A stretch of DNA of 64,000 nt, from assembly GCF_000002075.1 (NCBI RefSeq), contig NW_004797556.1, positions 179,409 through 243,408 on the forward strand. Direction: 5' to 3'. Shown one piece after another: positions 1 through 64,000 of this stretch. Position 1 is the stretch's first letter. Each line of letters starts with the position of its first letter. A program made the translations under genes and the position numbers. The notes beneath the pieces were generated by a model. That model was given only the letters and a program-made list of their open reading frames with translations, was not told the DNA's origin and did no database searches. This stretch comes from Aplysia californica (taxonomy: Eukaryota).

Positions 1-13555: not shown

Positions 13556-13959
13556 GTAAGAGATTTTTCAAATAACTTTTATTTGCTTTGTTTTCAAGAA
13601 AATTTATGAGAAACTCATGGACTGCACACTGTCTTTCCTCATCTGATACACTTCATAGAATTGATTATTCAGCGCTCATAGCAACTGTGAAATCACTCTT
13701 TCTGCCGTCCCTCCAAAAGGGAACCCCTCCTTTATTTAATGGGCTTTATGGCAGTCTTAAGTCATTATACGATGATAATGGATCCTGCTCATGTGGTATG
13801 TCTGTCCATAAAAGAATTGATGCTTATACCTTTTTTAATTTTTAGAATGGGAGATTTTGTTCTAAAGTTCTTACACATTTAAACCACTTGTTTGCAACTC
13901 AAAAATGTTCTTTTCCATTGTCTTTGTGTTATGATTGCTGTTTGCATTTAATTTTACAG

Positions 13960-14091
13960 GATTTGAAGCAGACTTTGAGACAGGAGCTTGATTTCGAAAA
14001 TGAAGGTCAAAATGGAGAAGAATGTGCTAAGGATTTGTCTCATCTGAAATTTATATATGTACCTAAGGTCTATTGGAGCATGACCACCAAA
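13960..14091 (+). CDS. ADCK5: ADCK5-like exon D (QELDFENEG, ExD motif; YVPKVYW)
   Basis: cag|GAT and AAA|gtaagt; 132 nt, phase 0-0. Confidence 0.93.
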
Positions 14092-16405
14092 GTAAGTTGT
14101 GTTTTAGTGACAGAGTTTGTTTGAATAAAGAGAAGTACATCGACACAATAATGGTCTTTTAGTTCAGTGAAAAAGTAAGACTGACAGACAGAAACAATAA
14201 AGATGTGACATATATAATATAGGGAAAGTAAAGAAATAGAACCTACCTGTAGTGCCCTCAATTAATTGTATAAAAAGATTGGGCTGTTCATATTTTTAAC
14301 TGTTTAAGTTTCTTGTCTATAACTTTACTTGGGGGGGTGAGTTACTCACGTTAGAGTAACACAAATCACGCATAGTCAGAAAGCAGGCAGCAGCTCCGGT
14401 CTCAGGGGAAGTGCAAGTCAAGTGTGGGGCCGGACCGGTAAGTGTTAAAGCAGGTATGTTGAACAGTAGCAGAGTGAGAACCTTCCAGTAGTGCCCTCAA
14501 TTAATTGAATAAAAAGATTTCACTATTGAGGCTTGTTCCACTTTTAGACAAAAATAACTTTAACAAAAGTAAAATAGTAGCCAACTGAGAGAATGAAGTA
14601 TATGACTGTAAATATCATAACGTTGGATACTGGAATAGAAAGAAAATGTTTTGAAGTTATGTTTGCTGAGAGTGTTTATGTTCTAGGTTGTTCTTATCTC
14701 TGGTAGACCTATTGTAGTCGTCTGACGGAAAGTCATATTCCATTTACATTTATATTTTACTCTCCAGTGAGTATTACTTGATTTTCTGAGAAGCCATAAT
14801 GTTTGAATAAGGTGAGAACGAGCAGTTAGCAAAAGTGTAATAGTGACCCTGATGGCAATACAGCCGTCGGTCAATCCCCTTTTTATGCTAATGAAATGTA
14901 TGAAGTGATCATGCCTTGTTTTTATGTATTATCGGCATGGTTGAGGTAAGACATTGGCTGTGCATGTGACAGGAGCAAGCGAAATGGTTTACACTATTAC
15001 AAGTATTACCAGCAATGCCACAACACGATGGGTTTATTAATGGATGACTTATTTGGACTATAAGTAGCTCCCCTTATTTTGGCTATTTGTAGTCTAAATG
15101 AGGTAACCACCTCTGGGTAAGCTTATTTGGGTTCCACTCACTGACATGACCGAATGTCTCTCCCCTCTGGGCCTGCAAGGCTTGTAGGTTGCAACCTTTA
15201 TGTGTGTAATCCACTGTATCACATAGATCTGGGAGGGGAGGATTACGCATTCTCTTGAAACTGAACTTCAGAAGCGTTCTTAAGTTTTGGCCCTGGCACC
15301 AATGACAGCAAAGATTACTGTAATTGTAACTCTACTCCTTTACTACCCATAACTCTACCCCAACCCTCTGCTAAGTTACTATCCTTATTCCAGCACTCTT
15401 AGGGCCAAAACTGGAGATCGCTTTTTTTTCCAAGAATATCTATTATACTAAATTGGGAGTGCTTATTTAGGTCACATTTGGCCTCTATACCGTGAAGACC
15501 CGAAGGTAATCCTTATTAAGGTCATAGCTCGAACTACCCTTTTCACTTGACTGAGTTCATTCCGTTTTCTCAACGTTGCACCTTTCTCATAATTTAGTAC
15601 AGTTTTGTCTCAAGTGCGTAAGTTATAAATCATAGTATTTAATGAAAATAGTAAGAACAACACACAATGCGGAAAATTTTGCTCTATTCCATTGGTTTGA
15701 ATGAAGGCCAGATTTTTACGTTCATGGAGGAGCAAAAGCTAGACTACCATTTTGGCAAAATTTTGTCAAGTGAAAAAGTCAAATCCTCCAAATGGACTTC
15801 TGGGTCAAATTTGGTGTATAAAAAAGGTGGACACAGTACGCAACATGCTCGAGGGCACTGGGCACTCTCTTAGTAGTAGTAGGCTGTAGAACGTGCACAC
15901 AGCAGGGCGAATCGGCCTCGATACGCCCCGTAGACTTTTGTGATCGTCCGTGAAACCTCCCGTTTTGATGTGTCTTAACAACTCACAGTTTTGTTAATTG
16001 CGTTGCCACATCCTACAAGCCTACATCTTTTTTAAAAGGAAAAGAAAGATCTTCTAAATGGCGGTCTTCACCTGAAAATTGATTTGGTAGAACTGGAAAT
16101 ATTTGCTTCTGAAAACTAGGCAATTTTTACAACGCGATAAAATAAAACTACTGACGGAAACTTCAAGAAGTATTATTTATTCCTTCTAGCATCTTTTGAC
16201 ACTTGAATTGCATGCATGCACACACACAACACGCACGTAAATGTTTGTATGTGTATGAAATATGTTTGCCTGTTTAAAAAGCTTTATTCTGTAAATCTTT
16301 TACAAGAGTAAGCAATATAAATTCATGTCAATGAAGTATGTGTGAATAGTTATGTTCTTCTGTAAACGATGGTGAACTAAAAATTCATTTTTTGTGTTCT
16401 TTCAG

Positions 16406-16489
16406 CGAGTTCTGACCACAGAGTTCATCGATGGAGTAAAGATTAACAACCTTGAGGGGATAAAAGATCTTGGTCTCAATTTACAAGAC
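16406..16489 (+). CDS. ADCK5: ADCK5-like exon E (RVLTTEFIDGVKINNLEGIKDLGLNLQD)
   Basis: cag|CGA and GAC|gtaag; 84 nt; hinge-region RVL..EFIDG motif; absent from the ORF track. Confidence 0.92.
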
Positions 16490-17039
16490 GTAAGATTCCT
16501 GTGAAAAAAATGTTAACTGAATCTGTTTAAATGGTTCATTTTTACATTGAGCATAAACGTTATTGCAACTAGAAATATGTTGCAATGGACTCGACGAGAT
16601 TAGATGAGATTATGAATTTTAATGCTTCATCGCATTTACTTGCCTGTTCTTCAGTATCTTCATATTTATAGTAAATTCCTCAACTTGTGTTCCACTGTGT
16701 AAATATTTGCTTCTTTGTGCAGGCAAGAAAGAAATGGTATGGGGAAGAGGGGCATGTTCATTTATGTATTTTTGCTATTGACAAATAAATGTATTTGTTC
16801 ATGTAATATTTGCTGTAAAATGCATTGAGCATTCATAGAGGGGTTATTCACAACACAAATGCGGTCTATTAATGCCTTAACTATCCCTTGCAGTCTGTCA
16901 AAACGAAGATGACAGTGTCATGAACTCAACATCTAGTTTGAAAAATGATTTTGTAGCAGATTTATTACATTACTCTGTGATAGATTAACATGACAATCTG
17001 CATGCACATGTCTGTTCAAGGATTTGACCATTTTCACAG

Positions 17040-17121
17040 GTAGATCAGAAGCTCGTCCAGTCATTTTCAGAACAGATTTTCTTGTCTGGCTTTGTGCATG
17101 CTGATCCTCATCCAGGCAATG
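17040..17121 (+). CDS. ADCK5: ADCK5-like exon F, catalytic loop GFVHADPHPGN
   Basis: cag|GTA and G|gtaatt; 82 nt, phase 0-1. Confidence 0.95.
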
Positions 17122-17334
17122 GTAATTACTTCCCTTTAAAAATGCGTTGTTTTTATTCAGGATTAGAAGTCTGGAAAAAAGGCCAGAAAAAAAAAAGCTG
17201 AGTGCTGCTTAAGTCAAGTCAGGCCTTCAATAATGTTTTATATGCGTATCTCACAGAAAGATGAATGATTAGAATGTATCGGTAATGATATTTGCTCTTG
17301 AAGATATCTTCAAACATGTGTATCTTTTATTAGA

Positions 17335-17520
17335 CAAACGTGGATGGTTGGCGGGTACTCTGGTGTGGTTTGCTCCTTCTTTCCTATCAAATATCTATCA
17401 TCCTGATCTCTCCTCCTTCTGTTTTATGTTTGTTGCTCTCTTGTAATACTTCTAATCTTCGACACTTAAATGACCTTTTTGTGTTGCAAATGCCGTAAAA
17501 CTCTTACTAAAACTAAACTA
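17335..17520 (+). repeat. Interspersed retroposon-like repeat with (ACTAA)n tail; copies at about 27430-27475, 33660-33835 and 58175-58360 (inverted)
   Basis: Shared ggtttgctcctt..cctat..gtaaaact(c)ttactaaaac motifs. Confidence 0.6.
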
Positions 17521-17876
17521 TTAGAAAAACAATGTTTCCTTCAAGCAAACTGTAAGCTGTTCTGTTGTTTTAAGCCCAGAAAATATTATTTTTCAGAGAG
17601 AAAGAAATATATCTAAACAGTCGAACCTGCCTTAATGGAAACCTGTGGAAGACGGAAACGTGTCATAACGGAATCTTCCCGCTCCATCCTTGATAAATCC
17701 TTTATAGTTTCCTCTAAAAGACGGAAACCTGTCTTACACTGAAAAAGTAAGAGAAATTCCTTCCCTTCGGAGGGTTTTTAAATGCTTTGCTAACTCCACC
17801 CTGATTTGAAACAAAACTATCAAGTTTGGTTTCATAGTCTCTAACCTAGACTATCTTATTATGTGACCTGTATTAA

Positions 17877-18560
17877 CTCTTTCGCTACGCCGAGCCGTGG
17901 GGGGGCGGCATGGCTAAAGTGCCGTCAGTACGCTAAGCCGCCCAAGGCGGCTCGAGCACCAACCTATAATTCTAGCTGAGATTTTATTCCAATCCACATA
18001 TCCATGTTAAAATAAAGGTTGTAGTATAACATTGACTTCCGGGTCAAGCGTTTCCACCGAAAATCGGAAGTTTAGATTCACTTTTGAAACGCGATTTCGT
18101 AGTTTATGCGACTTTGCTTTATCGCTTTTATCGCGAAGCCCAAATTATAGCCCAGACACAACAAAATGTATCATTATTTTTCTCACTAAAGAAATGCAGG
18201 ACTCTTCTTTATAATATTGATACTATTGGACTCATATTGCCAGTGCATTATTATTGAGAAATCTATATTTTTGAGTGTTAGATCTAGGTCTAGATCTAAA
18301 TTGTCAAAATATTTTTTTCTCCTTAAAATCACTACTTTTTGGTGAAATTACACAAAAAGTACCACTCAAGACATGTATAGGTTTATTTCAAATGCAATTC
18401 TGAATAATTCCATATAAGATACAAGGGTTTTTTTCTGTTTGTGAATGCATCTTGTCCTTTTTTCAAGATTATAAAATTTGTTTTATTTTTTTTTCAATAT
18501 TGGATGTTATGCTCCAAATGTACACATTTTTTGGAATGTAAGCAAATAACTGCGAATTTT
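17877..18560 (+). mobile_element. piggyBac-like non-autonomous element, left end plus interior
   Basis: TTAA-CTCTTTCGCTACG start; near-identical to 36787-37140 and reverse-complementary to about 36130-36475. Confidence 0.7.
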
Positions 18561-19639
18561 TCAATGTTTTCCAGTTCTATATTGGGTGGGGCTAAGGGCG
18601 GAAGCAAATTAGATGTTCAAATGTTTCCGTTTTAAACAGGTCGAACAGTTGTCCTATGAAAAGCAAGCACAAGTAGCAATGGATAGATAGGACTGACGTA
18701 TGCCATTATCAGAGAGGATAGCATTTGAGAAGTGTAGTTTTGACCACATTTTGCTGACCAGACAAGCGAACCTTGATCCTACCGGCAGGGCCCCTGAAAC
18801 TACCCTCCATCTCCCCCTAAATTTTGCAGTAAACGGAAATCCCGCGACGCCTCGTGCTCGGAAAAATCTATTGTGTCTTAAAAATGTTTTCCCCCCATTT
18901 AGTTAAATTTAAGTAATTATTAACATCGCACTGCGTTCCAATGGCCAAGTAGTGATAGATCTAGGTGCTTCCATGCGTTCTTGGCTAGGTGTCAATAAGA
19001 GGTGAAAATTTGATGTAAATTAATATGTTCCAAAACGACGACAGACATTTATCCTTTATGTGACATCATGGTTATGTTCACAAGATATTTGGTGTTTTGC
19101 TTAGAGTCATAGTAAAATGTGAATTAAGTGGCATTTCTTCACTATTAGCAAACATCATGAGTCAAACTGAATCTCCTGAATCTTTGTCTGCCAAAATTTT
19201 CAAAAAAGGAATTAAAATTAAGACATGAAAATGGAAAGTTTTTCATTTTTTTCAGACCTAACTGTGATGACACAAATGCAAACGCAGCGACATTCAGAAT
19301 TTCTTTTTTCTGTGATCCTCACCATTTTATATGCTCTTCATGCCTATGTTTGAAAATCAAAGCAAAAAGAAAACTATTTACATCATTTTGTGTTTTCAAA
19401 TTCTAAAAAATGTGTCATCATAGCTATGCTCAAAAGAATTTGACTTGATGTTATGTAATGCCAGTTACACAGCTTAGCATGCTGTCTGTAAGTCTGTAAA
19501 TACAGTGACATGTTTTTGTAGGAAGAGATATACATGAATAGAAAAATTCAAGCAAAAAAAATAATTAAAAACTTTATCGACAACCCTCTGTGCTACTTTT
19601 ATAGTGCCCACCTATTGGCAAAGGCTCATTCATATAAAT

Positions 19640-20419
19640 AGGCTGTACAAATGGCCACTTTCCATTCCCCCCCTAGCCTTTTTCTATAATGAATTTAACT
19701 GTGTGAAATGGGCACCTGTCCAACGCGGTCACGGTTGCCCTATTTTATCAACCCACAGTCAAATTTACCTGCCTGAGACGGCCAGGCTTTGTAAAAAATT
19801 ATGCATTTTCCCCTGACACTGTGGACAAGCCATCATAATTCATTCACCTGTCATTATGGTCAGTCTCTCAAATGGATGAAACGGTCATGTTCCTTAGGTA
19901 GCTCCCAATGTTAACTTAATTTGACCAGTGAGTAACAATAAATTTTCTATTGCTGGTAAGGGAAGCCTGTGATCCGTCAAACCTAAAGCCCTGCCCACAA
20001 CTCAGTCCTTGAACCCGGTCCATAACAATGGAAGTCAACACCGACTCGCGACAAGGGTGTTGCTCGTTCACTGAGTGGTGGTTGTTTTACTGTGGCACTT
20101 GGCTTTCCTCGTCTGACACATTTCGTTTTGTTTTGATCTTTCATGGAACCATAATATTTTTTAAGATAAAATAAAACTAACAAGAAAAAGTCCCCCCAAA
20201 ACCGTCCTATCCTCTCCCCCCTTTCAAAATAAAAACAACAACAAATTTTTAATGAGCCCTATGACAGTTCTAAGACTTTGACCACCTCCAGTTTAGACTT
20301 CAGAAGTAAATGGTTTGTTTTCATCATTTTGATCATCAGTCCTGCATATGACGGCACCCTGTCTTATATGGCCACTTTTCACCTCGACAAAGAGTGGCCA
20401 TCTTACACAGGTTCGACTG
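19640..20419. mobile_element. Second, inverted and partial copy of the 59049-59826 MITE
   Basis: Shares gggcacctgtccaacgcgg and gtctgacacatttcgtttt blocks in reverse complement; ends caggttcgactg-TA. Confidence 0.75.
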
Positions 20420-20431
20420 TATGTATGTATA

Positions 20432-20475
<44 letters not shown>

Positions 20476-20769
20476 CACACACACTCTAACATTTTTAACT
20501 TCACTCATTGTGAAAGTGTGTAGCTCAAAAACTACACTTCCAATTACTTTGAAATGTTGACACATGTCATGCAAGCTCATTTTCTCTTATAGACTGTACT
20601 CACTAAGGTGCACTGGTCTATCGTTATGTCTGACGATGTCATCCACAGGGTTTTGATATTTTTTAGAATATTGTGAAAGTGTGTAGGTACCATTGGAAAC
20701 AAAAACTTCACACATAAAGTTGAACTCCTTCCTAATGGCTGAATGAAGCAGATAGAAATGACATAATTG

Positions 20770-21740
20770 AAATGCTTCAGGTTGGAACACCGCTTTTGTC
20801 AGCTGCGAGATGGTTCAACGTGAGCAGACACGCTGTGTATGCCACACGAGATCACATGGCAACGAATGGCTCCCAAAAAGACAGATCAAAGCAAGTAGGA
20901 CACAGAAAGACAAAACGGAAGGAGTACTCATTCATCCTAATGCAACGCTGGAGAAATCAATTTCAACCGACAAACACAGACCCAAGAAGAGTCGAAAAGA
21001 CTTAGAAATGACAGTCTTTGTCATGACTGTTCTTCTTCATTTAAAAGAGAGGAATATTTGTGCTAGAGGCCTAGTTTGTTGCATAAAACTGCAACCCCAT
21101 CCCATCCAGCACAGACTTCACTGGGCACAGCATCGCTCGAGATGACCATGTCGTATTTGGAATACGTACCTGTTTTCAGATGAGTCCCAATTTTGACTGG
21201 AACGGCATGATTCACGGTCAGAGTCTACAGAAGACCCAACCAAAATGTATTCCCCAGCTTGCTTTAGACAAGCAGATAATTTCTATGGAGGCAGTTTCAT
21301 GGTGTGGGCTGGAATCAGCGATACTGACAAAACCACACTTGTGTCTTTTTCTGGGAAACCAAAAGCTCAAGGCTAAATCAACTAAGTTCTCGAGCTCAAT
21401 GTGCTTTTCTTTCAAAATCAAACCCATGATAATGCACCTGCTCATAAAGCTGCTGTGATAAATCAGTTTCTCAAAACTACCATATAACAATATTCCTCTC
21501 CTGCACGCATGACCAGTACTTTCACCAAATCTCAATCTAATTGAGAAAAGCGTGAGATTTTAGATCGTACCATTCCTACCAGACCACGTCAGTCCTGTAC
21601 CCTTGCTCAGTTAGAACAAGCTTTTAAGTCTAAAGTGGAATAACACCCTTCAACAGACAATAACTCGACTCCTTCAGTCCACACATGAACGATGTGAAGA
21701 TGTGAACAACGCCAGATGGCATCACTGAAGCTGTTACTTT
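20770..21740 (+). pseudogene. Tc1-like transposase remnant
   Basis: Fragmented HTH start (A.WFNVSR), LFSDESQF, G.FMVWAGIS, DNAPAH and SPNLNLIE motifs across frames. Confidence 0.75.
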
Positions 21741-24430
21741 TCATTTAGACCCCTGGCAACTGCAAATTCAAGACTGAAGATTAAAAACATTCATAAGCTT
21801 TTTTTTAAAGATAGTTGAGGTTTTACGGTGCTTGCAACTGCTTAAGGTCATATGAGTGCCAAGGGGTGGATGTCTACAGAGTAGTCCTTATAGGGAATAA
21901 GGCTTACTCTGCTCACCTCTCTTGCTTCAACAGCACAAAGTCTGCTTCGACTATCAAGGCACACCAGAAATAGTGGGTTGCATTAGTGTGACAAACATAC
22001 AAAAGAAGTGGAGGAAAAAGACGATACTAAGGATTAGGAAAGAAAAAGCAGCAGTTCTCTGTTGCAGTTCAGGCACAGTTATGATTATGACATTGATGAG
22101 TCATCCCATTTACAATTCTACTGTGCATAAGAACATGTTAATGTCTCCCCTTTTGGAATGGCGTAAAGACACTTCAGTCAGTGGCACCGCCCTGCGGGGT
22201 GATTAATAACTTTGCATTCAACATGTTTCCCTTACTGTAAAATGAATGCACTATCTTATTTGAAATTTTCAGACAGATTTGATAAGTATTGATCAAGAGA
22301 TTTACCTTTAATATGAAGTGGGAAGTTAAAAATGGTAAAAATGATATATATATATCTGAGCCTATAGGTGGGTATCTAAAATGTAGCACAGAGAGTTGAT
22401 GATAAAGTATTAATATTTCGGTTTTACTTGAAATTTTCTATTCATGTATATCTCCTACAAAAACATATATTTATAGACCTACAGACGGCATGCTAAGCTG
22501 TGTAACTGGCGTTACATAACATCATCAAGTCAAATTTTTTCGGATATAACTATGATGACTCTTTTTTTTAGAATTTGTACATGACATACAAAATTATTTT
22601 AACAGTTTTCCTATTGCTTTAATTTTCAAACATTTGCATTTGTGTCATCATAGTTATGTCCAAAAGAAATGGAAAACTTTCTGTTTTCATATATATCTTT
22701 ATTTCTTTTATGAAAATTTGGGCAAACAACGATTCAGAAGATTCAGTTTGACTCACAATGCAAGTTAATGATAAAAAAATGCCCCTTTATTCTCATTCTA
22801 CTTTGAATCTCTGCAAAATATCTAATATCTTTCGAACGTAACCATGATGACACCGAATGAAAAAAAATCCTGAAAAGTAATTTACGGAACATAAAATTAT
22901 TTAAATAGTTTCCTCATTGCTTTAATTTTCGAACATAAGCATGAAGAATATATAAAATCACAGAAAAAAGAAATTCTGAATGGCTTTGTGTTCATATTTG
23001 TGTCATTATAGTTATGTCGAAAGAAATGAAAAACTTTCCATTTTCATATTTTAATTCACTTTTTCGAAATTTTGGCAAACAAAGATTCAGGAGATTCAGT
23101 TTGACTCATAGTGCATGCTAATGATGAGAAAATGCCACTCAATACATCGCACAACAATACACTTTGAATGGATTGACAGGAACAATGTACGTTCCTCCAC
23201 CCCTATTACTTCTCTTTTTCTGATTCGTTCTTTCGAACATAACAAATGATGACAGAGCTCGAGGCGTCGCGGGATTTCCGTTTTCTGCAAAATTACGAAC
23301 GGTCACAGCCTCAGAATCAGTCAGGGTCAGAGGGTAAACATTGAACGATATTATGCTCGTTCCGGGGCCCCAAAATGGCCTATAGAAACGTAGTCACGAG
23401 GAATCGAAGTTGCCTTGCGAAATGACTGCACGAGTTATGAGGCTCACAAAGAAAAAACAGCTACAGATATCTTTATTCCTGATATAGCACCACAAAAAAT
23501 ATAGATATAGTAGTAAAAGTGGAGAAGGACGAGTTTCTCAGCAATTATTTCATTTTTGAACTTGACAACAGAAAAAGTATGTACTCGACGCGTCACATTT
23601 TGTATTCTAAAAATACATAGATTTCTGAACTAAAAATATTTGTAAAATTTCTTTCTGATGGCCTGACTGCTATTTCTATTCTCCCATAGCTGAAACATAA
23701 TATAAAGCACAACACATACAATTTTCAAAGCTGTAGCACCATTTTTCTTGGAATAGGAAATGATTTTTGTAAGGTATATGAAGAAAACCCCACCTATTGG
23801 CAAAGGCTCTTTTATATATATCAGGGATCACAGTTTTCCAGGGATCTGTTTTCGAGAACTTCCCAAATCCGCTGCATGGTCGTTCCGCCCTGGCCTTAAG
23901 TCGGGCCGCGGTTGGCCTTGAGTAGCCTTGAAACCCTTCCTTGATGTGTGTGTCATCTAGAAAAGGAATGGATTCTCTTAGAAAATTTGGTTTGCAAGTC
24001 CAGCAATACTTGCTTCCTTTTTTCCTTAAGTATATACTCTTTGCATACTTGAGTCCAAAAGAATAGGAGTGGCTCATTTTTCGAGTGTAAATGATGGTGA
24101 CCGCATTTGTGCGAATACCCAAACATGGTTAAGTGTAGCAAGTTGAGGGAAACTTTTTATGAACTATGTCTATGATTTTAATGGTTGAGTTCAACATGTA
24201 CATAGTTTTCAATATTATTTTAATCCCATGTTGGTTGTTGGAGTGTGCCACTCCTAAGTCCTTCTTTTCCTTCCCTCCTTCCCTCTGTTGTTGCTGTTTG
24301 TCTGACTTGCTCTTTTCTACACTAAATGGCTGAAATTGTGTCTATGTTCTTCTAATTACTCAAATGAAAAATGTAACTTACACTAAACTTTTGCCTCGTG
24401 AAAAATAAAGTGGCATTCTGTGTTCCCCAG

Positions 24431-24601
24431 TGTTTGTTCGGAAAGGCCAAGACAACAAAGCAGAGTTAGTATTGCTTGACCATGGCCTCTATGATCGGCT
24501 GAACGGGGAGCACCGGAGGGCTTTGTGTCAGCTCTATCAGGCAATCATCATGAAGGATGAATTGGCTATGGATTATAATTCTAACCTGTTGGGAGTGCAG
24601 G
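24431..24601 (+). CDS. ADCK5: ADCK5-like exon G (LVLLDHGLY, DFG-equivalent)
   Basis: cag|TG and G|gtaagg; 171 nt, phase 1-1. Confidence 0.95.
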
Positions 24602-25634
24602 GTAAGGCATATTGCTGTGTAAAGACACCTGTGTTTCTTGGCTTAAATTTTTTTGTGTATCCTTCACAGCACAGCAGGGAATTTTCTCTTGGGGGTCATG
24701 GTAGTCGCTCCGACCTTCATTGTTGACACACTTGAGCTCTCCCATTTTTTGTTTCCCTATCACCAACTAGTTTCTCAACTTGCGAGGTTTACATCTATGT
24801 ATAATTGGTCTATGCGCTGCGCACAGCAGCAGCAATATTCCACTATAACCGACTCGCGTGTTTGTCTGATTGCACTATAGCAGTATTTTATTTACAAAGA
24901 TAAAAAGGGAAAAAAAGTGTTTTTAGAATAGTGTCTTTATGACAGACTTCTCGTTATTTCGGGATTCGTTTTAAGTGGACTCCACTGTTTTAAAACCCCC
25001 CAAACAAAACAGCTCTATAAAAATTTATCTGCTGTGGTAGTATGAACAACAAAAGGAAAATGTGGAAATACCCATTAGTGCTTGTATTTGCTTAGGTTAA
25101 AGGATGCAGTATTTTTCCCCTTTCCTGCAACCAGTAATAAATATGTCTGACTTTTTAAAATGATGCATTGTGATCCCTTCTATCATAACCTAATGTGTCC
25201 AATGCAATTTTTTAAACTTCAATTAGACATAGAAGGTGTTGAGCCAAAAAACAAAATTTTAATAAAAGTTGCCAGAACAGTGGAAAAGTGTCAGTTTCTT
25301 TTACTTTCATTATTTTGATGAGCGCCTGATTTCGCCACACTGCCTCACATATAATATTACACTGTCAGACAAGAAACAGAAAAAGTTCTAGTAAAAACTG
25401 TTTTACCAGTTTATTACAGACGTCGTCAAACTGCTATCTTGACAATTATAAGTACATTCCTACCCTTAAAATGTATCCAAATGACGACATGTTCATGTAA
25501 ATGCCTTGAAGTGTTACTAAAAATATAACTATTTTTAATTGTGCATGTTGTAATAGTTTGAAAAATTACTGTCTCATTTTACCTTCCTTATATACAAAGT
25601 GGACTCTCATTTTTTGTCACATATATTCATCGCG

Positions 25635-25650
25635 CACACACACACACACA

Positions 25651-25711
<61 letters not shown>

Positions 25712-25715
25712 ACAC
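25635..25715. repeat. (CA)n microsatellite
   Basis: Direct observation. Confidence 0.95.
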
Positions 25716-25864
25716 GTGCACACATAAAACATTTAGGATCATTTAGGATAAGAATTTTTGTAACAGTTTAATTAGAAGCCCAATGTAGTTCTGAAAGGTT
25801 ACTCTTTTGCTTTTAATAGACTGAAAAGCGCACATATTTTTGTAGAATTACTCTTTTTTTTGTT

Positions 25865-26180
25865 ATCTATATCCCATAGCCTGGTTGATGATAGGGGCCC
25901 TAGTATAGATTTTGCAACCAGCTCCCTCCCCAGTCCTCATGGTTTCCAGTCTTTCTGCAATGTCTCTCAGCTCAAGTCCAGTCCACTCTCTAATGTTATC
26001 CTCCCATCTCTTTTTCTCTCTGCACCTCCATCTTGCTCCTTATACTGTGACTAGCATAGATGTCTTTGCCAGTCCTGATGTCGGTGCGATGTGCCCATAT
26101 CATTTCAGTTTACACCCTTTTCTGGAAGTTTAGAGGTCTTCAGACAGCCTGATGGCATTTTGGACTCTGGTTTTAACTTT
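25865..26180 (-). mobile_element. RTE-clade LINE 3' remnant
   Basis: Degenerate RTE C-terminus ending ..TRLWDR on the - strand. Confidence 0.5.
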
Positions 26181-26683
26181 TTCTTTAGAGATGACACCTC
26201 TGCCTGGAATTTTACAAGAACACCTCAATTTTATATATTGACAGGACCAGAGAACACAACTGTCTGACCTTAGACCTTGGTGATGATAGTATAAGTGTGG
26301 TATATCTGTATCCAAGTGGCATGGGATCTGTCTGTGTCCAAATTATATATTTTGAAGATGGTCTGTTACCAAATTGAGCATTCATAAATTTTCTTGGTTG
26401 TACGTATTATCTGAAATTATCCATCAAAAAATGTTTTGTACCACATCAACATGAAGAGTAAAACCTTAATTGCCTTTGATTTGAGAATATTTTTCAGCTG
26501 TAAATATTCACATGAAATGGACTTGAAATTATGAAAAAAAACAACCCTAAACATGAGTATCATAATGGAAAAAAGAAAGGTATTCTTTTGGACATCTTAG
26601 AGTAAGCTATTCTTTCTTCTCTTAAGGTTGTATGAGAATACATCTTTTATTACACTATACCAATTTTCTTTTCTCCACTCCAG

Positions 26684-26891
26684 ATTCCCTCATTTTTGCC
26701 ATTATGATCATGCAGCGTCCTGTGAGGATGAAATCACGACGTTTGTTTGATATCAAGCCCCCTACCCGTGAGGAGTGGGTGCTCATGAGCAAAGAGGACA
26801 AAGCCATGTGGAAAGAAAAGTTTCAAGAAATTCATGACAGGGTTCTTACAATCATGAAGGAAATGCCTTCACCTCTCTTCTGGATTTTTCG
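26684..26891 (+). CDS. ADCK5: ADCK5-like alternative exon H1 (divergent duplicate; DSLIFAIMIMQRP...KEMPSPLFWIFR)
   Basis: Long polypyrimidine tract with cag|AT, CG|gtacat donor; 208 nt, phase 1-2, stop-free; homologous to H2. Confidence 0.82.
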
Positions 26892-29329
26892 GTACATTCA
26901 TGCTGAACATAGTTCTGTACTGCAGCACTTCTCCAAGGGTAACAAACAAGAGTAAAAGTTGAAGCTTGACATCACCATACTGTGGACAAGATTTTATTTC
27001 TTAAAATTTCACGTGAATGGGGTCCCTTATTATGTCTCTTGGCAAATGAGAAAGGCCTATGGAAGAGAGATTTTTAGTGGAAAAAAAGTGCTCATGTGTT
27101 GCCATGGCATTTGTTTTTTTCTTAAGTTTGCTGATTGCCTTTGTCGGGTTTTTTTTTATCAACATTTGCTTGTTGTCTGTTCTCTATGAGTTTTGTGCCT
27201 GTGTCTTCTTCTTTTGGCTTTGGAAAGTATTTTTCTTTGAAATGGATCACTTTCACTTTCAGCTTGCATTGTTCGTTAAAACAGTGGGCTGCACTTCTGC
27301 AGATTTAATCGCTTTTCATTGACTATTTCTATTGTTCTTTCACATGAACTTGCTCATGTTTGCTTGTGTCACAGCACTTCTTTAATATAGGTATATCTGT
27401 CTTGGTACAGATTTATGCAACCAACTTGTTTCGCGTGCTCAAGCGCTGTAAAACTCTTACTAAACTAAGCTAAACAGGTATACTGTCTGTAGCAGCCCCC
27501 TGTAAAAGTACATGATGTGACTCCTGGTTATTTACAGTGGGGTCCTAAAGAAACTTGAAAATGTGTTCACCCAATCATGGAGTATACCAATTTAAAACTA
27601 AGTAAATTCTGCGTTATCTGATCATCTATGGTAATAGTCGCCCCAGATGTGGTCACTCGAAACTGACCTTAAAATATCATGCTTGGCAAATTTCTGTGAA
27701 ATCAGAGAAACGTAAAAGTGTATTTGTGTTTGTATTGAAGTGTATTAATTAACATTGATGGAATAGACATGTATTGCTTATAAAATGAACAGAGAATTTT
27801 TTTTTCTTCAATAAAATATATTTTATTAAAACAGTTTGAAACAGAATTGGAAAACAGTAGAGCTGTACCCCGGTAGCAATCTTGCTCTTGCTCGCAAGCC
27901 CCTAGTTCAAGTCACAAGCCTCAAATCACTAGGTCAAATCATCAAATCAAATCACCAGCATGATAAGTTGAGTCTAGCCAAAACTGTAACCTCCTTGGTC
28001 TAGTCTAAACTTCAAGTCCACACCAATTAGCAATCCGCGAAGCCACTCGTGTCAGACCCCGTCATCATCCCCACCCTGCTTGCAATCCATGAAGCCACTT
28101 CCGTCAGAAAATGAGAGAGGGGGAGAGTGAGACATCCCGCCCACAGTGTCACTGCGCGGCGTAACGCTGTAGTCTGCTCGATTAATTGAAGGCTTTCAAG
28201 CAGCGGACAGCCGTCAAGTCTCAAATCCCATCCGCAGCACACAAGTCCCATGATTCTCATAGTACTGTTTTGTGCCAGTGAATTGTCCCAGGACCAGCTC
28301 GAAACCTGACGACAAGTCACTTTGCTGTCTTGCTGTAGCAGCGAACGGCAGGCAGCAGGACCGCTCGCTATATGAACTTTGAACCGTGGAGGAAGGAAGA
28401 TGCTGTGTTTGTTTTGGTGCAAGATGTAGAGAGCTGAAGTTATTTCTAACTTCCCGCCGTTGATCAGCTAAGCAAGTGGATAAGTGAGAGGGAGCGTAGT
28501 AGCAGAGACCTAGGTTTCTGGTAGTAATGAGAATAAGTAGACTTAGATTACCCTAGAATGGAAAACTCTAGGGGTCATTGTTATTGGCTTTTGTATCGTA
28601 ATTATGTAACCTATTTTGTAGATGTGTCACGCTCACAGTGACATAATACAGAACATTTAGGAGACGGGCTAGGCCTACTTCAACCTAGTGTCAGGGCCAA
28701 CCTGTGCTGAGAGGGAACAACGCCCCAGCAGAAAGACGGAGGTTTTCAGTAAAAATTTCTCCCCATACGGGAATCGAACTGATGTCTTTTGCGTGCGACG
28801 ATGAAGCGCTTGGCTCGTGCACATTAAAAATAAACCGGCCTTTGCATCGTGAGAATAGCCGATCCAATATTAATTTTTAAGTGCATTGAATAGAGCTTTT
28901 TATTTTTTATAACCCGACTGGGAAAAAACCAAAACAATCTTTCACTTTTGGTGCAAGCCTCTCAACGCAAATAACCAGAGAATCTTCTGTAATGTGTACT
29001 GAGCCCACAGCCAGGAAGGTTCGCGACGTCACGACACTGTACTGTTCTAATTTCGATTTTATTTTGTTGTGAAACCTTTATTTTTCACGTCTTTACACTC
29101 TGTGTGGCCACAAATGATATTCTCGATGCTTAAAACAGAGCTAAAAAAATTCTGGTGCTTTAGATTAAGTTACCTCTATCAACATAATGCTATACGTCGT
29201 CACAGAGAGTTGAAATCTTGAAAATTAATGGCAACTTTTGCCTTCTTTTGTGGCAAGTTTTGGACCAAAAAATGGTAACAAACACAGATGCTAGATATAG
29301 CACGCGATACTTTGACTTACCATTGCATG

Positions 29330-29900
29330 TGGTCATTGGTATTTTGTTATGGAGATATTGATTTTGTGTAGAGCACGAACCCTTTGGGCATGGATTTGGT
29401 TAAATTTTGGACAAAATTATATGTCATTTTATCCCAAATGTCACAGGGAGTTGTAAACAAAGCGTCTGAATTGGGAGCAAAGTCGTGTTTCTTCAGCTGT
29501 AGTTTCATGGAGCTCAACATATCTGTAGGATTCATATCTGGGCTGTTTACTGATGACCACTCTGTTGTTGGAATGATTTGCTTTTCCAAGAATTGTCTGT
29601 AGGCTTTGGCCCTTTGAGAAGGTGCTTTATCATGCATAAAGATGCCTACTTGATTGTAAACAATGAGCACATTTAACATCAAGTTCACATTTTGTGCGGA
29701 ACCTGTGACTGCTCTGTTTTTCAATTTGTCTGGAAATATTGTAATAAAATGTTGTTCTTTTCAGAGACAATAATATTTTCCTTGCATTTGATATGCAATA
29801 CTCCATTCCACCAATGTTGACACTCCAATGCAAGCGAAAGCACAATTTACATTTCTTTGATTTCACATAATTTTGCCAAGCATGAATTTGAAAGGTCAAT
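29330..29900 (-). pseudogene. Tc1-like transposase C-terminal remnant
   Basis: FMHDKAPS..W..NSPDMNP. Confidence 0.65.
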
Positions 29901-30565
29901 TTTGAATTACCCTATCTCAGGTGACTCTACTTACTTATGGTACAGAATTGATTTTTAAAATTATTTGGTGTCAGAGTTGAACAGATAGAGTAGTGTTGAG
30001 GAAAATGTCAACTTTTTAATGTTTTAGATGTATGCTAAGAATAGATGAGGGAGTCCAGTGATGCTCCTGCAGTCAGAAAAATCTGCGAATAAGTGGCACA
30101 GTTGTTAAAGCCCCAGGATTTAAAGCTGAGAAAAAAAGTTACACCTTATATCCCAAACTTTAACGAATTTCCTTTGTTCTTCAGGTTTAAAAAATCCATC
30201 ATGTAAAATGCATCCTGTGTTTGTGGATTAATGGTTAGGCTGTTCATTGTTGCATGCAAAAGACATGAGTTCTATTCTCATGTTTTGGGGAAATCTGCTT
30301 CATAGAATTTTTTCATCTTTCCAGATGCTGGATCCCACTTTACCGAGTTGGCCCTGAGAGGCAGGCTTGAAGCAGCAGGTCTCCAAAATAGTCTAAATTA
30401 TGTCAATAGGCGCTTGAATACTCGCAATGTAATTATCTTCCTCATCCAGGTATTACTGCCAGTGAAGAAAACATTGATTGTGTTAAGGTCTGTTTCATAC
30501 ATTGTGCTGCCTCATCTCCTTGTGGTCTCAATCTATTGTTTGTTGTCTGTGCTTCCTCTCTGCAG

Positions 30566-30743
30566 ACTACGAGTTATTTTGTGAAATTCTGGTGCAACGG
30601 CCATGGAAACGGAAGACTTTGTATCTCTCTACGTCTATGACCTCTGATGACCTGCAGCACATGCGCACAATGGCACAGCACCACTTTGATCAGATAATGG
30701 TGGTGCTAAAAGAAATGCCTCGCAACCTGTTGCTAGTTATCAG
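30566..30743 (+). CDS. ADCK5: ADCK5-like alternative exon H2 (canonical-like; DYELFCEILVQRP...KEMPRNLLLVIR)
   Basis: tgcag|AC and AG|gtcggt; 178 nt, phase 1-2. Confidence 0.9.
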
Positions 30744-31561
30744 GTCGGTGCTACAATCTTTATTCTGTTCTTCTTTTATTGAGCGCCCCATGAATCACCT
30801 TGTTGTTAAAAAAGAAAATCTTTTGAAAGATTAGTTTGGATCATTGTTTGGTGCACCGTTTGCTTGTGTCTCTAGGTTTTGGTGCAAATGGCTTTGTTTC
30901 GAATTTGCATTTGGGAATTCTTTGAACTTTGGTTCTTTGGAGAGTTTTCAAATTCTCCATCCTCTTGGCTGACTCATTCCCATGAAAGATTGATGCTAAA
31001 ATCAGAGTTCTTGTTGCTTAAATGTTAAAAGGAACATTTAACTTGTACAATTACCAAGTTCAATAATATTTTGTTATTTCCTCTTTTCTGCTTTGTTGCT
31101 GTCATGCTTGGAGCTGCAGCTTCTGGTTAGTATAAATCTTTGTTAACTTGGAGGAGTGCTTTTACTTTATTAGTTTGCTGTATCGGCTTTTAGGAACTGT
31201 CTGCTTTGTTGTAATTTGGTGCTATTTTTTTACCATCTTTTTTTCTTTTAAATTTTATCTAATGTTGCCAAAGGTAAAATTGTCTTTGGTAAAGATGAGA
31301 TTGATTTTCCTTGTTTAATGCATTCTAAAAGCTAAAGTAATATATTAACATTGTGCTGATTGGTTATACCCATTCAATGGTTTTATTTTTAAGAACAATG
31401 TTATTAAGATTGGGTTTCTATAAAAACTAATGGCAATAAAACTTTCATTGTTTTAGATTTTTAGAGAATTGATACATAAAGCATTAATGTTCTTTTACCC
31501 AAAAGACTATAGAAGCTTGATAATTGAGAATAAGAATGATTTACCCTTCTTTTTGCTATAG

Positions 31562-31636
31562 GAACTTGAACACTATCAGGGCTATCATCCGAGACCATGG
31601 CAACACAGTAGACAGATATGGCATAATGGCAAGAAG
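31562..31636 (+). CDS. ADCK5: ADCK5-like exon I (NLNTIRAIIRDHGNTVDRYGIMAR)
   Basis: tag|G and AG|gtatga; 75 nt, phase 2-2; N.NT.RA..VDRY..MA pattern. Confidence 0.9.
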
Positions 31637-31759
31637 GTATGAAGAGGTTGGGTTTTTTTCTGGGTAAACTTATTTTGAAAAAAAAAAATTGATATAGGTG
31701 TTTTTATGCTCCAATTGACACAGTTTAGATCATTCAGGGAGCGGGCTTCTGACTTTACT

Positions 31760-31903
31760 TGTCAGGGCCAATTTGAACTGAGAAGGATACAACATCTCAG
31801 CAGAAAGACCAGGATGCTCAATAAAAATCCTCCTCTAAATGGAATTGAAATCGTGTCTCCTACGTGCAACAGTGAAGTGCTTAACTGTTACATCACGGGC
31901 ACC
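31760..31903 (-). mobile_element. tRNA-derived SINE 5' part; copies at about 28690-28825 and 63550-63700
   Basis: Shared tcagggccaa..cagcagaaagac block; B-box-like GTTCGATTCCC on the - strand in the 28.7 kb copy. Confidence 0.65.
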
Positions 31904-32350
31904 AGTAACTTGTTACACATTTCTCCTGTGTGTAGTGCAAGTTGCCTTTATCTTCTCATAAAACGGGCTAAGAGGGGGCAATTTCTTATCGGTACTTGTT
32001 GTTGACCTTCTTCTAGTTAGGTTGAAGGGTGACCCCAGTAGGTCCAACTTCTTTTCTTCCCTTTCTTTTTTTATCCATCTTTGGTTTTCTATGCATAAAT
32101 CTTTCCCTACCGGGCCAAAATCCACCACTGGCCCAGAGCTTTTCCTTGACCTGTTTGTCTCAAGTAATGCAAAGAAATGTTGAAAGTTATGTATGTGTAC
32201 CTTATTTATAGAAGTGAAAGTATGAGACATTTACTGAAGTCGGAGGAGCGCTTTCCTTCTCATTTTTACGTTTCACAAAGGGGACAAAAAAAGCGCTGAA
32301 ATAACTAACAATCATCTCTCAGTGATATATTTTCTTTCGTATCTGCTAAA

Positions 32351-33382
32351 AGTAGGTACCGCAAACTGGCCGTGTGCCCCCGTGGCGCACAGTCACGGAG
32401 ACCAAAACCCATATTTTTACCCTCCTAGAACACCGTGTGATCATGCATACACACAGACTCTTGATATATCAGAAGAAAGAGGAGCTTTTCCTCTTTTTAG
32501 TGGTATTATTTATTTGAATCAACGATTCTTTTAAAAGCAAAATCTTGCGGGATAAAAGACAACACTATCAAGGTTTTCACTGTCGCGGCAGCGCGTTTCA
32601 TGTTTTGATTTTTTGAGTGACCTCAGTTGAACAGGAACGGGGAGCGTATGGTATTAAATACTGCAATCTGATTCGTCGGTATTTCCAGATAAGAAGACGC
32701 TCTTTCGGGTGATATATTTCTAAAGACTGTCCTTAAAGAATTAATAGAAGAGATTTGCGTGTGAAAACTTTCGGTGCTGTTTTTTTATGGAACCAGTGAT
32801 CGGACTGATTACGGAAATGTATCGGCAGAAAAAGCCCATTCATTCCTCTTCAAGAATAACACAGCCATTATACGCAAATAAACACCGGACGCTCCCCGTC
32901 GGCTCGCAAGCAGGGCACCATCGCCCCGGTTTCGTATAAAATTCTCTCTCCTTCTCTTCAGCGCGGCCCGGCGCGCAGCCGAAAAGCCAGTGGCCGCGAG
33001 TCGCGAGTGGTGATTTTAACATCCCCTTGTATTTCTTGCCGTTTTGGTCAAAAAGCCATGTAACGACAATAAATTTCCATCTTCTGGTTATTTGATAGCC
33101 CTGAAAAAAAATTGAGCTTGTTCTCTATGTGCATAGGTGTGTGTCTACAAGTTTGTGTGAATGTCCATTCAAATTTAAGAATGTTGTGACATCTCAAAGT
33201 GTAGACATTTCGCAATTAAAAAACTAACATTTTTCTGCAACTTCAGTTGTTCATAACTTTGTTAAAAATGAAGCTATATGTATAAATTTGGTATCAAAAT
33301 GCTCAGAATGATAAATTCTATAAGGTAGTGCAGTTAACTATGAAATCAGAGGACTTTGAAATTTCAGTTTGTGGTACCTACT
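32351..33382. mobile_element. Non-autonomous TIR element (possibly Kolobok-like), CpG-rich interior
   Basis: 18-bp TIR AGTAGGTACC(G/A)CAAACTG. Confidence 0.7.
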
Positions 33383-35172
33383 AAGAGGAAGTCTATTCTA
33401 TTATTTTGAAAACATGGATCGGCCGAGAATTTCGGGTCTTTTCATTACTGAATTGGAATAGATAGCAAGCCACCTGAGCCATATTTTGCGGCTCTCGGTC
33501 CAGCGAGGCTACGTCCGCCAGCCGCATCGCGGTAGGAAAAGTGTTAAATGACTGTTACTGGTTTTATAGGCTTCTGTTTACTCAGAAGTTGTTTGCTTTG
33601 GAACAAGTGGACAATGATTATTAAAGCTTGTGACTTCATGCGGAAGTAGGAGCTGCCAAAACGTGGGTGGCAGATGGATGATCTGGTATGGTTTGCTCCT
33701 TCGTTCCTATCGAACAGCTGTTGTCCTTATTTGTGTTTGTTATTGTAACTCTCCTGTAACACCTTTAATCTTCAGCACTCATATGACGTAATTGTGTTTC
33801 AAGGCCGTAAAACTTACTAAAACAAAAAACAAACTGTTAGCGTCACGATTCTGTCTTGTCAACATGTCAACATGTTACATTTTCACTTGCCTTGATACTT
33901 AAAGGTTTGAACAGCCATTATTTAATTGACATGGAAGTGGCTCAACCTTGGTAATTTAATTGTATACAGTCAAACCTTGTTGCAACGCTGCCTTGTTCTG
34001 TCAGGCCAATGGGTGTCATCTTGACTTGTCATCCAGGTTTTGAAGGTTTGAAACCAAATGGGACCTGGGTTTTTCTTTTTCTTCTTGGAATAGTTTATCT
34101 GATTTGTGTCCAGTCTGAGAACCAAAAACACTGTCTTCTAAATCACCACTTGCATGTGGAGAAGGACGTGCTGATGGACTTTGATCTTATTCTTTTGTAA
34201 GATCTGTGTTTGAAATGTTTTTTTGGAGACTAGCTGGAAGTCAGATAAATTTATATGTAAAAATGTATTCTTTCAGGGGGATTTAAAATTGTCTTTTTCA
34301 CAAGAAAAGTTCTGCAGTCGGGAGGGCCGTAACACCCTCTACTATAAAAAAAAAACGAAAAAAGTTTATTGGCAAAGGTAACAAAGTATCTTACATTTGA
34401 TCTCCCATTCATTTTCCCCTCTTTTGGTACCTGGGTAATTGTATTGGTTTAGGCCAAGCATGGACAAGTGGGTCCAAGTCGCAGGCCAGATTAAGCTATT
34501 CTAAATATCCCGCAGGCCTAAGCAGGAGAATTCTGGGTGAAGCCAGTTTAAATATCCAGACTCTCAAGAGAGACTGAATTTGACACTATAGAATATTTCA
34601 CCCTAGGGCATTTAATGCGATAAAATACTAGATCTATTGATTCCTGCTGAGCCATAACTCTTAATTTTGATTTTTCAAGACAGACAGTTTTGTTCTTATT
34701 AATTATCAGCCCACTTTGGACCGTATTCATTGCTTGGCTGACATGCAGGCGAGACTGAAATTGCTTGTAGACCAGATCTGGCTTTGGGGCCACAGTTTGC
34801 CCATGCCTGGTTTAGGTAATTCCAACACTGTGTGAGAGTGTCCATCTCTGTGAAGACTGAGCTAAGAGGATGGAAAGCTTTGATTATTTTTTGCTTTTAT
34901 TAGAACCAATGTTTATAATAATTGTAATAGATTGCATTTATGGAGCACTGTATCCTATACAAGTATAAGCTCTTGAACACTTTACATTGATGACATGATT
35001 ATACTGAGAGTAAAAACACACACACACACATGAACAAAAACATTTCATTTAAAAAAGAAAACCATTTCCACATAAATAAAGAACTTTGTCAGCCATTCAG
35101 TAATTTTGTAATGTCATTTGCATGGTAGATTTTTCCCATTCAACAAGGTTTAAGCTGTTACTGTTTTCTCAG

Positions 35173-35397
35173 TGCAATTCGAGGCTCCCATCGGGACAGT
35201 GCTTCCAGCGGCACCTTTCTGACAGTGCTACAGGGTTGGTGGCACCGCTGCCTCTACGACTATCGTGTGTGGAGGGAGAACGTCACCCACAAGCTGCTTA
35301 TGTTTCTAACCCTCAACTACTTGCGCTTTCTGCAACTGGTGGGCAAAGCGCCCTCCCTGGAAGAGTTACAGGCTTTCACCAATGCAGAGAAGAAAAG
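35173..35397 (+). CDS. ADCK5: ADCK5-like exon J (SAIRGSH...QAFTNAEKK)
   Basis: cag|T and AG|gtgtga; 225 nt, phase 2-2, open frame continuous with exon I. Confidence 0.85.
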
Positions 35398-35887
35398 GTG
35401 TGAGAGTTTCATAGATATTAGAAAAAGTCTTATACTGAAAACTTATCGGTGTGGGTGTGTGGTGTGTGTGTGTGTATGTGTGTGTGTGTATGAGCCTGAC
35501 GTGAGAAAAATAAGTAACTCCATCTGACTTTACTTTATAAGTCTGATGTGTGTCTGTGTGCGTGCATGTGTGTGTGATAATCGGCAAGATAATTTTTTCA
35601 ACCACTTCTACTATAAAATTGCAAGATGTTTACTGACATGTATTTTTTACAGTTGGTCACCATTGCATCAATACAAACATACTAGGCCCTTTTCACCCCC
35701 CACCCCACAGGGCAATCAACAAGGATCATAAAAATGTATTACTTAGTGTGTATTTTGTCTGCCTTCACATATTCTGACCGTGCATATTGACAAGAGTAAA
35801 GAAGCTGATGTGTAAGAGTAAGAGCAGGCTGGAGAGAGGAACATGGTCAGAAATGGGAGTAAAAAAAGGGGGGTGGGGGTAGTTTAA

Positions 35888-37140
35888 CTCATTCGCTACG
35901 TATTATTTTCGGCTTGTGGACGAATTTTTTTCGGGAGGGCGAAATGAGATGATGACTAGTATGCAGTTCACAGGTCTTGGGGGCCATAAATTCATATAAA
36001 TATCAACATATTATATACCAACATTTTCAGTATGGTTTGTAGAATACATCTGTATTGTTTATTTGAGTATTTTTCAACTTTGGTTCCTGTAAGAGGCGAT
36101 TATGCAACACAATTGTGATTGGCTGCGGATAAAATTTGAAAACAAAAAATTTATAATCTCAGATGAAACTCAAAAAATATGTTTGCACCTAGTCAAATTA
36201 TACATCAAAATAACCATAACTGTATATAGAACAGGAAAATATTGGAAAATGAGCGGTTATTTACTTACATTCCATAATATTTGTACATTTGGATCATAAC
36301 CTCCGATATCGAAAAAAAACCTATACATGTCTTGGGTGGTACTTTTTGAGTAAATTCACCAAAAAGTAGTGATTTTGGGTAGAAAAAAAATATTTTGACC
36401 TTTTAGATCTAGCACTCAAAAATATTGATTTCTCAATTACAGTGCACTGGCAATTTGAGTCCAGTAGTATCAATATGTGAGGCAGCGTGGTGGAATCAGG
36501 CTCTCGTCAATTTTGGGTCATGTAGAGTCATTTGTATCGTCTTAAAGCTTGTTCACTTGTCTTTATTTGGATAAAAAAAATATCCATTTATCTGGAATAC
36601 AAGTCAAGATATTTGCAAAAGAAGGAGGTAGGGTCAACTGTTTTCAGAGGTAAAATTAGTGAGAAAATGGCCGCCAAAGATTAGTTATTTCCTTTGCTTA
36701 AGAGTCCGTGGTAACTGAAAATTGACATGTTTTTGTGCCTTTAATCAACATTTTTCAGAAAATCTGCACAGAAATGAGTTCTTTAACTCATTCGCTACGC
36801 CGAGCCGTGGGGGGGCGGCGTGGCTAAAGTGCCGCCAGTACGCTATGCCGCCCCCGGCGGCTCGAGAACCGACGGTCAATTTTAGCTTGGTTTCTATTCC
36901 AATCCAGATATCCATGTTAAAATAAAGGTCACAATATAAAGTTGACTTCCGGGTCAAGCGTTTCCACCGAAAATCGGAAGTTTTGATTCAGTTTTGAAAC
37001 ACGATTTCGAAGTTTATGCGACATTGTTTTATCGCGAAGCCCAAATTATAGCCCAGACACCAGTCTTAGTACTTTTACACAACAAAATGTATCATTATTT
37101 TGCTCACTAAAGAAGTGTAGGACTCTTCTTTATAATATTG
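35888..37140. mobile_element. Rearranged piggyBac-like element with nested MITE
   Basis: TTAA at 35884-35887, 36783-36786 and 37141-37144; CTCATTCGCTACG terminus present twice in direct orientation. Confidence 0.7.
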
Positions 37141-37154
37141 TTAAGAAACAGTGG

Positions 37155-37518
37155 TACTCCTGTAGGCCATACAATTGAGGTCCCGTTTGACTACATCACA
37201 CTAATCTAGATCTAGGCCTAAATCTAAGTGCCCCTGTAGTACATTAATTTTTACGGTACGTGTTTCGTATTTAGATCTAAACTGAATTAAGATTTACGAC
37301 TAGATATAGATCTATATCTAGATCTAGAGATAGATTGTGTTGTCTATCTAGAATCTAAAATCTAGAGATCTCTAGATCTAGATCTACTAGATCTAGTTTC
37401 TAGATCTATATCTAGACCTAGAATCTAGATCTAGATCTAGACCTAGATCTAAAAATCTAGATTCACTCCCACAATGGCAGTCATGTAAACAAATGGGACC
37501 GCAATTGTACAGGAGTGC
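37155..37518. mobile_element. MITE filled with TAGATC(TA) palindromic simple repeats
   Basis: actcctgta..caattgaggtcccgtttg / caaatgggaccgcaattgtacaggagt inverted termini. Confidence 0.65.
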
Positions 37519-37989
37519 CGAAACCGTGCACCAAAAAAGAAGCCATTTGAAGCTAGTAGACTCCAGGCCTACAGAAGCAAGTAGGCCTACTGTTGATAAT
37601 TATGATAGTAGACCTGTGAATCAAGTTGCATGATAAGGCCTAGTGTGTCTCTGCCAATTCACAGGCGAGTAGTCAAGAGTCGCTCTTCGGTCATTCGCCC
37701 ACCAGGCCACCACTAGATTTAGATCATCTACTTTCCTAACTGCACACTCTTGGCTGGGTGCACAACAAAATCTAGATCTAGATTCTAGATCTTGGTACGT
37801 TTATTAATTAAATACTCTCTCTCTGGGCTAATATAAATAAATTATAGTAGCATTAGATCGACACACCGCCCGAGATGATCAGTAGCCTTGCCTTGTAACC
37901 AATGTAAACTACCGCTGGCTCAGCGAGCCAATCACAATCCAACATTTTTTGGGTCCACCTAGACACCATGACTACGTAGAGCCCAATTG

Positions 37990-38200
37990 GGGAGTACCTA
38001 GACACTTCCAATAAAAAATCATTTCCTTTGTTTTTGAGGGGTTCCCTTTTAGAAAATTTGAATTGCACCATTTAAAAAACATACATATTTCTTTGGAATA
38101 CTCTATTGCATCAATATTTATTAATCCAATGATAACAGAGTCATCTGCAAACTTAATTAAGTGTGCTGTTTTATATTTACTTCTATGATCGTTGGTATAT
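37990..38200 (-). mobile_element. Rex1/CR1-group LINE RT fragment
   Basis: IYTND..LIKFADDSVIIGLIN..WC..N..SKTKEMI. Confidence 0.75.
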
Positions 38201-38453
38201 ATATTGTACTCGAAACTGGTGACAAAACACACCCTGAGGACCGCCGATTTGATCGGGTGGGGTTATGGTAGATTGCCGTATCACGGTAAACCATTAACTA
38301 TATCAGCACCTGTATTTCTATGCTACATTATGTATACGTCATTCCATTACTTTTACATTATTGAAAACTTACACGCTGGTCTCTTATTTCATTATTCACT
38401 AGAGTGGACTTAAAATGACAAATTAATATTTGTGTTTTTTGTTTTTGTTTCAG

Positions 38454-38469
38454 ATTTGACAGCTTGTAG
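38454..38469 (+). CDS. ADCK5: Probable terminal coding exon of ADCK5-like gene (RFDSL*)
   Basis: Strong T-rich acceptor tttttgtttcag|A; phase 2 gives TTT GAC AGC TTG TAG. Confidence 0.65.
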
Positions 38470-39573
38470 CAAGAGAGAACCATTAGGAATAGCAAAATTT
38501 TTCCCCTTTGCGGCATCAGGGGTGGGTGGCTAATGTGAGGTGGTGTGGTGCCTGAAGGCATCGCAGGGAAGGTGTGTGTTGTTGTTTATGTCAGACTTTA
38601 TGGATAAAAGTGAAATTTGTGTGTCTACAACTTTCTACAATTTAAAAAGATCAGTGGGAGGGGGCTATTTTTGTTTGTAAAAAAAAATTGAAACTTGTAA
38701 CGTGAAATATGTTTCAACACTCGTTGAAGTGAAATGAACATGTTCATTTTTTGTGCGGCGTGTGGCCACTAGCGAGGACTCGAGCAAGCCAAGCTGGTGG
38801 TGACAGCTGACTCCCGCCGGCTTCCTTTGAAGTTTTCATTAGAGAGGGAACAAAATTGGGGTAGCAAAGTTTCCTTCAACATTTTTATCTTGAAAAAATA
38901 TTGTGATATTCCGAATCAGCGTATCAAAATAGAGAAAGTCTACACCTAAAGGACCGGTTTTAAAGCTTAGTTCAAAAGATTTATACAAATACCGTGCAGT
39001 TTACATGTCAACGCAAAGAGTCGCCCAACTATTAATTTGGGGCTATCTATCCCAGTTTTCCATTGATTGTTGTATTAGCAAGTTAGTAAGCACAGATCTA
39101 TCAGAATGGACGATTATAGAAAACTATTCGAGTATAGACAGTATTCGAGTTTGATTCTCTTCTTGTTCAGTTCAGAACATATAAAATGGTATCGAACATC
39201 AATGTGTTTTGATCTTCAATGGTTCACAGGGTTGTTGGCAAGGGTAGTTGTGCCCTGGTTGTCCTCAAAGACCACAGGCAAATTATCTTCAAGACTTATT
39301 CCTATATCATTTAGGAACTGACTGACTGAGATACAGAACCTCCTTCACTGCAACTGTGAGAGCTATATTTAGCCTCGCAGGTTGACAGAGCCTGTTGACT
39401 GACTGTTTCTTTGATTTCCATGAAATCAGAGTACCTTCATGTGTCAAACTAAAACTGTAACCTGATGTGCTGCCTCTATCTTCAGCACTGGATGCCCAGT
39501 CGGAGTCACTGTACCCAATGAGCCTCAGAGTTTCAAGATAATCTAGTCCTTCTCTTTGGCTATATCCCTTTGC

Positions 39574-42500
39574 CAAGGAGACCTACAAACAGGAGACGCA
39601 CAGCCAATTTTCAGCCTTTCCTAGGAGAGGCCATTAGATTTACCAACATTCATAGCTTTCTTCATCACAAATCTTTTCAAATATGTTAGCTTATCCTCAA
39701 ATAGTATTCTAGAGTGTATATTTTTGAAGTTTTAAGTGTTACAGTTCTTAATGCTTAATTGTTTCAGTCTAATTTTAGCAAAAATCTCTATCTAGGTTCA
39801 TTAAGCAATCAAAAGTATGACTTGCTCTTCTTATCATGAAATGTTTGTAGTCTTAATTAGCTTTCATTTTTTAACATTAATGATTAAATTATGTAAAATA
39901 TAAAAGCTAGAAAGAGAGAGAAGGGGAGGGAGAAAGAGGAGTGGTGAAATTGGTGAACAGCATTAACAAAACAACCAAAAAGGTAAATTTGAAGCTAAAC
40001 AAGAAAAAAATATCATTTTTGCTTGTTAAATTGAATATTATTCTTTTAACTTGTGGTCTAGAGATACTAGAAGGATATACTTGATTGTTAATTGCAGAAC
40101 TATTTTGCACTATGTGTATTCCACCAGCCGAGAGTTGAACTCAGATCGCCAGAGTAATTTCCAATTATACTACTGCCGGGGTGTTTTTTTGTGCTTTTTA
40201 ATTATTATCTTGATCTTTTACTTACACTGTAGACTCTAGATGAGAGCCCAAGGTGGGCCTACCGGGCATCAAACAGCAGCTGCATCAGGCGCGCTTCTTC
40301 AGAGACGTCTGTAGGAGGACAGAATCCTTGTCCTGGTCCCACACAACAGTTACATCATGTGCACTTTCTTGAGGGACGTCTGTACTTCTGTAGGAGGGCA
40401 GAATCCTTGTCCTGGTCCAGTTCCAGTTTCTGAAGGCCATGAAGAAGTACATTTGAAAGGTGTTTGTACAGTTTTGAGCACCCAATGTTAATCAGTCTCT
40501 TCCTGCAGCATGCAAAATGACACGCTGTCTTCATTAAATTGGGTCCAAGGCAGGCTAGCTTATACGTGCTGACATGTGGAATAACCAGCTGTCCCCTGGA
40601 AACAGTTCCAAGAAAGTCAATAGCTTCACCTTTCAAAACCTCATCTTCCTCAGCAAAATGGATCTTGTCATGCTCAGCACATTTCTTTTCAAACCAAGCA
40701 GCTACGTATGCAGCACTGCAAACCAAGCAGCTACGTATGCAGCTCTGCTTTGTCAATTTTCAGTCAGCATCACTTCCGCTTCGCAGATCTCCATCACCAC
40801 TGCATCCTCCGGGTTAATGTCAACACCTAGACAAGAATGTTGCTGTGGGGTAGGATCCACATCAAGGTCTTGAAGGTTGGAGGCAGCATATTTGGCCAGA
40901 GGTTTTTTGTTTGCAGCAAACACGACACCAGTTGTCATAAAGGCATTGGCTTCAGACAACTTGGTATACACCGAACTCCCCCTCAAGCCTGTCGCTCTGC
41001 AGCTCACGCCGTACAACATAATCAAAGGTTGGGTTTGATGGCAACAGGTAGTCGCAGATGGCCTGGAGACCCGACAGGGTTTGAACTAAGGCCTTTTTTG
41101 TGTCTCTTGTTTGCCCCTGGCCAGAAGCTGCATTGGTGAACACCTCCAGAAAGTGGCTCAACAAGGGCGTGCCTTTCACTTGAACTGCACGTGAGGGTCG
41201 TTGAACCGCTCTTCCTGTTCTTTTCGTGATACGTTCACCATGTTCCAAAAGTTCAGAACTGTCTCAATAAAGTCAGCTGTTCCATCACTTCCTTTCAGTC
41301 GTAATGCAGCATCCTTTTCATTGAAGACATTGAGTAGGCCTACATGATGCACATTTTGGAGCTGAAGTCGTGATGGATATACTGCAGCACGGATCAACGG
41401 GGTCGCTTTCAGGATGTGATCTTTTTCCTCCTCATAGAGATGAATCACATCCTCAAAGGAAGCTGTGTGGTCGTTGAGTGCGAGTGTTTCTCAGTGATCC
41501 AATTATTCTGTATGCTTTTTAAGATATGGACAGTGTCATAGAGAAGAAACCACACACGATCAGAGTTCAGTGGATGTTCAGCTTTGCCTGTTGACTGATC
41601 GAAACTGGCAAACAATGTGCAAAACTGTTGATTGACTTTATGATTGTCAGTTATTGTACCAATAACTCTGCCGCCTGCTTTCTCAACCTGTATTGCTGCC
41701 TCCCTAACCACAGAAAACTGATGTTAGCATCCAATCTGTGAACTGGTGTGACTGAAATCATAACACTAGGTCCCTTGTGCAGTGCTTCCATCATAATACT
41801 AAGCATCGAAGTCACTCTACAATCCGCTTTGTTTTTTGCCTTTCCACTGATGACGCCACCAGAGAAAGAGACTTTAGGCCTGATTTTGACTTGGTCCACC
41901 TGGAGAAACACATTTTTCTGCTGTTCTACCTCTAAATTTCTGAAAGTTTTTTCCAAAACAGATGCAATGTCCGCAGATGAGATAACAGACTGGAGTTTCC
42001 ATTTGCTGGCAGAATCAAGTACTCTCTAAGCTGCTCATACTTACAATGCGGGAATGATTCAAGAGCAAAACAATAGTCCTGAAGAGAATATTCTTTCTTG
42101 ATGAAAAGCTGAAGCAGATGAGTGAGAAATACAAGTTTTTTCCTTTTGTCGCTGTCCGTACAACAGTCCGAGTCTAGCTTTTCATGCACACCCAGAATGC
42201 TCACAATTTTCTCAACTAAAGAATCAAAATGGGGTTCAAAGTTCACAGCTCTTCGCACAGCATCAAAAAACATCTGATGTGATTTAAATCCATTGTTAGG
42301 GTGAAGATAGTTTCCCAGTGGTACCCTGATTCCACTCTTGAAGGCCTTGAAACTTAGTGGTGAGGTGAGAGTAACTTTGTTTTCAACCACAACAGGAAGT
42401 ACAGAATCACTGTAATCGTCTGTCGTAAAAACCCACACCAGACGATCATCAGTTCTCGAGATAATGAAGTTCTTGTACAATTTCTTCAATTCCTTCTCTG

Positions 42501-43282
42501 ATTGAAAGGCGGCAAATGTTGAGACTTCGTCCTTCGCCTTCAGGGACTCGAGCTGCCTAGCTTCAATGTTTGATACATCTGTGCGACGTCAAGACTTTGG
42601 TGTTGGCAAACAAGACCTGGGCACATCAAAGATAGAAGAAGGAACTGCAGGTCGTGTGCCACCAGGTACTTTCACAAGAGGATATCCATCAGCGGGCCAG
42701 TGATTTTCACAAAGAAAAAACTTGTCCGGATCGATCACAAAGTATCGGCGTAGAGGGATTTTATCAATCCACTCCTTCCCCTCACTCTCGTTCTTTGGGG
42801 TAGTCTGAATACCCTACACTTGTTCTTTGCATTGTAGTTGCCCTTACAGTTCACTAGATTACACTTGTTTACCATGATTTTACTTTAAAAAGCACGATTT
42901 CAAACTTTCAAATGAGCACAAGAATTAAAACATCATGGGCGCTGCCATCTTTGACCAAAGCACTCAGCTGTTATGAATACACCGTGCAAAATAGTTCTCC
43001 ATTCACCTATCTGATAATCATACTAAACTCATCTAATACACCCTTGTAATAAATACACATGCATCTAAATAATTCTGAATGACACCGAATGAACAAAACC
43101 GTATCAAGCAGCGCCAAAAAAAAATATTTTTTTACAGACTTCCTGTGCCAACTCTGTCTATTTTTAACGCGAGCCGACCCAGTTTCAACCCTCCGCTGTG
43201 AAGCTGGCTTACCGCTGCCTGCTGGCCTTCACTGAGAGACACGGGAAAGCTCCGCTGCGAGTCCATGAAGTAGTAGTCCATG
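39574..43282 (-). mobile_element. P-superfamily (THAP9-like) DNA transposon, full length, decayed
   Basis: 8-bp TSD ccctttgc at 39566-39573 and 43283-43290; CA...TG termini; imperfect 13-bp TIR CAAGGAGACCTAC / CATGGACTACTAC. Confidence 0.88.
40285..42875 (-). pseudogene. THAP-domain P-element transposase, frameshifted
   Basis: N-terminal THAP (MVNKCNLVNC..FRLP..W..LCENHW..AVPSSIF); core DQVKI, ITDNHKVN, LYDTVHILKSI.NNW, ELQSDRLEGEFG. Confidence 0.85.
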
Positions 43283-45907
43283 CCCTTTGCCCACATATCG
43301 AGCGTTGTAGGAATTGGAACCATTTGCACTTTCTTTGATTGTACAGTAAACACCCATTTTCCCCCCCACTGATTGTCTACCCTCAGGGAGAGTGGTCAGA
43401 GTGTAAGTACCATTTTCTTTCAGGGAGTTGATTTCTTCAGTCATTTCTTCTTTCCAAAACTCTGATTCAGATGAATCGGTGGCTTCTTTAAACGTTTGAG
43501 GAAAAGAAGAAAATTTGTAGCAAAAATCAACATTCAACATGACATTGTCTTCACCAGATTTTGTGTCATAATCAGACATGTACGAAGGAGGTTTTTCTCT
43601 CTGTTCTGGAATATCTCCCATTTTGCTCAACAGAGGATGGCTCATTTTCTGGTTGTTTACATTCTGACCTCTCATCAGGAACATTTTCAACAAATAACAA
43701 TAGGAATTGTACTTTTGACAAAAACATCATCATCTGAAAAGTCAGTGGTATGAGTTTCACCTTCAACACAATCAAAAACTTTCTTTAGGACTACAAAGTG
43801 TACCACTCTACATCTTATCTCTTTCCCAGTATCACAAAAATAATCAAGTGTGCTGGACTGCACCTATAATATCCAACAAAAACTCCCTCTTTGCATCTCT
43901 AGTTTAGTTTTTTCTTCTGCTAAGAGTACACATAACAGTCGCAGCCAAAGACTCGCATGTTCGAAAATATTTGGTCTGCGCCCTGTCAGTGCTTGTACTG
44001 ATGTTTGTTTCTCCCTTGGATTGAAACACCTGTTTCGATTGTACACTGCTGTGTGCACTGCATAAGGCCACATCTCTTTTGGCAGCTCATATCTCCCCAT
44101 TTAAAAAATGGTACGCCACTGCCTTTCAGCTGTCCCATTTTGATGGGGCGAGTAAGGAGCTGACATTTCTTGCTTAATCTGATTTTTCCTTAGGAGTGCC
44201 TTAAACTCTCCGAAGGTGAATTCTGTCCCATTATCTGATCTAATTGACTTTACCTTCCCTTTTGGGACTGAATCTTCAAGAAGCCTTTCTGTTGACCCCA
44301 ATAGTCTCAATTTTACTTTTCAAAAAGTACACAAAACATTGCACCAGAATAGTCATCTGTAAATGCAATTGCATACTTAAAGCCTTCATGTGAAGTTGGA
44401 GTAATTGGACCTGTAAGATCAGAGTGCACCAACTCCAAAGGAGAAGTGGCACGTTCACGTGGATTCTTACTTCTCTCATTCGTCATTTTCCCCTTCACAC
44501 ACCTCGCAGTCCTTCTTCTTTGCCTTCCCACTTATCTTCATGCCATTGACAACACTTTCAAGCCTCAAAACATAATCAAAATTGCAGTGCCTAAGTGTTT
44601 CATGCAGCCCATAAGATCCTGAATGTAATTCATTTTGTCAACAGTATCATCTGAACTGTTTGTATTGAGATTTTACAATTTGCCCGGCTTTTCAATTGGA
44701 AAGCTTACAGCACCATTTTTGTCAAGTTCTGCTGTATCTGAGTGGAATGAAATACTTGCTCCTTCACCTGTGGCTGCATGAACTGAAAAAATATTCTGAG
44801 GAAAAATTGGTACATACAGAGCATTTTTCAGAGTAAAATCTACAGAATTACCATCAGAATCTGTAAATTTCATACTTGCATTTCCTCTCTTCATGGCTAC
44901 ATTCACTCTTTCTTCATTCGCTAGCTCTATGGAATGTTTTTCAGATCTAAATGTGTAATCAAATGAACTGAACTTTGACACATCATTCAAATTATGGGCA
45001 CAATCAATCAAGTCAGCTTTGAATTCTATTTTCTGATCAATGTTCGTTTTCGCTTTGAATGCGAATGTATGTTTTTGGTCATCTCTGTGGGCTGCCGTCT
45101 CTGTATCGTGCATCCGCAACCTCATTGACTGTATCTGTTGTGTTCTTCCTTTGAAATCTGCATGTATTGTCAGAATGTCAGAGGGATTATTCTTTCTGCA
45201 TAACTGGACCACAGTTTCTTTTGCCTTTAATTCTTAGAGAAGTGTCCGGGTTGTCCACATCTGAAACATACAGGAGAACTCTTGTTGTCACCCATAGCAG
45301 CTCTAACGCTGCCGGTACCTTGACTGGCTGCCCTTTGCCCACTCTTCAGAAGAGAATCACCAGACTGGACCCTTGATTTTTTAGTCTCTTTGAAACTCCT
45401 CAAAGAGATCTTAAATTCTGTTATCTGTTGTTTTTTATCACAGCAACTAAGGATTGGAAGGTTTCAGGTTGACTTTTTAAGATCATAGCTATCAGAAGGC
45501 TATCTGAGACTGTCTCATCAGCATTTTTCAGTGCTGCTGCTGCTGTTTCTGCTCTAATGATATAGTCTGTCACACTTTCTTCATGTTTCTTCACGAGGGA
45601 AGTCAGTTCTGTGTACAAACTAATGATTCTTGGAGTGCTTGAGCCTGCATAGAGTTGACGTAAAATCTTGAGAGCCGCTCTCCCATCATCTACAGCATCT
45701 CACTTTTTAACCAAAAACAAACTCTTGTCGTCTAAAAACTGGATAAGCTCACTTACTTCTTCATTTTTAGCTTGGTCAACTTCTTCACCATCACCTGCCA
45801 GTATGATGTCTTTCAGTTTCTGTAGTCTCATGTACCCTTGAAACTTCACCTCCCATTTTTCATATTTATTCTTATCCCCATCGAATAAAAGTCTACTGTA
45901 CCGCGAA

Positions 45908-45921
45908 CTGGGCTCATAACC
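45908..45921 (-). promoter_or_regulatory. Copia primer-binding site GGTTATGAGCCCAG directly after LTR end CAACA
   Basis: One mismatch to the Drosophila copia-type PBS GGTTATGGGCCCAG, which is complementary to an internal region of tRNAiMet. Confidence 0.8.
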
Positions 45922-46169
45922 TGTTGAGTGGGTACTAGTTTGACTTGCCATGGTGAGGGTACATAACAAAAACAGGCACTTTGGTTGTACACTGTAAAGA
46001 TAAATTAGCAGACAACGGTTATGCTGTTCAGGTGGAAGGAAGGAGAGAGTGAAAGTAATCTCCCCTGCTTTTCTGGATTTGCAAATGAAAAATCCACGAC
46101 TAATTACCGAAACATAACATGAATGATCAGAAGTTCAATAGTGAAACAGAAGAAATAGACTCGAGAACA

Positions 46170-46375
46170 ATCCTGAGGTTGCGGGTTAGGGGGTTCAAGC
46201 CTCAGGCCCGTCGTTGTGTCCAAAGTGCGAATTTTCCTCACTTCACCCAGGTGAGCATGGGTACTCAGCCATAGACAGTATGTTCGTGATTCGTGTTCTA
46301 GTACTGAAAAGAAATGGCAGCTTGCACTATGCTTCCCAGGAAGATGGGGTTGTTTCAGAATGCTATCAGGTCTGC
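46170..46375 (+). mobile_element. Degenerate tRNA-derived SINE with conserved-core-like block
   Basis: ggttcaagcc B-box-like motif followed by cacccaggtg..atgggtac. Confidence 0.45.
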
Positions 46376-49300
46376 TGGGGTAATAATATATAGATTGTAA
46401 AGTGTATAGAACTAGCTGTTGAGTGAGATTTGCTCTATACAAATGCTATCTATTGTGATTTGTGTTACAAGAGGGTTGATGGTGAAGATTTAGACAATAT
46501 AACCCCTGGAATTCTTTTCGGTTTAGAAATCGAAGCATTTTGGCTTATCAATAGTTTTCTTACACAGAGGAAAAAAGGGAGCTTCTATTTTCTTTCCATT
46601 TCCATTTACCTCTGTTTTTGGATTAATAAAACTGTGTTTAGTTTAAACACACTTCACTATTTAATAGAGATGAAGATTGGGAAGTTTGTGATGCTGAAAA
46701 CTTAGATAGCCTTCCCTGTACTGAGCTTAATGGCTGTGAAGTAGCTTGTGGTAGAGTTTGAATAAATGAGATGGTCTTTGCTAACAATGTAACCAATCTT
46801 ACGAGTGGGTGGAAGTGATGACTGTTTTAGTTCTTGGGTAAGTTGCTTTGAAAGTGGATTGACCTTTATGTATTTAATGAGTAACAGTGAAAGGTCTTTT
46901 TTCAAAAGCAATTTTGATGTTTTAGTAGTCTAGATTGTGAATGATTGTAAATGGCTGATGGCCCCCATCAACGCCATATGTATCCTTTAGGATGCAGACT
47001 ACTTTAACCTTACCAATCAGGGTAACCTGGGATTAACTTACTGTTAAATTAACTTAAATAGAGATGTTATAATATTTAATATTCTCAGTGTGTGAATTAA
47101 ACTGTCTCTCTTAAATGATAAAGAGTCAAATGATTTTTTTCAGAGATGCAAATGTACATTTGAAGTTTCTTGTGGTAATTCAAATCACTTGCGATATTAA
47201 AACTTTGCCCCAGGCAAGCAGATGTTTGTTAATCATGAGATGTATTTATGAAGCTTTTATTTGTGATGGATGTACAAACACAGTGGATTCGCCTTCCACT
47301 TCCCCACCTTTTTTGGGGGTATCTGCCTCGCCTCCCTTTTTTGGTGAATGTTTTTAATCAACAACAAATGCGTTGCGCGTGCTACAGTGGGGTCGCCTTT
47401 CGTCCCTTTCGCTTCACTCCCCCATACTGCAAAAAAAAAAAAAAGGGAGGGATCGATAACTAAGGTCTGTCCTTAAATTTCATTCTCCTCGCTCGTTCCC
47501 ACTGTGTATATATAGTGGTATTGATGGGTGTTGTCTTGCATCATTTTAAAAAATTGTGGTTTTTGTTTTACGTAAGGTCCAATCTTATCAACAAGGGGAA
47601 GCAGGAATGCATCAGCTTTCATTTTCAGATAATTTTTTTTTTTTAAATCGTCATTTATAAAAAACATTATCCACTAAATGATATTTGCAAAAAGTAAATT
47701 TTTCTCGGAGTTCATTGATTCTATGAACCCCAATATCAACGTGAAATTTGACATCGGCCTTTTAACTAATGCAGCATCAGCAGCTGCACAGAGCAATAAA
47801 AAAAAGATGAGGGGAGGAGGGCGAATCCACTCTGTCACTTCAGGTCCCTTCCAATTCGCCTCCCTTTCCTCACATTTTTGTTATTTGACAAAAGGGGGTG
47901 AAAGGCTGATCCACTGTGTTTGTACCTTTACACCCTCCAACCACCAGCAAGTCAAAGTGTTGGGTGTCACAGCACAGGAGAGAATGACTAAAGCAGTTTT
48001 TCTTGTTATCATTCTCTTCTTTAGTCTTTCCCACTTTCTTAAAAGGGACATGCTTAACTTAAAACATACAAAGCTGTGAGACTCACAACTGTGTCCAAAG
48101 AAAAAAAAAATCTTTTGCATTGGTACAATTACTTTTTTAATGAAAAAAAAAAAGAAATAAAGGAAGCTCTAGAATGACAAGGCACACATCAAAATAGTCA
48201 CATTCATGTCAAACAGTATTAAGAAACTAACAAGGTAATATTCTAGTAGGCCTACATCATATGCTACACTAAGTTATAAGATTGTAATTATGTTTCACCC
48301 CCATCGATACAGTTTAGATAACTGAGAAGGCAGGCTGCTTTAACCCTGCCCGTCACGGTCATTCAGATTTGAATGGGTTATAGTACTTATAGCATCCCAG
48401 CTGACAGAAAGTCATACTTGAAAGGATAACTTAGGATAGCTTTGACACTCAGGAATTGAAATTGCATCTTCTGTGGGCAATGCTGAAGAGCCCATTCTTT
48501 AGGTAGACCATTACAAAAATTCTTAGTTTTGAATTTATTTGAAAATACAATAAATATATCATGTTCGTTTCCTCTAAATGTGAAGCTTGGGGAAATTAGT
48601 TTCTATTCAGCTTTTATATAGGCCTACTACTATGCTTGATTTCTTTTTAGCTAAGTGTAACCATCATGTTTAAGTTTTGAGTTTCAATTCTCAATTGTCA
48701 CAAACATGTTGTTCCAGATCTCTTACTGTTCAGACACTGATATACATTTGTCTCTCTTTTTTCAAAATGTTCTCAAAAGATAGATCTACCTACTTCTGAC
48801 TCTTGTTGGTTGTGTTGGGTTCATCGCCATCTACTCATTTTACTATAATAATCGATCAGTCGCTCATTTTATTTTCACTTTGATTATTCACACATATAAA
48901 TATAACTGAACTTCAAGGAGACTGTTTCTTTTCATGGGCTCAATCATACTCAGATTATAAATATATATACGTTGCATTTTAGAAAATATTTCCCATTGCT
49001 TGCCCTATGCCGAAACTGGTCATTATGACATCATTTATTTTTTACATAAATGCAATGTAAATATGATTAGTTTGAATATATTTGATCAATACTATTGATA
49101 TGGTTGTATTTATTTGGACGGATGTCTTGAAGTGGAATGACTTATATGGAATAGTAGTTTGAATAAATTATGCTATTACTACCTTTGGCTTCTTTGTTTG
49201 AGTTTTAATAAATTTCACATTTAAACTTGATAGCTGATAGTAAAATTATTTTGGGAGAAGACATATTAAAGAAATAAGGATACTTGAACTGAAAGAGCTT

Positions 49301-49869
49301 TTACTTTTAGAAACATTTGCTGTACAGAGAGTCTTTTACTGCTTAATTTCTTACTAAATTTAATGACTAAAGTCTACAAGTTAATGTCATATCAAGCCAT
49401 AACACTGTCCCATGTAGAGACAATATTTTTCAATACCGAGTGTGAGTTGTTGACAGGCATAAAAGTTTTTTCTTTCCCTCTGTTATTTCTGTTTGTCGAC
49501 CTCCGACCTTGGTTTCCTTGCACATAAATAATTACCGTAATAATCATGTTGATGTGCCTCTTTTTACTCAAAGATGGTAAAAAATTGTTTAAATTTAAAT
49601 GATGGCATATGGTATGGTAGGGAAAAGCATCATGTGCCAATATCTTCCAGCGCCATATGTTATTGTCATTATAAGTTATTTATAATTAATTGTCAATATG
49701 AAGTCTTATATGACTTCTACAGCAGAAAGTTACAATAAGTTGGTTTTCTTGATGGTCAAAACCACTGTGTTTAGAATTTCAATGTAAATTCAATCTTCTA
49801 GATAAGGGAAAGATTATTATTATTTGAAAATGAATTTAATTTTTTAACTTTTATCTTTTCTTCCTCTAA

Positions 49870-50098
49870 CTCTTTATCTCCGGCAAGCTGCTCCCAGCGG
49901 CAAATCGCTTTTCGGGAATTGCCAAAAACAGGTCTCTTAAACCGGAAGTTCATTCATTAGATGAAGAACTATCAAAATAGGTTTGCTAGTTTTGATTTTA
50001 TGACCCACTTAAACTTAATGACGTTTTTGTCATTTTTAGATTTAGCACCAAAAAAAAGGGCCCCGGCGTAATGGGTTTACCCCCTCGGAGATAAAGAG
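49870..50098. mobile_element. 229-bp piggyBac-like MITE
   Basis: Perfect 13-bp TIR CTCTTTATCTCCG / CGGAGATAAAGAG, flanked by ctaa and ttaa. Confidence 0.78.
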
Positions 50099-53000
50099 TT
50101 AAAATAGATACACACTGGCCATGCCTGTCTAATGATGTATGAGAAAGTTCAGTTAAGCTATGGAGAAAGATTGAACAGATGATACGCACTAATTGTTAGC
50201 TTTGTGTTTTAAGAGTATTTTTTTTTTGTTTCATTATTTTCCTATGAGGATTCTAAAAGGAGGTTATTTTATAGCAGTGAAAAAGATGTTGAAAAGGCTC
50301 TTACTTTTAAGGTTTTTTAAAAGCATTTTATTTAAGTATAAGAAAACACAAGGTTGAAAAATGTATAAATCAATGGCATATATTTAAGTCTCAAATCCAA
50401 GTTTGAGCCGCAAGATGATGCTTTCTCATCCATAGCCTAAAATTCTAAGAAATATAATGGAGCCCACTACTGGTCCAGTTTCCATTGCAAAAAATTTAAG
50501 AAGTGCAGTATGTTTGGCATTTTTTGCTTCTTGAGGAACATGTCTAAACACGGCATATGAACAGTAAAATGAGCTCTCTAAGCTTTTTATTATCTACCTT
50601 GAAGTTGGAAGCTTAATTTAACAACAACAAAAAATACCCCGCTGTTCAGCAGTGTAGCATACTTCTCATAAATAAGAACATTTATAACCATTTCATATCA
50701 CATGTAAGCACATCTATGCAATACTCTCAATGAAGCTGAGAGTCAATAAATAGGATATATTACACTGCTAGGGCCTTCAAAGCCTGTTGTCACATCGCAA
50801 GTGGACAAAGATAAAACAACATTCTTGAATGTAGTAAATCAACAGTTGTACATAGGTGGTTTTTAAAACCTTTAACTTGGTTCCACTTAAAGCTTTGTAT
50901 TAAATTAAATCTGATCACAAGTTCATCAGCATTTTGCTGACTACGTAATGTGATGTTTATAAGGCTTAAAAAACATATTTACAAAAGAAAGTAGATCAAA
51001 AACTAATTTCATGAAAATTAGGAGCGAAAATACACACCATGAAGCATCGTATGAGAAAAAGATTTGGCAATATTATAAATAAAGTTCACGCTTGAAGCTA
51101 TTCGTTAAAATAACATGACAAAAACAGAACACATGAAAGCTTTCTTACATCAAATACATTAGTGATGGAATGTAATACATTCAAGGCACTCAAGGTTTGG
51201 CTTTTCTTTTGCCTTACAGAATCAGGAACTCTATTCCAAGCACTGTAAACAAACACTTGTCAAAATATGGAAGCATTATTTTATACAATAGGTCTGACAA
51301 GGAAAAATACTTTTTTCTATTGAGATTGAATAGTTTTCTTTCTCAGTATACAAAATTGAATGGGTTTCATTGAAGAACATGTGCTCAAAGGCAAGAGACA
51401 AACCTTTTCTATTGACTGTTGCAGAGTGCTTCATGTTAGACTTGCCCTTCTTTGAACGATCCAACAAACCCAAGCATCAATGCAACAGAATTATTTTTCT
51501 GACATCTGTAACCTCTCAAAACTCCTTTGTCTTTGCTCACTGTTATCGATTGAAAAATGCTCTTTCAGGTTCGAATTCAGAACTTGGCCCCATCATAATC
51601 AACATTCTCATAGTCATACTCATAGGCATTCTAGACTGAAATTGGGATGAGCCCTCTTAAAGCATGCTTGTCGTGGACGGAAATTGAAACACTTGAATAG
51701 CAATAACACACATAACAGTCTTGTATATTTTTTTGTACTCTTAGTCAACTTAGTGCTGAAGAGTTCTCCGTACCAAGGAAGTATAGGAAATGGAAGCTAC
51801 TGCACTGATCACAGTACTGTGATCATTTTAATACTCTCTTTTGAAAATCAACTTGTCAAACTTATTTTGGTACACAAACTAAGTTTTAAGGATAAGAAAC
51901 TAGCAAATACTCGAATCTTCCACCCATCCACCTTAAACACACACCCACATACACACACACAAACTTTTCCCAGACAAAGTGAACAAGCTATGGGCTATTT
52001 GACTGTTTGCTTTCTCCAGGGAACTTAAATCTGGCCCTAAGAAGAAACAAAACCTTTAAAAAATTATATATAATATATATTTCATATTTGGACGGACAGG
52101 AAAACTATGATTTATGGCATTAATTTAAAATACTTTATGGAGAAAAATATCTAAAATAAAGTAAGTTTAAATTCTCTTGTCCCTTTCAGTAACAGTAAAG
52201 GCCCAAACTATAATAATGCATAATGACAAGTAATACAAGTGGAAGACTCAACTCTGAACAACAATGAGTTAAATAACAGTCATGGTTATAATTGGATTTC
52301 GTTTACTGCAGGCTTATAACAAATCCCAGAGTCCGAGCTCTTACAATGAAAAGAATAAAAAGTTCTTTTTCAGCAGGCATTTGGACAGACATGCTCTGCT
52401 ATAACATAACAGTAATCCAACCATTGACACACTCCTAAAACAAACCTGCAAGAAAGTAGAAAAAAAAACAATGTGTGGGTGTGTTCCTTTTCCTAACTAT
52501 AGTAATTATTCGAATACATTATATTCATGTCGTTGTAAAACATACAGAACATATTGTAGGACATGGGCATGTGCAATATAAATGCAATTATTATTATTAT
52601 TACATCTGCATCTCAAATGATGTTTAGTCGACTCCGATGCAACTAAGTTTACTAAGCCAATATTACTGGAACTTGAAAAGAAAGGAGCAACAACTGATAA
52701 ATTTGACAGTGGGTAATCTATGTACTTGACCATCAGTTACACTGTGTAAACTTGATCCTTGTCTATGACAGGCTTCGGTTATAACAGGGATATCACGCTG
52801 GTGCCGATGGTCCTGGCAAGGCCGGGGCACACAAATATATTATAAAAGTACTTATCACTTTAACGGCCTTTGGCATAACTTAGTAGTGGTAAGACCATAC
52901 CACAAAGAAGTTAAAATTACCACAAATGGTTCCATGATTTCTGTATGACATTGACAGTTTTCTACCTTTTGAATCATCCTTCCTTTGCAAAGACAAAGTG

Positions 53001-53485
53001 ACCAAGTAGATTTATTCTTATAATAAAGAAAATGCTTATTATGGCTCCATATGACCTCTTACCCAGCCACACCCCCAAGACTTTATTTGGGCTACCCGGT
53101 ACATGTTCTACTCAATGGTTATTGATCTTATGGGGGTGGGGGTGACCTATTTGGGCTACGTAACTAATATATTATTGTATATAACATATATTGAAAAAGT
53201 TTATTTGGGCTACGTAAAGCCTTAATAAGGTCATCCTCTTTTAAAACCTCACAGCTAAAGTCAAAATTCTTTGCAGTCTCAGCAAATTCAACTGCCAGCT
53301 AATTCTTTGCAGTGTCAGCAAATTCAACTCCCAGCAAATTTTTCCAGTCTCATTCATCGTCTGACGTAGAGCTTGTTAACAGTATTTTCTTTTTTTGTGC
53401 TATACTATTTTTTTACCCTTAAACTTAAAGCCTCTTCGTTACGCTTACTTCAAGTTTAAAAAGTCCTGGCTTGTTAAATAAGCCT

Positions 53486-53636
53486 NNNNNNNNNNNNNNN
53501 NNNNNNNNNNNNNNNNNNNNNNNNNNNNNNNNNNNNNNNNNNNNNNNNNNNNNNNNNNNNNNNNNNNNNNNNNNNNNNNNNNNNNNNNNNNNNNNNNNNN
53601 NNNNNNNNNNNNNNNNNNNNNNNNNNNNNNNNNNNN
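53486..53636. other. Assembly gap (N run)
   Basis: 151 N. Confidence 1.
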
Positions 53637-54589
53637 ATCTATTGATAGAGAAGAATGTTAAACTGTACCAGTTGCATATCTAATTTTCTTTCAAAGGGTG
53701 GGCAAATACGTCTTATTTGTTTTTGGCCCAGCTTTTCTTTAACCATATCCGTATGTCGTGTTTTACTATCGTGTCCATACAACGTGGGAAACTGAGTGCC
53801 ACCACTTTCCAAAGAGGAAATTTACTCGTTAATCCGATCTGTATGCTTTGCATAGCACTAGCAGTCTCTCAAAATGATTTTTGAGAAATACTGAAACTTT
53901 CAGAGAGATCTCGCACTAGAAGTATTCTAAAATGTGAAAAATACCACCCCGTGGATACAAAATAACCCCAGGGCCTATGGATAGGGTTAAATAGAATAAG
54001 TTTTCTTTTCAACATTGTCTGTTTAGCTGGCAAATTCACAAAGTTTCTTTGAAATCCCCATTTCTGTTTTTTGTACCTTTGAAGTTTGATTAATTTGACT
54101 GAGTAGGTGTTTTACGGCAATGTCCCTGAAGTTGAAAACCATTACTCTGAATGAATGAGAAAAACATTGTTTAAATAATCGAAACATGTGCCGGTATACA
54201 ATTTACAGATAAAATAGACTTGCCAAAGAGTGTTTCTGTAACAAATCTAACTAAATTGAACACAAAATCACATTTGCAAAAAAAGTACGGTATGTGTACT
54301 GTAAATCAATACAGTACAGTATAAACTATAACTCCTTCAGATTGAAAAAGAAAATTCGCCTTTCCTGCTATTTAGATGTTGACATCTCAAGTACGAATGT
54401 ATTTAAGGTTCTGAGACTTGAACATGACAAAAAGAAGGAACCTCCTCAACATAACAACACCACAGTACATATTTTTATGTAACAACATGCTACAGACAAA
54501 GTGACTGTGTTAAAACATAACTATCCAAAAAAGCATTGATCACTTATATTATAGTCCATAACAGCAGCTGTTATAATCTATGACCAATA

Positions 54590-55425
54590 CAGTGGAATCC
54601 TGTTATAACGAGAGGGAGGGGCCTGATGCGAAATGTCCATTATACTATAGCAGGATTCTCGTTATAAGGGATCCAGTAATAAATAGAAGGGAAATAATAG
54701 AGTAGGGCTAATCTATGAGTTTGGTGTTCTGTTTATTACTTTTTGTTATCTCACCTGATTATAAATTTGTTCAACATGACCTCCAGGTCTTGATCAAAAA
54801 TAAAATCAAGTTTCTTTCGCTAGTGCTAGCAATGTTGACAGCTCAGCTTTGGCGATCAGAAAGAAAGGGCTCTGTGCTAACTCGCCCGCTGTGTCGTTCC
54901 CCACCCCACCACACCCTGTGGTGCATTCTGTCTGCTTGCGCACGTCACACATTTGCTTCATCCATCACAGCACTGTGACCTCTCCATCTCCGCATCTGAG
55001 AAGTGAGAGGCAAGGTAGTGGTAAGTCTAGATAATCTAGACTAGGCTAGGCTGGCCTATCACGCGATGCGTTCTGCTTGTCTGCGTATGCCACACCCTCC
55101 CCACTCATTCGCTCCGGCCTTCATTGTTGTTGGCACACATGGGTTCTCCCATTCTTTGTTTCGCTCAAGGAGTTGTCAGGTCCTCGGTTTCTCTAGATCA
55201 CCAACAGGTTTCTCAACTGGCGAGGTTTTGTACACGTATAACTGGCCTATGCGCTGTGCACAGCAGCAGCAATATTCCATTATAACCGACAAGCGTGTTT
55301 GTCTGATCGCGCTATAGCAGTATTTTATTTACAAAGATAAAGAAGAAAAAAACCGGGGTTTTAGAATAGTGTCTTTATAACAGACTTCTTGTTATTTCAA
55401 GACTCGTTATAAGTGGACTCCACTG
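54590..55425. mobile_element. pogo/Tc1-like MITE just downstream of the RREB1 stop; partial copy at about 24700-24987
   Basis: TIR CAGTGGA(A/G)TCC with TA flanks; about 280 bp nearly identical to 24700-24987 (cagcagcaatattcca..gtggactccactg). Confidence 0.82.
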
Positions 55426-55536
55426 TATATCCAAACATTAGCAGGCCATGTGATAAGCAACTATGGCTTGTTTACTTTTGTCTGAAAGGAAGAGAATTTT
55501 ACCTCTCTACACAAGAATGAGCTAAGCCCACAACTG

Positions 55537-55754
55537 TTACTTTGGAGGCTGGGTTTTGCCCTCACCAACACCAAGCAGTGAGGCAGCTGAATCTTTGGAT
55601 TCCAGTAACTGGTCAATGGTGGCACTCTCCACTCCCAGTAGATTGTGAAGCATATCGTCATTGTCTTCATTTTCCTCTTTTGTCTCAGCCCTCTCCTCTT
55701 TTGAACTTTTACTTGTTCTTTTAGTTGAGTCTTTTGTGGGTTTTGATGATTGTC
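55537..55754 (-). CDS. RREB1: RREB1-like terminal coding exon (..NLLGVESATIDQLLESKDSAASLLGV..PPK*)
   Basis: cag|GA, phase 1, TAA stop; NLLG..SA..LLGV resembles the hindsight/RREB1 C-terminal motif as I recall it. Confidence 0.83.
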
Positions 55755-55861
55755 CTGCATTCAAGATATGAGACAGCAAGCATTATTTCTAAAATTATAG
55801 TAGACAGACATTCAGAGAGACACACTCTGACATAAACTCATAGACACATACATCCACTCAA

Positions 55862-55868
55862 ACACACA

Positions 55869-55912
<44 letters not shown>
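55862..55912. repeat. (CA)n microsatellite
   Basis: Direct observation. Confidence 0.95.
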
Positions 55913-55915
<3 letters not shown>

Positions 55916-56942
55916 TGACACAGACAGACTGGAACACATACTGATTCAGAAACTCACTAACACACTTGATACAAACACTGGACACACCTAGCCAGTGACA
56001 TCCCTTTTTGCCCTCACTGCTTTAAGAAAAGGATAATTTTATTTTTAATGGCCCTTACACTTACAGGAGTCCTATAACATTTGCAACCATTTCTGGTTGG
56101 TACCTTAAACTTAAAGAGGGAATGATTTGTTTTCTTGTAATCTGATCTGTCCTACCAGAGATGTCCACATGTCTAGGACAGCCCCTTTTTTCTTTGACAA
56201 TGGATGGCAGCCCTGAACAATTTTGACTGCATTTTCACATTAGATCAGCATATTAAAAAAACAAACAACCTTAATAAATAGGCTAAAAACAACAAAAAAT
56301 AAAGCTGTGACTGCAGAGAATATCATTCTCAATGCTATTTCGTTCGCTTGTGAGTATATCAAATTTTAAGCAAACGATACTTGGAGTTCTCAGAATTAGG
56401 AGAAATTCTAGTTGATCCATTCTATAGGGAAGGTAAACCACAAAGAGTGCTTTGCTTTAGCTTTAGTAAGCATTTGATTGGGTAGATGTTTTACGGCACT
56501 ATCAACACATTTTTAGTAAGCATTTTATGGCACTTGTAATACAATAAGGTCATGTATGTGCTGGAGATTTTTAGTGTTACATGAAAGTAACAAACAAAAA
56601 AATGAGGTGAGATAAACAATAGATCTTTGATAGAAAGAAGGATCAAATCCCCCGGTACCAGAGCACCTGCCAACCTCCAGAAACAAAGAGTGTTTAGTCT
56701 TATATTATAACAATAAAAGAAGACAAATAACCCTGACAAACTTGTATGAATACATGTATAATATAATGCCAATCTCGCCACCATGCCCATGTTGACAATA
56801 GGTTACAAAGGTGACTGTGTATAATTTTAACCATTCAAACTTTAAAATAAATAACCATGGTGAACACAAAGAATGACCAACAGAAGATTTTTCAGTTTTT
56901 ACAATTTTACAAAAGAGCCAAGAAATTTGCATTAAACTTTAA

Positions 56943-57620
56943 CTCTTTGAATATGCGTCAGTGGGAGGGGAACCTACCGGGCGGTCGCAGCGTCGGCAGA
57001 TAATCCGCTGACGATTTTAAATGTGTTTATTTGCTTAGCTAGTGGTCTAAGGTGGACAACCCCTATCATTGGAAGCTCGTTCAAAGCCCTATAATTTGCT
57101 TGATTTTCTTTAATTGCTTTCGAATTAGGATTGCTTTGCATGGCGTTTGTTTCAGGCCCATTGTTTTGAACGAAATGTCGCAGTTTCTATCCAAAATGGC
57201 GAGCTCCAGGTGACGCGATTTGATGCGGACTAAAGAAGCTTTGGAGTTGTTTATGGATGATGGCAGTGATGAGGAGTTAGATTTAGAGTTTGAAGAAGAA
57301 AGTTCAGATGATAGTGATGATGAATCTATAGGCCTACCACTGGTAGGTAGATCATACCTTGTCAAAAAGAATTTCCTTTTGAGGGCAACTATAGCGATCT
57401 TTTAGTCTGGATCAAGGTAAGACTGGTATTGTGAATGTATGATTGAATGGTATTAGAGAAAAATAGAGAAATTGTACTTTTTAGTGGTGTAAGTGTGATT
57501 TTTGTACTGTTGATAGGAAAAAAATGGTGACCTGGAAAAAAAGGGCAAAGAAGGCGCGTCACAAGTCACAGCTTAGGGTACCGAGAAAGGGAAAGTAGGT
57601 GCGTCTTCATATAGTTAAAG
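56943..57620 (+). mobile_element. piggyBac-like 5' remnant with acidic transposase N-terminus; right boundary uncertain
   Basis: TTAA-CTCTTTG start; MASSR*RDLMRTKEALELFMDDGSDEELDLEFEEESSDDSDDE resembles piggyBac N-termini. Confidence 0.55.
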
Positions 57621-57895
57621 ATAATAAGGACGTTATTATCAAAATTATTATATTTTTTTAAATATTGACCTGGAATGTTTGCAAAGAGTTTGTTTTCTTG
57701 TCAACAACATGTATTTTAACAAATGATGGCAGTACTCTTCAGATAATTTTTGGGTTTGAAAGTATTGCTGTCAAAACAGGGGGGTATGGACTAAAGGAGA
57801 AGCTGTACGAGCTAACACAAGCGTTCAGCAAGAGAGCCCAGTTCATGATAGATATTGAACTTCAAGTATGAGTTTGAAATGGTTAAGATACTCAC

Positions 57896-58042
57896 CTCCA
57901 ACATCATATTCTGATTCCTCATCATCACTCATGGCATCCAAAGACATACCAGCTCCAGCGTGGTGTTTTGCCATGTGTCGATTAAGACTGTGCTTCAGTG
58001 TGAACTTCTTGGGGCATAAATTACAGCTGAAGGGATGCTCAC
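57896..58042 (-). CDS. RREB1: RREB1-like exon with finger EHPFSCNLCPKKFTLKHSLNRHMAKH
   Basis: tag|GT and G|gtgagt; 147 nt; TGEHPF linker spans the intron; FTLKHS is an RREB1-type signature. Confidence 0.9.
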
Positions 58043-59048
58043 CTACAGCAAAAAAAAAAAAGCCAAAAACAAACACATTGAAAGTTGATTTTGTGTCATC
58101 AGTAGTCTAACATTTAGGCTGCTAGACTTACAGCAGGCGTAAGTATGCAGGCTCTAATTCTAGTCCTGATCTTTTTTTAGTTTAAGTAAAAGTTTTTACT
58201 GCACTTGCAATACAAATATATAGTGTCGAGGATTAGATCTGTTACGAGAGAGTAACATACAAAAAAAAGGTTTTAAAGATAAGGAGGACAGATGTTTAAT
58301 AGGAAAAAGGAGCAAACCACACCAGAGCAGCTGCAAACTACCAACTGTTGTAAGTCCATCAATGTTCTTGGAGAAAGCAGTAGGCTCCTCTCATGTTTTT
58401 CCCACTTCACCCAGCTGAGAATGAATACCCGGCTGATGTGTGAGATTCTGTTAGATAGTATTGCATTTGAGGGCCTGTAAAACAGCAGCTTGCACTCTCT
58501 CTATCTGTCTTGTAATTTTTTAAAGGCAGCCGGTATATATTTTGGGACCAATCACGAATCAGTAAACAGCTGGGTCATGCCAGGAGGTAAGACTCTCTGT
58601 CCTCTGGTGGCCAATCTTCTCTCTTTCTCTCTCTCTCTCTCCCTTTCTTTCTCTCTCAATAAGAATGGCTGATGCAAATACCCATCCCTTTGAAGCGGGA
58701 CGAATTTTTAATTTACCGTATCGTGAGTTTGAGGAAGAATTTCGGAAGTATGTACAAATGTACAGACCGATAGTGGCTACTTGAAATAGAACAAAATGGT
58801 CAATTTTTAAGAAGTTGCATAGTATTGCGTTTCACCAAATTTTGGTTGAAATTCTAAAAATTTGATACTTATCTTCGAACTTGGAAATTTATGTCCTTCA
58901 AACTAAAAAATGTAACATTCCCTTGATTTAATTTAAACTTGTTTGAAGTTTTGTTGAAATCGGTCCAAGATGACCGAAGTTATTGTCCTTTAAAAATTAA
59001 ATGGGTCCTTTTTTAGACACAATTTATAATTTTTATTAATTTCATATA

Positions 59049-59826
59049 CAGTCAAACCTGTGTAAGACGGCCACCCTTTGTCAAGGAGAAAAGGCAGGAC
59101 TGATCAAGATGAAGAAAACAAAATATTCCCATCTGAAGTCTCAATCGAAAGTAGCCGCATTCTTGTTGTTTTTGTTGTTGTTGGTTTGTATTTTGTTTGT
59201 TATTTTTATTTTGTTGCTGATTTTGCGTAAGGGTGACTATAAAACGAAATGTGTCAGACGCCGAAGACCGAGTGCCATGTTAAAACAAACATATGGGTCG
59301 TCACCACTCGGAGAATAAGCGACGCTTCTGTCACAAGTCCATGTTGACGTCCATTGTTACTTTGTTACAGACTGGGTAAATAGTGACCACTCATCTCACG
59401 TGCGATTTGTGTATGAGTTCTGGGCGGGGCTTATGGGTTATGAGGGATCACATGCTTACCTCACCAGCAGCTGAAACTTGGTACCTATTGGTCAACAGTG
59501 GGAGGGGCCTACGCAACATGATCGGTTGGAGGGACTACCTAACAACAACGACAGGTGATTGGATTATGACGGCTCGCCCACAATTTTTGACAAAACTTAA
59601 TGGAGTCACTAAGGTGGCCGTCAAAGACAGGTGTTATTGCTTAGTGTGATAGGGGTTGTGTGTTAAAATATGGTGGCCGCGGCCGCGTTGGACAGGTGCC
59701 CGTTTTACACAGTTAAATTATATAGAAAAAAAGCAAGGGGGGAAATGGAAAGTGTCCGATTGTACAGGTGGCCGTCTTATAGAGGTGGCTGTCTTATAGA
59801 GGTGGCCGTCAGGGCAGGTTCGACTG
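59049..59826. mobile_element. pogo/Tigger-like MITE, complete
   Basis: TIR CAGTC(A/G)AACCTG, TA on both flanks, subterminal ggtggccgtc repeats. Confidence 0.85.
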
Positions 59827-60127
59827 TATATATATGTGTCATGACGCGGTAAAATTAGGTGTTCGTCAATTTTTGGGCCTGTTTGCTTTGTTTCAGCGTA
59901 AAAATAGCAAGAAAATGGCCGCCAAAGTTGATAACTCCAGAGTTCCCCATATTATTCTATCATATATGCAATGAACTCGTCGTGTATAAATAAAAGCATT
60001 CATATGTCCTTTATTGTTGAGAGCAGCCCTTCATTGGTATTTAACCAGAGCTGGGAGCTGAGCTGATAGATGGCCATTGAGAAGCATGGGTAGGTTGAAA
60101 AAACACATTATTTAAGTCTCATCTCAC

Positions 60128-60439
60128 CTGTATGGGATCTCATATGTCTCCTCAAATCTTGCAAACACCAAAATCTTTTTGGACACAATGAGCAATGTAC
60201 TTTTCGTTGCAAGTAATCAGTGGACACCACTTCCTGTAAAAAGCTGGGGTCTGTACCTTCATCCCCACTGCACTCATAGCTGGGAGCATGGTTTATGGCC
60301 TCACCATCGATCGATTCTGTCTCATCACCATCTTTATTCCTTTCGACCTTGTTATCTTTAGACCGAGTCAGGACTCCACCCGGAACTTCCCTACACTTCG
60401 TATTGTCTTCCTCGGAGGCTGCTTTTTCGGTGGCATCTC
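60128..60439 (-). CDS. RREB1: RREB1-like exon with finger [23 protein letters not shown]
   Basis: cag|GA and G|gtgaga; 312 nt, phase 1-1; [15 protein letters not shown] recognised as the RREB1/hindsight finger. Confidence 0.9.
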
Positions 60440-60936
60440 CTGATGAAGTAAAAAGAGATCTTTTTTTATTATAGTGGAATGTGGAAATCAAAATGACCAT
60501 GTCAAAACTTGTAAAAAGCAGCTTTATCTTTCAGAAATACTAAGATTCCTTTTCAGAAAGTGGATCCCAATCATCACGATTGTAATACTCTATATGAGCT
60601 GCTGTTTTCTTTCAAAGAGTATCACAGTAATCTAAAATAAGCTTTATACACTTAAAAAGAAAACATGAGTAGAAAGAATGAGTCTTTACTGACTTTATCA
60701 AGAACTAATTAAAAAAGGCAAGTAAAGTAAAGTAAAGTTGTTCCCACATCCGATTTGACATTGGGGATTGCCTTGTAAGTGATACAACTTCTTGGGCCTT
60801 CGGCATATTGTGGAAGGGTGGCCTTCAAAAGGGTACTTTAAATATATTTCTCTGAGGTTCAGATTGCGGGCAGTATTGCATACAGACGTATCTCAAAGGC
60901 CACCAAAAATGACTTATGTCTGTATGGAATATTGCC

Positions 60937-61198
60937 NNNNNNNNNNNNNNNNNNNNNNNNNNNNNNNNNNNNNNNNNNNNNNNNNNNNNNNNNNNNNNNN
61001 NNNNNNNNNNNNNNNNNNNNNNNNNNNNNNNNNNNNNNNNNNNNNNNNNNNNNNNNNNNNNNNNNNNNNNNNNNNNNNNNNNNNNNNNNNNNNNNNNNNN
61101 NNNNNNNNNNNNNNNNNNNNNNNNNNNNNNNNNNNNNNNNNNNNNNNNNNNNNNNNNNNNNNNNNNNNNNNNNNNNNNNNNNNNNNNNNNNNNNNNNN
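60937..61198. other. Assembly gap (N run) in a RREB1 intron
   Basis: 262 N. Confidence 1.
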
Positions 61199-61299
61199 GG
61201 CAGCCTTTCTGTCTTGCTTATCCCTGCTCTAAATCACCATTATTGTGTAGTAGTGTCATCATACTTTAAACAGCATCTATCATTAAATAGTCTACACAC

Positions 61300-61552
61300 C
61301 TACTTCCTCCTTTTCTTTAGCTTGCTGTTTGGCTAGCACTTCTTTGCCCTTTTTACTCTGTTTGTCAATCATTTTGTCGAGCCGAGTGGCAAACACCTGT
61401 ATACTGCCCACATCATTTTTGTCTTTCAAGATGTCCCACTCTGCAGAATGGCTCTGGCTCTGATGTTGCAAACATTCCACACGGCTGGTGTATGAGGCTT
61501 CACAGAGGTAACACTTGAACGGAAGATCGGGGCTGCTGCTGCTACTGCTCTC
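61300..61552 (-). CDS. RREB1: RREB1-like exon with C2H2 finger (PFKCYLCEASYTSRVECLQHQSQSH)
   Basis: cag|GAG acceptor and G|gtgtgt donor; 253 nt, phase 0-1. Confidence 0.82.
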
Positions 61553-62260
61553 CTGTCAGAGTGAAAATTAAGTTATGAAATATATCTGAGCTAGACCTTT
61601 TCATTTACCATTTGCAACAACCTTATGTAGTTCGTCTAATGCTTCAATGCACCTTTCCATTTACATTATTAGGTGAATAAAGCATTTATGGTACGGGTAG
61701 CCTTATCAGGAACAACGCCAAATTGTGTTTTCAGTATCTGGTCTTAAACCCAATAAAGAGTGCCCAAGTGAGGATTATGATTTCAGTGTTCTCTTTTTCT
61801 TAAATTTTCTTAAAATGTCAAATTATGACTACTTGGGCACTTGTGGAAAGACGCTGATAAAATCCAGTTTCTGGAACATTTTAATTGACATAAAAAAAGG
61901 CAAACAAGGCAGAGGTAGACCAAGAGCCGTATGCTTGGTAACACTGAACTGATGGGTGATAGGGAAAAACCAGGATAACAGTAGGTTTTTTTTAGAGCAT
62001 CCGAACAGGAAAATAAATGACAACCTATAATCTCTGACGCCTTTCACTTTACGATGATGATGAAATCCAAATACTAGACTCTTGAAGAGAATTGTAAGTA
62101 CATTTTCTTTAAGTAAACAAACACAAGCAAGTGGCATTTGAAAGTAAGGTCATAAACAAAAGGCGTTTTTGTAGATAACAGCACACTTTATTTACTTGGT
62201 CATGTCATAAGTGTAGACATGAGCTCTGGCTTTTGAAACCAGTTCAAGAAGAAAGTTTAC

Positions 62261-62761
62261 CTTTGGTGATTTCAGCTGTAGTTTCCTGCTCACACTGTCT
62301 GTATCATTTTTCCATCTCTTGATTGTGTCCTCAACGAGCAGTTCTTCTCCTGGTGACAAGTTTCTCAGATGCTTCTCAATGGCTGGGGTGATGATGAAAG
62401 GAGAGCCTTCCTCCATGGCACGCCGGTGGCTGTCCTCTAGCGCCTGACGAACACTTTTGTCCAGAAACTTTTTCATTGTGTCTGTCAGAACTGTATCATC
62501 GATGCCAGGTCGATTTGTTGTGGATGGCTGAGCAGATTCTGGCTTCGGCGATATAGCATGTACACTTGATGAATTGGATGTGTTGACTGTGGCGTGTAAA
62601 CCATTCTTCCCCTCAATATCATTGGTGAAATTGAAAATAGCATTTCGCTTTTTGTGTGGGTCTCGAACTGACGGAGTAGTTCCATTTGAACCCTGATTGC
62701 TGTCACTGTCTTGAGAGTAATTGTGGAACATGATTTCTTTGTCTGACAGTCCATTTCGCAT
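62261..62761 (-). CDS. RREB1: RREB1/hindsight-like gene exon (low-complexity linker MRNGLSDKE...LKSPK)
   Basis: cag|ATG and AAG|gtaaac on the - strand; 501 nt open, phase 0-0. Confidence 0.78.
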
Positions 62762-64000
62762 CTGAAGACACAAAAGCCATATATAAAATTTAGGAAAACT
62801 ATTCTTCAAATCAAATTTTTAAAATATGTTTACATCTATTAAAGTGGAGTCTAGCTGAGAGGTACTTAGTAGTGAGTCAGGAAGGTAATGGAACCCCTGA
62901 AAAATTGTAGAGAAAGCACCCACCAACCACCAGCTAAATATTGATGGCCACAGATAAAAACTTGCTAACACACAACAAATTTACATACTTTTTTACCCTG
63001 TTAATTGTGTTACTCAGAATCTATTGATAGACATATTGACAGAACAAGGGAGCAAAAATTTACTTTCACTACTTTTATTTTCTTGCTAACATGATGATTC
63101 ATGTATTATTTTACTTCTTAAACTTCTCTCTACATTCACTATCCTTCTTAAGCTTTTCTCTACTTTCCCTATCTGGTACGATAGTGACAGACATGATTCA
63201 CAGTTACAATGGATCTGACAGTTAGCAGGGGAGGAAAACCTGTGATCCAACAGTCACTGTGGGATGGCAATTTTTCATTCTCAGATTTCTAATATGAAAA
63301 TCTGGTAAGTCACATAATCTATTTTAAAATATGAAAATTCGGAAATGAATATATCTAACATGAATAATGGGTACAGTTTGTTTTCTTTAAGCTGTAGGCC
63401 CTATAATGAAATAATTAGTTTTTTGACCCTGCTGTAAAATTCAACGGCCCAAAGTTTGTATGTTTTCTTTTTTATATTTAATGTAAGAGATTTTTAAGCC
63501 CCCTTGAAAATAACTTCGATCATTTATGAGGTTGCCTTTTGACCCTGCCTGTCAGGGCCAATCCAAGCTGGGAGAGATATACAACATCCCAGCAGAAAGA
63601 CAGAGATACTGAATAACTATTTTCTCCTCACTAGAGAACCGATCTCAGGTCTCCTGCATGCGACAAACAAATGGCTTTATAACCACTCCATCCCAGATGC
63701 TGGTTAGCACATTTTTTTCCTTCCCCAACAATATATATAAGCAAGCTTTTATGTTTTACCTGGTATGGCCAAGGAAGAAACTTATTACAAATAGGACTAC
63801 ATTAAACATATCACGTCTCTGGTTACTTCTAGAAGCACAAGGAGTATATGTCCATGATATATCATTAACTCTAAAATGTTCCAGAGTCCCGCCCCCCCCC
63901 CCCCCCCTTCTCTAAATTAGCATGGGGGTACCTCATTCAACTCTTTGTAATTCTGGTATGAATCCATCAATCATATCATACATACCCTCATTTCATTTAG

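What the first reader, a model, noticed from the sequence alone, without database searches (positions are those of the whole stretch)
26684..30743. Ancient duplicated, mutually exclusive exon pair swapping a C-lobe segment of the ADCK5/UbiB kinase
Seen: between exon G (ends phase 1) and exon I (starts phase 2) lie two stop-free exons with canonical AG/GT sites and the same 1-2 phases. H1 is 208 nt (70 aa, DSLIFAIMIMQRPVRMKSRRLFDIKPPTREEWVLMSKEDKAMWKEKFQEIHDRVLTIMKEMPSPLFWIFR). H2 is 178 nt (60 aa, DYELFCEILVQRPWKRKTLYLSTSMTSDDLQHMRTMAQHHFDQIMVVLKEMPRNLLLVIR). By hand alignment they share about 17 of 60 residues (D...F.....QRP...K...L and M...D........Q...D......KEMP..L....R), and H1 carries a clean 10-aa insertion. 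Both lengths are 1 mod 3, so including both or neither frameshifts the mRNA. I saw no other duplicated ADCK5 exon. Inference: an intact frame and splice sites despite heavy divergence imply long purifying selection on two isoforms of a poorly understood kinase-like protein, differing only in the helical region after the DHG motif. H2 looks like the vertebrate-type exon and H1 like a derived variant with a Lys/Arg/Trp-rich insert. I know of no described mutually exclusive splicing in ADCK5, but I could not search.
Basis: partly seen in the sequence, partly recalled or inferred. Interest (0 to 1): 0.9.

Follow-up and report, generated by a model that had tools for sequence, protein, structure and literature searches.

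The report
Two swappable exons in ADCK5
A sea-hare gene for a poorly understood mitochondrial kinase-like protein (ADCK5) carries two diverged copies of one exon; spliced transcripts with either copy exist, and several other invertebrate lineages keep both, so it is a real but ordinary kind of alternative splicing in a new gene.

Summary
H1 (26684-26891, 208 nt) and H2 (30566-30743, 178 nt) are stop-free, have AG/GT borders and share one phase between exon G (24431-24601) and exon I (31562-31636).

- **Homology:** the two exon types match at profile level (hhalign 97.6%, E 3e-12), with one 10-residue gap.
- **Splicing:** transcriptome-like contigs from four studies join H1 to I with GT..AG. 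One run shows G joined to H1. One run also has an H2-to-I contig. No H1-to-H2 joint was seen.
- **Frame:** using both exons or neither gives a stop within 2-6 codons.
- **Conservation:** six other lineages (seven contigs), unnamed and from public assemblies, carry H1-type and H2-type exons in the same order, with the same lengths and phases. DNA similarity stops at the splice sites. H1 shows pN 0.08 against pS 0.81 to its nearest relative. A tree separates the two types at 100/100 support.
- **Exception:** one lineage (two contigs) has only the long type.

Its claim that H2 is the vertebrate type was not tested.

In the runs laid, which were chosen for holding H1, H1 is the commoner form. I found no paper describing this. 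The scan had noted similar exon pairs in other genes of this genome, not this one. I file it as a new member of a known kind. The functional difference between the isoforms is unknown.

The parts
24431..24601 (+). Exon G of the ADCK5-like gene. It is constitutive, holds the DHG motif and the end of the Pfam ABC1 domain, and ends leaving 1 base of a codon.
   Evidence: One search shows the sequence (cag| acceptor, |gtaagg donor). One search matches PF03109 positions 202-240 of 244, E 6.8e-6. In one search the X1 loose end before 26683 equals the last 30 bases of this exon.
26684..26891 (+). Exon H1, the long alternative copy: 208 nt, 68 whole codons plus two split ones, with a 10-residue insert relative to H2.
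   Evidence: One search shows the sequence. One search shows the joint 26890/1 to 31561/2 (GT..AG) in X1, X3, X11 and X20, including a 2923-nt contig in X11. Orthologues appear. One search gives pN 0.08 and pS 0.81 against L005. In one search DNA similarity to relatives is confined to 26674-26894.
26892..30565 (+). Intron between the two alternative exons (3674 nt). It has a U2-type GT donor and holds expressed repeat copies.
   Evidence: Searches show the borders. In one search only repeat-like, very deep short contigs lie here, and no exon-like joints. One search finds no convincing long-range complementary pair.
30566..30743 (+). Exon H2, the short alternative copy: 178 nt, 58 whole codons plus two split ones.
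   Evidence: One search shows the sequence. In one search, X3 holds a 236-nt contig covering 30565-30741 and joined to 31560/2 (GT..AG after a +2 shift), at depth 4.2. Orthologues appear. One search finds 18 invariant columns among 8 sequences. In one search DNA similarity to L008 and L003 is confined to about 30559-30756.
31562..31636 (+). Exon I, constitutive. Its first base completes the Arg codon begun by either H exon.
   Evidence: One search shows the sequence (tag| acceptor, |gtatga donor). In one search contig pieces end at 31636 and are joined to H1 or H2. Searches find it 71-83% identical in L015, L016, L018 and L037.
6344..17120 (+). Upstream conserved ADCK5 exons at about 6344-6457, 7364-7507, 13439-13561, 13963-14097, 16400-16492 and 17037-17120. 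Exact borders were not determined. Each is present once.
   Evidence: maps them by tblastx against the ADCK5 loci of other species. One search finds PF03109 matches for 7364-7504 and 17028-17120.

Best explanation
H1 and H2 are a tandem-duplicated pair of mutually exclusive exons in the single ADCK5-like (UbiB/ABC1 family) gene of a sea hare. The mRNA carries G-H1-I or, going by one H2-to-I contig, G-H2-I. The two proteins differ only in a 60- or 70-residue, mainly helical segment just after the Pfam ABC1 domain. That segment runs into the conserved 'MP..LL.I.R' helix, which continues in exon I. Shown here: both exons are intact, each is spliced to I, and H1 is spliced to G. The pair is older than the split of all the lineages found, and both copies are under purifying selection. 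Inferred: exclusivity is enforced mainly by reading frame, since both lengths are 1 mod 3 and using both or neither gives an early stop and presumably nonsense-mediated decay. The choice between them would be made by unknown splicing regulators. The swap probably changes a surface of the C-lobe (a partner, lipid or membrane contact) rather than the nucleotide-binding core, which lies in the shared exons.
For: Sequence and phases. Early stops on double inclusion or double skipping. Homology of the two types. Spliced contigs: one search shows H1 to I in four runs of four studies, G to H1 in X1 and H2 to I in X3. In X3 the depths are 7 for H1, 4.2 for H2 and 12.8 for exon I. One search lists 20 runs holding all sampled H1 words, 18 of them contig sets of 2-118 million letters, far below the 927 Mb genome (the other two exceed 1000 million). 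H1 is single-copy, so a processed pseudogene is unlikely. A transcript-catalogue fragment from a relative reads straight from the H2 type into exon I (P0008). Tandem H1-type plus H2-type exons occur in L003, L004, L008, L014, L016/L018 and L019, with AG/GT borders, identical phases and 208/178 nt lengths. Similarity stops at the exon borders. For H1, pN/pS is 0.10-0.14 against the nearest relatives. For H2 it is 0.23-0.46. Synonymous sites are saturated throughout. The two types split at 100/100 support in the tree. ABC1 domain matches in the flanking exons.
Against: All transcript evidence comes from assembled contigs of runs whose RNA nature the tool only guesses. Contigs cannot give true isoform ratios or prove that the H1+H2 form is absent. 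The H2-to-I joint rests on one low-depth contig in one run, flagged 'between: not known'. The G-to-H2 junction was outside the laid stretch and is inferred only from 28 unplaced letters on that contig. The runs were selected for holding H1. The organisms behind the related contigs are unnamed, so the age of the pair cannot be stated in taxa. The full-length isoforms were not folded or searched (the joined step was left out), so the structural placement is an inference. The exon-only models have only moderate confidence (pLDDT 65 and 68).
Confidence: 0.88

Rival explanations
1. In this species H1 is in effect the constitutive exon, and H2 is an unused or rarely mis-spliced relic of the old duplication. 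On this view there is one functional isoform, not two.
For: One search finds H2 in a contig of only one of four runs, at depth 4.2. Searches show a lineage (L015, L037) that has dropped the H2 type altogether, so one exon type can suffice.
Against: H2 is intact, with good splice sites. The H2 type is the more conserved of the two across lineages: 18 invariant columns and 69% mean column identity, and pN/pS 0.23-0.46 with saturated pS. DNA similarity to relatives stops at the H2 borders. The runs were picked for holding H1, which biases against H2-rich samples. In X3 the H1 and H2 depths together roughly equal the exon I depth. P0008 shows the H2 type spliced to I in a relative.
Confidence: 0.08
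2. H1 is not part of ADCK5. It is a chance open frame, an exon of a nested gene, or an assembly artefact.
For: H1 alone has no Pfam match and no significant match to solved structures.
Against: Contigs join it to exon G and to exon I at the predicted sites. It is conserved between G and I in the ADCK5 loci of other species and is homologous to H2. It is single-copy.
Confidence: 0.01
3. Exclusivity is imposed by a dedicated mechanism rather than by frame alone. Candidates are U2/U12 spliceosome incompatibility as in JNK genes, steric hindrance from a very short intron, or competing intronic RNA pairings as in Dscam.
For: These are the known mechanisms for mutually exclusive exons (PMC1874599). 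Weak inverted repeats lie upstream of H1 and H2, for example 26530-26560 with 30274-30304 at 71% complementarity.
Against: The donor sites of G, H1 and H2, here and in the related loci, start GTAAGG, GTACAT, GTCGGT, GTAGGA, GTAATT or GTGAGG. None has the U12-type RTATCCTT. The intron between H1 and H2 is at least about 235 nt in every locus, too long for steric exclusion. The inverted repeats are weak, lie among repeats, and are not shown to be conserved.
Confidence: 0.15

Closest known systems
Mutually exclusive exons derived from tandem exon duplication (general class; e.g. JNK/MAPK8-10 exons 6a/6b inside the kinase domain, PMC1874599)
   Same: There are two adjacent, homologous exons with the same phase, and one is used per mRNA. 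The swap replaces a segment of the C-terminal lobe of a kinase fold while the nucleotide-binding part stays common. The pair is conserved over long evolutionary distances.
   Different: The JNK pair is kept exclusive by a U2/U12 hybrid intron, and none is present here. The two ADCK5 copies differ in length by 30 nt and share only about 26% identity. Both lengths are 1 mod 3, so frame alone penalises double use or skipping. No tissue pattern is known.
ADCK5 / ADCK1 (yeast Cqd2) branch of the UbiB (ABC1) atypical kinase-like family
   Same: The flanking exons match Pfam ABC1. The HADPHPGN and LLDHG motifs are present. A separate ADCK1-like paralogue exists on another contig.
   Different: The library I could search describes no alternative exon pair for ADCK5 or any UbiB member. 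The mouse and rat reports found there are a retained intron and an alternative 3' site. PMC8346625 calls the biological roles of ADCK1, 2 and 5 elusive.
Other duplicated mutually exclusive exon pairs noted by this scan in the same genome (MEK exon 8, s1-759905; front-end desaturase, s1-721669)
   Same: They lie in the same genome, are the same kind of feature, and were reported as conserved among molluscs and beyond.
   Different: They are different genes. Those notes are unchecked AI notes, and I used them only as agreement on the organism.

Membership tests
Mutually exclusive exon pair of tandem-duplication origin | Adjacent exons that are homologous to each other | tested here: met
   BLASTP gives E 7e-5. 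hhalign of the H1-type profile against the H2-type profile gives 97.6% probability and E 3.1e-12 over the full length.
Mutually exclusive exon pair of tandem-duplication origin | Same splice phases at both ends, so that either exon alone keeps the frame | tested here: met
   Searches show this in the window. One search shows the same AG/GT positions and 208/178 nt lengths in the loci whose contigs hold both exon types (L003, L004, L008, L014, L016).
Mutually exclusive exon pair of tandem-duplication origin | Transcripts exist with each exon alone | tested here: met
   One search shows G to H1 (X1), H1 to I (four runs) and H2 to I (X3, one contig). The G-to-H2 junction is not directly shown. 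P0008 in a relative reads from the H2 type into exon I.
Mutually exclusive exon pair of tandem-duplication origin | No productive transcript with both or neither | tested here: inconclusive
   No H1-to-H2 joint was found in four runs, but contigs cannot show absence. Both alternatives give a stop within 2-6 codons.
Mutually exclusive exon pair of tandem-duplication origin | Both copies conserved in other species | tested here: met
   Searches find the tandem pairs. One search gives pN/pS well below 1. One search shows two clades at 100/100 support.
UbiB / ABC1 atypical kinase-like family | Pfam ABC1 (PF03109) domain above the curated cut-off | tested here: met
   Exon-wise matches: 66.9, 32.1 and 25.8 bits against a cut-off of 22.9. 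The genome search lists matches at C286:186766-186918, 193335-193586 and 196442-196528.
ADCK5 orthologue (as opposed to ADCK1, ADCK2 or COQ8) | Closest named relatives are ADCK5 proteins | not testable with these tools
Single-exon queries reach only short unnamed fragments, and the joined protein was not built.
JNK-type exclusivity by a U2/U12 hybrid intron | U12-type 5' splice site (RTATCCTT) on the intron between the two exons | tested here: not met
   The H1 donor is GTACATTC here, and GTAGGA, GTAATT, GTATTT, GTAGTA, GTAATC or GTGAGG in the relatives.

The most novel reading that the evidence does not exclude
The H1/H2 pair predates the split of several invertebrate phyla, and different lineages have resolved it differently. 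Most lineages found here keep both. One keeps only the long type. Vertebrates, as far as I remember, keep only the short type. On this reading ADCK5 has two ancient functional forms, defined by this C-lobe segment, that differ in a partner, lipid or membrane contact, which would give a natural handle on the unknown function of an orphan UbiB protein.
Probability: 0.35. Interest if true: 0.6.

Novelty: new member of a known kind. Interest (0 to 1): 0.45.

Why it matters
ADCK5 is one of the UbiB proteins whose biological roles are still called elusive (PMC8346625). Selection has kept two alternative versions of one C-lobe segment side by side for a long time. That marks the segment as functionally important and tunable. 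It also supplies two natural variants to compare in binding, ATPase or coenzyme-Q distribution assays. For annotation, gene models in molluscs and other invertebrates should list two isoforms here. Any prediction that includes both exons is frame-shifted. As a phenomenon it is an ordinary example of tandem exon duplication.

Tried and rejected
- All searches were exon by exon, by reference. The search for homologous proteins therefore saw only 32-119 aa fragments without names. The representative search with H1 gave 7 short genomic fragments.
- **ESM Atlas with H1:** no usable hit.
- **Solved structures:** the combined exon profile and exon G gave only chance-level or no matches, so the segment could not be placed on COQ8A by sequence.
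- **Rooting with the ADCK1-like paralogue:** the profiles do not match its equivalent region significantly (best E 0.14-0.4). Only its length, about 62 aa without the insert, is a weak hint that the short form is older.
- **Exclusivity mechanisms:** U12-type sites were rejected and steric hindrance was rejected (introns of at least 235 nt). Competing RNA pairings have no convincing candidate. The L016 and L018 introns are about 80% identical, too close to be informative.
- **Chance hits:** the weak H1 hit on contig C41 (L002) is noise. The 283-aa 'ABC1' gene call in L018 has stop codons in the locus as delivered and was dropped.
- **RefSeq isoform names:** the supplements of PMC9334734 do not mention the gene.
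- **Restrictions:** The two N runs (53486-53636, 60937-61198) were left untouched.
Full report
**What is in the sequence**

Exon H1 spans 26684-26891 (208 nt) and exon H2 spans 30566-30743 (178 nt). Both have an AG acceptor after a good pyrimidine tract and a GT donor. Both are stop-free in the frame dictated by exon G (24431-24601, leaving one base) and exon I (31562-31636, supplying one base).

Exon G holds the LLDHG motif and matches the last part of Pfam ABC1, positions 202-240 of 244. The alternative segment therefore lies just beyond the Pfam model of the UbiB/ABC1 domain. Other exons of the gene also match ABC1.

If both H exons were used, H2 would be read in a frame that stops after five codons. 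If both were skipped, exon I would stop at its second codon.

**Are the two exons homologous?**

The single pair scores E 7e-5 over the C-terminal half. Once orthologues of each type were collected, the profile-profile comparison gave 97.6% probability and E 3.1e-12 over the full length. Identity is 26%, with a single 10-residue gap (alignment). Shared features:
- a hydrophobic start;
- Q-(R/K)-P;
- a basic residue a few positions on;
- a conserved Asp in the long helix;
- the M-P..L motif that runs into exon I.

The H2 type has an invariant Glu at position 6, where the H1 type is hydrophobic. The H1 insert nearly always carries an aromatic residue, usually Trp.

**Is it spliced as proposed?**

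- Twenty public runs from seven named studies hold all sampled words of H1. Eighteen of them are contig sets of 2-118 million letters, far below the 927 Mb genome, so they look like transcriptomes.
- I laid four runs from four studies on 26500-31700. All four have a contig joining 26890/1 to 31561/2 with GT..AG ends. In X11 it is a 2923-nt contig.
- In X1 the letters hanging off before 26683 are the last 30 bases of exon G, so G to H1 to I is shown.
- X3 also has a 236-nt contig covering H2 and joined to exon I, with GT..AG after a +2 shift, at depth 4.2. The tool flags this joint as 'between: not known'.
- In X3 the H1 contig (266 nt) and the H2 contig (236 nt) each consist of the exon plus about 30 letters on either side. 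This is what an assembly graph yields at a two-way bubble. Their depths (7 and 4.2) roughly add up to that of exon I (12.8).
- No H1-to-H2 joint was listed, and apart from repeats the introns are uncovered.
- H1 has only one copy in the genome, so a processed pseudogene does not explain the spliced contigs.

Limits of this evidence:
- These are contigs, and the RNA label is the tool's guess.
- The runs were chosen for holding H1.
- G to H2 lay outside the 6000-letter limit and is only implied by 28 unplaced letters.

**Conservation**

A search of 1.84 billion representative proteins with H1 found seven short fragments. Word-indexed searches added three close relatives of H1 and one of H2. A profile search added two more. 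All are gene calls on genomic contigs from public assemblies that read from the intron into the exon and stop at the donor.

I fetched those contigs and searched them with G, H1, H2 and I.

| Locus | What it carries |
|---|---|
| L003, L004, L008, L014 | H1-type exon followed by H2-type exon, same strand |
| L016, L018 | complete G-H1-H2-I order |
| L019 | G-H1-H2; the contig ends at 6057, before any exon I |
| L015, L037 | G (L015 only), one long-type exon, then exon I 290-350 nt later; no H2-type remnant |
| L017, L005 | contigs too short to tell |

L016 and L018 are close relatives of each other. In the loci checked at nucleotide level (L003, L004, L008, L014, L016), the acceptors and donors sit at the same codon positions and the lengths are again 208 and 178 nt. 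The intron between the two exons is 235-2000 nt in these loci.

**Selection**

Nucleotide similarity between the window and its nearest relatives is confined to 26674-26894 and about 30559-30756. The flanking introns are unalignable.

Nei-Gojobori counts:

| Comparison | pN | pS |
|---|---|---|
| H1, window vs L005 | 0.08 | 0.81 |
| H1, window vs L008 | 0.12 | 0.84 |

For H2, pN/pS is 0.23-0.46. Synonymous sites are saturated almost everywhere, so dN/dS is far below 1 but cannot be given a precise value. A maximum-likelihood tree of 15 exon sequences separates all H1-type from all H2-type at 100/100 support. The duplication therefore predates all these lineages.

**Organism and dating**

The genome has 927,310,431 bases in 4332 contigs. 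A published table gives 927.3 Mb for Aplysia californica AplCal3.0 (PMC8861042). Earlier notes of this scan call this genome a sea hare. The organisms behind the related contigs are unnamed. The closest ones come from Tara and other marine metagenomes. Identity in constitutive exon G falls to 52-59% for L015-L019, so some are distant, but I cannot say which phyla.

**Mechanism**

- U12-type splice sites are absent, so the JNK-type hybrid-intron mechanism (PMC1874599) does not apply.
- The intervening intron is too long for steric exclusion.
- No convincing competing RNA pairing was seen.
- The supported, though inferred, mechanism is frame: any mRNA with both exons or neither meets an early stop.

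Exon-only AlphaFold models have moderate confidence (pLDDT 65 and 68). Both versions show a 24-residue helix ending at the M-P motif, followed by the start of the next helix. In H1 the insert adds a loop and a short helix (residues 28-33) before the long helix.

From general knowledge of kinase folds and of COQ8A (my memory, not tested here), this region lies in the C-lobe, away from the nucleotide site. That is why I infer a change of surface rather than of catalysis. The full-length isoforms were not assembled, searched or folded.

**Comparison with what is known**

The feature belongs to the well-known class of mutually exclusive exons born by tandem exon duplication. The nearest analogy is the JNK exon 6a/6b pair, which also swaps part of a kinase C-lobe. 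In the paper library I found no description of such a pair in ADCK5 or in any UbiB protein. The rodent ADCK5 splicing events found there are a retained intron and an alternative 3' site. Whether sequence databases already list the two isoforms could not be checked. The scan had already noted similar exon pairs in two other genes of this genome (MEK, a desaturase), not in this one.

**Verdict**

H1 is not a minor derived variant in the data I could see. The 'vertebrate-type' label for H2 is untested. I rate it a new member of a known kind and of moderate interest, because it marks a functionally tunable segment in an orphan UbiB protein.

Noticed in passing
L015:365-1544 and L037:347-969: Two related unnamed contigs carry only the long (H1-type) exon between G and I, with a 290-350 nt intron after it and no H2-type remnant. 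One lineage has therefore settled on the long form alone.
   Followed up: partly
L008:202-405 and 919-1092: Against the window, the L008 lineage is closer in H1 (73.5% aa) than in H2 (60%). L003 and L014 show the reverse (54.5% and 42% in H1 against 69% and 72% in H2). The two exon copies have evolved at unequal rates in different lineages.
   Followed up: no
P0008 (transcript-catalogue fragment of a close relative): After the H2 type and nine residues of exon I, the fragment continues with residues that match H2-like DNA read in another frame (compare). It may be an assembly chimera, or a contig that runs back into H2.
   Followed up: no
window 26863-26948: Run X20 holds an 86-nt contig (depth 4) colinear with the genome across the H1 donor site. 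It is either unspliced precursor or some intron retention after H1.
   Followed up: no
window 27892-28086, 28500-28840, 28936-29283, 29980-30253: Very deep short contigs with mismatches (depth up to about 2000) lie in the H1-H2 intron. There is also a backward joint 27811 to 27248 with CTTGTA between, seen in three runs. These look like expressed copies of repeat families from elsewhere in the genome, not ADCK5 exons.
   Followed up: no
G000:C89, L035 minus strand 7754-7371, 7078-6704, 5962-5768: An ADCK1-like paralogue. Its segment equivalent to H is about 62 aa, lacks the 10-residue insert, and is split by an intron at a different place. No duplicate exon was seen there.
   Followed up: partly
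L018:3893-4744: A 283-aa gene call flagged as ABC1 has several stop codons in the locus as delivered, and the locus was marked 'translates_to_query: no'. Only a stretch of about 46 aa of it is a real ADCK5 exon.
   Followed up: yes
run X14: One run labelled as another organism (organism B) holds all sampled H1 words. It is either a very close relative or a labelling difference.
   Followed up: no
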